NCBI GenBank assembly: GCA_963850305.1
Contig: CAWKKR010000007.1
Span: forward strand, 544,001 to 608,000
DNA from: an uncultured delta proteobacterium
GTDB lineage: Bacteria; Myxococcota_A; Polyangia; Polyangiales; Polyangiaceae
Reading direction: 5' to 3'
Length of the DNA stretch: 64,000 nucleotides
Made by a program: the position numbers and the translations under genes. Positions 1 to 64,000 of this stretch are shown here, in pieces. The number at the start of each line of letters is the position of its first letter. The first letter of the stretch is position 1. The notes beneath the pieces were generated by a model, which had not been told where the DNA came from, did not search any database, and saw nothing but the letters and a program-made list of their open reading frames with translations.

Positions 1-774
1 CTGTGTGCGAATGAAATCTCCGAGCGCGCGTGCGTACTCTGCGCCTCGCTGCGTGAGCGGCGGATCGCCGCCAATCCGTCCGAGCACGTTGAACTCACTC
101 TCGCCGTGGCGCGTAAGCCAGACTGGTCTGTCCGTCGGCTGAATCTGCATCAAAAAGAAGACGAGTCGCGAGCGGAGATAGCCCTCCAGCCGGTTGACGA
201 TGACCTGGCGCCCCATGTCGACGAGCTTGATGTAGCTGCCTTCGGCGTCCGAGACTGGCTCGTACGTTCGCTCATAGTGAGCGATTCGTGCGCGGAAATC
301 CCTGAACGCCGCATCGCTGGACATGCCCTCGTAGTCGGGAAGTCCCACCTTGTTGCGCCGGACGTTCGCATCCACGATCGCCTGGTCATCGCAGATCGTC
401 TCGACGAACATCACCTTTATTCCGGCTCTCGCACAGCGCTCTTGAATGACGGCGCGCCGGCTCCTCTCGGTGTTCGTGGCATCGTAAATGCCGACTTCGC
501 CGCCCTGGTCGAACCACGCGAGGAGATCGTCGAGGGCTGCCATGGCGAAGGCTAATCGTTCTTCCTTCGTCGCCGCGTTGTCCGGCGCGAAGTACGCTGC
601 CGGCTGCTTCGCTCCGGCGCGTCTACGGCGGTAGTCCCCGACGTTCACCCAGAGCGTGCGGTGGCCGAGCCACGCAAGGTATCGCTGGAGCTTCCGTGCG
701 ACGAACGTCTTGCCGCGCGCCGGCAACCCTACCATGACTAGCGCCAGCTTCTGTGGACCGGGACTCGAGCTCAT
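1..774 (-). CDS. Bifunctional 6-phosphofructo-2-kinase/fructose-2,6-bisphosphatase (eukaryote-type PFK-2/FBPase-2), truncated by the left window edge
   Basis: Not in the ORF track. My translation from ATG 774 is open to position 1: MSSSPGPQKLALVMVGLPARGKTFVARKLQRYLAWLG..VNVGDYRR..GIYDATNTERSRR..MFVETICDD..PDYEG..DFRARIAHYERTYEP..SYIKLVDMGRQVIVNRLEGYLRSRLVFFLM..VWLTRHGESEFNVLGRIGGDPPLT. These are the 6PF2K Walker A and DATN motifs followed by the His-phosphatase RHG motif. Confidence 0.93.
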   Translation of the reverse strand, partial: MSSSPGPQKLALVMVGLPARGKTFVARKLQRYLAWLGHRTLWVNVGDYRRRRAGAKQPAAYFAPDNAATKEERLAFAMAALDDLLAWFDQGGEVGIYDATNTERSRRAVIQERCARAGIKVMFVETICDDQAIVDANVRRNKVGLPDYEGMSSDAAFRDFRARIAHYERTYEPVSDAEGSYIKLVDMGRQVIVNRLEGYLRSRLVFFLMQIQPTDRPVWLTRHGESEFNVLGRIGGDPPLTQRGAEYARALGDFIRTQ

Positions 775-792
775 CGGGCACCTATATCGAAA

Positions 793-2898
793 CTACTCGC
801 ACGCGCCGGCGGTGCCGCAAGGGGTACAAAGCTCGCCTGCGTTGCAGCCGATGCCGTTCAAGGTCGCCTTCACGATGGGGTTCGTGATCTGGCAATCCGG
901 CAGACAAGCCCCGAGCCCTGCGGAGCAGCTCGGGAAGTTCGCCGTTGCATCTGCCACCTTCAAGTCAGGCATACACAACGAGCCTGCGCCGCAAGAATCT
1001 TGAGGGAGCGTCGACGCCTCGGTGGAACCGATGAGCACGGTCGGCACGCAGGTCCCGCGCGCGGCGCCGTTCGTGGCGGGGTAGGGACAGCACGTCGGAT
1101 AGAGGGTCTTGGCCCCCGCGGGCTTGTCACCATTGAATTTGCAGGCGCCGCTGTCGACACCGGTGACCGGGTCGTAACAAGGGACGCAGAGCTCGTTCGC
1201 CGCGCAGGTCTCCTCTAGCAAGGTCGACGCGGCGGCGGCCACTTTCGGCATGCACGATGGGAGGCACCGGGCCTCGAGGTTGCCGGGCGCGGTGCAGCTC
1301 GCGGGCTTTGCAGACGGGTCGAGGAGCGCGGTCGGCGCGCACACGAGTGACGTCCCGGTGCACGTATCTGCTCCGAGTTCCGCCGCGGTAGACGCCGCTA
1401 CGTACGTTTTCGGAACGCAATCCCCCACGCCGCCGCAGCAGGCTGTGAAGGTCTTCTTCGCGGCTTTCGGCGCGTCGCCGTTTTCGTCGCACACGCCGGT
1501 GTCCGAACCGGTTTGCGGATCGTAGCAGGGCGCGCAGAGCGTGTTCGCGGGACACGCGGGAGAACCGGAGTCGAGCCTGGCTTTTTCGGCTTGTATCGAC
1601 GGAACGCAAGCCGGGATGCAACGGCCTTCGGCGCCAACTGCGCCCAGCGCCGTGCAGGCCTTCGGCAGGTCTCCCGTGACGGAAAACACGTCGGGTGAAC
1701 AGAGCGACCCGCTCCCCGTGCACGTATCCTTGTCGAGCGACGCTTGCTCGCCTGCCGTCAGGAGCGTCGATGGCAAGCAATGTCCAAGTCCGCTACAGCA
1801 CCCAGGGAACTGGAAGGGCTGATTCTTCGGGGTGTCTCCGTTCTGCGTGCAGGCGGACGTCTCCTCGCCGGAGATCGGATCGTAACAGGGGGCGCACAGA
1901 TAGCCGCTCGCGCAGACGTCCTGGGGCAAACTGCTCGCCTCGGACGCGATGTCGGGCAAACAGCTCTCGAGGCACCGTCCTTCGCTGCCGCCCAGGGACG
2001 TGCAGATTGGCGGCTGGGACGTGCCGTCGCTCAAGTCGTTCGGCGAGCAGAGGTCCGCGGCGTTCTTGCAGACGTCCTTGTCGAGCAAGATGGCCGACGA
2101 CAGCGAACTCGAGGGGACGCACGAGCCGAGGCCGCCGCAGCAAGCTTGAAACGGGTTCGGCGCCTCGGTCGGCCCAGGGTCGCAGCCCTGATCGCAGGCG
2201 TGGGTGTTCGCGCCTGTCCGCGGATCGTAGCAGGGCGCGCAGAGATCTCCGGCTCCGCAGACATCGCGAGGCAAGGATGCGGCCTGAGACGCGATGCTGG
2301 GAATGCACGTCGAGAGGCAACGACCCTCTTCGCCGTTCACGGATGTACAAGTTGGCGGGATGAATTTACCGGCGCGCGCGAGAACGTACGCCGGTATGCA
2401 TTTGCTGCCCGTCCCGCAGTCGGCGAAAAACGCCGCGGACGCCTCCGGAACGAGGCTGGACGCGACGCACTTGCCGTTCGTGCAAAGCGGGAAGTCCGTC
2501 GAGCTACACGCAACGTCGTTCGACACGTCGAGGAGTGTCGCGGGCACGACGCAACCTTCTGCGCCGCCGCCCGTGCCACCTTCGGTAGAGCCAGCATCAC
2601 TTCCCTTCGCGACGACCCCGGAATCATCGTGCGCGTCCACACCCGCGTCGACAACCGAGCCACTTCCGGTCCCGCCTGTAACCGAGGTTCCCCCGGCTCC
2701 CGGCGGGACGCCCCCGTTCCCGCTCTGGCCGAGAGAATTCGTCCCCCCCGCGCCGAAGATGGCATTGCCTGCGTCCGGCTGATGCTCATGACCGCCGCTC
2801 GTGCTCGAACCGCAAGCGGTGACGACCTGGCCGCAGGCGAACAGGACAAAGGCCTCAAGAATCCGGATCAGGAACTTCGAGCCGATGAGGGTCTTCAT
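793..2898 (-). CDS. Cys-rich repeat lipoprotein
   Basis: Lipobox-like VVTAC, Gly/Thr linker, four ~115-120 aa repeats containing C(A/V)PCYDP. ATG 2898 preferred over TTG 2904. Confidence 0.85.
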   Translation of the reverse strand: MKTLIGSKFLIRILEAFVLFACGQVVTACGSSTSGGHEHQPDAGNAIFGAGGTNSLGQSGNGGVPPGAGGTSVTGGTGSGSVVDAGVDAHDDSGVVAKGSDAGSTEGGTGGGAEGCVVPATLLDVSNDVACSSTDFPLCTNGKCVASSLVPEASAAFFADCGTGSKCIPAYVLARAGKFIPPTCTSVNGEEGRCLSTCIPSIASQAASLPRDVCGAGDLCAPCYDPRTGANTHACDQGCDPGPTEAPNPFQACCGGLGSCVPSSSLSSAILLDKDVCKNAADLCSPNDLSDGTSQPPICTSLGGSEGRCLESCLPDIASEASSLPQDVCASGYLCAPCYDPISGEETSACTQNGDTPKNQPFQFPGCCSGLGHCLPSTLLTAGEQASLDKDTCTGSGSLCSPDVFSVTGDLPKACTALGAVGAEGRCIPACVPSIQAEKARLDSGSPACPANTLCAPCYDPQTGSDTGVCDENGDAPKAAKKTFTACCGGVGDCVPKTYVAASTAAELGADTCTGTSLVCAPTALLDPSAKPASCTAPGNLEARCLPSCMPKVAAAASTLLEETCAANELCVPCYDPVTGVDSGACKFNGDKPAGAKTLYPTCCPYPATNGAARGTCVPTVLIGSTEASTLPQDSCGAGSLCMPDLKVADATANFPSCSAGLGACLPDCQITNPIVKATLNGIGCNAGELCTPCGTAGACE

Positions 2899-2982
2899 CA
2901 CCAAGCAAGCCTCTCCAGGCTGCCGCGTCAGAGCCTAGCAGATCGGATCCTCACCGCAGACTGAACGAATTTTGCACGAGGC

Positions 2983-4377
2983 TCACGCTGCGCGTTCGGC
3001 GGCGCCCCCGCCGGCCAGCTCCTCGACCGAATCCGCGATGCCCCGCGCCAGGATCTCGGCGTCCGGGAACAGATCGAAATCTGCGTTGATACCGAAGCCG
3101 ACTTTGCCGTTATACGAAAGCGCGGCAATCCCGAGCGACGTGACGCCGGCGATGGGCACGACGGGGAAAGCGTCGATCATCTCGCCGCCCTTGAGGAAGA
3201 GCGGAAACTGGGGTCCCGGCACGTTCGTGACGACCAGGTTGCACATCCGCGCGAGCGGGAGTGCCTTGCCCGCCAGCGAGAGCACAGTGGGCGGCGCGTA
3301 GGCGCTGGCCTTCAACCAGAAGTCCGCGGCGACGGCCTGGTTCGATTCTTTCGCCGCACGCATGGATGCCTGGACGCGCCGGACGCGCTCGTCCGGCCGT
3401 TCCTCGCCGATGGGCAAATCCGCAACGACCCAACTCACCCGATTGCCGGGCGTATTACGCTCCGATGCCGCGCGGAAACTGACGGGGATCATGGCCTTCA
3501 AGACGAGCCCGTCCACGGTTTCTTTTCGTTCCAGCAGGAGCTTCCGGAGGCCACCGGACACGACGGCGAGCAGCACGTCGTTCACGGTGCAGTCGAGCCG
3601 CGCACGCACGGTCTTCAGCTTTCCGAGCTCGGTTCGCACGGTCTCGAACCGCCGGTGCGGTCCGATGCCGCGAGTGAATGAGGTTCTCGGCGCGAGTTCG
3701 AGCCCGGCTCTGCCGAACGACAGGAGCCCGCGGGCGAGGTCTTTGCCACGCTCCAGGTATTCACGAGGTGCCTGCGACACCTTCCGGACGGATCGCATGA
3801 CGTCCGCCGGTTGAGCGGCGCGCTCGACGAGAGCGTCGCGGAGCAATTCCGAAGGGGTCGGCGGTGCCTCGGGGACCCAGGGCGGCACGTCCAGCGGGGG
3901 CGATTCAGGTCCGAAATCCAGCAAAACAGTCCCGATGTCGACAGCGCCGAGCCCATCGACGAGGCAGTGGTGGCACTTCGTCAAGAGAGCGCTTCGTCCG
4001 CCCGGGAGGCTGACATGCCAGATCTCCCAGAGTGGACGGTTGCGTTCCAGCTGGCGTCCGAGCAGGCGCGAAGCAAGCCGCAGCAGGTCACGCTCCGTTG
4101 CGCTTGCCGGGAGCTTGGTGAAGATGACGTGGTTTCGGACATCGAAGTCCCGATCGTCTATCCACACCGGCCTGCCCTGATTCCCCGGCACCCAGGCGAT
4201 CTTCTGCCGGTACCGCGGCACGAGGTGAAGTCGCCGTTCCACGTGGGAGAGCAGCGCGAGTTCGCGTGAGTCGGCGTCTTGAAAGATCGTGAGCGAGCCC
4301 ACGTGCATGTGCGCCGTCGGCGATTCCGCGTACAAGAAAGCCGAGTCAATCGGCTGTAGCCGCTCGTATCGGGTCAT
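2983..4377 (-). CDS. Wax ester synthase/diacylglycerol acyltransferase (WS/DGAT)
   Basis: DSAFLYAE..HMHVG N-terminus, catalytic HHCLVDG, TVNDVLLA, NLVVTNVPGP. Confidence 0.95.
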   Translation of the reverse strand: MTRYERLQPIDSAFLYAESPTAHMHVGSLTIFQDADSRELALLSHVERRLHLVPRYRQKIAWVPGNQGRPVWIDDRDFDVRNHVIFTKLPASATERDLLRLASRLLGRQLERNRPLWEIWHVSLPGGRSALLTKCHHCLVDGLGAVDIGTVLLDFGPESPPLDVPPWVPEAPPTPSELLRDALVERAAQPADVMRSVRKVSQAPREYLERGKDLARGLLSFGRAGLELAPRTSFTRGIGPHRRFETVRTELGKLKTVRARLDCTVNDVLLAVVSGGLRKLLLERKETVDGLVLKAMIPVSFRAASERNTPGNRVSWVVADLPIGEERPDERVRRVQASMRAAKESNQAVAADFWLKASAYAPPTVLSLAGKALPLARMCNLVVTNVPGPQFPLFLKGGEMIDAFPVVPIAGVTSLGIAALSYNGKVGFGINADFDLFPDAEILARGIADSVEELAGGGAAERAA

Positions 4378-4515
4378 CGTAGCCTCCCTCGTCGCCTCGC
4401 GCTCGAGAGCGAACAGTGACGAGCTTAGCCCCTGCTACGCGTTTTTCTACCTGAACGGACGCGAGCTGCTCGACTATGATGTCAGAAGGGCTCGATTGCG
4501 ATAAAGGAACGGAAG

Positions 4516-4878
4516 ATGGACGAGAGCGTTCGACGCAAAGTCTGCCGGTTGATTGCGGGTATCGTGGTGTCCGACGAGGACTTGTCCCCGCAGGAAGATG
4601 CGTTCGTGGACCGCATGCTCGAGCGTTTCGGCATCCCGCTGGCGGATCGGGAGGTCATCTTCCCAATCATCGATTCATCGGAGGCGGCTGCTGCCATTCG
4701 AGAGTTCGACCCCGCCCTGCGCACGGAAGCCTTCGGGCTCCTCATCGAGGCCGCCGCCGTGGACGGATCCATCGCACCCGAAGAGCTTGGTTATCTCGAA
4801 ACCGTGGCTGAAGCCGTCGGCGTCTCGAAGGACGAGCTAGGAGATCGGCTCGCTGCGGCTCTCGCGAAGCGCCCGTGA
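4516..4878 (+). CDS. TerB-like (tellurite resistance family) protein
   Basis: Two TerB-like motifs: VSDEDLSPQE and AAVDGSIAPEELGYL. Confidence 0.75.
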   Translation: MDESVRRKVCRLIAGIVVSDEDLSPQEDAFVDRMLERFGIPLADREVIFPIIDSSEAAAAIREFDPALRTEAFGLLIEAAAVDGSIAPEELGYLETVAEAVGVSKDELGDRLAAALAKRP

Positions 4879-5223
4879 GCCGCCGCGCCGGCCTGCGGCT
4901 GGGCGCGGCCGGGTTGACGGTGATTGGTCACCCCTTCGCTCGTGTTATCGCGAAGCCGCATTTCTTTCGCGCCTCGCGTCTACCCATGAGGAGGTACTCC
5001 CCTGGACGAGTATCACGTGGCGCTTCGTTTCTGGACCGCGGCGCTGGCCGTCATCCTCGTGGCGCCTTACGCGGCGGCCGCCGCGGGGCGCTTTCTTCAA
5101 TCGCTGGACGAGCACGTTTCGGGCGGCGGTGGGCCGATTTCGCTCCCGCCGTCGCCGCGGCCGAGTTCGCCGTAATAATCGCGGAGATCGTCTGGCTCGC
5201 CTCGGCCCGGGAGCTCGGCCCGC

Positions 5224-6333
5224 GTGGATGATGGGGGCCGTTCGCGCGCCTGGATCCCGTCGCTCGACGGGCTCCGGTGCCTCGCGATCCTCCCCGTCAT
5301 CTGGCATCACAGCACGTCTGCGCCGGCTCCGGGCCTGCTCGGCAAGGGGCCGCTGGGCGTCCATCTGTTCTTCGCCATCAGTGGCTTTTTGATCACGACC
5401 CTCCTGCTGCAGGAACGAGCGGATACCCGCCGGATCTCGCTCCGGAGATTCTTCGGGCGCCGGAGTCTGCGGATCTTTCCGCTCTACTACGCCGTTCTCG
5501 CCCTCTTCGTGCTTCGCGCTCTCTGGTTTCTGCCCGACTCCCCGATGCGCGCGCACTTCCTGGGCAACGTGCCGTACTTTGCGACGTACACGACGAACTG
5601 GTTTGTGGACTTCGGCGTCCCGCATCCGGTCATCTTCGGCTTCTCCTGGTCCCTCGCGACCGAGGAGCAGTTCTACCTGGTGTGGCCGCTCGTCATCGCC
5701 AGCTCTCGTTCGCTCGCCGCGCCGGTCGCATTCGTCATCGGGCTTCTCGCTCTCGACCGTGCCGGGCTCGGTCATCTCGCATTCCTCGGCGTTCACGGCA
5801 CGCTGTTCCGGATCGTCACGAGTATTTCGACGCCGATCTGTATCGGCTCCCTCCTCGCGTGTGGGCTTGCTTCGCCGAGAGCTGCGCGCGCGATCCGGCG
5901 CGTGCTCGGGCCGCGGTTCATGGCGCCCCTGGTGCTCTTCGCGCTCGTCGCGTGCGTCTTCATCGACGCGCCCCTCCTTTTGATCCACGTCGCGATGACC
6001 GCGCTGGTCGGCGCCGTCACAATCCGTCGTGACCACGGGCTCGCGTTCTTCCTCGACGCGCGCCCGGTCCGCTACGTCGGTTCCATCAGCTACGCAATGT
6101 ATCTTCTCCACGTTTCCGCCATCACCCTCGTGAAAATGCTCGGCGTATCCACTCCCCCGCTGGCGGTGTTCGTGCTTGCGACGCTCGTGACGGTGCTGCT
6201 CGCGTCGATCACGCGCCGCCACATCGAGCTTCCGATTCTGAGGTGGAGAGACCGGAGGCTGCCGGCGCCGGGGTCCGCGCGCGTCCGCGCGCCCTTGGTT
6301 CCGGTCATCGGACTCACGAGCGACGGACGGTGA
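5224..6333 (+). CDS. Acyltransferase family 3 (OafA-like) membrane protein
   Basis: SLDGLR, GVHLFFAISGFLIT, RRSLRIFPLYY, WSLATEEQFYLVWP, GSISYAMYLLH. Confidence 0.93.
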   Translation: MDDGGRSRAWIPSLDGLRCLAILPVIWHHSTSAPAPGLLGKGPLGVHLFFAISGFLITTLLLQERADTRRISLRRFFGRRSLRIFPLYYAVLALFVLRALWFLPDSPMRAHFLGNVPYFATYTTNWFVDFGVPHPVIFGFSWSLATEEQFYLVWPLVIASSRSLAAPVAFVIGLLALDRAGLGHLAFLGVHGTLFRIVTSISTPICIGSLLACGLASPRAARAIRRVLGPRFMAPLVLFALVACVFIDAPLLLIHVAMTALVGAVTIRRDHGLAFFLDARPVRYVGSISYAMYLLHVSAITLVKMLGVSTPPLAVFVLATLVTVLLASITRRHIELPILRWRDRRLPAPGSARVRAPLVPVIGLTSDGR

Positions 6334-6364
6334 GCAGGCCACCGACAGCGCGCGACACGCAGAG

Positions 6365-7246
6365 TCAGTCGTGTCCCGCGTCGAGGGAAGTGACGACGGC
6401 TCCATCGGGCTCGTAGAGCAGGCCTCCGTCCGAGACGACGGCGGGTCCGTGCCAGTTGGGCGTGCATTCGCCGACCCCGACAGGGTCCCGGTTGAAATGA
6501 ACGCAGTCGCCCTCACTGCCGCCACAGGCGGGGGATCCGCATGCCGCCCAGCGGCAGAGTTTGCGGCACGTGCCTTGCGCGGGTGCCGCAGCGCCGGCGC
6601 AGATCAGGCCCTTGTCACATTGTGCGGGGCTGTCGCACGGAGCTCCGAGTTCGAGCGAACTCGGCTGCTCGCAAGCGACGTCGCCGAGCGGATCGGCGAT
6701 CCGACAGACCTGGTGTTGCTCCGAGCACGCCCCCGGATCGAGCACGTCGCAGTCGTTCACGGGGAAGCAGAGATCGAATCCAGCGGGCACCGTCGCGCCG
6801 GCGTCGTCGATCCGCGCGTCCACCTGGTGAATGCAGCTCTCACCGCTCGGACACGCCGACCAGTCGGCGCCGCAGCACATCTTCCGACATGCACCCTCGA
6901 CGCAGTAGAGTCCCGGACCGCATAGATCGACGTTGTCGCAGGTTTGTCCGTGCGTTCGCGCACCGGGGACGCCGCAAGCGGGCGTCACGGTACCGCGGCT
7001 CTCGTCGATGTCGGGCCAGCACGTCTCGCCGTCCTTGCACCCCGTCTGTGTCTGGTAGTTGCAGGGACCTTGCGCGCACGCGGAGGGCCCGTCAGGGTGG
7101 GGCGGAATGACTCCGCCGCCGAAGAAGATATTCACCGTGCAGACCTGACCGGGAATGGAAACGCTGCCAGTGCCCCCGCACGCTCCCACGCCACCCAGCG
7201 CTACGAGGACGCCGATGATCACTGCTCGTGCGAAATGCCGCATCAT
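6365..7246 (-). CDS. Cys-rich lipoprotein (myxobacterial type)
   Basis: MMRHFAR signal with GVGAC lipobox; many Cys-spaced modules (CGPGLYC, CDKGLIC); start uncertain. Confidence 0.75.
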   Translation of the reverse strand: MMRHFARAVIIGVLVALGGVGACGGTGSVSIPGQVCTVNIFFGGGVIPPHPDGPSACAQGPCNYQTQTGCKDGETCWPDIDESRGTVTPACGVPGARTHGQTCDNVDLCGPGLYCVEGACRKMCCGADWSACPSGESCIHQVDARIDDAGATVPAGFDLCFPVNDCDVLDPGACSEQHQVCRIADPLGDVACEQPSSLELGAPCDSPAQCDKGLICAGAAAPAQGTCRKLCRWAACGSPACGGSEGDCVHFNRDPVGVGECTPNWHGPAVVSDGGLLYEPDGAVVTSLDAGHD

Positions 7247-7295
7247 CGGCCAGTATCTCACCGATGCGCGCGCGGCGCGCAACATTCACCGCTCG

Positions 7296-8951
7296 CTACT
7301 CGGGCCCTGCGGCGAGCGGTGGGATCCCGGCAAGAGGCTCCACGCCGATGATGCTCTCGAGCCACGGCGTCGAGAAGCGAATGCGTTCGAGTAGATAGCG
7401 CTTCGGTGTGCGGCGCACCTCGGTTTCCCACGAGCGAAGGCTCGGCGTTCCGGCGTTTCCGACGATGACGAGCGGCATGCCCGTCACCGGATCGCTTTCG
7501 TAGACGAAGAAGGAATGGAAGTGCACATGGGCCGGATCCCAGGGCGTCTTGCCCTTGATGAGTACGGCATCGCCCGGAGCGAAGTCATCGACGTGGTCTG
7601 CCAGATATCCGAAGAACGCGCTTCGATCGCCGAGCTCGATCCGGGGCTGGGCATCCTCGACGTCGAACCACTCTGGGTGGCTCTTCACGAACGCGATGAA
7701 CCCGGGCACGCGGCGCATCTCCATCCGGTCGCCTCCCAGGCTGTCGAAGTCGAGTTTGCCCGCAATGCGGGCCGGTGCCGCACCGCGGGGCTCGTACCAG
7801 GTGCCGGAAGTGCGTTCGAGGACGTCCGTCAGGAAATCGACGCACACCTCGGGCGTGAGCGGACGTCCTTTCGCGTCGAAGACGCGGTAGGGATCCCCGT
7901 TGAAAGCGAACTTGTCGCGGCGGTGCAGATACGCCGCGAGCCACCGGCTGCGGAGCATGCCGTCGAGCTGAAAACCGTACTCGTGCAGGGGTTCGTCGAA
8001 GGGCAGTGCTTCGTCCAGTTCAGCCAGCATGGCGGCCCTCAGAGATTGGACGGCACGCTCGCGGCGTTCGGCCTCGGCACGATACGCGTCACGAGCCGCG
8101 CGAACGTGTGGCGCGAGCACCTCGCATTCGACGTCCACGTGCGCCCCGCGCATCTCGAGGACGGTCGGCACCCACAGCTTGCCGTAACGAAGGTTCGCCG
8201 CGATGTGTCCGCGGGTGACGCGACGGATCTGCATGCGATCGAAGTGGAGCCGATATCGGAGGGCGCGCAGATCCAAGTGCAGCGGGGGCGGGGGAGCGTC
8301 TCCGCCCCCGACGCGGTCGAAGAGCACGAGTCGCACGCGTTGACCGGCGAGCGCGCCGTCCAGATATTCGTACCGGCCATTCCTTCTCTCGGCATGGAGC
8401 ACCCGTTCGCCGCGCTGGATCCAGATGTGGTCGTATCCGAAGAGTTGCTGCGGCTGGACCAGGCTGACGAGTGCATATGCCAGGTTCGGATCTTCCGCGT
8501 ATAGGTAACCATCCCTGAGGAGCACTTCGCGAGCCTGTTCGGGCAGCCCTCTGGATTCGTCGAGCACGCGCTCGACGGTGCCAAACGGGTTTCCCTCGCC
8601 GAGCATCTGCCGGAATCCGCGGATCGCGAGCGTCGCCGGTGCGCGCTCGTATTCAGGGCGTTCCTCGAAGAGTACGGGCTCGGCCTTCGTTCGTGCGAGG
8701 AACATCGCGCGGTTCGCTTGGATGGCCGGTGCGCCAGGGACCTCCGGCGCGGCAAGGACCTCGCGCATGCGCGTTTCGCATGCGCGCCTCGCCGTCTCTT
8801 CGGGGGAGGGCGCGATGTCGTCCGTCTCGGGCCCAATGTAGTCGCGCAGTACCTCTGGGCTCCCCGGGACCGTGTCGTGTTTGCAGCCCGCAGTCGCCAG
8901 AGCAAGCAACCAGAGGATGACGAGACGTGATAGGCGATGCGATCTCTTCAT
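7296..8951 (-). CDS. Lipoprotein with C-terminal NlpC/P60-like (DUF1287-like) domain
   Basis: LATAGC lipobox; EVCVDFL, RRVPGF, APGDAVLI, HSFFV, PLVIVGNAG. The CDS is secure; the domain call is tentative. Confidence 0.7.
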   Translation of the reverse strand: MKRSHRLSRLVILWLLALATAGCKHDTVPGSPEVLRDYIGPETDDIAPSPEETARRACETRMREVLAAPEVPGAPAIQANRAMFLARTKAEPVLFEERPEYERAPATLAIRGFRQMLGEGNPFGTVERVLDESRGLPEQAREVLLRDGYLYAEDPNLAYALVSLVQPQQLFGYDHIWIQRGERVLHAERRNGRYEYLDGALAGQRVRLVLFDRVGGGDAPPPPLHLDLRALRYRLHFDRMQIRRVTRGHIAANLRYGKLWVPTVLEMRGAHVDVECEVLAPHVRAARDAYRAEAERRERAVQSLRAAMLAELDEALPFDEPLHEYGFQLDGMLRSRWLAAYLHRRDKFAFNGDPYRVFDAKGRPLTPEVCVDFLTDVLERTSGTWYEPRGAAPARIAGKLDFDSLGGDRMEMRRVPGFIAFVKSHPEWFDVEDAQPRIELGDRSAFFGYLADHVDDFAPGDAVLIKGKTPWDPAHVHFHSFFVYESDPVTGMPLVIVGNAGTPSLRSWETEVRRTPKRYLLERIRFSTPWLESIIGVEPLAGIPPLAAGPE

Positions 8952-9205
8952 GGCTCGTCCTCGACGCGCGGACGGAGCTCGAACCTACAGCACAAAGCAT
9001 TGGGCCTCGTCGCTGCCGGCGCAACCGGAGCGCTTCGGATCGCGCCTACACGCGTCCCTTCGTGACGCCACGCGCGCCGAGACCCGACGTGTCAATTTCT
9101 GCGGTGGCGCCGCTGGCGCGCAGCGTCGTCTCGCTGCGTCGCGCTTCTTCGAACGCGTGAACGTTCGTCTTTCGCCGGACCGAGTTGCTGTAAGATCAAA
9201 ATCGA

Positions 9206-10564
9206 ATGGTGGAAGACCGCGTCGAAGAAGCGATCACCGTAGCCGAGCTGGCGCATCGTCTCCGGCGTGCCGTCGAGGGGACGACCGGCAAAGCCTGGGT
9301 CGAAGGTGAGGTCACGTCGTTCAAGGCGGCGGCGAGTGGCCACCTTTACTTCACGCTGAAGGACGAACGCGAAGACGCGTGTGTAGAGTGTGTCATGTAC
9401 AGGACTCAAGCTCTCCGTGCTCGGCGATTTCTGGCCGATGGGTCACGCGTGCAGCTCCTCGGGCGCGCGACGGTGTGGGCGCCCCGTGGCCGTCTGCAGC
9501 TCGTCGCCGAACACGCCCGTCCTGCGGGGCGCGGAGCGCTCCTCGCCGCTCTCGAAGCCCTGAAGGAGAAGCTCGAGGCGGAGGGACTCTTCGATCCAGC
9601 GAAGAAGCGCGCGCTTCCGGCCGAGCCCCGCGTGGTCGGCGTCGTGACGAGCGCGCATGGCGCAGCCATCCACGATATCGTGACCGTTGCATTTCGTCGC
9701 GGAGGCGCGCGTATCGTTCTGAGCCCAGCAAGCGTGCAAGGGGAAGGCGCCGCGTCGAGCATCGTTGCCGCGATCGACCGGCTCGAGCGCTATCCGGGCC
9801 TGGACGTGCTCATCGTCGGACGTGGCGGCGGCTCGAACGAAGATCTTATGGCGTTCAACGACGAGCGCGTCGTCCGTCGCGTTGCTCGGACGGTCGTGCC
9901 GGTCGTGAGTGCTGTGGGACACGAAATCGACGTAACGCTCACGGATTGGGTCGCGGACGTCCGCGCCGCGACACCGTCCCAGGCCGCCGAGCTCGTCATC
10001 CCTGACACCGCGGCTCGTGCGGAAGCTCTCGCGCGTCTCGCGCGTTCGCTCGCGCGGGCCGTTCGCGCCCGGTTTCTCGAAGACCGGCACGCGCTGAACT
10101 CGTTGCGGAACAAGCTCTCCGACCCGCGCTTCGTGATCGCGGAAAAGCAACAATACGTGGACGACCTGTCGCTCCGTCTGGAGCGCCGCATCTCGAAGCA
10201 AGTCGGACGGCGTCGCGCGGCGCTGGATTCGCTCGTGTCGCGCCTTTCTTCACGGCATCCGCGTCTCGTCGTGGCGCGCGCTCGCTCGGAGTTCCACGCC
10301 CACGCTGCTCGACTCGGCGCTTTGGCGGAGCTGCGCGTAGCGCGGGCACGCGGCGCCCTGGGCGAGGTCGCATCGCGGCTGGACGCGCTCTCGCCGCTCA
10401 GCGTTCTGTCGCGTGGGTACTCCATCGCGACGCGCGCGGACGGGCACGCAGTACGCCGAGCGAGCGACGTCGTTGCAGGCGATGCGGTGGCGATCCGCGT
10501 GCACGAGGGCAGCATCGAGGCTGTCGTCCGGAACACGAGAGACGAAGGAGAGCATCCGCCTTGA
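9206..10564 (+). CDS. xseA: Exodeoxyribonuclease VII large subunit
   Basis: WVEGEV, SGHLYFTLKD, IVGRGGGS, SAVGHEID, RAATPSQAAE, LSPLSVLSRGYS. Confidence 0.97.
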   Translation: MVEDRVEEAITVAELAHRLRRAVEGTTGKAWVEGEVTSFKAAASGHLYFTLKDEREDACVECVMYRTQALRARRFLADGSRVQLLGRATVWAPRGRLQLVAEHARPAGRGALLAALEALKEKLEAEGLFDPAKKRALPAEPRVVGVVTSAHGAAIHDIVTVAFRRGGARIVLSPASVQGEGAASSIVAAIDRLERYPGLDVLIVGRGGGSNEDLMAFNDERVVRRVARTVVPVVSAVGHEIDVTLTDWVADVRAATPSQAAELVIPDTAARAEALARLARSLARAVRARFLEDRHALNSLRNKLSDPRFVIAEKQQYVDDLSLRLERRISKQVGRRRAALDSLVSRLSSRHPRLVVARARSEFHAHAARLGALAELRVARARGALGEVASRLDALSPLSVLSRGYSIATRADGHAVRRASDVVAGDAVAIRVHEGSIEAVVRNTRDEGEHPP

Positions 10565-11472
10565 ACGCGCGCGCGGCGTCGACGAGGTTCGTGCTCATCG
10601 GGCATCCCGTCCGCCATTCGCTGTCGCCCGTCATTCACGCTGCCGCGTACCGAGAGCTTGGCCTCGAAGGGTACAGCTACGATGTCGTGGATTGTCCGGG
10701 CCCCGACGCCGTTGCGCGCCAGTTCGACGCGCTCAGGAGGGGGGAACTGGCTGGCGCGAACGTCACATTGCCCTGGAAACGCCTCGCCCTCGAGCTCGCC
10801 GACGAAGCGGACCCCTCGGCGCGCGAAACCGGCGCCGCGAACGTCATTCGACCGACCGGAGCGAACGGTTCGGGTCGCTTGGTGGCGCACAACACCGACG
10901 TTCCGGCGCTCGCCGAAGAGCTCCGCCGCGGCCGAGCGGATGCGCGGAGCGCCCTGGTGATCGGCAATGGAGGAGCGGCACTCGCAGCCGTGGTCGCGTG
11001 TCGGTCGAACGGCATTTCGCGCGTCGTCGTCGTCGCGCGCAAGTGGCGTGGCACGGACTCGACGAACTGGCCCGGGGTCAGAGAACTCGGTGCGCGCGGG
11101 GCGGAGGCCGTGGCCTGGCCCGAGGAGCCCCGCGCGGACTCAGATTTCTGGCGGGCGGTGAAAACGAGCGACGTGATCGTCCAATCCACGACCGACGGTA
11201 TGAGCGGTGCAACGGACGGCACGAGCGTGCGAGACCTCATACCCTGGAGCGAACTCGGCTCGGGCACCTTCGCGTACGACGTCGTCTACAACCCGGCCCT
11301 CACACCATTCATCGCCGCGGCGCGCTCCGCCGGTCTTCGCGCGGAGAGCGGCCTCGGCATGCTTGTCGGACAGGCGGCGCTTGCAGTGGAGCTCTGGATC
11401 GGACGAAAGCCGGACACGGAGCGACTCCTGAACGCTGCATCGAAGGCGCTCGCCGAGTCGCGCAAGCCATGA
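10561..11472 (+). CDS. aroE: Shikimate dehydrogenase
   Basis: GHPVRHSLSP, GANVTLPWK, HNTD, GNGGAA, YDVVYNP, GLGMLVGQA; 4-bp overlap with xseA. Confidence 0.95.
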   Translation: MNARAASTRFVLIGHPVRHSLSPVIHAAAYRELGLEGYSYDVVDCPGPDAVARQFDALRRGELAGANVTLPWKRLALELADEADPSARETGAANVIRPTGANGSGRLVAHNTDVPALAEELRRGRADARSALVIGNGGAALAAVVACRSNGISRVVVVARKWRGTDSTNWPGVRELGARGAEAVAWPEEPRADSDFWRAVKTSDVIVQSTTDGMSGATDGTSVRDLIPWSELGSGTFAYDVVYNPALTPFIAAARSAGLRAESGLGMLVGQAALAVELWIGRKPDTERLLNAASKALAESRKP

Positions 11473-13436
11473 ATGGCCCCTGGCCGAGAGTACAGGTCGG
11501 CGGCCGGCTAGAGAACGCCGAGATGGAGTGGTTGCACACGAACGGCGCCGGCGCGTACGCGATGAGCACCATCGCGATGCGACACACACGCCGGTATCAT
11601 GGCGTCCTCGTCACGGCGCAGAATCCGCCCGTCAATCGACACGTCATCGTGAGCCACGTCGAGGCGGAAGTGGTCGTCGGTGAACGCTCGTATCGGCTCG
11701 CGGCTTTCCAGTCCCCCGGTGCGGCGCCGACGCCCGGTTATCGATTCCTCGAGAGCTTCGAGCAGGACCCGGTCCCTCGCTGGATCTACCGGCTCGGCAA
11801 AGGCCGGCTCGAAGTGAAATTGTCGCTGGTTCGTGGCAGAAACGCGGTGGTCATAGGATACGTGTGGCACGGTGCAGGCCATGCGGCGCTTCACTTGCGA
11901 CCTCTCTTGCCGCTGCGACGCATCCACACACTGACGCGCGAGCACGGAGCGATGATCCAGCGAGTGCGGATGCGGCCAGGTGAAGTCGAGATAAGACCGG
12001 TCGCGACGCTGCCGCGCATCGTGTTCGCGCACGAAGGCGTCTTTCTCGGCTCGCCGGACTGGTACCGGCGTCTCGAGTACCCCGAAGACAAACTGCGCCG
12101 CGTGGGCGGCGAGGAAGATCTCTGGACACCGGGCTCCTTCGAGGCGCGCATCGCGTCCGGCAAGGCGACCCATCTCGTGATCGGGGTAGGGGAGCGGCCG
12201 CACGCGACGCCCGAGGAGCTCGCGAACGATGCGATTTCGCACCTGCGAGCCCAGGATCCGGGACCTGAGCGGCCCCCCATCGTTCGTGAGCTTTCGATCG
12301 CCGCCGACGCGTTCTGCGCGGACCTCGGAGAGCATGCGGCCGTAATTGCCGGTTATCCGTGGCTCACGGCGCTCTCGCGCGATGAGCTCATCGCGCTCCC
12401 GGGGCTATATCTCGTCCGTGGTCGGGTCGACGGCGCGCGGCGAGTGCTCCGGACCCTCGTTGCCACGATGAAAGACGATCTGGTTCCCCGCCGCGCGTGG
12501 AGCGCTGCCGACGGCGTGTTCGTGCCCTCTCCGGACGCCACCCTGTGGCTCTTCGAAGCCGCTCGTCATCTTGCAAACGCGGTCGGCCAGGAGGACGAGT
12601 TCGTCAAAGGTACGCTTTATCCCGCGCTAGTTCGCGTATTTCGGGGCATCGTCTCCGGGACGCAGTCCGTCCTCTCGCTGTCACCCAGCGGCCTCGTGGC
12701 GAGTGGGGACGAGGAGGTGGCGCTCACGTGGATCGATACGAACACCGGAACGCCCGTGGCGACGCCGCGTCGCGGGCTCGCGGTCGAGCTCCAAGCACTG
12801 TGGAGCAAGGGCACCGAGACGCTCGCACGATTCGCTAGGGGCTACGGCGACGCCGATGTCGCGGACCAAGCGACGGCCGCATGCGCTCGGGCTCGCCAGG
12901 CCTTCGCAGATCGCTTCTGGTGCGAGAGCACTCGATACCCATACGACTGCCTGCGGAATGCCGACGACGCCGACGGTCCGATCCTCGACGCTAGCATCCG
13001 TCCGAACGCGCTCGTTGCCCTCGACGTCGATCCGGAGCTCTTCGAACGGTGGCAGGCGTCGGCCATCCTCGAACGCGTGCGCGAGAGGCTCCTGACCGTC
13101 CGTGGCGTGAGGTCGCTCGATCCGGACCAGCCCGGCTATCGCGGCGAGTACGAGGGTACTTTCGCGGAACGGACCCTCGCGTATCATCAGGGACTCGCTT
13201 GGACGCATTTGCTGGGCGCCTACGCGCGCGCCTCGCTCCGGCTTGCACCGGACGACTTCGATCTCGAGGAGAGCCTTCGTGTCCGCGTCGAGGAGGCGAG
13301 TTCCGGAGGCCCGATCCTCGGCCAGGTGACGCAGTTTGCCGACGGCGAGCCGCCGTATCGAGCCGGCGGATGCCCGGCTCAAGCCACGAGCGTCGCCGAG
13401 CTGCTGCGTACCCTAGTGTGGGACCTCGGTCTCTGA
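11469..13436 (+). CDS. Glycogen debranching enzyme family protein (GDE_N + amylo-alpha-1,6-glucosidase), possibly catalytically degenerate
   Basis: True start is ATG 11469 (ATGA overlap with aroE), not 10413. Motifs EWLHTNGAGAYA, TRRYHG, IAGYPW, LTWID, IRPN, YHQG, GCPAQATSVAE. Confidence 0.9.
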   Translation: MNGPWPRVQVGGRLENAEMEWLHTNGAGAYAMSTIAMRHTRRYHGVLVTAQNPPVNRHVIVSHVEAEVVVGERSYRLAAFQSPGAAPTPGYRFLESFEQDPVPRWIYRLGKGRLEVKLSLVRGRNAVVIGYVWHGAGHAALHLRPLLPLRRIHTLTREHGAMIQRVRMRPGEVEIRPVATLPRIVFAHEGVFLGSPDWYRRLEYPEDKLRRVGGEEDLWTPGSFEARIASGKATHLVIGVGERPHATPEELANDAISHLRAQDPGPERPPIVRELSIAADAFCADLGEHAAVIAGYPWLTALSRDELIALPGLYLVRGRVDGARRVLRTLVATMKDDLVPRRAWSAADGVFVPSPDATLWLFEAARHLANAVGQEDEFVKGTLYPALVRVFRGIVSGTQSVLSLSPSGLVASGDEEVALTWIDTNTGTPVATPRRGLAVELQALWSKGTETLARFARGYGDADVADQATAACARARQAFADRFWCESTRYPYDCLRNADDADGPILDASIRPNALVALDVDPELFERWQASAILERVRERLLTVRGVRSLDPDQPGYRGEYEGTFAERTLAYHQGLAWTHLLGAYARASLRLAPDDFDLEESLRVRVEEASSGGPILGQVTQFADGEPPYRAGGCPAQATSVAELLRTLVWDLGL

Positions 13437-13455
13437 AGAGGTAGAGTGACTTCAG

Positions 13456-14469
13456 ATGACGGCGCGCGGAGCCTCCGAGATCGAGCCTGAAACGTCCGGT
13501 GGAGCGCGGACTAGTCGGCCCGGACCGGGGCGAGCTGCGGAGTACGCGCTGCGGATCAGCGGCCTCACGAAGCGAAACTTCCGCCGCATCGTCGTGCTGC
13601 TGGTCGCGCTCATCGTCGTACCGACGTTTCTGCTGCTCGGCCTGGGCGTAGTGCTTCTGTTTCTGGGGGAACTGAACGCCAACTTGCTCATGGGCATATT
13701 GGTGCTTGCGCTGTCGGGCGCGGCGGCGACGGGGGTCATCCTCGTCTGGGTCTTCGTCTCGCGCGAAGCGAACCTGTCCCAGCTCCAGACGGATTTCGTG
13801 TCCAAGGTCTCGCACGAGCTGCGCACGCCACTGACGTCGATTCGCTTGTTCTCGGAGACGCTCGCGCTGCGCCGTGGCGACACCGCCGCCGAGGACAAAT
13901 GCATCCAGGGGCTCACGCGAGAGAGCGCCCGGCTCCAAGCACTCATCGATCGGCTCCTCGACTGGGGCCGGATGGAGAGTGGCCGGCGCGAGTACCACAT
14001 GCTCCAGACCGACGCCTACGTCATCGTGGACGAGGCAGTGGCCGCCTTCGAGCCCGTTCGCGAGCGACGCGGCGCCGACCTGCTGGTGGACGTGCCGACG
14101 GACCTGCCGTCTTTCGTTGCGGATCGTGGCGCGATGAGCGATGCGCTCTTCAACTTGCTGACGAACGCTTACAAATATGGCGGCGACCCGGCGAAGATCC
14201 GTCTATCCGTCGTGGCGAAGGACCGTCATTTGCGTTTCGCCGTGTCCGACAACGGCCAAGGGATCATGCCGCGAGAGCACAAACGCATATTCCAGAAGTT
14301 TTATCGCGTCGATGATCGGCTGTCGCGAGAGCGCGAGGGATCGGGCCTCGGCCTGGCCATCGTGAAGCATGTGATGAAGGCGCACCGCGGGAGCATCGAG
14401 GTAGACAGTCGTATCGGGCAGGGAAGCACGTTCACGCTCGTCGTCCCTCTCGCCCCCTGGGCCGGCTGA
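13456..14469 (+). CDS. Membrane sensor histidine kinase (2 TM, HisKA, HATPase_c)
   Basis: VSHELRTPLTSI, NLLTNAYKY, DNGQG, GSGLGL. Confidence 0.95.
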   Translation: MTARGASEIEPETSGGARTSRPGPGRAAEYALRISGLTKRNFRRIVVLLVALIVVPTFLLLGLGVVLLFLGELNANLLMGILVLALSGAAATGVILVWVFVSREANLSQLQTDFVSKVSHELRTPLTSIRLFSETLALRRGDTAAEDKCIQGLTRESARLQALIDRLLDWGRMESGRREYHMLQTDAYVIVDEAVAAFEPVRERRGADLLVDVPTDLPSFVADRGAMSDALFNLLTNAYKYGGDPAKIRLSVVAKDRHLRFAVSDNGQGIMPREHKRIFQKFYRVDDRLSREREGSGLGLAIVKHVMKAHRGSIEVDSRIGQGSTFTLVVPLAPWAG

Positions 14470-14470
14470 C

Positions 14471-15175
14471 ATGGCATCGAACGGAGACGAAAAGAAGATT
14501 CTCATCGTCGAGGACGACGAGAGCATCTCGCTCGGATTGAGAATGAATCTCGAAGCGGAGGGCTTCGTGGTCACGGTGGCCGAGGACGGTGAGGAAGGGC
14601 TCGCGCGCATCCGGAGCGCGGATTCGCTCGATTTGGTCATCCTGGACGTCATGCTGCCGCGCCGGAACGGGCTGGAAGTCCTGAGAGCCCTGCGGGCGGA
14701 AGGGAATGCCGTCCCCATCATCGTGCTCTCCGCCCGGGGTGCGGAGATGGACAAGGTGATGGGGCTCGAACTCGGCGCCGAGGATTACGTGACAAAGCCG
14801 TTTGGCCTCGCGGAGCTCCTGGCTCGTGTACGCGCCGTCCTCCGGCGCGACGCCATCGCGCGGCCACGCAACGACGAAGTCATCCGCACCGAGGACATCG
14901 AAATCAGCAAAGCGACGCGCGAGGTCACCAGGGCGGGCACCGTCGTTCCGCTCACGCCGACGGAATTCGACATCCTGTGGTGTCTGGTGGAAGCGGGGGG
15001 GCGAGTCCGGTCTCGCGAGCAGATCAAGGCGCGGGTCTGGGGAGCGGGGCATCACGGAACGCAGCGAACCATCGACAACTTTCTCGCCCAGCTCCGCGCG
15101 AAGCTCGAACAGGATCCGTCCGAGCCCAGGCATCTTCTGACGGTCCGCGGCGTCGGTTATCGCTTTCAGGTTTGA
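14471..15175 (+). CDS. OmpR/PhoB-family response regulator
   Basis: ILIVEDD, LDVMLP, DYVTKPF, winged helix TVRGVGYRF. Confidence 0.96.
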   Translation: MASNGDEKKILIVEDDESISLGLRMNLEAEGFVVTVAEDGEEGLARIRSADSLDLVILDVMLPRRNGLEVLRALRAEGNAVPIIVLSARGAEMDKVMGLELGAEDYVTKPFGLAELLARVRAVLRRDAIARPRNDEVIRTEDIEISKATREVTRAGTVVPLTPTEFDILWCLVEAGGRVRSREQIKARVWGAGHHGTQRTIDNFLAQLRAKLEQDPSEPRHLLTVRGVGYRFQV

Positions 15176-15212
15176 GAGACCCGTCGCGCTGAGGTAGAGA
15201 AGCGAGCCAGCC

Positions 15213-15680
15213 GTGGACCAGAATCTCCTTCGTTCCTATTTCGCCACCGTGTTCGAGTTCCCGGGAGAAAACGGGACTCAGCGCGTCTCCATCGACGGGG
15301 AGCTCGTTCGAGACGAAAACGCGCTCCCGGCCCTCCTCCGACAGGAGTTCGCCATTCTTACCGCTTACAACCCGCGGTCGATGCTCCTGCCGCGACGCGT
15401 GAACGAGTCGCGGCACGTCGTCATGCGCGACCTGCTGATCCTGGGCTGCTACCGCGTCGAGCAGTGCGTCGGGTACGAGGAGGAGCCGGAGGGCGTATGG
15501 CGCGAGCCATCGTGGCTCGTGCACGGGATCGATCGGGACGAGGCCATCAACTTCGGCCGTACTTTCCGGCAAAATACGATCGTTTATTGTCGGGCTTCGC
15601 GCCCGGAGCTCATCGTCACCGACCCGACGTGCGACGCGGTCGGGAAGACCTACCAGGGCAACTGGCGCGTGCGGAGCTGA
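15213..15680 (+). CDS. DUF3293-like protein
   Basis: AILTAYNPRS..N..RH, WREPSW, FRQNTIVY pattern. Confidence 0.7.
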   Translation: MDQNLLRSYFATVFEFPGENGTQRVSIDGELVRDENALPALLRQEFAILTAYNPRSMLLPRRVNESRHVVMRDLLILGCYRVEQCVGYEEEPEGVWREPSWLVHGIDRDEAINFGRTFRQNTIVYCRASRPELIVTDPTCDAVGKTYQGNWRVRS

Positions 15681-15718
15681 GACCCGATAGCGGGACCTGT
15701 GCACCGAAGAGCGCGCGA

Positions 15719-16714
15719 TCAACCCGAGCCGAACGCGCGATCCGACACGCGGCGCGCCTCCTGGAGCTCGTCTCGGGTGTCGGCCGTGGCACCGTCGCGG
15801 GACTCCGCGTACACACCTCGATACGGACCGGGCAGGAGGCGTCCGATAGCCACGCCCACGGCGTCCATCGCGAGGCGCTTGTTGCTCGCGCAGGCGCTCG
15901 ACAAAAGATCCGCTGCAATCGGCTTCCCGATACGGAACGAGACCCGTGTCGGGTGAACGCGCTCTTCGCCGACCGGGACGAATCGCTCCGAGCCCGATAC
16001 GGCGATCGGGACGAGCAAGGTGTCGGCGCCCTCGAGGTAGCGGGCAACTGCCGGCAGGGCTCTTTGCATCGATGCGGTCCGGCTTCGCGTACCCTCGACG
16101 AAAATGAGCAAGGCGTCTCCGGCGCGCTGCCGTTCGCGCGCGATTTCGATCGTGGCGAGCGCCCGGCGCGCGACCTCCCGTGCCGACATGACCGCTTCAT
16201 CCGAGGAGCGCGTGCTCGACTGCGGTGTCTTGATCGTCCCGAACGCGAGGCTCGAGAACCGCCTCATCGGCTCCGAATAGACCTTCGGTCCTGCAATGAC
16301 GGTCAGGCGATCCGCGATGCTCGCCCACCCGGCGCGATAGAGGAGGATCTGGAAGAGGTTAGCGTCCGAATACGATAGATGATTCGACAAGAACACTGCG
16401 GACCGGTCTCGAACCGGCGCCAGGTTCGCGCCATCGAGTAACCCTGAGTCAGGTGTCACCGCGAGCTCTGCCACGGCGTAGTGGATGAGCTTGGCGAGCG
16501 GCTCGGGCGGGTAATACGTGAAAGAGGCTCCAGTCGTGAGCAGTCGCTCGATGAGTCGCGCGACCGATTGGCTGCCGTGTTTCTCGCAGAGACCCATGAG
16601 GTTGGCGCGGAGAGTCTCCTGAGCCTCTCTGGACTGCTCGGCTACGAATCCGACAATCCGGTCGATGAGCACGCGCTCGGCCGTAACGGTCGACTCAGTG
16701 GGCGAATCCGACAT
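15719..16714 (-). CDS. Glycerolipid acyltransferase (PlsC superfamily; soluble GPAT-like)
   Basis: HX4D motif SNHLSYSD and FVEGTRSR. Confidence 0.85.
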   Translation of the reverse strand: MSDSPTESTVTAERVLIDRIVGFVAEQSREAQETLRANLMGLCEKHGSQSVARLIERLLTTGASFTYYPPEPLAKLIHYAVAELAVTPDSGLLDGANLAPVRDRSAVFLSNHLSYSDANLFQILLYRAGWASIADRLTVIAGPKVYSEPMRRFSSLAFGTIKTPQSSTRSSDEAVMSAREVARRALATIEIARERQRAGDALLIFVEGTRSRTASMQRALPAVARYLEGADTLLVPIAVSGSERFVPVGEERVHPTRVSFRIGKPIAADLLSSACASNKRLAMDAVGVAIGRLLPGPYRGVYAESRDGATADTRDELQEARRVSDRAFGSG

Positions 16715-16729
16715 GCGGGCTTCGAGAAC

Positions 16730-19144
16730 CTAGCGACTCGCCTCGTCCAGCCGGCGCATTCCTTCGAGGAGTAGCATTTCCGGGCTCGACTGGATCACCT
16801 TCTCCGGGGGCTGGACGGTGGGATCGATCGTGAACTCACCCGTCGAGACGCCGACAATCGCATAGAAAGCTTCCTCGCCCCGGAGGGCCCTGAAGATCGC
16901 GTCCACGATAGTTCCGTCCTTGAAGAAGACGGACCCCTGCTCGCCGTCGGAGGAGAGCTGGAGCGCGCCCGTCTTCCGTCCCTGGTGCAGGATTTGAACG
17001 AGATCTGGGATTGCCATTTCCTCCAGCGAGCCGCTCACACCGCGGACCCGCTTCGCGCTCTGACTCTGTTCCAGCAACCGTCGAAGCTTTGCGACGACCA
17101 CGGGCGTCGCAATCGGCTTGAACAGGTAGTCGGCGGCGCCTCCATCGATGGCCTCGGCAACCCTGGTGGCGTCGGTATGCTCGGACAGAAAGACGAACGG
17201 GATCGATTCTCCTCCCGGCCGAGCGCGGATCTTCTGCAACAGTTCGAAGCCGGTACCGCCTTCCAGATCCATCTCGCTCAATACGATGTCCACTGCGGCG
17301 CTCTCGACGAAGTGAACCGCATCTTCGATGCCCCGCACGACGTGTACGTCATAGCGCTTCTCCATGAGCGCGAGTTCGAGCACTGTCGTCTCCTCGATGT
17401 CGGGATCCACCAGCAGCACGCAGCCCCGATCGCCTCGCAGGCGCTGGGCGATCTCGTCTCCGAGGACCGCGTGCACGAATCGGTTCACGACCTTCGGATC
17501 GAAAACCTGGCCCTGCAGTTCGCGAAGGGCTTCGCACGCTTCCGGTGCGGTGAGGACCCTCCGGAACGAGTTGCGCGGGTTGTTCGTCAGGTCGGCGTAG
17601 CTGTCGCAGATGGCCAAGATTCGGCTTTCGAGCGGGATTTCTTGCCCCTTCAGGCTGTCCGGGAAGCCTTCGCCGTCGTAGCGCTCGTACATGTGCAGCA
17701 CGGTGGTCGTCGCCGTCGTAGCGAGCTTTGCCGAATCGACCACGCGGGCCGGTGTCGCGTAGAGCTTCTGTGCCGCCGCCCGGTGCCCGTCGAAGCGAGC
17801 GACGTTGTAGGGCGTGAGATGATAACTCGAGGCCTTTCCGAAATCGTGGATCAGCGCCGCAATTTCCGCCGCCCGCGCGCGCGCTTTCGGCACGTCGAAC
17901 TTCGCGCAGACCGTGCTGACGAGTCGTGCGGTCTGGATGGAGTGCCCGCGGAGATCCTTCCGGTTCCCTTCGAGCAAGGACACCATCAAGACCGCGAACT
18001 GGAACGGATCCCCGATCCCCTGCGGCGGTTCCGAATCCCTCGAGACAGGTGTCGCCCGATCGTGCCCGGCGAGGCGTCCCGTATCGCGGGCTCGCGGGGG
18101 CGTCCCGCTTGGCGATGCGGGCGGCTCGGAACGTACCAGCTCCGGCGAGAGTGTCATTGGCAGTGGCGACACGTCCGCGGGATCGAGCTCCTCCGGTGGT
18201 GGCGGTGGCGGTGTCAACGCTACCCGTTGCGAGACGGCCGAGGGCCGTGTGGGCAGCGACGGCCGTGGCTGGGTCGGGCGTGTCGGCACGGTCGGCGCGG
18301 GGATGGATCGCGCCGGGGCGGGCGGAGCATGACCGGGGCCGGCCGTCGGCGTTGGCGTTGGCGAGCGAGGAACGCCCCGAGCCAGCGGCGCGACCGGCGT
18401 TCCTCGTGAAACAACGACGCCGGCAGATGGAGCAACATAGGTCTCGGCCGTGGGCGTCCGTTGGGCGGCGTATTGTCCGGAGGGGCGTGGCGCCCCTGGG
18501 TACGAAAGGCGTCCGGTGTCGGATCGCGGCGCGGATTCCTGAGTTGCCGCAGCGCTACCGCCCTCGGTGAGCACCGTCTCGTTGCGCTGGACCTGAAGGG
18601 CGGCGATCGGATCGCGTTCGAGAGCTTGCGCGACGTCGTACTTTTCGTTCCGGAGCAGGGCGAACGCGAAGTCGTCCCCCTGGTAAAACTTACGCACGGC
18701 AGCATCGACCGCCGCCGGGCGTGCAACGAGCGCGCGGATCGTGCGGACCTGGGTCGCGATCTCGAGTTCTTTCAAGGTCTCCGCGTCGTCCGGATCCGAT
18801 ATCACGACCGTCAGCACGGACCGCTGGCGATCCAGGAGAACGGGGACGGCTTGACGTTGCTCCGCGATCGCAGCGGGCACGAGCGCAAGCGTTCGCTTGT
18901 CGACTGCCGCAGCTGAGAGCTTGGCCGTGGAAATGTATTGAACCCGGTACATTTCTGCCAGTACACGAAGCAGCTGATCCTCGGGCAAGCCCGCCTCGAT
19001 GAGTGCTTCCTCGAACCGGAGCCCCTTCACGTTGCGGTGCCGAGCCGCCGAATCATGAAGATCGCGAGTGATCCGCCCTTCGGCGAGGAGTCGCCGCGCG
19101 ACGCGTTCCGACGGATCGCGGAGTTTCTTGAGACCCGTGGCCAC
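16730..19144 (-). CDS. Multidomain signalling protein: MshEN/T2SSE_N - Pro-rich linker - HD-GYP-like - REC - DUF4388
   Basis: N-terminal GspE-N-like region; HDFGK and ERYDGEGFP; LLVDPD..DYLFKP; C-terminal GSLEEMAIPDLVQILHQGRKTG..LLLEGMRRLDE. Confidence 0.85.
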   Translation of the reverse strand: MATGLKKLRDPSERVARRLLAEGRITRDLHDSAARHRNVKGLRFEEALIEAGLPEDQLLRVLAEMYRVQYISTAKLSAAAVDKRTLALVPAAIAEQRQAVPVLLDRQRSVLTVVISDPDDAETLKELEIATQVRTIRALVARPAAVDAAVRKFYQGDDFAFALLRNEKYDVAQALERDPIAALQVQRNETVLTEGGSAAATQESAPRSDTGRLSYPGAPRPSGQYAAQRTPTAETYVAPSAGVVVSRGTPVAPLARGVPRSPTPTPTAGPGHAPPAPARSIPAPTVPTRPTQPRPSLPTRPSAVSQRVALTPPPPPPEELDPADVSPLPMTLSPELVRSEPPASPSGTPPRARDTGRLAGHDRATPVSRDSEPPQGIGDPFQFAVLMVSLLEGNRKDLRGHSIQTARLVSTVCAKFDVPKARARAAEIAALIHDFGKASSYHLTPYNVARFDGHRAAAQKLYATPARVVDSAKLATTATTTVLHMYERYDGEGFPDSLKGQEIPLESRILAICDSYADLTNNPRNSFRRVLTAPEACEALRELQGQVFDPKVVNRFVHAVLGDEIAQRLRGDRGCVLLVDPDIEETTVLELALMEKRYDVHVVRGIEDAVHFVESAAVDIVLSEMDLEGGTGFELLQKIRARPGGESIPFVFLSEHTDATRVAEAIDGGAADYLFKPIATPVVVAKLRRLLEQSQSAKRVRGVSGSLEEMAIPDLVQILHQGRKTGALQLSSDGEQGSVFFKDGTIVDAIFRALRGEEAFYAIVGVSTGEFTIDPTVQPPEKVIQSSPEMLLLEGMRRLDEASR

Positions 19145-19291
19145 CAGGCGCCGAGCTTACTACACCGGGCCCGCCTAGGCCCTGGGAGCCGTTCTTACTG
19201 GCCCGAGCGTCCGAAACCGATCCAGCAGAAACCGTCGTCGGTATCGGCTAGCCGGGGTGCGTAGTCCAGGTACAATCCGGACGGACCTCGT

Positions 19292-19687
19292 GTGACCGAT
19301 TATCGCCTTCGATATCGCGGAACGCTCTTTCCCATCCGCGGGGGCGAAGCCACCCTCGGCCGGTCGAGTTACGCGTCGATCGTCGTCAATAACCCCCTCG
19401 CCTCGAGAGAGCATGCCTTGGTTCGCGAGGCTCCCGGTCGCCTGGAGGTGACCAATCTCGGGAGCAAGAATGGCACTTTCGTCAATGGTGCCCGGGTCGA
19501 GGGGGTCTGTCCGGTACATGTCGGGGACCAAATCAGAGTCGGCACCGACGTTATCGAAGTGTCGGTCGCGTCCGCACAGGACCCAAGTACTCTTCGTGTC
19601 GCGACCGAACCCGGGCACAAGTCTGCAGGGTCCGCGTTCCTGGGGGACGAAGAAACCGAAACCGGGCGTGAGGAAGAGAGAGCATAG
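19292..19687 (+). CDS. FHA-domain protein
   Basis: TLGRS, ASREHA, GSKNGTFVNG. Confidence 0.88.
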   Translation: MTDYRLRYRGTLFPIRGGEATLGRSSYASIVVNNPLASREHALVREAPGRLEVTNLGSKNGTFVNGARVEGVCPVHVGDQIRVGTDVIEVSVASAQDPSTLRVATEPGHKSAGSAFLGDEETETGREEERA

Positions 19688-19689
19688 TC

Positions 19690-20349
19690 GTGTCCACACA
19701 TACCATCACGATCGACGATAGGCTCCACGCTTACCTGCTCGGCACCGTGCGTGAGCCGCCGGTTCTCGCGCGGCTTCGCGAAGAGACGGCGAAGCTTCCG
19801 GAGGGAGGCATGCAGATATCGCCCGAACAAGGCCAGCTCATGGCGTTCCTCGTGGAGACGCTGGGTGTCCGGCGCGCGCTCGAGATCGGGGTCTTCACCG
19901 GGTACAGTTCGACCCGAGTAGCGCTCGCGTTGCCCCAGGACGGTCATCTCGTCGCGTGCGACGTGAGTGACGAATGGACGAGCGTGGCGCGCCGCTACTG
20001 GCGCGAAGCCGGCGTGGAGAAGCGCATCGAGCTCCGTCTCGGGCCGGCTCTCTCGACGCTCGACGCGCTCCTCGCCGAAGGCGCCGCGGCGAGCTTCGAC
20101 TTTGCCTTCGTCGATGCAGATAAGGAAAATTACCCGCCCTACTACGAGAAATGCCTCGCGCTCGTCCGGACGGGAGGTGTGATCGCATTCGATAACACGC
20201 TCTGGAGCGGGCGCGTCGCGAACCCCGAGGATCGGAGCGAGACGACTGTCGCCATCCGCGCGCTGAACAAGACGCTCGCCGCCGACCCGCGCGTGTCGGC
20301 CTCGCTCGTTCCGATCGGCGACGGCCTGTTCCTGGCCCGAAAGCGGTGA
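19690..20349 (+). CDS. Cation-dependent SAM O-methyltransferase (caffeoyl-CoA OMT family)
   Basis: MQISPEQG, LEIGVFTGYS, FVDADKENY, DNTLWSG. Confidence 0.95.
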   Translation: MSTHTITIDDRLHAYLLGTVREPPVLARLREETAKLPEGGMQISPEQGQLMAFLVETLGVRRALEIGVFTGYSSTRVALALPQDGHLVACDVSDEWTSVARRYWREAGVEKRIELRLGPALSTLDALLAEGAAASFDFAFVDADKENYPPYYEKCLALVRTGGVIAFDNTLWSGRVANPEDRSETTVAIRALNKTLAADPRVSASLVPIGDGLFLARKR

Positions 20350-20588
20350 GCTGGGCCAAGGCGCCCGGGACCCAGGCGGCGGGGGCAGCGGACCGGACGG
20401 GCGGTGAGACGACACCTGCGCGCCGGAAGGCGAGCTACGTGTCCGGAAGCGCGCGCCGAGGGCGCGGGAAGGCGAACCGGGGGTCACTCTCCACAGGTGA
20501 CCGCGCGTCGAGCATATTGGAAACGATCAGAGCATGCTGCCCGCGCGTCATCGACCCCCTGCGCAAATGATCGATTTCGGCTTGGAAT

Positions 20589-21485
20589 CTACCTGATCGG
20601 CGCTCCTGTATCTTCCGGGAGTGCGTCGAACGTTCCGAGGAGGCGTACTCCCCACCCGTTCGCTTCCAGAGCCGCCAGCACTTCGCGGCCGTGCGAGTTC
20701 TGATGGATGTCCATGTGGAACACGTACGCCCATGGTCGGCTCCGGGCCGGGCGCGATTCGATGCGGCAAAGGTTCACGTCGTGCTGCTTGAGCAACGATA
20801 GGATCTCGTGAAGCAGCCCCGGCCGATCCGTCCGCGGGTCGATCACGAAGGACGCCTTGTTCCGCGAGAAATCCGGCGCGCGGGCCTCTTCACGGCGGCG
20901 GACGACGAGGAAGCGAGTCGTGTTCTCCGGGTCGTCCTGAATGTCGTCAGCGACGATCAGTTCCGGAACATCATCCCCGTAGGCGACGGGGACGATCGCC
21001 GCGACCCGCGCTCCCGACTCGATCGACCTGAGCCTGTCGCCACTGTCCGTGTTCGAGTGCGTGAACGTGACGGCCACATTCGGCAGCCGCACGCCGAGAA
21101 ACGTCGCGCATTGCTCGTGGCTGGCTGGATGAGTGAATACGCGAGTCACCTGAGGGAGAGGTGCGTTCGCGAGCAATCGGAACCGCACGCGCACCTCGAG
21201 TTCGGACTCGATGACGACGTCATGCTCGAGCAGGCCCTCCCGTGCCGCGGCAACGGTTCCGATCGACGAATTTTCGATCGGAACCACGCCGACGGTGTGC
21301 GCCTCGATTGCCGTCCGGCGGAACACGTCGCGCACCGTGGGCGTGAACACCACCCCCGCAGCGTGGCCTCGGCGCCCGAGTGATCGCTCGACGCGCCGGG
21401 CGGCCTGATCGCTGAAGGTCCCGGGAGGGCCGAGCGCGAAAATTTGCGAGATGCTCGGCGGCGCGTCGTCGCGTGGCGACATCAT
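20589..21485 (-). CDS. pheA: Prephenate dehydratase (PDT + ACT, no chorismate mutase domain)
   Basis: LGPPGTFS, VPIENS, NTTRF, NLCRIESRP. Confidence 0.92.
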   Translation of the reverse strand: MMSPRDDAPPSISQIFALGPPGTFSDQAARRVERSLGRRGHAAGVVFTPTVRDVFRRTAIEAHTVGVVPIENSSIGTVAAAREGLLEHDVVIESELEVRVRFRLLANAPLPQVTRVFTHPASHEQCATFLGVRLPNVAVTFTHSNTDSGDRLRSIESGARVAAIVPVAYGDDVPELIVADDIQDDPENTTRFLVVRRREEARAPDFSRNKASFVIDPRTDRPGLLHEILSLLKQHDVNLCRIESRPARSRPWAYVFHMDIHQNSHGREVLAALEANGWGVRLLGTFDALPEDTGAPIR

Positions 21486-21691
21486 GGTCGGGCGCGTTTT
21501 ATCACGTCGCTCGGGCCTGGCTCTTCACGAAAGCGCCGATCCGTTCGATGGCGGGTCAGGACTCCTTCACGAACGTCGCGAAGGCCTGGAACACGTGGAT
21601 ATGCCCCTGCTCGATGCAAGAGCGCGCCGAGCACCTCGTAGCGCACTGAAGGGGCTCACCCTAACACCCCTCGCGGGCGGGTCGGGCGGCG

Positions 21692-22216
21692 CTACCAGCG
21701 CTTCAGGCGCTCTTTTTCCGTCTCGAGCCGCACCGCGAACTCCCGCTCGAGCCTTTCCGCGTCGCCATCCGAGAGTACTTTGTGCGCCTCGTGGAAGAGT
21801 TCATGCTCCTCCTCTTCTATGTGTTGCTCGACCATCCGCATCATGCTGTCGAACGTCCCGGGCCACGCCATTTCGTTCGGCGCCATGGCGTTGAGCGTCA
21901 GGAGCAGCTCGTTTATCTCGTGGTGTTCCTCGAGCGCGTGGAGCGCGAGCGCGCGGGTCTCCCCGAACTCCGCGAGTGCCGCGTAGAAGACGATCTCTTC
22001 TGCTAGTGCGTGGGCAAGCAGCGCGGCGTGGATTTCCGGAAACCAGGCGGCGCGAACGTCAGCGTGGCTCGTCGCGGAGATCCGATTCATCAGGTCCAAA
22101 ATCGCCGCGTGCTCCGTCTTGAGGCGTCTGAAGATCCCCTTGTCGCTGCGAAATCCAGCGGCGGTCGCCCGCATTTTGCCGACCAGCCGGCTCGTCAATT
22201 CGGAGGGTGTTGCCAT
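21692..22216 (-). CDS. Hemerythrin-domain protein
   Basis: LKTEH, HALAEE..FY, EEHHEI, HIEEEE..LF. Confidence 0.88.
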   Translation of the reverse strand: MATPSELTSRLVGKMRATAAGFRSDKGIFRRLKTEHAAILDLMNRISATSHADVRAAWFPEIHAALLAHALAEEIVFYAALAEFGETRALALHALEEHHEINELLLTLNAMAPNEMAWPGTFDSMMRMVEQHIEEEEHELFHEAHKVLSDGDAERLEREFAVRLETEKERLKRW

Positions 22217-22288
22217 GACGGGGGAACGTGCATCGCTCGTACCAGGCCATGTGGGGTGCCAGGCGAATCGCGCGGCGGCAGGGTCGAG

Positions 22289-23203
22289 CTACAGATCGAA
22301 CGCGACTTCCGCGGCGACGTCCATGGATACGACGGTGCGGTCTTTCACAATCCAGAACGTTGGGGCTAGGAGATCGAACTCGAGGTGGCTCGAGTCGCCG
22401 ATGGGAAATGAGAGACCGGCGGCCAGGCGCAGAAACGGTCCGTTCTTCGGCAGGTATCCGCTCCCGAACCGAAGCGGGATCCGGAACCCAGAGTCGCCCG
22501 AGCCATGCAGTCGATACTCGAGCTGCGCGTAGCCTAGGACGTTGCCCGTCCGCCCGTCCTTGCCCTTCAAGTTTGCGTAACCCAGATATCCCCCGAGGGC
22601 GACATCGTCGGTGAAGCCGTAGTCGTAGCGAGCGCCGAGAAGCTGATTGTAGAAGGGATGCTCCGAGACGCCGAAGGCTCCCTCGGTCTGGATAGCAATG
22701 CGCGAGCGCGGGGGCCTGGAGGGGAGCGGGATCTGTGAAGGCGCGGGCGTCGGCGCGAAGGACACCGGAAGCAGCAGTGAACGCACGAGCCGCGCGACGG
22801 TGGCTTCCAGAGTGGTCGCGTCCGCCTCCCCCCGCTCGAGGAACGGCCCGGTCCTGTCGGCGTTCGCCACGATGAACGTCACTGCGTAGTGACCGTTCTC
22901 CGAGGACAAGGTCGCCCCCACGGCATGATCGGCCCGGGCTCCGATCGCGACGGCGAGCAGATCCGCGGGCGTCGGGCCGCCAGGCCCGATGCGTGCCGCG
23001 AGCTCGGCTGTCGTCGTTTCCGGTGTCATGCGATAGCCGAGGCGAGCGGCGGTCGCGTAGAGCTGGCTCGTGACCGCGGCGAGCGATTGAGCGGGCATGC
23101 CGACACCGCGGGCATCCACGACCGCGATCGACGGGCTCTCTGCGCGGGCGGCAACCGGCCACGACAGAGACGCAGCGACGACCATCACGAGGACGGCTCT
23201 CAT
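22289..23203 (-). CDS. Exported protein with C-terminal small beta-barrel-like domain
   Basis: Start ATG 23203 (ATGA overlap); signal peptide MRAVLV..ARA; alternating amphipathic strands (LLGARYDYG, LGGYLGYAN, YAQLEYR, LAAGLSF), ending EVAFDL. Confidence 0.75.
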   Translation of the reverse strand: MRAVLVMVVAASLSWPVAARAESPSIAVVDARGVGMPAQSLAAVTSQLYATAARLGYRMTPETTTAELAARIGPGGPTPADLLAVAIGARADHAVGATLSSENGHYAVTFIVANADRTGPFLERGEADATTLEATVARLVRSLLLPVSFAPTPAPSQIPLPSRPPRSRIAIQTEGAFGVSEHPFYNQLLGARYDYGFTDDVALGGYLGYANLKGKDGRTGNVLGYAQLEYRLHGSGDSGFRIPLRFGSGYLPKNGPFLRLAAGLSFPIGDSSHLEFDLLAPTFWIVKDRTVVSMDVAAEVAFDL

Positions 23204-25239
23204 GGCGCACCGCTGCCGACCGGCCCCAGCGCTCGCTCGGCCGCATCCAGTAGTGCCGCTGCGTACGGTGCATTGTGCGCGTCCGCCGCCGGATCTTCGA
23301 GAACCAGTGCGATGTCCCACGCTGCACGACTTCGTGGCGTCGCCTGGTCGAGTGCGACCGGGTTTGCGTGAAGAGGAGCGGTGCCGGACACGACGTCGGT
23401 CGTTCGCTGGACGCGCTTCCACAGCGCTTCTGCACGTTCACGGAGAAACTCCACCGGTTTCTCGGTGTGACACCGCGTGCACTCGTCGCGGCGCGCCGCG
23501 AACGCATGGTCCGCGCCGAGTTCGAGTGTCGCCGGACCGTTGCGATGGCACCCAACGCAACCGCCCTCGATGGCGAGGTGCGGGGCAGGACCGTTCAGAG
23601 GTTTCCCATTTTCCGGACTCACGCCCCCGCGTCCTGCCCAGATCGCCGCTGCGCTGGCGGAGGGCGTGGATTGCGTTCCATCCGGCGCGTGGCAGGAGAC
23701 GCAGATGCGCCCGCGCTCCGCCGACGCGGGCAAGCCACGGAACATTGACGGAAGCGGGACGTCGCGGAGCAGGGATGCTGCGGACGCTCGACCAGCCGCG
23801 ACACCGTGAGCCGGATGAACGTCGTGGCACGCGGAGCAGGCGATCCCAATCGCACCGATCGCATCGGGGGCTTTCCAGTCGTTCCGGCCGAGGAACCCCC
23901 AGGTCGTATGGCAGCGCGCGCACGCGCCGTCGGTACGGGTCCGTGGGTCCGCGTCGGCGCGAGCCATGCGCGATGTGCGCCAGGCAACCACGTGGCCATA
24001 GCGTGGCGGCGCGTCGTGGCAGGTCGCACAGACGTCCGCGCGCAGGATCGCGAATCGCCCTCCGGGTTCCGGAATCGCTCCCGGGCCGTGGCAGCCGAGG
24101 CATCCGACGCCTCCGAGGCGTCGGAGCGCGCTCGGGAGATCGCGCCACCCCGTCCGCGCGATGTCGCGGGCGTCGATGCCGAGCTCGCGTGCGACGGCGA
24201 CGAAGCCACCGTCGTCGATGCCGGGCTCGCCCGTCGCATGGCACCCGATGGCGCAGCCCGGATAATCTCCCGGGAACGGCTTTGCAAGGCCGCGTTCGAG
24301 CACCGTCGCCATGGGGCTCGAGCGCGCCGCCTCGGCGAGGCCCGCGTGACAGTTGCTGCGCCCGCAATCCAGGGGCGTCTCGTCGTACTTTCCTGCCACG
24401 ATCCGGAGGGAGCGGCCCGCGCTGTCGATGAGCGTGTAGCTGCCGCGGAGGTCAGGCAAGAGCGAGGCGACACCGTCAGCTTCGTAGATCGTTGCGCGAG
24501 AGCCGAGCGGCAAGGACGACAGCCGAAAGCCCTCGCCGCCGAAGTAAAGACGGGTACCGAGCGCGACGTTCGGCAGGCCATGGGAACGGGCGGCGGCGCC
24601 GACGTGCAGCACGCGGATGATCTTCGCCCTCGCCCCCCCGGTCCACCTCGCCGTGAGCTCCACCTCGCCGCGCGTGCGCGGCGAGAGGGGAATGATGCCC
24701 CACGGCGGCTCCGCGCCGAGCGCATCGCGAAGACTCGGCATCGTCGCGAGGAAGCGATAGCCATCTCGCCCGACGTGAACGTTTCTGAGCGGCGCACCCG
24801 CGGTTTGCCGCCACGCAATGCGCCCAGCTGCCGCCTCCGGACAGCCGGGCGTCACGCCGATGTCGAGCGTCGCACCGAAGCCCATTGCGGGCGCTGGCGC
24901 ACCGAAGTCGAGCCACGGTACCGAGACGCGGTGCACCGTCCGGCCCGAACGCACGTCGAGATCGGGGATGACGAGCGGACAGGCGCCGTCCGAGAGCAAG
25001 ACGACTCCACCCGCCCGGTTCGCGTCGAGTTCGACGACTATCTTAGAGCCTGACAGCGTGAGATGCCGTACGGCAAGGCCCTGCGCGCGCGTGTGCGCCA
25101 GGTCGATTCCGCTATACGGTGTAGTTTCGACGACGAGCCACGTCGTTTTCGGCGCCGCGTGCCCGCAAGCGACGATCGCAGCGGCGAACAGCAGCGTGGA
25201 AGCGACACGAAGCGTTTTCAGGGAACCCCCTGCATGCAC
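23200..25239 (-). CDS. Multiheme c-type cytochrome lipoprotein (7 CxxCH + 2 atypical motifs)
   Basis: IVAC lipobox; CGRSNCH, CAIGCH, CLGCH, CATCH, CARCH, CSACH, CVSCH, CVGCH, CTRCH. Start is GTG 25239 or CTG 25221; the ORF-track start at 26160 overlaps another gene. Confidence 0.88.
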   Translation of the reverse strand: MHAGGSLKTLRVASTLLFAAAIVACGHAAPKTTWLVVETTPYSGIDLAHTRAQGLAVRHLTLSGSKIVVELDANRAGGVVLLSDGACPLVIPDLDVRSGRTVHRVSVPWLDFGAPAPAMGFGATLDIGVTPGCPEAAAGRIAWRQTAGAPLRNVHVGRDGYRFLATMPSLRDALGAEPPWGIIPLSPRTRGEVELTARWTGGARAKIIRVLHVGAAARSHGLPNVALGTRLYFGGEGFRLSSLPLGSRATIYEADGVASLLPDLRGSYTLIDSAGRSLRIVAGKYDETPLDCGRSNCHAGLAEAARSSPMATVLERGLAKPFPGDYPGCAIGCHATGEPGIDDGGFVAVARELGIDARDIARTGWRDLPSALRRLGGVGCLGCHGPGAIPEPGGRFAILRADVCATCHDAPPRYGHVVAWRTSRMARADADPRTRTDGACARCHTTWGFLGRNDWKAPDAIGAIGIACSACHDVHPAHGVAAGRASAASLLRDVPLPSMFRGLPASAERGRICVSCHAPDGTQSTPSASAAAIWAGRGGVSPENGKPLNGPAPHLAIEGGCVGCHRNGPATLELGADHAFAARRDECTRCHTEKPVEFLRERAEALWKRVQRTTDVVSGTAPLHANPVALDQATPRSRAAWDIALVLEDPAADAHNAPYAAALLDAAERALGPVGSGAP

Positions 25240-25991
25240 GTCCCAAGGCGACACTGGCCGCAGTCTTCGTCTAGCCAGCACGCGGGCAACGGGTCGACGG
25301 GGACGCAGATCGCATCGACGCACGATAGCCCGCTGACACACGGGTGCATCCGGTCGCACGCGTCGGTCACGGCGTGGGCGGTGGAATCGCGCATGCATGT
25401 TCGGACGAGGCCGTCCTTCGGCTCGTAGCGGCAGCGCCACCCGCGCGGTTCGCCGTCGGGAAAGTCCGGTGAGAGGTCCACACAGATCCGTTCTCCGGGG
25501 ACCGCCTTTGTCCCGCGCCGCTGGCCGCACTCGAAGCCCGTGTCGGCAGCGCCAGGCGGAACTCCCGCCGCATGCGTCGACCCGCGACAGACGACGATGC
25601 CGGCGAAGTCCGCGCACTCCCATTCGCCGTCGTCGGGCATGCGCGGGTGAGGTTGCTCGCAGACGGCGCCGCGGCAGGCGAACGGCGGCGCGTAGCGGGT
25701 CCTGTCCACGCAGCGCCGCGACGGTCCCGAACCCGTGCAGCGGAAACCCAGCGGCGACAGGGCGACGGCCGGCAGCGGACGCGCGCGTACGGCGGGAATG
25801 CCGGCGTCCCAGCACACGCGACGATCTCCGACATCCGTACACCACCCGCCAGGCTCGTCCGCAGGCGAAGGCCAGGCCGTCGAGATTGTCATCGGTACGG
25901 GCGCGTCGCGGCGAGCACACCCCAACGGCAAGAGGCAGGGGGTGCACCACGCGAATCGAGCGACGACTCTGAAGCAGCAAGCGACGCTCAT
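25218..25991 (-). CDS. Cys-rich putative lipoprotein
   Basis: ATG 25991 overlaps the upstream stop (ATGA); LPLGC lipobox-like; many Cys. Confidence 0.72.
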   Translation of the reverse strand: MSVACCFRVVARFAWCTPCLLPLGCARRDAPVPMTISTAWPSPADEPGGWCTDVGDRRVCWDAGIPAVRARPLPAVALSPLGFRCTGSGPSRRCVDRTRYAPPFACRGAVCEQPHPRMPDDGEWECADFAGIVVCRGSTHAAGVPPGAADTGFECGQRRGTKAVPGERICVDLSPDFPDGEPRGWRCRYEPKDGLVRTCMRDSTAHAVTDACDRMHPCVSGLSCVDAICVPVDPLPACWLDEDCGQCRLGTCMQGVP

Positions 25992-26872
25992 GAGGCGCGA
26001 CGATAACGGCGTCGAGCCAGCAACGAAAGCACGAGTACGCTCGTGGCGATGGGGGCGGCGGGCGAGGAAGTGTTCGACGAGGCCTCGTGGGCGGCGACGC
26101 GACATCCGTAGAAGAACGGGGGCGGGGTCGTGGTCGCGCAGACCTCCTCGCTCGCGCCACCGGACGTTGCCCCGGCGAGGTCGCGTACGAACGCAGCGAA
26201 GCAGACGTGGCCTGTCCCGTCGGAGATCGACGTCTCGACGCGCACGCTCTGGCCCGTGGTCGGAAGGTGTGTCGTCAGTACCGGGATGGGGGGCGCGTCC
26301 GCGTCGATGTTCGGGCCCTTGGTCTGGAAGATCGCGAGCGCGAGCAGGGCCGTCCCGAAGTCGTCGCTCGCCGCGCCTGGCGTGAGATCGAACGCGAAGC
26401 GATCTTCGAGATCGTTCGTGCAAGCGTCGCTCTCGCGCTCGACGTCCCATTCGACGTGCGAGAGCCCGTTGAACGTCGGCGCGACCGTGTCCGCGCCGGA
26501 GCCCGTCGTGAAGTGCACCACTTCACCCGAGCCCTGAGTCGCGGTGTCGATTCCGCGGAGCGCGGGCCACGTGATCGCGTACGAGTCGCCCCCGACGAGT
26601 CCTTCGGGCGGAATCACGACGAGCAGCCCCTCGGTATCGTCGAACGTGCCGTCGACGGTGACGGAGCCGGCCCCGACGTGCTCGAAATCGATGCTCTCGT
26701 TCTGGTATTCGGCCGTCGGCGCGTAATACGCCGAAAGGGTCGCGTTCGTGGGGACATTCTTGGCGCCGTCCGCAGGGAATGTCGTCAGCAGGTCGGGTTT
26801 ACCGCACGTGTCCGCGTGCGCGGGCGTGGCCACGACTGCGACCGTGAGTCCAAGGACGAATCTTCGCATCAC
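25988..26872 (-). CDS. Exported Ig-like (Big_5-like) protein with MYXO-CTERM-like tail
   Basis: Signal peptide ..AHA; TFPADGAKNVPTN..FTTG; tail YGCRV..VLVLSLLARRRYRR. Confidence 0.78.
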   Translation of the reverse strand: MMRRFVLGLTVAVVATPAHADTCGKPDLLTTFPADGAKNVPTNATLSAYYAPTAEYQNESIDFEHVGAGSVTVDGTFDDTEGLLVVIPPEGLVGGDSYAITWPALRGIDTATQGSGEVVHFTTGSGADTVAPTFNGLSHVEWDVERESDACTNDLEDRFAFDLTPGAASDDFGTALLALAIFQTKGPNIDADAPPIPVLTTHLPTTGQSVRVETSISDGTGHVCFAAFVRDLAGATSGGASEEVCATTTPPPFFYGCRVAAHEASSNTSSPAAPIATSVLVLSLLARRRYRRAS

Positions 26873-27567
26873 GGACTGCACGTCACTTCGCCGCACTGCC
26901 CGACCATGTCATCGTGGTCGCCGTCGCCGTCGAGATCATAGTCGTCGTGACAGCAGTAGCCGTGGTCGACGCAACATTGTTCGAGCTGCCGCGAGTCCTT
27001 GTACTCGGACGACACCGCGGCGCACTCGGGTGGTACAGGGCTCTCCTTGCACGTGCCGAACGACCGCCCGTCGGCCGCACACGTCTCGGTGGCCCAGTAA
27101 GCGCAATAGGAGAGGAAGCAGACTCGCTCGCTCCCCGGGATGCAGGTCTCGCAGCGCGACGGGCACGCGCTGTAACGCCCGGCGACGCAATATTGGTCGC
27201 CGCCGCTCGCGCAGGGGATCGGCGGCAGGCCGTCGTCCACGACGCCGTTGCAGTCATCGTCGATGCCGTTGCACACTTCCGCGTGAGGGACGCACCCGGG
27301 GGCCGTCTTCGTCGGCGGTTTGGAGACTGGCGGGCCCGGCGGTGCTCGTCCCGCATCGGTCACGGTGACGATGGGGAGTACAGAAGCGTCCGACGTCGGC
27401 ACCGGGCTCACGACGGTGCCGACAGAACCCCCGATTCCAGAATCGACTCCGGGGGGCGTGGCTCCGCCAACACCGTCGATGGCGGAGAAGTCATCGAAGC
27501 CCGTTCGACTGCAGGCGCCCAGAACGAGCGCCGCGACGCTGAGCGAAGCGGCTCGGAGGAGCGTCAC
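26869..27567 (-). CDS. Lipoprotein with a MopE-like putative metal-binding motif
   Basis: LGAC lipobox; EVCNGIDDDCNGVVDD; acidic DLDGDGD motif; probable GTG start 27567. Confidence 0.78.
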   Translation of the reverse strand: MTLLRAASLSVAALVLGACSRTGFDDFSAIDGVGGATPPGVDSGIGGSVGTVVSPVPTSDASVLPIVTVTDAGRAPPGPPVSKPPTKTAPGCVPHAEVCNGIDDDCNGVVDDGLPPIPCASGGDQYCVAGRYSACPSRCETCIPGSERVCFLSYCAYWATETCAADGRSFGTCKESPVPPECAAVSSEYKDSRQLEQCCVDHGYCCHDDYDLDGDGDHDDMVGQCGEVTCSP

Positions 27568-27612
27568 ATTGGAACGGTAACAGCTTGGCACGGTGTTCGC
27601 CATTGTGGCCCA

Positions 27613-28572
27613 ATGCAATTGATGTGCGCAGCACCGTGTCCGTCCCGCCGAGCGAGCGTTGCGCTCGTCTTGAGCCTATCGATCGGCATCGCGACCGTGG
27701 ACGCACGCGGGCAAAACCACGGCGTTTCCGAGCCGCCTTCGCTATCGGCGCCGACCACGCCGGAGCCCTCGGCAATCAACGGCGCGTCGGCACCGGGCGC
27801 CCCGGCGTTCACGGTCGGATCTGCCCCGGCGTTCACACCCGCCCCCGGAATCGGTCCACAGGGAACGTCCGGTGCCGGCGCCTATTCGCAAGCGCGCGGC
27901 CCTCGGATCGCCGAGCCTCCGGCCGACGCGAGCGACGCGCGCTGGAACGACGCCAACGCGGATCGAGTCGTGCTCGTGCCGACGGCGGCGACGCATCCGG
28001 CCGGCACCTGGTACCTGTCGGACTACGACGTCGTCGTGGTGCAAACGGGTTACGCGTTGACCGACCGCATGCAGCTCTCACTGACGTTGACTCCACCACT
28101 CTCGAAGGACTTCTTGCTGCCGATCGATCTCACCTTGAAGGGCGTCGTCGCACGGGCGCCGCGGGTGCGAGTCGCGTTGCTCGGATCGGTTTCGGGGCTT
28201 CTCGGCTACGAAGGCGGCGAGGCCCTGCTAGGTCGTGTGGGCGGAGCGACGGAGCTCTGTTTCGACGACGATTGCCGTTCGAGCGTCAGCGTGGCCGCCG
28301 ACATGCTGCTCGCCGGAGGGGCGATAGTGTTCACGGATGGTGTCGGCGCGATCATCCGGGCCAACGACACCGTCGCGTTTCTCTTCGAGTTGCAGAGTGC
28401 GCTGCCCATCGGGTCCGCTGACGGCCAGTACAACGTGCTCGCAGGAGCCTCGGGGCTCCGCTTGTCCGGGAGGACCTGGGGCGTCGATCTCGCAGCCGAG
28501 GCGCCGCTCGACCGGCGCACGAGTCCACAGCTCATTCCGTTCGTTGCCGGGACATACCGGTTCCTGCCATGA
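27613..28572 (+). CDS. Exported protein, probable outer-membrane beta-barrel
   Basis: Signal peptide, Pro-rich linker, LVPTAAT.PAG then amphipathic strands, ending PFVAGTYRFLP. Confidence 0.7.
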   Translation: MQLMCAAPCPSRRASVALVLSLSIGIATVDARGQNHGVSEPPSLSAPTTPEPSAINGASAPGAPAFTVGSAPAFTPAPGIGPQGTSGAGAYSQARGPRIAEPPADASDARWNDANADRVVLVPTAATHPAGTWYLSDYDVVVVQTGYALTDRMQLSLTLTPPLSKDFLLPIDLTLKGVVARAPRVRVALLGSVSGLLGYEGGEALLGRVGGATELCFDDDCRSSVSVAADMLLAGGAIVFTDGVGAIIRANDTVAFLFELQSALPIGSADGQYNVLAGASGLRLSGRTWGVDLAAEAPLDRRTSPQLIPFVAGTYRFLP

Positions 28573-29044
28573 CCGGCCTCCGTCTCAGATCCTGTACCTG
28601 GAATGGCCCTAGAATTCGGTATCGAGTTGCTGAATAGCTACCGATGCGGTCGACTGAGGGACAGTTTTGGTACTTCGATAGGTGAATCTCGGAGACCGCG
28701 ACGTATGGAAGCAACATCGCGCCGCACACGCTCCCGGGGCACACGCAGTGAGGAGGGGGTCGGCCACGAGAGCGGAGCCCGCGACTATGGGCTCGGCCTG
28801 GGGGGTGGGGGCGGCCTGCGCTGAGCAAAGGTTACCCCAGGGAGCCAGTCCGCCGTCAAGAGCCGTTCGAACGGACCGCGGGTTCGATCGTCTCGGTCGG
28901 TTTTTCCGGGGTAACTCGAAATCTCAGGGATCGGGACGCTAGGGGCCATTGCCTTCGCGGGGGGCGCTGGTAGTTTTGCCGTCGATTTTGATGGCTTCGA
29001 CTGCGGCCTCCCCCGTGTCATCCGAAGCCAGGAAGCTCTCGCGC

Positions 29045-32000
29045 ATGTCGCAGCTAGTGGACACGTCAGTCGGCACCCAGAACGTCGAGTTCCTCGAAGG
29101 GCTCTACGAGGAATACCTGCGAGATCCCTCGAGCGTCCCGCCCGATTTTCGAGAGTACTTCGAGTCGTTCGGTGCAGTTCAGTCCCCGACGCGGATCGGT
29201 CCGTCTTTCACGCCGAGGAGTCTGTTCGATTCCGGTCGCCGACGGACGAACGGAAGTGACGGACACGACGTTGTGCCGCGCGCGGCGTTCGGTGGCAACG
29301 GCGCAAAGCCGGCGCACTCGGCCAACGGTGCGGGTCTCGCCGGGGGGGTGTCGACGGTTCCCGCCGAGATGCCGATTCTCGCAGGGCCCGTGCTGCCCGC
29401 CAGTCCCATCGCGGATCTGAGCGAGACCAGTCTGCGGGTGCCGCCAGTGGGCTCGCTGCGGCCCGAGTCGCTCCACGAGACGCTCGACATCGCCATACGT
29501 CAGGATCGCGTCGATCAGCTCGTCCGCGCGTACCGCATCCGCGGGCACATGATCGCCAAGATCGACCCGCTTGGAATGGCGCGCCCTGCCGTCGTCGAGC
29601 TCGACCCGAAATTTTATCACCTGACCGAGGAGGATCTCGATCGCCGGTTTTCGAGTCGCACGATCTACGGCACCGAGACGCTCACGCTGCGCGAGATCCT
29701 CGACCGCCTGAGAAGCACTTATTGCAGGTCCATCGGCGTCGAGTTCATGCACATCCACGATGTCGAGCCGAAGAATTGGCTCCAGGAGCGGATGGAGGGC
29801 ACGGAGAACCGGATGGAGATCTCGGTCGCGGAACAGCGACGGATTCTCACTCTGCTCACCGACGCGGTCATGCTGGAGGAGTTCATCCAGCGCAAATATC
29901 TCGGTGCCAAGAGCTTCTCGCTCGAGGGGTCGGAGAGCTTGATCCCGCTCCTGGCGCTCACCATCGAGCACGCTGCAGACCACGGTGCCGACGAGTTCAC
30001 GCTCGGCATGGCGCACCGCGGGCGATTGAACGTGCTCGCGAACATCATGGGCAAGAGTCCGCGGGAAATCTTCCGCGAGTTCGAGGACCTCGACCCGCTT
30101 CTTTACAGGGGTCGCGGCGACGTGAAGTACCATATGGGGTACAGTTCGGATTATCTGACGGCGGCAGGGCGAAAGGTGCACCTCTCGCTGTGCTTCAACC
30201 CGAGCCATCTCGAGTTCGTGAATCCGGTCGTCGTGGGTCGGGTTCGGGCGAAGCAGGATCGCATCGGTGACGCGGAGCGGAAGCGGAAGATAGCCCTCGT
30301 CATTCATGGCGATGCGGCAATGGCGGGAGAGGGCATCGTACAGGAGACGTTCAACCTCAGCCAGCTACGTGCCTACAATGTTGGTGGCACCATTCACGTG
30401 GTCGTGAACAACCAGATCGGCTTCACGACACCCCCGTGGGAGTCGCGTTCCTCGACGTACGCGACGGACATCGCGAAGATGTTGCAGATCCCGATCTTCC
30501 ACGTCAACGGCGAAGATCCCGAGGCGGTTGCGCAGGTCGTGAGGCTCGCGATGGATTTCCGGATGACGTTCAAGCGCGACGTCGTGATCGACATGTATGG
30601 TTATCGCCGTCACGGTCACAACGAGGGCGACGAGCCGTCGTTCACGCAGCCGGTTCTTTATCGCGCGATTTCGAAGCGCGTGAGCGTTCGGGACGGTTAC
30701 CTCGGACACCTGCTCGCGCTGGGCGGCATCACGCGGGAGGACGCCGACCAGATCGCCGTGGAGCGCCGTGCGCATCTGGAGCAAGAGCTGACCGTTGCGC
30801 GACGCAAGGACTTCAAGAGGGTCGACGACTGGCTCGGAGGTTACTGGACCGGTTACACCGGCGGCCCCGAGTCCGCGGCTGACGAGATCGATACGGCCCT
30901 GGACGCATCGACGCTGGCGGCCTTCATCGAACGCATGTCGGAAGTTCCGGACGGCTTCACCCCGCACCCGAAGATCGTCCGTCTTCTCGAGCAGCGCCGC
31001 GAGATGGCTCACGGTAAACGCGCGCTCGACTGGGGTACGGCCGAACTCGCTGCGTTCGCGTCCCTGGTGACCGTCGGCATCAGGGTTCGCTTTACGGGTC
31101 AGGACGTCCCGCGCGGCACGTTCACCCAGCGGCACACAGTTCTCTACGATTACGAGAACGGCAAGACGCATACGCCGCTCGCGCACCTCTCGCCGACCCA
31201 GGCGCCGCTGGAGATCTTCAATAGCGCGCTCAGCGAGGCGGGCGTGCTGGGCTTCGAGTGGGGTTACAGTCTCGACTACCCCGACGGGCTCGTCGTCTGG
31301 GAAGCGCAGTTCGGCGATTTCGTGAACGTGGCGCAGGTCATCATCGATCAGTTCATCATGAGTGCGGAGGACAAGTGGAAGCGCCTGTCCGGGCTCGTCC
31401 TTCTTTTGCCGCACGGGTTCGAAGGCATGGGCCCGGAGCATTCGAGCGCGCGCATGGAACGCTGGCTCGCGCTGGCCGCGGAGGACAACGCGCAGATCGT
31501 CCAGCCAACGACGCCCGCGCAGCATTTCCATCTGCTCCGCCGTCAAGCTCTCCGCAAATGGCGAAAACCGCTAGTCGTGTTCACGCCCAAGAGCTTGTTG
31601 CGCCATCCGCTCGCGACGAGCTCTCTGGAGGACGTCGCGGCGGGCAGGTTCCACCGCGTGCTTGGCGACGAGCTCTCATCTCGTACGAAAAAGGTGGGCC
31701 GAGTCATCCTCTGCTCGGGCAAGCTCTATTACGACCTCGTGAAGCACCGGCAGGACACGGGACGCGAAGACGTTGCGATCGTCCGCCTGGAGCAGCTCTA
31801 CCCTCTCCCCAAGAAGTCGCTACTCGCGGCGCTCGATCCGTATTCCGACGGCGTGTCCCTGGTCTGGGCGCAAGAAGAACCGGAGAACATGGGCGCCTGG
31901 CGGTACATCCGGGTGCTCCTGGGTGAGCGCGTCTTCGGCCGATGGCCGCTGAGCGTCGTTGCCCGTGACGAGTCCGCCAGCCCGGCGACGGGCTCGGCCT

Positions 32001-32068
32001 CCAGTCACCGGATGGAGCAACAGGAGCTGATCCAAAAGGCGTTCGGCGTCGCGTACGAGCCGGTGTGA
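29045..32068 (+). CDS. sucA: 2-oxoglutarate dehydrogenase E1
   Basis: AYRIRGH, FSLEG, GMAHRGRLN, GDVKYH, HGDAA, WEAQFGDF, PEHSSAR; start 29045 preferred. Confidence 0.97.
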   Translation: MSQLVDTSVGTQNVEFLEGLYEEYLRDPSSVPPDFREYFESFGAVQSPTRIGPSFTPRSLFDSGRRRTNGSDGHDVVPRAAFGGNGAKPAHSANGAGLAGGVSTVPAEMPILAGPVLPASPIADLSETSLRVPPVGSLRPESLHETLDIAIRQDRVDQLVRAYRIRGHMIAKIDPLGMARPAVVELDPKFYHLTEEDLDRRFSSRTIYGTETLTLREILDRLRSTYCRSIGVEFMHIHDVEPKNWLQERMEGTENRMEISVAEQRRILTLLTDAVMLEEFIQRKYLGAKSFSLEGSESLIPLLALTIEHAADHGADEFTLGMAHRGRLNVLANIMGKSPREIFREFEDLDPLLYRGRGDVKYHMGYSSDYLTAAGRKVHLSLCFNPSHLEFVNPVVVGRVRAKQDRIGDAERKRKIALVIHGDAAMAGEGIVQETFNLSQLRAYNVGGTIHVVVNNQIGFTTPPWESRSSTYATDIAKMLQIPIFHVNGEDPEAVAQVVRLAMDFRMTFKRDVVIDMYGYRRHGHNEGDEPSFTQPVLYRAISKRVSVRDGYLGHLLALGGITREDADQIAVERRAHLEQELTVARRKDFKRVDDWLGGYWTGYTGGPESAADEIDTALDASTLAAFIERMSEVPDGFTPHPKIVRLLEQRREMAHGKRALDWGTAELAAFASLVTVGIRVRFTGQDVPRGTFTQRHTVLYDYENGKTHTPLAHLSPTQAPLEIFNSALSEAGVLGFEWGYSLDYPDGLVVWEAQFGDFVNVAQVIIDQFIMSAEDKWKRLSGLVLLLPHGFEGMGPEHSSARMERWLALAAEDNAQIVQPTTPAQHFHLLRRQALRKWRKPLVVFTPKSLLRHPLATSSLEDVAAGRFHRVLGDELSSRTKKVGRVILCSGKLYYDLVKHRQDTGREDVAIVRLEQLYPLPKKSLLAALDPYSDGVSLVWAQEEPENMGAWRYIRVLLGERVFGRWPLSVVARDESASPATGSASSHRMEQQELIQKAFGVAYEPV

Positions 32069-32176
32069 TGGGCCCGGGGTCCCTCCGGGCTGCAACGTGC
32101 GTAGGGGCGTTCGTGGGTTTTTTGGAGTGGTTCCCGTGTAGCGTCCGTTGAGGTAGACCGGAACCGAAGGAACCAT

Positions 32177-33412
32177 ATGGCCGTCGAACTGCGAGTGCCC
32201 GAGGTCGGGGAGTCGATCACCGAAGTGGAGATCGGCGATTGGTTGAAGAACGAAGGCGACCGCGCCGCGAGGGAAGAGGCGGTCGTGATGATCGACACCG
32301 ACAAGGTGACCGTCGAGCTTCCGGCGCCCGTGAACGGGGTCGTCACGAAGATTCTCGTGTCGAAGGGCGCTACGGCGAAGGTCGGGCAGGTCATCGGTTA
32401 CATGGAGGAAGCTGCCCCCGCAGTCACTCGGTCGACTCCACCGCCGGCGATGATTGGAGCTCCGGTGAATCTCGTCGCGAAGGTCGCCGTCCCCCCGCCC
32501 GGGCCCGTGACGGCTCCCACACCCGTTGCGCCGCTGGCGCTGGAAACGCGAGTGATGCCGGCCGCCGATCGCGCGCTCCACGACGCCAATCTCGTCCCGG
32601 CGGACGTCGTGCCCACGGGGCCGGGCGGCCGCATGCTCAAAGAAGACGTCGTGCGTGCGGCGGCCGCAAAACGGGCCCCAGACGCCACACCGTCGGCGCC
32701 GTCCGACGGAGAGCGCGAAGAAGAGGTCGTGGCGATGACGCCCATGCGGCGTCGCATTGCAGAACGCCTCGTCGAAGCCCAGCAGACGGCCGCCATGCTG
32801 ACGACGTTCAACGAGTGCGACATGTCGGCCGCGATGGCGCTCAGGAAGGAATATCAGCCACTCTTCCAGGAGAAATACGGCATCAAGCTCGGCTTCATGT
32901 CCTTCTTCGTGAAGGCGGCGATCGATGCGCTCAAGCTCGTCCCGTCCGTGAATGCGGAGGTGCGCGGTACGAACATCGTTTACAAAAACTATTACGACAT
33001 CGGTGTGGCCGTCGGCGGAGGGAAGGGCCTCGTGGTGCCCATCATTCGCAACGCAGAGCGACTCGGCTTCGCCGAGGTCGAGCAGGCGATCGCAAACTAC
33101 GGGGAGCGCGCAAAGAAAAACGCGCTCAAGCTGGATGAGCTCGCGGGGGGAACCTTTACGATTTCCAACGGCGGCATCTACGGATCCATGATGTCGACGC
33201 CGATCTTGAATCCGCCGCAGAGCGGGATTCTCGGGCTCCACGCGATTCAGGACCGAGCCGTGGTTCGCGACGGGCAGGTCGTCGTCCGGCCGATGATGTA
33301 TCTCGCGCTGACCTACGATCATCGTATCGTGGACGGCCGGGAAGCGGTGACCTGCTTGAAGCGAATCAAGGAGACCATCGAATCTCCGGCTCGCATGCTG
33401 CTCGAGGTCTGA
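32177..33412 (+). CDS. sucB: Dihydrolipoyllysine-residue succinyltransferase E2
   Basis: Lipoyl TDKV, GPGGR..KED, AMLTTFNE, YDHRIVDG. Confidence 0.97.
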   Translation: MAVELRVPEVGESITEVEIGDWLKNEGDRAAREEAVVMIDTDKVTVELPAPVNGVVTKILVSKGATAKVGQVIGYMEEAAPAVTRSTPPPAMIGAPVNLVAKVAVPPPGPVTAPTPVAPLALETRVMPAADRALHDANLVPADVVPTGPGGRMLKEDVVRAAAAKRAPDATPSAPSDGEREEEVVAMTPMRRRIAERLVEAQQTAAMLTTFNECDMSAAMALRKEYQPLFQEKYGIKLGFMSFFVKAAIDALKLVPSVNAEVRGTNIVYKNYYDIGVAVGGGKGLVVPIIRNAERLGFAEVEQAIANYGERAKKNALKLDELAGGTFTISNGGIYGSMMSTPILNPPQSGILGLHAIQDRAVVRDGQVVVRPMMYLALTYDHRIVDGREAVTCLKRIKETIESPARMLLEV

Positions 33413-34798
33413 ATGACGAAGCACGATCTCGTCGTGATCGGGGCGGGCCCCGGCGGTTACGTTGCAGCCATTCGCGCCGCCCAGCTCGGATTCGACACCG
33501 CGTGCATCGACTTGGAATCGGAGCTTGGTGGCACGTGCGTGCGTGTCGGGTGCATCCCTAGCAAAGCATTGCTCGAGGCAAGCGAGCGATTCGCCGAAGC
33601 GAAGCATGGCCTCGGTGCGTTCGGCATCGGCGTGACGGGCGTCGCACTCGATTTGAAGAAGATGCTCGGTCGCAAGGATGCGGTCGTGACGCAAAACACT
33701 TCCGGACTTACCTATCTCTTCAAGAAGAACAAGATCACCCGCTACCTGGGCCGCGGTCGGTTTCTGGCGCCGGGCCGCGTGGTCGTCGAGGGAGGTGGAG
33801 CAACGAGCGAGATCGATGCCAAGCACGTGGTCATCGCGACAGGTAGCAGGGTCGCGCCGCTGCGCGGGGTGACGGTGGACGGCGATCGGATCGGAACAAG
33901 CACGGAGGCGCTGTCGTATTCGTCCGTGCCGGAACGTCTCGTCGTGATCGGCGCCGGGGTGATCGGTCTCGAGCTTGGCTCGGTGTGGAGCCGGCTAGGT
34001 TCGAAGGTGACCGTGCTCGAGTACCTCGGCCGCATCCTGCCCGGAATGGACGACGAGATATCCGCCGAGGCAAAGAGGCTTTTCGAGCGCCAGGGGATGG
34101 TGTTCAGGCTCGGCGTGCGCGTAACCGGTGCGCGTCTCGACGGCAATGCCTGCGTGGTGGACGTCGATGGAGGCGAACCCGTGTCGGCCGATCGCGTGCT
34201 CGTGTGTGTCGGGCGGGTGCCCAATACCGACGGCCTCGGGCTAGACGCGATCGGAATCGAGCCCGAGCCACGCGGGCAAATCGCCGTCGATCAGCACTTT
34301 CGCACGAAGGTGGCCGGGGTCTACGCGATCGGCGACGTCATCCACGGGCCGATGCTAGCGCACAAGGCGGAGGACGAGGGCGTCGCGTGCGTGGAGCACA
34401 TCGCGACGGGTTACGGTCACGTCAACTACGACGCCATTCCGAGCGTCGTCTACACGCACCCGGAGATTGCGAGCGTGGGACGCACGGAAGAGGAACTGAA
34501 GCAGTCCGGCACTCCGTACAAGAAAGGCTCGTTTCCATTTTCGGCGAACGGTCGCGCCCGGGCTCTGGGTTCGACGGACGGCAGGGTGAAGATTCTCGCG
34601 CACCGGGACACGGATCGGATCCTGGGCGCACACATTCTTGGCCCGCGGGCGGGGGATCTGGTGGCCGAGCTCGTCACGGCGATCGAATTCGGGGCCAGCG
34701 CGGAGGACATTGCCCGGACGTGTCACGCCCACCCGACCCTGGCGGAAGCCATCAAGGAGGCTGCGCTTGGGGTTGCAGGCCGCCCGATCCATATCTGA
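33413..34798 (+). CDS. lpdA: Dihydrolipoyl dehydrogenase E3
   Basis: GAGPGGY, GGTCVRVGCIPSK, MLAHKA, HAHPTLAE. Confidence 0.97.
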   Translation: MTKHDLVVIGAGPGGYVAAIRAAQLGFDTACIDLESELGGTCVRVGCIPSKALLEASERFAEAKHGLGAFGIGVTGVALDLKKMLGRKDAVVTQNTSGLTYLFKKNKITRYLGRGRFLAPGRVVVEGGGATSEIDAKHVVIATGSRVAPLRGVTVDGDRIGTSTEALSYSSVPERLVVIGAGVIGLELGSVWSRLGSKVTVLEYLGRILPGMDDEISAEAKRLFERQGMVFRLGVRVTGARLDGNACVVDVDGGEPVSADRVLVCVGRVPNTDGLGLDAIGIEPEPRGQIAVDQHFRTKVAGVYAIGDVIHGPMLAHKAEDEGVACVEHIATGYGHVNYDAIPSVVYTHPEIASVGRTEEELKQSGTPYKKGSFPFSANGRARALGSTDGRVKILAHRDTDRILGAHILGPRAGDLVAELVTAIEFGASAEDIARTCHAHPTLAEAIKEAALGVAGRPIHI

Positions 34799-34811
34799 AT
34801 CGGGATGACGC

Positions 34812-35987
34812 ATGAAAACACGGCTAGAACGGGGGATTCGTGGCTCGCCAGAGCGGTGGACGGTTTCGTCCCGCGCGCGAGCCGGTTTCTGCGTTCCTCT
34901 GATAATCTTGGGGCTGACGGGCTGTCGGGGGCTGGCGACCCTCAAGCAGCGTTGCGTGGCGGGCGAAATCGAGGCGTGCGAATCGGCCTGCGCGAAAGGC
35001 GTTGTCGGCGAGGAAGGGTGCTTTCATGCTGGCGACCAGCACCGCCGCAAGGCGGCATTCGATCAGACGAGCCCTGAACTCCGGTTGGCATCGCGGTACT
35101 TCGCGAAATCCTGTGATGGTGGCTATGCTGACGGCTGCTTGTTCGCCGCGCAGATGATTGAAGCGAGGTACGCACAGCTCGATCTCGACGCTCCCAACGG
35201 GTCCGCTCCTCCGATGATCTCGGATACCGAGGTGATGGAGCGCGAGAAGCGATTGGGGCTCGCTTGCGACTACGGTTCGAGCGTCGGATGCAAGCGTCTC
35301 GGCGACATTCTGATCGGCAAGAACGCCGTGCGCGCGGATGCCGCGTACAAAAAATCATGTCAGAGCAGCTCGGACTCAGCGTCCTGTCTGGCTGCGCGGT
35401 TGCGCGAGGTAGAAACCGCCGAACAGTGGCGCGACACATGTACCCACGGCGCAGCCGACGCGTGCATGCGGCTCGGCGATCTCCTCTATGCGGTGGATCC
35501 GCCACGCGCGTACCGGTTGTTCGCGTCGGAATGCCAACTGCGGGGAGTGACCGCCGTTGCCGGCGGGCTGGGGACCTTCATCCGTGGCCGTGCGCGGCAA
35601 GCGGCGGCGGGCATTCCTGCAGATCCGGCGAAAGGAGCTGGATCGGTTCCGCCAGGCGACTCGATGCCACCCCTCCGGATCTCGCCCGCCGCCGTCAAGG
35701 GTCGGGTTCCCGTCGTCGAGGTCGATCGCGCGCTCAAGGAGGACGAAGCGGGCATCCAGTGGTGTCTCGGCTCGCTACCGAAGGATTTCGCTGGGATTTT
35801 CCACGTGTCTATGATCATCGACCTGACTGGCGACGTCTGGCGAGCGACCGTCGGCGACGCGCCGGCAAAGGTGGCGGAATGCCTTACGCCGCTTCTCGAA
35901 TCGATTCACGTCTCCACCCCCGGAACCGACATCGGCACTGCGACCCTCACGATGAGCGTCGGCCCTTCGGCGCATCCGGCCAGATGA
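34812..35987 (+). CDS. Lipoprotein with Cys-paired Sel1-like repeats and TonB-C/AgmX-like C-terminus
   Basis: LTGC lipobox; YFAKSCDGG..GC, LACDYG..GC, YKKSC; C-terminal IQWCL..IIDLTGDV..VAECL. Confidence 0.7.
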   Translation: MKTRLERGIRGSPERWTVSSRARAGFCVPLIILGLTGCRGLATLKQRCVAGEIEACESACAKGVVGEEGCFHAGDQHRRKAAFDQTSPELRLASRYFAKSCDGGYADGCLFAAQMIEARYAQLDLDAPNGSAPPMISDTEVMEREKRLGLACDYGSSVGCKRLGDILIGKNAVRADAAYKKSCQSSSDSASCLAARLREVETAEQWRDTCTHGAADACMRLGDLLYAVDPPRAYRLFASECQLRGVTAVAGGLGTFIRGRARQAAAGIPADPAKGAGSVPPGDSMPPLRISPAAVKGRVPVVEVDRALKEDEAGIQWCLGSLPKDFAGIFHVSMIIDLTGDVWRATVGDAPAKVAECLTPLLESIHVSTPGTDIGTATLTMSVGPSAHPAR

Positions 35988-36654
35988 CGGCGCGGCGCTT
36001 CCCAGCTCGCGGTCGCGCGCTACTCGCAGGTGTTTCGTCGACGTCGAAATCCCGCGCGGTCGTTGCGGCGAGAAGCTGTTCCATGCTGACCCACGCCAGG
36101 CGCTCGACCCTCTTCGTGGTGCCGCCGCTCGACCCGAAGTGCCCGTCGATCGCGAGCACCGAGAGTCCGTGAACCAGCGCCCAGACGGCCAGCGCGGCGT
36201 CGCGCGACGGGGGATTGGATTCGGGAACCGAAATCGTTCGGCAAAGCGTGTCTCGCACCAGGTCGAGCCCGCGTGCGACCCGCTCGTCACGTCGACTCCG
36301 CGCCCGCCGGGATGGTCCGAACATCAGCCGGAATCGAGCGGGATGCTTCAGCGCGAAGGCAATGTAAGCCGCGCCCATCGCCCGACTCTGCCGTCGCGGG
36401 TTTCCGCGATGGAGATCCGCCGCCAGTAGCATCTCCTCCTGCAGGAGCTGAAAACTCTCCTCCGCAACAGTGGCCAGTAGGGCGTCCTTGTGCTCGAAGT
36501 GATGGTACGGAGCCCCGTCCGAAACCCCTGCGAGTTTCGCTGCTGCGCGTAGCGTAAACCCCTCCGTGCCGCGCGAATCGACCAGCTTCGTAGTCGCTTC
36601 GACGAGCGTTCGGCGTAGATCGCCGTGGTGGTAGCCCGCCCCCTTTCGTTTCAA
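35947..36654 (-). CDS. TetR/AcrR-family regulator (WHG-type C-terminus)
   Basis: YHHGDLR, FTLRAAAKLAGVSDGAPYHHF, WALVHG. Confidence 0.92.
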   Translation of the reverse strand: MKRKGAGYHHGDLRRTLVEATTKLVDSRGTEGFTLRAAAKLAGVSDGAPYHHFEHKDALLATVAEESFQLLQEEMLLAADLHRGNPRRQSRAMGAAYIAFALKHPARFRLMFGPSRRARSRRDERVARGLDLVRDTLCRTISVPESNPPSRDAALAVWALVHGLSVLAIDGHFGSSGGTTKRVERLAWVSMEQLLAATTARDFDVDETPASSARPRAGKRRAVIWPDAPKGRRSS

Positions 36655-36829
36655 GTCAGCGCCTTAATGCCATGGGACGTTCGCGTTGCCAACGGCTGAC
36701 CGACCCCGACCCATCAGAATGCTCTCGGGGTTTTCTTCGGAACAGCGTTGTGAGAAAAGAACAGCGGGCGACGACCGAGTTCCTTCGGCTCATGACCGCG
36801 CCGCTCGAGGAATCGAAAGCGGAGCAGCG

Positions 36830-37498
36830 ATGGATGTTCACGCCATGCGGGAAGACGATGCATCGGAAATCCCTCCCGAAAATGGCAAGGGAGCCGAGCC
36901 CAAATACGATGGTGTAGTGCTGCCGGAGCACGCGAGCGCTTATTACTCGCCGCGTCCTCCACCGGCGACGACCGCTCACGACACCATCGAAACGGAGCCG
37001 GTTCGGCTAGACCCGGCGATAGACCCGGGCCTGATCCCCACCCAGCGCCTCACCGTCCCCGAGGCTGAACCGCCCGAAATTCCGCTCCGCTCGGACGCGC
37101 CGACCGTGCTCGTGCCCGTCGTGCGCGCGCGCCAGCGGCGGCGAAGAGCGGCTGCCATGGTGCTAGCGGGGGTGGTCGGTGTCACGGCCGGCATCGGGTA
37201 CGCGCTGCTGAACTCCCCGCCGTCTGCCGCCCCGGACAGGCGTGTTCCCGCTCTCCCCGTGGACGTGCCTGGCGCGGTGGTGGTCATCAGCTCTGCGGTC
37301 GGTTCGGGGCCCGAACCACCGGTCGATAGTCAGGCTTCAACTGTCCCGAGTGATTCTCCCGCAACTCTGCCGCCCAGCGTACCGAGTTCCCAGACGGTTG
37401 CTCGAAAGGAAGGAGCCCCGACGGTCGGTGCTCATCACCAGTCGCGCCGCCCCGCGGCCTGGTTCAAAGCAGAATCCCCGAAGGCGTGGATAAAATGA
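36830..37498 (+). CDS. Single-pass Pro-rich membrane protein
   Basis: GGAG before ATG 36830; RRRR followed by a TM helix; stop overlaps the next ATG. Confidence 0.65.
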   Translation: MDVHAMREDDASEIPPENGKGAEPKYDGVVLPEHASAYYSPRPPPATTAHDTIETEPVRLDPAIDPGLIPTQRLTVPEAEPPEIPLRSDAPTVLVPVVRARQRRRRAAAMVLAGVVGVTAGIGYALLNSPPSAAPDRRVPALPVDVPGAVVVISSAVGSGPEPPVDSQASTVPSDSPATLPPSVPSSQTVARKEGAPTVGAHHQSRRPAAWFKAESPKAWIK

Positions 37499-38556
37499 AT
37501 CGTTGGTTGTTCGGGGTCTGCGCGGCCCTTGGAGTCGCGTGGTGCCCCACCCCGGCGCGAGCTCAGGACTCGGCCGTTCGGGCCGAGGATGCCGCACGGG
37601 CCGAAGAGTTGTTCAGGCAGGGTACCGACGCCTTCGAGGCCGCACGGTATTCGGATGCATACGCCGCTCTTCGGTCGTCGTGGGACCTGTCGCATGGTTA
37701 TCGGAACGCGGCGGGCCTCGGACAGGTGGAAATTCGCCTCGAACAGTATCGGGACGCGGCAGAGCATCTGTCCTTTTGTCTACGTCACTTTCCAGCAGAC
37801 GGGGACTCCACGGCTCGTGGCCACGTCGAGCAAGGCCTTGCGGAAGCGCGAGAACACCTGGCCACGCTGCGCGTCAGCGTATCGCCGACGGAAGCGACTC
37901 TCTCGGTAGACGACAGGCCCGTCCCGGCGTTTGCCCGCGAGGGTGCGCTGTTCGTGGACCCTGGCACTCACATCGTGGCCGCCAGCCTCGATGGTTACGC
38001 GCCTGCCAAGAAAACCGTGGATGTTGCCGCCCGAATGTCTCAGGACTTGGCTCTCCAGCTGATACCGGCTTCGGCCTTTCCGGCGGCCGCTACGCCATCG
38101 CGACCTGCCCGGACCGTTCTCGCGCCCGCACCGAGGCATCCGGCCACCGCTCCGGATGAGGCCGGGCTTACTCCGCGCACGTGGGTCCTCATCGTGGGGG
38201 GGGCGCTGACCGCCGTTGCTGCCGGAACCGCCGTGCTTTTCGACTTCAAGGGGAGTTCGGCCGAGAGTGATCGGGAAGACCTCCGTGCTCAGCTTGGTTC
38301 GAACCCCGCGGCCTGCTCTGGGCCGACCCCGGAACCCTCCTGTGTCGCTCTGCGGAATGCCACGGACCGTCGGGATCACTACAACGCGCTAGCGACTGGG
38401 TTTGCGATCGGCAGCGCCGTGATGGCCGTAGCGACGCTGGGTGCCGCGCTGGCGGTCCCTGCCTCCGACTCGCCACGCGAGGCGCGGCCGCTCCAATCGC
38501 TCCGACTCGCCGTAGGCCATTCAACCGCCAGCGTGCTGCTCAGCGGGCACTTCTGA
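37495..38556 (+). CDS. TPR + PEGA domain exported protein
   Basis: Signal peptide; AEELFRQG helix; LFVDPGTH..LDGYAP; C-terminal TM pair and LSGHF. Confidence 0.8.
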   Translation: MNRWLFGVCAALGVAWCPTPARAQDSAVRAEDAARAEELFRQGTDAFEAARYSDAYAALRSSWDLSHGYRNAAGLGQVEIRLEQYRDAAEHLSFCLRHFPADGDSTARGHVEQGLAEAREHLATLRVSVSPTEATLSVDDRPVPAFAREGALFVDPGTHIVAASLDGYAPAKKTVDVAARMSQDLALQLIPASAFPAAATPSRPARTVLAPAPRHPATAPDEAGLTPRTWVLIVGGALTAVAAGTAVLFDFKGSSAESDREDLRAQLGSNPAACSGPTPEPSCVALRNATDRRDHYNALATGFAIGSAVMAVATLGAALAVPASDSPREARPLQSLRLAVGHSTASVLLSGHF

Positions 38557-38559
38557 GAA

Positions 38560-39591
38560 ATGCCGCGTGGACTTCGTGGAGGCATCCTGCTGGCGATGGT
38601 CGTCGCCGCGCTGGGCCGTCCCGTGCGCGCCGAGCCCAGTGAAAGACAGATTGAAACCGCGCGAGCCCTCTTCAAGGAGGCAACGGTCCTGCGTGAGCGG
38701 GGGCGGTTTGGCGAGGCCGCAGAAAAACTGAAGGAGGCCGTGGAGATCAAGGAAACGCCTGGGCTCTACTTTCACCTGGCCCACTGTTATGACGAGATGG
38801 GCCGCCTCGTCGAAGCAGCGCGCGCGTACGACCGCGCAGATGAACTCATCCGGCAGGGGGTGAAAGCGCCGGTCGTCGCAAAACTGCTCATCCCGACGAG
38901 AGCGAGTCTGCGCGAGCGTACGCCCACGATCTCCTTGCAAATCTCCGTCGCGGAACGCGATGTCCGGGCCACTCTCGACGGCGGTGACGTCCCGGCAAAC
39001 GCGCTCCGAGCCGCCCTCCCGCTCGACCCTGGCACCCACCGTCTTGTCGTGACTGCGCCAGGACGGGTGCCGTTCACGACGGACATCCTGCTGAGTGAAG
39101 GGGACGCCCGCATCGTCCAAGTCGTGCTTGCGCCGGTCGCGCCATCGCCAAGCCCGCCCCCTCCCGCCAAAGGTTCGGTCGAGCGGCGCCCGCCGGATTC
39201 TGCGTCGAAATCGGACGACGGTCCCGATCTCCGAGATGCGGTATTGATTGGAGCGAGCGCAGTCACGGTCGGCGGACTCATCGTGGGGACCTTCTTCGCA
39301 GTTCGGAACGCCGATGCCGGCCGTCGCGAGGCCGCCGACGTAAGCGCCATAGGCGACTCCGCTAGCGCGTGCCTAGGGGCTCCGACTTCGGCCTGCGAGG
39401 ACCTGCCTGCCGCGCTTACCGAACAAGTGAACGATCGCCGCTTTGCGATCGCTGGGTTCGTGGGCGCCGGTATCGGCGCAGCCTCGCTGCTGACCACCGC
39501 GCTGGTGTGGCCGGCTGCCCCGTCCTCGAACGGTCTGAAGGCCGAGGTCGGTCCGCTTCCGGGCGGGCTCCTCGTGCGCGGAGCCTTCTAA
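38560..39591 (+). CDS. TPR + PEGA-like exported protein
   Basis: ARALFKEA, YFHLAHCY, LDPGTHRLVVTAPG, ending VRGAF. Confidence 0.8.
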   Translation: MPRGLRGGILLAMVVAALGRPVRAEPSERQIETARALFKEATVLRERGRFGEAAEKLKEAVEIKETPGLYFHLAHCYDEMGRLVEAARAYDRADELIRQGVKAPVVAKLLIPTRASLRERTPTISLQISVAERDVRATLDGGDVPANALRAALPLDPGTHRLVVTAPGRVPFTTDILLSEGDARIVQVVLAPVAPSPSPPPPAKGSVERRPPDSASKSDDGPDLRDAVLIGASAVTVGGLIVGTFFAVRNADAGRREAADVSAIGDSASACLGAPTSACEDLPAALTEQVNDRRFAIAGFVGAGIGAASLLTTALVWPAAPSSNGLKAEVGPLPGGLLVRGAF

Positions 39592-39898
39592 CCGTGGGGA
39601 TCGCCTGCAGCACCTGCTGACCGAGTCGAAAGCCTCGCGGCCGGTCGCGGAGCAGAACAGACGGAGTGCGTCGTCAGAGCGCGGGACCAGAATCGAAGGT
39701 GAGAATCTGTGCTCGCAACGTGACCGGTGCTAGAGCGTGTTGCGTGACACCGAGGCGCGGCAAGAGTCTTCTCGTGCACCAACCTCGGGGTTCATCACTT
39801 TCGTTCTTTTGTGCGCGAGACGTGGATCGCCCTACGTTTGTTGACGTACGAGTGATAGTCGTGTGACCGTCCGCGTCCCATTCGAAGAGAGGTAATGC

Positions 39899-40252
39899 GT
39901 GGCAACGAGAAAGGCTCCGGCGGCAACCGACGACAAGAACGCGAGCGACTTCATTCGCGCGCAGACAACCAGCATGACGGCACCGGAGGTGGTCGCAGCG
40001 GGCAAGAAGGCCGGCTTCGACTTCTCGACCAGCCTCGTATACGCGGTTCGCGGGCGAATGAAGAAGAGCTCCGGCGAGATCGGTTCGAGACGCGAAACGC
40101 CCTCGCGACGAGCCCCGGCTTCCGGCGGCAACGGTCGTCTCGACGCCCAGATCCAGGGTCTGGTCGACGCGTTCGTCAAGGAAATGTCCGCGCTCGTTCG
40201 CCGCGCCGCCCTGGATTCGGTCCGTCAAGCCCTGGGCGATCGAACGCGGTAG
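39899..40252 (+). CDS. Small basic protein, possible DNA-binding
   Basis: GAGAGG RBS before GTG; SDFIRA..PEVVAAGKKAG..SLVYAVR; helical C-terminus. Confidence 0.7.
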   Translation: MATRKAPAATDDKNASDFIRAQTTSMTAPEVVAAGKKAGFDFSTSLVYAVRGRMKKSSGEIGSRRETPSRRAPASGGNGRLDAQIQGLVDAFVKEMSALVRRAALDSVRQALGDRTR

Positions 40253-40262
40253 AAGGCGATCG

Positions 40263-40631
40263 TCATCCGGTTCGAGCCTTCACGCTGAAGGTCTCGCCGC
40301 AACCGCACGTGGACGCTTCGAGCGGGTTCTTGAATTTGAGCCCCTGAAACATGAGTGTGTTCTCGTATGTGATCGTACTACCGTCGATGTACTCGATACT
40401 TCGGTTGTCGACGAAGACATGGGTGCCGTAGAAGGCATAAACTAGGTCGCGCGCTCGGGGCGGCTCGTCCGTGTAATCGAGCACGTAGGTGAGGCCGTTG
40501 CAGCCCCCGCCTCGCACCCCCACTCTCAGGGCAGCGTCGGGGCGGCCTTCCTTTTCGAGCCGGCGACGCACGAACTCGGCTGCTTCCTTGGTCAGTGTGA
40601 TGCGGGGGGCACTTGTGGCTTCGCCGTCCAT
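40263..40631 (-). CDS. A-type Fe-S carrier (IscA/SufA/HesB)
   Basis: LRVGVRGGGCNG, CGCGETF. Confidence 0.95.
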   Translation of the reverse strand: MDGEATSAPRITLTKEAAEFVRRRLEKEGRPDAALRVGVRGGGCNGLTYVLDYTDEPPRARDLVYAFYGTHVFVDNRSIEYIDGSTITYENTLMFQGLKFKNPLEASTCGCGETFSVKARTG

Positions 40632-40676
40632 TTGATTCAGCTTAGCTCCAGATGTGTCGTTCGCAAGTGACGGTAA

Positions 40677-41129
40677 TCAAAGGAGCCCGAGCTCGAGCCG
40701 AGCCTCCGTCGAGAGTCGGTCACGGGTCCAGGGCGGAATCCCAGACGAGCTCCGTTCGCGCTCGCCGGACGCCGCGGGTCTCGCGCAAGCGGTCTTGGAC
40801 TTCTTGAACGAGCGAACCAGCGACGGGGCATCCGGGCGCTGTCAGTGTCATCTTGACGTGTACATTTCCGTCGACGTCCACGTCGATACCGTAAATCGAG
40901 TCCAAGAATCGTAAATGTTCAGTGGGATCTCCGGATCGAACACGGTGCGGAGACCCTGGACCACGCGGTCGCGAAGAATTTCCGGTCGCTCGCGCACTCC
41001 ATCGGGTTCGGAACCGTCGTCTTCGAGCGTGAATGGCCCCGTGTCCTTCGCGCTCTCGTTGAGGACGTCGAGACGGCGCTTCTTCAGCTTCTCGAACTCC
41101 ACGTCGACGGGTCGCTCGCCTTCCATCAT
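40677..41129 (-). pseudogene. sufT: SufT/MIP18 (DUF59) Fe-S assembly factor, interrupted by three +1 frameshifts (pseudogene or sequence error)
   Basis: DPEIPLNIYD, IYGIDV..MTLTAPGCP..LVWD and PPWTRDRLSTEARLELGLL* are not in one continuous frame; removing one base each near 40907, 40897 and 40737 restores a 149-aa ORF. Confidence 0.85.
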
Positions 41130-41569
41130 CACTCCGTGGTCGTGTCGGTCTCACCATCGAGTGCTGCCTCGAGTGTGTGCCAGGCCAGCGTCGCGCACTT
41201 CACGCGCATCGGAAATTCAGCAACGCCGCCGAAAGCCGCGAGCTTTCCCAGTTTGCCCACGTCGCAGGCGGCCTTCCCGGTAACGAGATCGTGAAACACG
41301 CGGAACAGGTCGTCCACCTCTTCGCGCGTTCTTCCCTTGACGACCTCCGTCATGGTCGATGCCGCAGCGGTCGAGATTGCGCAGCCCGAGCCCTCGAAAC
41401 CGACGTCCTTGATTGTGCCATCCTCGTACACGATACGCACGATGACGTGGTCGCCGCAAAGCGGGTTCTTGCCTTCCGCCGTACGGTTCGCGCCGGGCAG
41501 CGGGCGAAAGTTTCGCGGATGCCTCCCGTGATCGAGAATCACCTCCTGATAGAGTTCGCGTGGGTCCAT
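41129..41569 (-). CDS. sufU: SUF system scaffold/sulfur-transfer protein SufU
   Basis: LYQEVILDH, NPLCGD, GCAIS, RVKCATLAWH. Confidence 0.95.
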   Translation of the reverse strand: MDPRELYQEVILDHGRHPRNFRPLPGANRTAEGKNPLCGDHVIVRIVYEDGTIKDVGFEGSGCAISTAAASTMTEVVKGRTREEVDDLFRVFHDLVTGKAACDVGKLGKLAAFGGVAEFPMRVKCATLAWHTLEAALDGETDTTTE

Positions 41570-42824
41570 CAAGAAATAGCTCCTTTGCCCGGTACAGCGC
41601 TGCGGCAAGACAGTCGACGTCGTCGCGGGCCGAGTACATGCCAAACGAAGCTCGCGCCGTCGCGGGGACACCGAATCGTGCCATCAACGGTTGGGTGCAG
41701 TGGTGGCCCGTCCGGATTGCAACGCCCTCGGCGTCCAGCAGCGTTCCCAGATCGTGCGGGTGAATCCCCTCCATGACGAAGGATATGACCGAGACCTTGC
41801 GTGAGGAGCTACCGATCAGACGAAGACCCGGGATCTGGGAAAGCTTTTGCGTCGCGTACTCGAGAACTTCGTCTTCGTGCGCGCCGAGTCCGATCCGGTC
41901 GAGGCCAGTCACATAGTCGATCGCCGCGCCCAGGCCGATCGCCCCGGTGATGTCCGGTGTTCCGGCTTCGAAGCGTTCCGGCAGCCCCTTGTACGTCGTT
42001 TTCTCAAACGACACGCTCCGGATCATCGAACCGCCGCCTTGCCACGGGGGGAGTCGCTCGAAGAGAGCCTTCCGGCCATAGAGCACGCCGATTCCGGTCG
42101 GTCCGTAGAGTTTATGGCCGCTCAGCGCGTAGAAGTCCGCGCCCAGGTCCTGGACGTCTACGGGGAGGTGAGCGACGGCTTGCGCGCCATCGACGACCAC
42201 GACGGCTCCGCGCTCATGTGCGAGGAGAACGATCTCCTTGATCGGCAGCACCGTCCCGAGCGTGTTCGAGACATGCGCGACCGCGACGATCCGTGTCCGT
42301 TCGGAAAGTTTCGCGCGGATCGCATCGAGCGGAACTTCTCCGCGATCCGTCACTTCGGCGACGACGAGGCGCGCTCCCTTTTCCGCGCAGATCATCTGCC
42401 ACGGAACGATGTTCGAATGGTGCTCGAGCCTGGTGACGAGCACTTCATCCCCCGGGCCGAGTTCTGCGCGTCCGAGCGTCTGCGCCACCAGATTGAGCGC
42501 TTCCGTCGTTCCCCGGACGAACACGATCTCGGCCGCCTCGCGCGCGTTCAAGAACGCCCGGACCTTTTCTCGGGCGGCTTCGAATGCCAGCGTCGCGCGC
42601 TGGGACAGCTCGTGAACACCCCGATGCACATTTGCAGAATCGAGGGACATCGAGCGCGTCACCGCGTCGATGACCGCTCGTGGTTTGAGCGCCGACGCGG
42701 CACTATCGAGATAAACCAGGCGTTTCCCGTGGATCTTCTGCGCGAGGGCAGGGAACTCCCTTCTCGTCGACGTCACGTCGAACACGGGTGCACGTAATGT
42801 TTCGGACTCGAGTGCCAGGGTCAT
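41217..42824 (-). CDS. sufS: Cysteine desulfurase SufS (homology ends ~41570; as sequenced it reads through over sufU)
   Basis: YLDSAAS, NVHRG, EHHSN, SGHKLYGPTG, RTGHHC; start 42824 overlaps the sufD stop. Confidence 0.93.
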   Translation of the reverse strand: MTLALESETLRAPVFDVTSTRREFPALAQKIHGKRLVYLDSAASALKPRAVIDAVTRSMSLDSANVHRGVHELSQRATLAFEAAREKVRAFLNAREAAEIVFVRGTTEALNLVAQTLGRAELGPGDEVLVTRLEHHSNIVPWQMICAEKGARLVVAEVTDRGEVPLDAIRAKLSERTRIVAVAHVSNTLGTVLPIKEIVLLAHERGAVVVVDGAQAVAHLPVDVQDLGADFYALSGHKLYGPTGIGVLYGRKALFERLPPWQGGGSMIRSVSFEKTTYKGLPERFEAGTPDITGAIGLGAAIDYVTGLDRIGLGAHEDEVLEYATQKLSQIPGLRLIGSSSRKVSVISFVMEGIHPHDLGTLLDAEGVAIRTGHHCTQPLMARFGVPATARASFGMYSARDDVDCLAAALYRAKELFLDGPTRTLSGGDSRSREASAKLSPAARREPYGGRQEPALRRPRHRAYRVRGWHNQGRRFRGLGLRNLDRCGIDHDGGRQGKNARRGGRPVPRVSRSRYREGRLRRGQTGKARGFRRRC

Positions 42825-44143
42825 GCGAGCTCTCTCGCGGCGTCTCCGCCCGGCACGCGAGCCGCGATCGCGCTTTCCACCTGCTCGCGCAACGCCGGGT
42901 CCGGAAGCGACGCGGCCATCTCCCGCGCGAATGCGTACGTGAGGAGAGCGCGAGCAACCGTCGCGTCCATTCCGCGCGACCGGAGATAGAAAAGCTGGGC
43001 CGGGTCGAGCTTCCCGACCGTTGCGCCGTGGCTGCACTTCACGTCATCGGTATCGATTTCGAGATGCGGCTTCGTGTGGATGATGCAATCGTTCGAAAGA
43101 CAGAGATTACGGTTTTCTTGATGCGCGACGGTCCCATCCGCCCCCCGGCGGACGAACACGGTGCCATCGAACACGGCCACGGCGGTTCCGTCGAGGATCC
43201 CCTTGTAGCGCTCTCGACTGGAACAATGCGGCTCGGCATGGTCGATGACGGTGTGATGGTCCACGAGTTCGCCGCCGCGGGCGAGGTAGAGTCCGTCCAG
43301 CGTGCATTCGGCGCCCGGGCCCTCGAGTTTGACGCGGATGTCCACTCGCGCGAGCGCCCCGCCGAATGTGAACACTCGGGAGTGATATCGACTATTGCGT
43401 TCTTGACGCACGGATATAGTCCCGACCGCTCCGGCGTGCGGGGCGCCATGGTGCACACGAACGTGTTCGACTCTGGAATTCTCCCCGAGGGCGAGCTCCG
43501 TCACGGAATTCTCGAAATGCGCGGCGCCATCGACGCTCTCGTGTGATTCCGTGAGAACGAGTTCGCTGTCGGGCTCCCCAATCACGAGCACTCGCGGGGT
43601 CGACAGGGTCGGACCGGACGCGGGTACGGCAAGGTGCACCAGCCGAACCGTCGTCCGGGTGCCGCGTCGAGCGACGATGACGATCCCGTCCTCGAACAGT
43701 GCCGCGTTTTGCGCGATGAACCCATTCTCGAGCGACACGATCCGGCCGAGGTGTTCCGACACGCGTTCTGGCTCCGAACTCGAGGTATCCCTGAGCGTCC
43801 GTACCCCGAGATTCGTCGCTGCGGAGTCGCCGAGGTCGGGCGAGCCGTTCACGAGCACGATACCGTCGCGTCGGGTCGACACCGGAGGCACGTCACCGGG
43901 GAGCGGGAGCCAGTAGGGGGTTCGGGTGATGGCGCGTACCGGAGTGAATCGCCACGCCTCGTCCGCTGCCGTCGGGAAACCGGTAGCTTCGAGAAACGCG
44001 ATCGCCGCGGAGCGGTCCACGTCGCCAGGAGCGGCTCCCAGCGGCGCTCGGCTCCGTGCCTCACGAAGCGATGCCGCAAGAAGATCGGTTGCCTCCGTCC
44101 CCGTGGGCCGTTCCGCCGCCGAGATCGCTGCGGCTTCACTCAT
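42821..44143 (-). CDS. sufD: Fe-S cluster assembly protein SufD
   Basis: EAWRFT, KPHLEI..DDVKCSHGATVG, LFYLRSRG. Confidence 0.95.
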   Translation of the reverse strand: MSEAAAISAAERPTGTEATDLLAASLREARSRAPLGAAPGDVDRSAAIAFLEATGFPTAADEAWRFTPVRAITRTPYWLPLPGDVPPVSTRRDGIVLVNGSPDLGDSAATNLGVRTLRDTSSSEPERVSEHLGRIVSLENGFIAQNAALFEDGIVIVARRGTRTTVRLVHLAVPASGPTLSTPRVLVIGEPDSELVLTESHESVDGAAHFENSVTELALGENSRVEHVRVHHGAPHAGAVGTISVRQERNSRYHSRVFTFGGALARVDIRVKLEGPGAECTLDGLYLARGGELVDHHTVIDHAEPHCSSRERYKGILDGTAVAVFDGTVFVRRGADGTVAHQENRNLCLSNDCIIHTKPHLEIDTDDVKCSHGATVGKLDPAQLFYLRSRGMDATVARALLTYAFAREMAASLPDPALREQVESAIAARVPGGDAARELA

Positions 44144-44924
44144 GATGCCGCCGCTCCTGAGGCGCGAGGGATTCGCGCTCGAAGCGCGCGTAGCCCTCGT
44201 CCTCCAGCACGCGGGCGAGCGCCGCCTCCCCCGAGCGCACGATAGTTCCGCCCAGGAAAACATGGACCACGTCGGGCACGATGTATTCGAGAAGTCGTTG
44301 ATAATGCGTGATCACCAGCATGGCGCGTTCCGGGCTTCGGAGGGCGTTCACACCGGAGGCGACCACGCGGAGGGCGTCGATATCGAGACCAGAATCCGTT
44401 TCGTCCAGGACAGAGAGCTTTGGTTCCATCATGGCCATCTGGAACACTTCATTGCGTTTCTTCTCGCCGCCCGAGAATCCGGAGTTCACCGGTCGGAGCG
44501 CGAGGGCTTCGTCGAGTTCCAGGAGTTTCATTTTTTCGCGCGAGGCCTTCATGAAATCCATCGCGTCGAATTCGGGCTGTCCGCGGTGCCTTCGGATCGC
44601 ATTCACTCCGGCCTTGAGAAAGTAGAGATTCGACACCCCGGGGATCTCGACCGGGTACTGGAAGGCGAGAAACACCCCCTCGCGCGCCCGCTCCTCGGGA
44701 GGCAACGCGAGCAGATCTTTCCCCGCGTACGTGACGTGCCCCTGGGTTACCTCGTAGCCTTCTCGACCGGCAAGGACATTTGCGAGAGTGCTCTTTCCCG
44801 ACCCGTTCGGACCCATGATGGCGTGAACTTCCCCGGCTTTCACGACGAGATTCAGGCCGCGCAGGATTTCCTTCCCGGCGACCGCAACGTGCAAATTCTG
44901 GACGACCAACAAGGGCGTGGTCAT
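44136..44924 (-). CDS. sufC: Fe-S cluster assembly ATPase SufC
   Basis: [38 protein letters not shown]. Confidence 0.97.
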
Positions 44925-46369
44925 CCGACCGCCCCCTCGAGGCTGACGCCCAGCAGCTTCTGGGCTTCGACTGCGAATTCCATGGGGAGCTCCTTCAACA
45001 CCTCCTTGCAGAAACCGTTCACGATGAGCGAGATGGCGTCCTCCTGCGAAAGGCCGCGCTGGCGGCAGTAAAAAAGCTGGTCGTCACTGATGCGCGACGT
45101 GGTGGCTTCATGTTCGACCGTGCTCGAGGCGTTGCGCACGTCGATGTACGGAACCGTGTGTGCACCGCACGCGCTTCCAAGCAGCAACGAGTCGCACTGC
45201 GTGTAGTTGCGCGCATTCGCCGCGTTCTTCCCGACCCGGACGAGACCCCGGTACGTGTTCTGTCCGTGCCCCGCGCTGATGCCCTTGGAGATGATCGTGC
45301 TCCTCGTGTCCTTACCAAGATGGATCATCTTCGTGCCGGTGTCGGCCTGCTGGCGATTGTTCGTCAGGGCGACGGAATAAAATTCACCCACGGATTCATC
45401 TCCGGCGAGAATGCAGCTCGGATACTTCCACGTGATCGCGGATCCGGTCTCGACCTGGGTCCACGAGATCTTCGATCTGACGCCCGCGCACTTACCTCGC
45501 TTGGTGACGAAATTGAAAATACCGCCCTTGCCCTCCGCGTCACCGGGATACCAATTTTGCACGGTGGAGTATTTGATCTCCGCGCGATCGAGCGCGACCA
45601 GCTCCACTACCGCCGCATGCAGCTGGTTCTCGTCGCGCATCGGGGCCGTGCATCCTTCGAGGTAGCTGACGTGGCTGCCCGCATCAGCGACGATGAGCGT
45701 CCGCTCGAACTGGCCTGTCTTTGCCGCGTTGATCCGGAAATAGGTGGACAGCTCCATCGGGCACCGCACACCTTCGGGGACATAGACGAACGACCCGTCG
45801 GTGAAGACCGCGGAATTGAGGGTCGCGAAGAAGTTGTCCGTGATGGGTACCACGGAGCCCAGGTACTGACGGACGAGCTCGGGGTGCTCCCGGACGGCCT
45901 CCGAGAACGAGCAGAAGATGACCCCCATGCTCGCCAGTTTCTCCTTGAAGGTCGTCGCGACCGAAACGCTGTCGAACACGGCGTCCACTGCGATCCCCGC
46001 GAGCGCTGCTCGCTCGTGGAGTGGGATGCCGAGCTTTTCGTACGTACGAAGGAGCTCGGGGTCGACGTCCTCGAGACTCTTTGGTGCGTTCGTCGTTTTC
46101 GGCGCGGAGTAATAGACGATCGCCTGGTAGTCGATCTTCGGGTACCTCACCTTCGCCCATCTTGGCTCGCGATCATCTAGCTTGAGCCAGTGACGGTACG
46201 CCTTCAGGCGGAAGTCCAGGAGCCACTCGGGTTCGCCCTTCTTGGCGGAGATGTGCCGGATGACACCTTCGTTCAGGCCGGCAGGTACCGTGTCCTGTTC
46301 GATGTCGGTGCTCCAACCGGCGCTGTATTCGCGGCGGAGAAGCTCGGTAACGTCTGGAGAGGTGGTCAT
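44921..46369 (-). CDS. sufB: Fe-S cluster assembly protein SufB
   Basis: [39 protein letters not shown]. Confidence 0.97.
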
Positions 46370-46438
46370 GGATCTTTCTGCGATGAGCCCGCCGATGGAA
46401 CCGCGGGCTACCTCAAAGGGGATGATGCGGGCGTTCCC

Positions 46439-46888
46439 TCACGCTTCAGCGACGATCCGGCGCAGGGGTATCAGAATCGGCAAGTGGGGTCGCACCATGT
46501 CGGCGAGAGTGATCCCGCGGAGGGCCTGTCGGATGGCGTCATTGATGCGGATCCAGTTGCGCTCGGTCGGACAACCACCCTCGAGGCCGCAACAGCTCCT
46601 GCCGGTGTCGCTGCATTCCGTGACGGCGATGGGTCCTTCGACGGCGTCGACGATTTCGGCCACACTGATTGCTTCCGCCGGTCTCGCCAATCGGTAGCCG
46701 CCGTTCTTTCCACGCTCCGATTCCACGAGCCCCGCCCGCGCCAAAACTTTGAGAACCTTGCTCACCGTTGGTTGCGGGATACGCGTGCTGACCGCGACGT
46801 CGCGAGCAGCGTGGGCCTCTCCGTCGGTCTCCACCATGTCGGAGAGAACCAGCACCGCATAGTCCGTTAGTTTAGTAATGCGTAGCAT
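46439..46888 (-). CDS. Rrf2-family SUF system regulator
   Basis: KLTDYA, SERGKNGGY, Cys cluster EC..CC..GC; heads the suf operon. Confidence 0.93.
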   Translation of the reverse strand: MLRITKLTDYAVLVLSDMVETDGEAHAARDVAVSTRIPQPTVSKVLKVLARAGLVESERGKNGGYRLARPAEAISVAEIVDAVEGPIAVTECSDTGRSCCGLEGGCPTERNWIRINDAIRQALRGITLADMVRPHLPILIPLRRIVAEA

Positions 46889-46907
46889 TATCAGCCACTT
46901 ATGATTC

Positions 46908-46924
46908 AGTACTGAGCCAGTACT
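46908..46924. promoter_or_regulatory. Perfect 7-3-7 inverted repeat, candidate Rrf2 operator
   Basis: AGTACTG-AGC-CAGTACT in an AT-rich stretch 20 bp upstream of the Rrf2 start. Confidence 0.6.
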
Positions 46925-46986
46925 AATTGCAGTATAGGCGGGCGTATTCGGCTGTCAACGGCGGAACGCCGTAGCATCCTCCGGCG

Positions 46987-47601
46987 ATGAACCCAAGCAG
47001 CGACCGATTCCTTCTCGCGATCGGAGCCTTCGATGCGGAGAACGCCCGCGATCCGACGACGGTGCCCGATGGCGGCCGGCTGCGCCCGCTGGCGCTGGTG
47101 CAGGCCGAGCGGCTTGCTGGCTGGGTCGTCAGACTGGTGCCGAATGCGTCCGAGCCCCTGCGGCTGGCCGCACGGTGTCAGCACATCAGGCGATGGGAAA
47201 TCCCTCGTTCATCGTTTCCCGAGGGGCGCATCGGCTACCTCGAATGGCGTAAACGGTTGTCCCGGTTCCACGCCGATGCGGCATCGGAGATCCTGCGAGC
47301 CACGGGCTATGCGGAAGACGTCGTGGCGCACGTTTCCGCGATCAACCAGAAGAAATCGCTGAAAGTGGATGCCGACGTGCAGGCCATGGAGGATGCGCTG
47401 TGCCTCTCGTTCCTCGAGTTCGAAATCGACGCCTTTGCCGCGAGGCATCCATCGGAAAAGGTCATCGATATCCTCCGGAAAACGTGGCGCAAGATGAGCG
47501 CTCACGGGCAAGACGAGGCGCTACGCTTATCCTTCTCGGATTCCGTGAAGGCTCTCGTGTCGTCAGCCATCGTCCCGTCGGGAGAGCTCGATCAACGGTA
47601 G
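46987..47601 (+). CDS. DUF4202 domain protein
   Basis: DAENARDP, ASEPLRLAARCQHIRRW, EDALCLSFL, ILRKTWRKMS. Confidence 0.88.
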   Translation: MNPSSDRFLLAIGAFDAENARDPTTVPDGGRLRPLALVQAERLAGWVVRLVPNASEPLRLAARCQHIRRWEIPRSSFPEGRIGYLEWRKRLSRFHADAASEILRATGYAEDVVAHVSAINQKKSLKVDADVQAMEDALCLSFLEFEIDAFAARHPSEKVIDILRKTWRKMSAHGQDEALRLSFSDSVKALVSSAIVPSGELDQR

Positions 47602-49004
47602 TCGACCGGGTCGAGCTTGTAGCGCCTCAGCCAGCGTTGAACCTGGTTTCGTGCCTTGCCGGTTGCCCGTGCCACTGCGCTCACGTTGCCACGGTGCTCA
47701 TGCAGGAGTTCCACGATGGTCGCCCGGTGTTCCTGCTGTTCGGGCGACAGCGGGCGATCCTGGCCAGCGGCCGCGGCGTCCTCGCCATCGGCACCGATGT
47801 CGACTGGACCGGGAAAGTGCTCGCGCCTGATGGGCGAGTCGCCTGCGAGCGCCGACCCCGTCATGAGCCAGTTCTCGAGCTCGCGAATGTTGAGCGGGAA
47901 CCTGTAAGCGAAGAGAGCTCGGGCTGCCTCGATACTCAGCGTAACGTTACCCGAGCGGCTTCCGGCGACTCGCGCCAGCAACGAGCCGATGAGGAGCCCG
48001 AGATCCTGCTTTCTTTCGCGCAGCGGGGGAAGATTGAGTCGAAATCCGGCGATCCTTCCGAAGAGGTCTTCTCGAAACTTGCCTTCGCGGACGAGCGCTT
48101 CGAGATTTCGGTTCGTTGCCGATACCAATCGCATGTCCACCGAGATGGCGTCCGTGCCCCCGACGGGTCTGACCCGCTTCTCCTGGAGCACCCGCAAAAA
48201 GGCTGCCTGCGACGGGAGCGGCAGATCCCCGATTTCGTCCAGGAACAGGGTGCCTCGATCCGCCGAGCGAACCAGGCCGATCCGATCGGCAACGGAGCCG
48301 GAGAAGGCCCCTCGCGTGCTGCCGAAGAGCTCGCTTTCGAGCAACGCTTGCGGGATCGCCGACGAATTCACGCCGACGAATTTGCCGGTTCGGCCGGAGA
48401 CGGCGTGCAGCGCCTGCGCGAGGACTTCCTTGCCCGTCCCGGTCTCACCGAGGACGAGCACGGAGAGCCCCGTCGACGCCAGCCGGGACAGCTTCTCGAA
48501 GTCGGCCGCGAGCGCCGGCATGAGCGTACCCAGCCCCGACGAGGGCACCCCGGCCACCGCGGCATCGAGATCGTCCGGCCCCTCACCGTGGGGCGCCTCT
48601 TCATACATGAACAAGGTATGTCCGAGTTCCAGCAGATCGCCGTGCGACAGAGCGTGTTCGTGCACGACCGAGTCGTTGACGCGGACGCCGTTTTTCGACC
48701 CAGCATCGATGATCTTCCAGCGGCCCAGCGCGCCTTCGAGTCGGGCGTGAGTCTGTGACATGCGGGCGTCAGGAATCCGCACCTCGAGCTGCGTCCCACG
48801 ATAATCGCCCGACCGACTTGCGGTCCGGATCACTCCGCGGCCGAGGATGGCCCGCCCGCCGGACCCCAGGCGGTGTCGCGTCGAAAGCGAAAGCGGACGA
48901 TCGCACTCGAGAAGAACGAGTAGATGCGGCTCGCGCTGGGCCGTAGGCCGTGCCGACGGCCCTGGTGTTTCGACGTCGAGCGTTCGGTCGAAGGACTCGC
49001 CCAT
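47592..49004 (-). CDS. FHA-domain sigma54 enhancer-binding protein
   Basis: FHA (LGR, SQTH, SKNG), GETGTGKE, ESELFG, GAFSGS, LFLDEIG, C-terminal HTH. Confidence 0.92.
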   Translation of the reverse strand: MGESFDRTLDVETPGPSARPTAQREPHLLVLLECDRPLSLSTRHRLGSGGRAILGRGVIRTASRSGDYRGTQLEVRIPDARMSQTHARLEGALGRWKIIDAGSKNGVRVNDSVVHEHALSHGDLLELGHTLFMYEEAPHGEGPDDLDAAVAGVPSSGLGTLMPALAADFEKLSRLASTGLSVLVLGETGTGKEVLAQALHAVSGRTGKFVGVNSSAIPQALLESELFGSTRGAFSGSVADRIGLVRSADRGTLFLDEIGDLPLPSQAAFLRVLQEKRVRPVGGTDAISVDMRLVSATNRNLEALVREGKFREDLFGRIAGFRLNLPPLRERKQDLGLLIGSLLARVAGSRSGNVTLSIEAARALFAYRFPLNIRELENWLMTGSALAGDSPIRREHFPGPVDIGADGEDAAAAGQDRPLSPEQQEHRATIVELLHEHRGNVSAVARATGKARNQVQRWLRRYKLDPVDYR

Positions 49005-49163
49005 GCTGCCCGATTTCCGCGCTTTCCCGATGCAGGCGCTACGCGTGTCACTGGTACCGGTGCCACATGTGGCGCCTGAGGGCGAGCCTAGGCCCGGGAG
49101 CCGCCTCGCCGCAACAAGAGTCGAGGTCTCCCTCATGGCACGCACACTGCAACGCGGCGCTTC

Positions 49164-49715
49164 ATGGTTCCCAAAGCAGCGGATGCGCTTACGCTCGAAG
49201 AGCTCATGGATCTGTACGTCGACGGCAGTGACGCGGCGTTCAGTGCGCTATATCGACGCATGGTGCCGAGGCTGACGGGGTACCTTCATCGAATCTGTCG
49301 TGATTCCTCCGCCGTGGAGGACGCGCTCCAGACGACGTTCATCAAGGTTCATCGGGCGCGCCAGACCTACGTCCAGGGCGCGCCCCTGGCGCCGTGGATC
49401 CTCGTGATCGCTCGACGTGCTCTTTACGACGAGCTTCGCGCCGCCCGGGCCCGGGGCGAGGTGCTCAGCGACACCGGGATTCTGCCCGACACTGCGCTCG
49501 ATGACCGTGGCGCCCTCGATGAGGCACGATACCTCGAACGCGCGCTCTCCGCGCTGCCTGGACCCTATCGCGAAGCCATCGAGCTTACCAAGCTTCAGGG
49601 CCTGTCGGGTGACGAAGCAGCAAGGAAGCTTTCTACCACGCAGAGTGCGATCAAGCTCCGAGTCCACCGCGGCTATCAGATGCTGCGCCGGAGTCTTCTC
49701 TCGGAAGCAGCCTGA
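49164..49715 (+). CDS. ECF sigma factor
   Basis: AFSALY, EDALQTTF, PWILVIARR, LPGPYREA, IKLRVHRG. Confidence 0.9.
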   Translation: MVPKAADALTLEELMDLYVDGSDAAFSALYRRMVPRLTGYLHRICRDSSAVEDALQTTFIKVHRARQTYVQGAPLAPWILVIARRALYDELRAARARGEVLSDTGILPDTALDDRGALDEARYLERALSALPGPYREAIELTKLQGLSGDEAARKLSTTQSAIKLRVHRGYQMLRRSLLSEAA

Positions 49716-49775
49716 AGGTAGTCGACCGGCGGGACCGGGTGCTACCCTCCCGGGGCGATCTGGAGCCCAACAAGG

Positions 49776-51506
49776 GTGAGCGAACCGGATGACGACCCGC
49801 TGATCGGTGTGATGATTGCCGATCGCTATCGAATCGAGAAACGCCTCGGGCAGGGCGGCATGGGAGCGGTGTACCTTGCCGAGCATGTGAGGATGCACAA
49901 GCCGTTCGCGGTCAAGGTGCTTCACAAGGAGATGGGGCGGCTCTCGGAAGCAGTGTTCCGCTTCGAACGAGAGGCGGTCGCGGCAGGGCGGGTCGACCAC
50001 GAACACCTCGTGACCGCGACGGACTTCGGGCAGCTTCCCGACGACTCGATGTATCTCGTGCTCGAGTACGTCCCCGGCCAGAACCTCGGGACACTGCTGG
50101 CGGAGGGCGCCCTTCCGACGATCCGCGCACTGAAGATTGCTCGGCAGATTGCTGCGGCCCTCGAGGCCATTCACGCGGTGGGGATCATTCACCGCGACGT
50201 GAAGCCGGACAACGTCATGCTCGTCGAGCGACCCGGCGGCGAGGATTTCGTCAAGCTCCTCGACTTCGGCATGGCGAAGGTGCACCTCGACGCTCCGCGC
50301 GAGGAGGTCCAGGTGACGCGTACGGGGCTCGTTTTCGGTACGCCTCGGTACATGGCGCCCGAACAAGCTGCCGGCGAACCGACGGACCATCGTGCCGATC
50401 TCTATTCGCTCGGCGTGCTTCTCTACGCGATGCTTTCGGGGGCTCCGCCGTTCAGTGCGGACGAGATACGCGACGTGCTTCGGATGCAACGATTCGAGCC
50501 GCCGCCGCCCTTGCCGGCGTCGATCGACCCCAGCGTTGCGGCCCTCGTGATGACGCTGCTGGCGAAGGATCCGAACGAGCGGGTGCAAACCGCGACAGGG
50601 GTGATCGACTACATCGATCGTCTTTCGTCGCAGCTCGTGGCGCCTTCGCCGAGTGGCCCCGCGCGCCTGGCGCGATTCTTCAGAACGCCGGCTGGTTTCG
50701 GCGTGGCGCTGGGTGCCGCCAGTGCGGCGTTCGTGCTCGCATTCGTCGCAGGTCATGCGGGTTCGCACCGGCGACCGGCCCCTGTTCGTGTCGTCGCGGC
50801 GGTCCCCGCGCCAGCGCCGAGCGTCAGTCGTCTGGCGGAGTCCACGCTCGACGCTCTGCTCGTCCGCGCCGAGGTCGGTGATGTGGCGGCGTTTCACGAA
50901 TTGGAGGCGCGACCGGACGCCGGTCGAAGCGCGCGTGAGTGGTTCGTGCTGGGCGAAGCCCGGACCACCCACGGAGAAGTCTCTCGAGGGCTCGACGCCT
51001 ACCTGCACGCAGCGGAATCCGACGAGAGGTACGCCAGCCATCCCCGAATCCTGCGGGACCTTCTCTCCGCCGCGCACTCCGAGGCGTGGGAGGAGGCTCT
51101 GCGCGTGGCGGCGGCTCTGCCCGGACCCGCAGGTGCGGACATTCTCTTCGACGTCTGGTCGTCGAATCCGAAGACGACGACGGCGACCGAGCGCGCTCGC
51201 GACCTGCTCGTGACGGACGCTGCTAGGGCGCGGGAGTCGGAAGCCGTGCGGGTCGCCTTCGACCTGAGGAGCGTGCAGGGTCAGGGATGCGAGGTGAGGC
51301 GCCCGATCGTCGCCCGCGCCGTTCAGTTCTCGGACACGCGGTCCCTCCGCCCGCTGATCATTCTCGCGTCGCGGTCCGGCTGCGGCAAACGGAAGAAGGA
51401 CGACTGCTTCGCGTGCCTCAGAGATGATGACACGCTGGTCCGGGCCATCGAACACTCGAAGAACACGGCCGCGCCGGACTACGCTCGCGTCATCGCCGCG
51501 CCTTGA
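49776..51506 (+). CDS. Membrane Ser/Thr protein kinase
   Basis: GQGGMGAVY, AVK, HRDVKPDN, DFG, GTPRYMAPEQ, DLYSLG; TM and extracytoplasmic C-terminus. Confidence 0.95.
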   Translation: MSEPDDDPLIGVMIADRYRIEKRLGQGGMGAVYLAEHVRMHKPFAVKVLHKEMGRLSEAVFRFEREAVAAGRVDHEHLVTATDFGQLPDDSMYLVLEYVPGQNLGTLLAEGALPTIRALKIARQIAAALEAIHAVGIIHRDVKPDNVMLVERPGGEDFVKLLDFGMAKVHLDAPREEVQVTRTGLVFGTPRYMAPEQAAGEPTDHRADLYSLGVLLYAMLSGAPPFSADEIRDVLRMQRFEPPPPLPASIDPSVAALVMTLLAKDPNERVQTATGVIDYIDRLSSQLVAPSPSGPARLARFFRTPAGFGVALGAASAAFVLAFVAGHAGSHRRPAPVRVVAAVPAPAPSVSRLAESTLDALLVRAEVGDVAAFHELEARPDAGRSAREWFVLGEARTTHGEVSRGLDAYLHAAESDERYASHPRILRDLLSAAHSEAWEEALRVAAALPGPAGADILFDVWSSNPKTTTATERARDLLVTDAARARESEAVRVAFDLRSVQGQGCEVRRPIVARAVQFSDTRSLRPLIILASRSGCGKRKKDDCFACLRDDDTLVRAIEHSKNTAAPDYARVIAAP

Positions 51507-51559
51507 CGCCGCACGCCCCGCGGAACGCTTCGGTCGCGCTAGGCCGTCACGTGCGTTAC

Positions 51560-51618
51560 TTCACGCCCGCTACGAAGGCTTTCACGCGCGCCACGAAGGC
51601 CCTTCACGCGCGCTACGA
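51560..51618. repeat. Short imperfect tandem repeat (~21-22 bp x ~2.7)
   Basis: TTCACGCCCGCTACGAAGGCT / TTCACGCGCGCCACGAAGGCCC / TTCACGCGCGCTACGA between convergent genes. Confidence 0.6.
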
Positions 51619-51745
51619 CCTCGTCGTCGCGGCGGACGACCTGCCTCACGTGCCGTACGAGCCCGCCGTCGCTTCACACGAACGCGCCCGTCGCGGCGGA
51701 CGTGACGGGGATCCTACGCCAGGAGCCGCGCGGCGGATGGGCCAC

Positions 51746-53287
51746 TCACCGGACGTCGAAATGGATGCCCTGCGAAAGCGGAAGATCCGTAGAATAGTTG
51801 ATCGTGTTCGTGGCGCGACGCATGTAAGTTTTCCAGGCGTCGGAGCCGGATTCTCGCCCGCCGCCCGTCTGCTTTTCTCCGCCGAAGGCCCCGCCGATCT
51901 CCGCGCCGCTCGTCCCCGTGTTGACGTTGACGATGCCGCAGTCGGAGCCTCGCGCCGAACAGAACAGCTCGGCCTCGCGAAGATCGGTCGTGAACACGGC
52001 GGACGAGAGCCCTTGAGGGACCGAGTTGTGAAGGTCGATGGCGTCGTCGAACGCTTCGTACCGATGTACGTAAAGAATCGGCGCGAACGTCTCTTCCTGA
52101 ACGATGGCCGCGCGTCCGTCGATCTCGACGATCGCGGGTCTCACGTAGACACCCCCGCGCGGCACGCCCTTCCGGAGCCGCTCTCCACCGACCAGCACGT
52201 GTCCGCCTGCCGCGGAGGCGGCGTTGAGGGCACGCTCCATGGCCGCCGCGGCCGCTTCGTCGATCAACGGTCCCACCAGAGTCCCCTCGCTCCGAGGATC
52301 GCCGACCGGGATGGAGCGATAGACGGCGACGAGGCGCGAAAGCAATCGATCCGCGATGCTCGATTGAAGGATGAGCCTCCGGAGGGTCGTGCATCTCTGC
52401 CCCGCGGTTCCGGCGGCCGCGAAGAGGATCGAGCGAAGGGCAAGGTCTAGATCCGCCGACGAAGAGACGATCATTCCATTGTTGCCCCCGAGCTCTAGCA
52501 ACGATCTGCCGAGTCGGTTCGCGACCGTCGTGGCGACGATCCGTCCCATTCGAATCGAGCCCGTTGCGGAGATCAGCGGGAGCTGTGGTGACTCGGCGAG
52601 CCTCCGTCCGAGATCGCCTCCCCCGAGGACCAGGGCGAGCGCCTCGCCCGGGATGTCGGGCATTTCGCGGAGGACCAAGCGGGCCTGTTCGTGGCAGGCG
52701 AGCGCGGTCAACGGCGTCTTCTCGGAAGGCTTCCAGATCACCGAGTCACCGCAGACGATCGCGAGCATCGCGTTCCACGCCCATACGGCGACCGGGAAAT
52801 TGAAGGCGGTGATGACGCCGACCGGCCCGAGGGGATGCCACTGCTCTGACAGGCGATGGCCACTTCGTTCGCTTGCGATGACGAGCCCATGAAGCTGACG
52901 ACTCTGACCGACGGCGAAATCGCACATGTCGATCATCTCCTGCACCTCGCCGAGCGCCTCGGCGTGGATCTTTCCCGTCTCGAGGCAGACGAGTTGCGCG
53001 AGGGCATCTTTGCCGTCCCGCAATCGGTTCCCCAGGCGCCGTACGAATTCACCCCGTCTCGGCGCGGGCACCGAGCGAAGCTCACGGAATGCTTTGGAGG
53101 AACGGCCGATTATCTCGTCGACCTGTGGCGGCGTGGCGGCGTTGAACTCCGCCAGCGTGCTTCCGTCGATCGGCGACCGCGCGATCAGCTTTTCGCCATA
53201 GCCGACCATGGTCGTCACGCCCGCGTGCACGGCGACGGGTGTACCGTCGATTCCGAGTCGGGCTGCGAGGCTCGCGATCTCCGTCAC
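51746..53287 (-). CDS. Aldehyde dehydrogenase family 7 (piperideine-6-carboxylate/aminoadipate semialdehyde dehydrogenase)
   Basis: ITAFNFPVAVWAWN, WKPSEKTP, LELGGNN, GTAGQRCT, EETFAP, GGGRESGSDAWK; GTG 53287 overlaps the upstream stop. Confidence 0.93.
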   Translation of the reverse strand: MTEIASLAARLGIDGTPVAVHAGVTTMVGYGEKLIARSPIDGSTLAEFNAATPPQVDEIIGRSSKAFRELRSVPAPRRGEFVRRLGNRLRDGKDALAQLVCLETGKIHAEALGEVQEMIDMCDFAVGQSRQLHGLVIASERSGHRLSEQWHPLGPVGVITAFNFPVAVWAWNAMLAIVCGDSVIWKPSEKTPLTALACHEQARLVLREMPDIPGEALALVLGGGDLGRRLAESPQLPLISATGSIRMGRIVATTVANRLGRSLLELGGNNGMIVSSSADLDLALRSILFAAAGTAGQRCTTLRRLILQSSIADRLLSRLVAVYRSIPVGDPRSEGTLVGPLIDEAAAAAMERALNAASAAGGHVLVGGERLRKGVPRGGVYVRPAIVEIDGRAAIVQEETFAPILYVHRYEAFDDAIDLHNSVPQGLSSAVFTTDLREAELFCSARGSDCGIVNVNTGTSGAEIGGAFGGEKQTGGGRESGSDAWKTYMRRATNTINYSTDLPLSQGIHFDVR

Positions 53288-54423
53288 GTTGCGGCCTTCG
53301 AGCATGAACCTGGTCCCCATGCGAGCTTCGGCTCGAGGCCGGTGTCGAAGAAGGTGCCGAAGCGATTCTGGAGCAGTTCGTCGAGACGTACCTCCTCTTG
53401 CCTGACGAACCCGCGTCCCTGGATTCGCCCTGCTGCGTGGAGGTCGATCATGGTGCATGCGCCGGCCGCAGTCGTAATCTGGATGGCGCTCCAGTTTTCT
53501 CCGTCAATCGTTTGATTATGTACCTGGCGAGCGTCGACAATCTGTACGAGCTGGCCCTGCCGCCAGCCCGAGACCGTGCAAAACACGATGACGACGTCCT
53601 GAAACGTCACGGGGATCGCGCGTTCGAGAATCTCCTTCAAGAGTCCGCGATGCTCGCCGAGACGTAGCTCGTTGACGAGAAACATGGCCAGATCGCGGTG
53701 TCCGGCGTACCGAACGGTCTTGTAGTCCAGCGATGTGACGCGCCCGTCGAGCGTTTCGCACAGAGTACCTAGCCCGCCGGAGGTATTGAACGCCTCGTAT
53801 CTCACCCCGTCGATCGACAGGTATTCGAGACCCTCCAGAGGCAAAACCTCTCGACGCTTCCCGGAGACGATTGCTTCGCCGGGATTGCAGTATTCATTGA
53901 TGAGCCCATCGGTGGACCACGTCAGGTTGTACTTCAGGGCGTTCGTCGGAAATCTCGGGAGCGCGCCGACTCGCATGTGGACGGAGTCCAGTCGTTCGAA
54001 CTTGCGACTCAGGTCGTAGGCAGCGACGGACACGAAGCCTGGCGCGAGCCCGCACTGAGGCATGAAGATCTGTCCGGGGTGGGCCTTCTCCGCGATACGT
54101 CGGATCTCGCGCGTGGTCTCGACATCTTCGGTGAGGTCGAAGTAGCAGACCCCGGCTTTCAGCGCGGCGGTGGCCACCTGGACGTTGTACCCAAAGCTGA
54201 GCGCCGAGAGCACGACGTCTCGATCGGCGAGCGCCGATCCGAGCGCTGAGGCGTCGTTCACGTCGAGTCGGATTCGCGTCGCAGCCGGGACCTTTCGTTC
54301 GATGCGCGAGAGCGCTTCGTCCGAGTTGTCGGCCACGGTGACGGCATAATCCTGGGTTCGGGTGAGCAGCTTTGCGACGGTACGCCCGATTTTTCCGGCT
54401 CCGAGGATCAGAACGCGGCGCAT
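53284..54423 (-). CDS. Saccharopine dehydrogenase family / lysine 6-dehydrogenase
   Basis: ILGAGKIG, YFDLTED, CGLAPG, YNLTWSTDGLINEY, EAFNTSGGLG. Confidence 0.92.
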   Translation of the reverse strand: MRRVLILGAGKIGRTVAKLLTRTQDYAVTVADNSDEALSRIERKVPAATRIRLDVNDASALGSALADRDVVLSALSFGYNVQVATAALKAGVCYFDLTEDVETTREIRRIAEKAHPGQIFMPQCGLAPGFVSVAAYDLSRKFERLDSVHMRVGALPRFPTNALKYNLTWSTDGLINEYCNPGEAIVSGKRREVLPLEGLEYLSIDGVRYEAFNTSGGLGTLCETLDGRVTSLDYKTVRYAGHRDLAMFLVNELRLGEHRGLLKEILERAIPVTFQDVVIVFCTVSGWRQGQLVQIVDARQVHNQTIDGENWSAIQITTAAGACTMIDLHAAGRIQGRGFVRQEEVRLDELLQNRFGTFFDTGLEPKLAWGPGSCSKAAT

Positions 54424-54520
54424 CCACCAAGTCTTCGCCGCCCTCACGCCCTCGGCAACCACGTCCTGAAGTGTGCCGGTCGCAATCTGGAACCCGCAGG
54501 CCGTTCGTCGGAGCGGCTGC

Positions 54521-60078
<5,558 letters not shown>

Positions 60079-60082
<4 letters not shown>

Positions 60083-63000
60083 CGCGTGCCTCCTTCCCTG
60101 CGCCCGCGCCGTCTCGTGGCGAGGGCGGCCATGAGGAACGCACCGAGGCCAACGGCGCCCGTTCCGGGCGTTCCGCGGGCTGGCAGATCGCAGCGGCAGC
60201 CGCCACCGCCGGTGGCAAGGCCGATAACGGCCTTCGAATTATCCGCTCCAGAGCCGGCGTTGCCGGAGTTCCCGTTTCCAGCACTCCCTCCCACGCCGAC
60301 GCCGTTACCGGCACCGCCAACGCCGGTACCTCCATCCCTGTTGCTCACGGCGCCGCCTCCGTCGATGCCGCCGCCGTTGCCGCCGTTGCCGCCGTTGCCG
60401 GCGCCGCCAGTGTTGCCACCCGTCGCGGGGAGCTCACACTCGCCTGCGGCGCACGATTGGCCGCTCGGGCAATGCACGCCGCTGCACGGATCGTTCCCGC
60501 AGGAGCCCGTCAATGGATCGCAGTAGGAGCCGTCGCTACAAGCCGGTTCGTCGACTCCGCCAGCACACTTGCTCGGCCCGCACGCGGCGCCACCGTCCGC
60601 GCCGCCGGGCAGACAGACCTGGCCGTCCGGGCACGTCGTGCTGCAGCCCGTGGCCTGGCAGACGCCGTCGACGCAGCGCTGGGTTGCAGAGCACGCTACC
60701 GTCGCGCAGCTCGGCACGCAGAGGGCCGATGTGAACGACGAGTTCGGCTTGCATTCCTGACCCGTCGCACAGTTCGCGTTCGTGCACGGATCCGTGACAC
60801 ACGCGCCGGCGTTGCAGGCCTTGCCGGTCGGGCAGCTGAAGAAACGGCAATCGGTGAGCGGCTCGCACCGACCCACGAAATCGCCACTCGGCACGCAACC
60901 GTTGCCCGATGTGCACTGAGTGGTGAAGCACGGGCCGTGACAGGCCGTGCCACCACTACACGTGCAGATGGGCAGGGCCTTGCCCGTGGCGTCCACCGTG
61001 CCGGCCGGACCGCACTCGATGGCGCCGTTGCTGGTGACGGTCTTCGTCGAGCAGTCCCCGCAGGTATTGGTGACACAGTAGCGCCCCGACTGGCTCGAAT
61101 CGCTGCTGAGCGACAACGTCTCGCAATCCGCGCCAGTCGGGCACGGGAATTCGCCCGGGGAGCAGGTCGACGCACACTCACAAGTCGTGCCGTCCTGCAC
61201 GCAGGCGGAGCCGCTGCCGCAGAGCGGCGGATCCGTGGACCCCGCCGCTGGAATGTTGTCGATCTGCCCGTCGCAGTTGTTGTCGAGGCAATCGCAGATT
61301 TCCGGCTGAGGCCCAATCCCGTTCAGGCATTGTACGAGACCCGCCCGGCAACCGAGCTGACCCGGCTTGCACTGTCCGACCGACGAACCGCAAGTGTCGC
61401 CGAGTTTTCTCGGGGGATTGCTCGTATCCAGTGGGTCAGCCGTGCCGTCCGTTCCGTCCGGAGAGGGGCCGGCTTCATCCACCTTGCCATCACAGTCGTT
61501 GTCCAGGCCATCGCAAATCTCCGGTGAAGGGCCGACTCCTCCCACGCAGATATACTTGCCCGAGCCACTCGGGTCGCAGGCGAGAGTGCCTGGCCGGCAT
61601 AGGCCTTGCGATCGGTCGCCCGGGTACGCTTTCGTGTCGTAGCTCGGGGTGCAGGCGTTCCCTATCGGGAGCCCGTTATCGACCAGGCCATCGCAGTTGT
61701 CATCGAGGCCGTTGCAAATCTCCGGGCTCGGCCCGGTTCCACTGCATGTGAGCTGGCCGTTCGTACATTGCTGCGTCCCGAAGGTACACACGCCGACGTT
61801 GATGCCGCACTGCGCGCCGCCGCCTGGATTTCCGTTATCGGCGACCCCGTCGCAATCCTGATCCTTGCCATCGCAGATCTCCGCGGTGGGGAGCGTGCCA
61901 CCGACGCACATCCAGCCCTTGGCACCGTCGCAAGTCAGGCGTCCCGTCTGGCACGGACTCGTCAGGGAACCGAGATCCGTGCAGTCAGCGCCCGGCGGGG
62001 TACCCCACGTGGTCACGGGCGCCGGCGCCGTGCCGAAGCTGCATGTCGTTCCGGGGACGTTCCAGCAGCCGTCCTTCCCCGCGGCGGGAGCGTCTGCGAG
62101 CACGCCATCGTCGACGAGGCCGTTGCAGTCGTCGTCGATGCCATTACAGACCTCGGGCGACGCATGGCGAACCGTGTTGCAGACCAGCGCTCCGGCCACG
62201 CATACGGTCAAGCCCGCTCCGCATTGACCCGTGCACGCAACGCCCGAACCCGGCGCGTTCTCGTCCACCTGCCCGTTGCAGTTATTGTCGATGCCGTCGC
62301 AGATCTCGGGGGTCGGTGGAACTTCCCCGACGCAAGTGAGCTGACCCGCAACGCAGGTCTCCGTTCCCTGATGGCAAGGGCCGACGTTGGGTGACGTACC
62401 GCACGCCGCGCCGCCGCCAGGGTTGCCCTCGTCCACCTGCCCGTTGCAGTTGTTGTCGACGCCGTCGCAAATATCCGTCGCCGCCGGCAACTGTCCGCCG
62501 TCGCACTCCCATCCGCCGTTCTTGCAGACGAGGGCGCCGGGTGTGCACGGCGCCGTCAGCGTTCCCGCCTTGGTGCAGGTCGCGCCCGCCGGCGGACTCC
62601 ATGTCACGGTGCTGAACGAGCACGCGTTTCCGGGGTTCTGCCAGCAACCGGGATCCGACGGCGTATCCGTCGGTTTGTCGTCGATCGAGCCGTTGCAGTC
62701 GTTGTCCTTGCCGTCGCAGATCTCCGGGGAAGGGCCGACCTGTCCCTGGCAGATCGGCTTGCCCGCGACGCAGGTCATGACGCCCGCCTTGCACGTGCCG
62801 ACGTTGGAGCCACAGATCTGCCCGAGCCCCACGAGGTTCGACGCTTCGTCGATCTGGCCGTCGCAGTTGTTGTCGATGCCGTCGCAGATTTCCGGGCTCG
62901 GAGGGACCCCACCGGTACAGACCAGCGTGCCGGCCGTGCAGGTCAGCGTCCCCGCTTTGCACGCGCCGACGTTCGAGCCGCATGGCACGCCGCCGCCCGG

Positions 63001-63999
63001 GTTCCCGTCATCGACCTGGCCGTTGCAGTTGTTGTCCTTGTCGTCGCAGATTTCGGGCTGCGGGGGTACACCACCCTGACAGAACCAGCCGCTCGTGCCG
63101 CCGCAGGTGAGGGTGCCTGCTGCGCAGGGGGTCGTGAGTGAGCCCGTTCCGGAGCACGTTGCGCCCGCGGGCGGCGACCAGCTCACGTTCTTGAAGTTGC
63201 ACGCGGTACCTGGTGTCTGCCAGCACCCAGGATTCGTCGGCCCGTCCGTGAGGTTGTTGTCGACGATGCCGTCGCAGTCGTCGTCGAGCCCATTACAGAC
63301 CTCGACGCCCTTGTTCGTGCCCCCGCTGCACTGAATCGACCCGGCGACGCAGGCAGTCACGCCCTTCTTGCAAACGCCGGTGCTCGAGCCGCAAGCGTTT
63401 CCGACTCCCGCTGTGATGTTGTCGTCGACGGTGCCGTCGCAGTCGTTGTCGATGCCGTCGCAGAGCTCGGTCGTCGGATCCACTTCGCCCTGACAAAGGA
63501 GCTGGCCAGAAACGCAGTTGAGCGTCCCCTTCTTGCACGGCGCGATGCTCGGCGCCGTGCCACAGGCGGCGCCACCGCCCGGATTACCGTCGTCCACGGT
63601 GCCGTTGCAGTTGTTGTCGATGCCGTCGCACACTTCCGCGCTAGGCAACGTGCCTCCCTGGCAAACCCACTTGCTCGCCCCCTCGCACACCAGCGTACCG
63701 GGCGAGCAGGGGGCGGTCAGGGATCCGAGACCGGTGCAGGTCGCTCCGGCAGGTGCGCTCCAGGTCTTGCCGCCGCCCGTGCAGGTGGCGCCGGCTTCGT
63801 TCCAGCAGCCGAGCGCGGCAGGCGTATCCGTCACGTTGTTGTCGATCGCGCCGTCGCAGTTGTCGTCGAGGCCGTTGCACACCTCGACGCCGGGCTTCAC
63901 TTCGCCCTGACACACCGACGCACCGCCGACGCACGCCAGGATACCGGTCTTGCAGATGCCGCGGCTGCTTCCGCAGACGCCGCCCTCGCCCGTGAGCCC
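60079..63999 (-). CDS. Giant MopE-like repeat surface protein with MYXO-CTERM tail, 5' end outside the window
   Basis: Frame open to the right edge; 14 visible motifs; Gly/Asn linker then GGGGCRC..LGAFLMAALATRRRGRR; ATGA overlap with the next gene. Confidence 0.9.
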
Positions 64000-64000
64000 G

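Follow-up and report, generated by a model that had tools for sequence, protein, structure and literature searches.

The DNA analysed here (the window, 64,000 nucleotides from a myxobacterium of the Polyangiaceae) carries at its left edge the 5' part of a gene for a 6-phosphofructo-2-kinase/fructose-2,6-bisphosphatase (PFK-2/FBPase-2). Judged from sequence comparison and a predicted fold, the protein is confirmed as a genuine member of the PFKFB family in which both active sites appear intact, and it is predicted with high confidence to make fructose 2,6-bisphosphate (Fru-2,6-P2). The best reading, to which we assign a probability of roughly 0.55, is that the enzyme would act as a metabolite-controlled Fru-2,6-P2 switch damping class I fructose-1,6-bisphosphatase (FBPase I).

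Domain layout and active sites

The first 258 of the 405 codons occupy 1..774 of the window on the minus strand, while the last 147 codons, together with the stop, are located left of the window on the genome contig (G000:C7:543557-544000). There the frame continues unbroken to the stop at C7:543557, so the 3' end, which was absent from the initial annotation, is intact and the full gene encodes a protein of 405 amino acids (P0001). The motifs MVGLPARGKT, NVGDYRR, DATN, FVETIC, PDY and RHGESEFNVLGRIGGD, from which that annotation had recognised the enzyme, are all present in the minus-strand frame from 774 to 1. Its proposal of a kinase fused to a histidine phosphatase was also borne out by the search with Pfam models. 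Residues 8-214 (133..753, minus strand) match the 6-phosphofructo-2-kinase domain (6PF2K, PF01591) with 237.5 bits and an E-value of 1.5e-70, compared to a far weaker match of 34.4 bits and 3.3e-08 for another P-loop kinase, AAA_33. In the same open reading frame, this N-terminal domain is followed by the FBPase-2 (histidine-phosphatase) domain (His_Phos_1, PF00300, E 1.1e-40, residues 218-393), which starts in the window with residues 218-258 (1..123, minus strand) and extends beyond it to approximately residue 393 of the full 405-aa protein. NCBIfam holds no model for the PFK-2/FBPase-2 family, and a consensus scan found no promoter-like site for the gene.

The conservation of the active sites was determined in 166 bacterial-type rows, comprising the query, 46 locus proteins and 119 partly redundant database matches (at least 63% identity). 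Apart from gaps, 32 of the 42 checked motif positions were invariant, including R20, G21 and K22 of the P-loop GLPARGKT (residues 16-23; 706..729, minus strand) as well as R222, H223 and G224 of the RHGE motif (100..111, minus strand), whose His223 we take, from knowledge of the family, to be the phospho-accepting histidine. Aligned with PFKFB3, the kinase domain comprises the catalytic and fructose-6-phosphate-binding residues K22, T23, R49, R50, R73, D98, T100 and R106 together with K142, R163 and Y167, and this set is conserved across the 166 rows. The bisphosphatase residues R222, H223, N229, R271, E291, Y302, R316, K320, Y331, H357, Q358 and R362 are likewise present; for both domains the roles are assumed to be those of the rat liver enzyme. 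The mean column conservation was alike for the kinase substrate residues and the phosphatase residues (0.76 and 0.77). Position 271 is occupied by arginine in all 166 rows, compared to a serine in human PFKFB3, which is the cause of the weak phosphatase of that enzyme.

The best sequence matches in the PDB were PFKFB1-4 (E of about 1e-112, query residues 10-396), and an AlphaFold model based on a 66-row alignment reached a pLDDT of 94.8 (33 from the single sequence without an alignment) and Foldseek TMq values of 0.94-0.96 against PFKFB chains. At an identity of 44-46% to the animal enzymes (PDB 1K6M, 1BIF, 2AXN, 5HR5 and 5HTK), the domain order, the fold and the residues of both domains are alike, as the initial annotation had claimed from order and motifs. 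In contrast to the animal enzymes, the protein is encoded by a single copy, the genome shows no two-lobed PFK-1, and the phosphorylatable N- and C-terminal regulatory tails are absent, with only about nine residues before the first strand and about three after the last. Since these tails are missing, the balance of the two activities is probably set by metabolites. The query length of 405 aa is close to the median of its relatives (407 aa); two of these, L094 (G056) and the one of G119, show an insertion of approximately 35-45 aa near the beginning of the phosphatase domain, with an open frame and split matches.

The highest eukaryotic identities (53-55%) were determined for plant, algal and protist enzymes (Stylosanthes, Chlorokybus, Rhodelphis and Acytostelium), with P0122 of Rhodelphis marinus as the top-scoring named eukaryotic protein (55%). 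Unlike the query, these enzymes carry N-terminal extensions of 130-350 aa, for which a CBM20 is named in the plant protein, and a sister grouping of them with the bacterial rows is not supported.

Candidate targets of the product

The genome, which is 94.8% complete, encodes one class I FBPase (on contig C8) adjoining a class I aldolase gene, and no match to GlpX was found in it. Among solved structures, E. coli Fbp is the closest relative of this FBPase, which agrees in its active-site residues with the pig and E. coli enzymes, whose numbering we assume to apply here. Both the pig and the E. coli FBPase are inhibited by Fru-2,6-P2. Furthermore, the genome contains pyruvate kinase genes and three phosphofructokinase (PFK) loci, for which the best models were PRK06830 (an intact ATP-PFK), PFK_mixed (split) and, for a divergent protein, PRK03202. 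Neither a two-lobed eukaryotic PFK-1 or plant-type PFP nor a short PPi-type PFK was found in this genome, where the best match to the latter had 36% identity. Altogether, the class I FBPase with its apparently intact active site and the ATP-type PFKs are plausible predicted targets.

The split PFK_mixed-type gene (L070:1471-2605, contig C4) is interrupted by one frameshift near L070:2160-2185, which may be an assembly error or the mark of a pseudogene; its same-genus orthologue L234 is intact. The divergent PFK-like protein (L072:1408-2619, contig C8) comprises GGNGT, SIDND and MGN in place of GGDGS, TIDND and MGR. Its orthologues, about 68% identical, occur in four of 78 family genomes, all of them PFK-2 carriers, and as a partner it was rejected, since it is too rare to explain the family.

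In the proposed mechanism, a compact bifunctional enzyme would correspond to the eukaryotic core without its regulatory tails. The N-terminal P-loop domain would bind ATP and fructose-6-phosphate and phosphorylate the sugar at C2, and the C-terminal histidine-phosphatase domain would take this phosphate off again via phospho-His223. Metabolites would probably set the ratio of kinase to phosphatase activity, and the level of Fru-2,6-P2 would report the hexose phosphate supply. By binding at the active site, Fru-2,6-P2 would inhibit the class I FBPase encoded on C8, and under plentiful sugar both the gluconeogenic flux and an ATP-wasting cycling against the ATP-type PFKs would be halted. Class I FBPase is thus taken as the likeliest target in this organism, at somewhat better than even odds.

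A new clue to the target of the PFK-2 product is its co-occurrence with FBPase I. In the family sample, FBPase I was found in all 30 chosen carriers compared to 28 of 48 chosen non-carriers, some of which are only 76-88% complete. The evenly drawn phylum sample, in which the comparison is confounded by kinship, showed FBPase I in 61 of 66 carriers and in 103 of 235 non-carriers. Among 60 genomes with a short PPi-PFK and without FBPase I, a single one carries PFK-2. Of the 18 genomes of family f29, two carry PFK-2 and just one encodes FBPase I, the latter being one of the two carriers. The three Acidobacteriota carriers all have FBPase I, compared to 29 of 101 genomes in that phylum, a count that includes the unpublished G454. 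On the FBPase tree, the carriage of PFK-2 is clustered (13 changes among 84 rows), and because of this clustering by kinship the Fisher significance of the co-occurrence is overstated.

A scan for co-adaptation showed FBPase active-site residues that are equally conserved in 44 carriers and 40 non-carriers; no active-site residue discriminated the two groups, and the top associated columns track sub-clades. In five carriers of 93-96% completeness (G220, G233, G282, G414 and G370), neither FBPase I nor GlpX gave a match. Three of them (G220, G233 and G282) represent one genus, g162 of family f18, which has kept PFK-2/FBPase-2 with no match to either enzyme and offers a natural test case for a possible other target.

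The gene neighbourhoods were surveyed at 49 loci, where crude calling gave 604 genes, and Pfam was applied to 116 of 138 flanking ORFs with 22 left out. A conserved operon was rejected, since none extends past close kin and no neighbourhood is kept across families. At 131 partly redundant loci, fbp was never found near PFK-2, and the only glycolytic neighbour in the 49-locus survey was a PFK at L108. This locus belongs to a group formed by the distant families f35 and f29 (clade support 100/99, members placed in the LG+G4 tree), where seven of nine genomes, from three genera, encode PFK-2 and a short PPi-type PFK in a head-to-head arrangement (L108:7611-10116, L136 and L131-L135). Between the two starts lie 49 to about 300 bp, the linked PPi-PFKs show mutual identities down to 54%, and the remaining two genomes encode that PPi-PFK elsewhere. 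The linked PFK carries GGDDT/PKTIDND and has NF041103 as best model, at 543.7 bits compared to a cut-off of 550. The pairing is a second new clue to the target, as it connects the PFK-2 family with the Fru-6-P/Fru-1,6-P2 node and brings a PFK into consideration as target; it is also the natural pair best suited to probing whether Fru-2,6-P2 activates a bacterial PPi-PFK.

With the same chemistry, the main receiver could instead be a Fru-2,6-P2-activated PFK, in the manner of plant PFP or animal PFK-1, which would be the short PPi-PFK in some clades and an ATP-type PFK here. The head-to-head arrangement is consistent with this explanation, as is the presence of a PFK in all five carriers without FBPase I. 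We nevertheless consider it unlikely, since this genome lacks a match to such a PPi-PFK beyond the 36% noted above, FBPase I is also present in six of the seven linked genomes, and the short PPi-PFK was found across the phylum in only 15 of 66 PFK-2 carriers compared to 75 of 235 non-carriers (the first pass scored at most six candidates per genome). The intact PFK of this genome is moreover of the PRK06830 type, whose plant and trypanosome relatives are not known to respond to Fru-2,6-P2, and co-regulation of a single node, not allostery, may explain the head-to-head order.

Fru-2,6-P2 could also be made for another main receiver, for example a pyruvate kinase, as in trypanosomatids, or a transcription factor sensing sugar phosphates. 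The pyruvate kinase genes of this genome, the lack of a conserved neighbourhood pointing to FBPase and the one genus that keeps PFK-2 without FBPase I would fit such a receiver, which would however leave the nested distribution with FBPase I unexplained and appears very doubtful.

Equally doubtful is a different sugar phosphate substrate or a role mainly as a clean-up phosphatase, in which Fru-2,6-P2 would be no signal. Such a role would agree with the missing regulatory tails and with the statement, in the excerpt available of PMC9721465, that Desulfovibrio desulfuricans is the one exception to the absence of Fru-2,6-P2 from bacteria. Against it, conservation is as high at the kinase substrate residues as at those of the phosphatase, and a kinase would not be kept for a phosphatase-only role. 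Compared to these explanations, the damping of FBPase I by a Fru-2,6-P2 switch is preferred.

Native status and distribution

The PFK-2/FBPase-2 gene is native to this myxobacterium. It lies on a contig of 1.13 Mb and has a GC content of 0.64, compared to 0.66 for the contig, and with a GC3 of 0.80 it ranks near the 65th percentile among the genome's 3051 long GC3-biased ORFs. All three same-genus genomes contain orthologues at 74-80% identity, and the nearest named database records are Polyangiaceae MAGs. Compared to six relatives, third codon positions differ by 0.45-0.54 and second positions by 0.11-0.15, a three- to fourfold difference. On the downstream side, L002, L004, L005 and L006 share with the query a convergent receiver-domain gene and one more gene. 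Contamination, a chimeric assembly or a recent unassimilated eukaryotic transfer, to which the 44-55% identity to eukaryotic enzymes might point, can be dismissed, being refuted by the orthologues with shared synteny and opposed by the long contig, the host-like GC3 and the position of the query inside fully supported bacterial subclades.

The host-like composition and the 18 bp between the gene and its upstream neighbour, which the initial annotation had put forward against contamination, were confirmed, and the synteny in relatives argues against a chimeric join. Two low-share DNA sequencing runs covered only short pieces and are too sparse to judge the join. A plasmid collection gave no match to the gene.

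The upstream neighbour (793..2904, minus strand) encodes a lipoprotein-like, Cys-rich repeat protein of 703 aa with internal CAPCYDP-type repeats. It has no match in Pfam or NCBIfam, and its look-alike cluster in the Atlas consists of hypothetical proteins of Myxococcota. Since the Cys-rich gene lies directly upstream of PFK-2/FBPase-2 in only one of five close relatives (L002), it is not regarded as a functional partner. Two genes upstream, an ordinary wax ester synthase/DGAT gene was found (2983-4377, minus strand).

Bacterial homologues had been described in the initial annotation as sporadic at most, which is contradicted by the survey of the phylum. Of 300 genomes sampled from the phylum, 65 (about a fifth), from ten families, carry PFK-2/FBPase-2, which was also found in 59 of 150 genomes of the family and in all 23 genomes of family f18, compared to none of 14 control genomes. 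Among the carriers are several closed genomes consisting of a single contig (G046, G070, G086, G110 and G112), which suggests that cultivated hosts probably exist. Orthologues with 75-80% identity in Polyangiaceae and other Myxococcota MAGs are annotated by NCBI as '6-phosphofructo-2-kinase/fructose-2,6-bisphosphatase', a name that is a database annotation.

Three Acidobacteriota MAGs (L003, L008 and L009) contain copies with 71-75% identity that are nested in the subclade of the query, while none of 200 other Acidobacteriota genomes carries the gene. This combination suggests that the Acidobacteriota copies came by transfer out of the myxobacteria, from Polyangiaceae. A separate group of compact PFK-2/FBPase-2 proteins (P0234, P0298-P0301, P0308 and P0348; 400-440 aa, rich in Asn, Lys and Ile) originates from metagenome contigs and falls outside the Myxococcota clade; viral contigs gave no match to P0234.

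Origin of the family and biological meaning

The relation to the eukaryotic enzymes was analysed with three trees, all of which are unrooted and show a star-like backbone. Among their eukaryotic rows, about a dozen were identified by name and the others are presumed to be eukaryotic; the trees comprise no Desulfobacterota row. For the FastTree of 176 rows, 22 of the 151 database proteins were excluded because of their low coverage; in it the 49 bacterial rows, Rhodelphis and one further row fall on one side with an SH support of 82. In a quick C20 tree of 91 rows, the bacterial rows need five changes. The careful LG+G4 tree of 61 rows, from which 30 rows with long branches among them were dropped, places the bacterial rows on one side with a bootstrap of 19 and an SH-aLRT of 91, a split found in 22% of the bootstrap trees. 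The Rhodelphis protein P0122 lies among the bacterial rows in the FastTree, and the IQ-TREE runs give no placement for it.

On this star-like backbone, the bacterial lineages split about as deeply as the eukaryotic ones. The trees thus indicate that PFK-2/FBPase-2 is an old family, and they give no direction of transfer between bacteria and eukaryotes; a bacterial donor to the eukaryotes is allowed, not shown. It can be imagined that Fru-2,6-P2 is an old second messenger of the Myxococcota, gating FBPase I and in one clade additionally the co-located PPi-PFK, and that the enzyme passed from there to an early eukaryote. We regard this combined scenario as quite unlikely. A transfer from myxobacteria to eukaryotes has been argued for plasmalogen synthesis genes, as stated in the excerpt available of PMC13012113; this precedent justifies asking about such a transfer but does not count as evidence for PFK-2/FBPase-2.

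The available part of PMC9721465, citing Rider et al. 2004, notes a bacterial two-domain PFK-2/FBPase-2 homologue in D. desulfuricans. In contrast to that enzyme, which is described as a lone exception and was compared here by description only, the Myxococcota family is common. The parts seen of PMC11793985 and PMC1665464 added nothing on bacteria. A literature search found neither a study nor a biochemical assay of a myxobacterial PFK-2, which is weak evidence of absence, since most subscription papers lie outside its coverage.

At the level of databases, the single gene is unsurprising, as its relatives are already annotated as PFK-2/FBPase-2. Nonetheless, the conservation of an enzyme with two predicted active sites in about one fifth of the sampled Myxococcota speaks against the absence of Fru-2,6-P2 from bacteria. 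The co-occurrence with FBPase I and the pairing with the PPi-PFK name specific candidate target enzymes, and with these targets named, Fru-2,6-P2 signalling in bacteria becomes a directly testable question.
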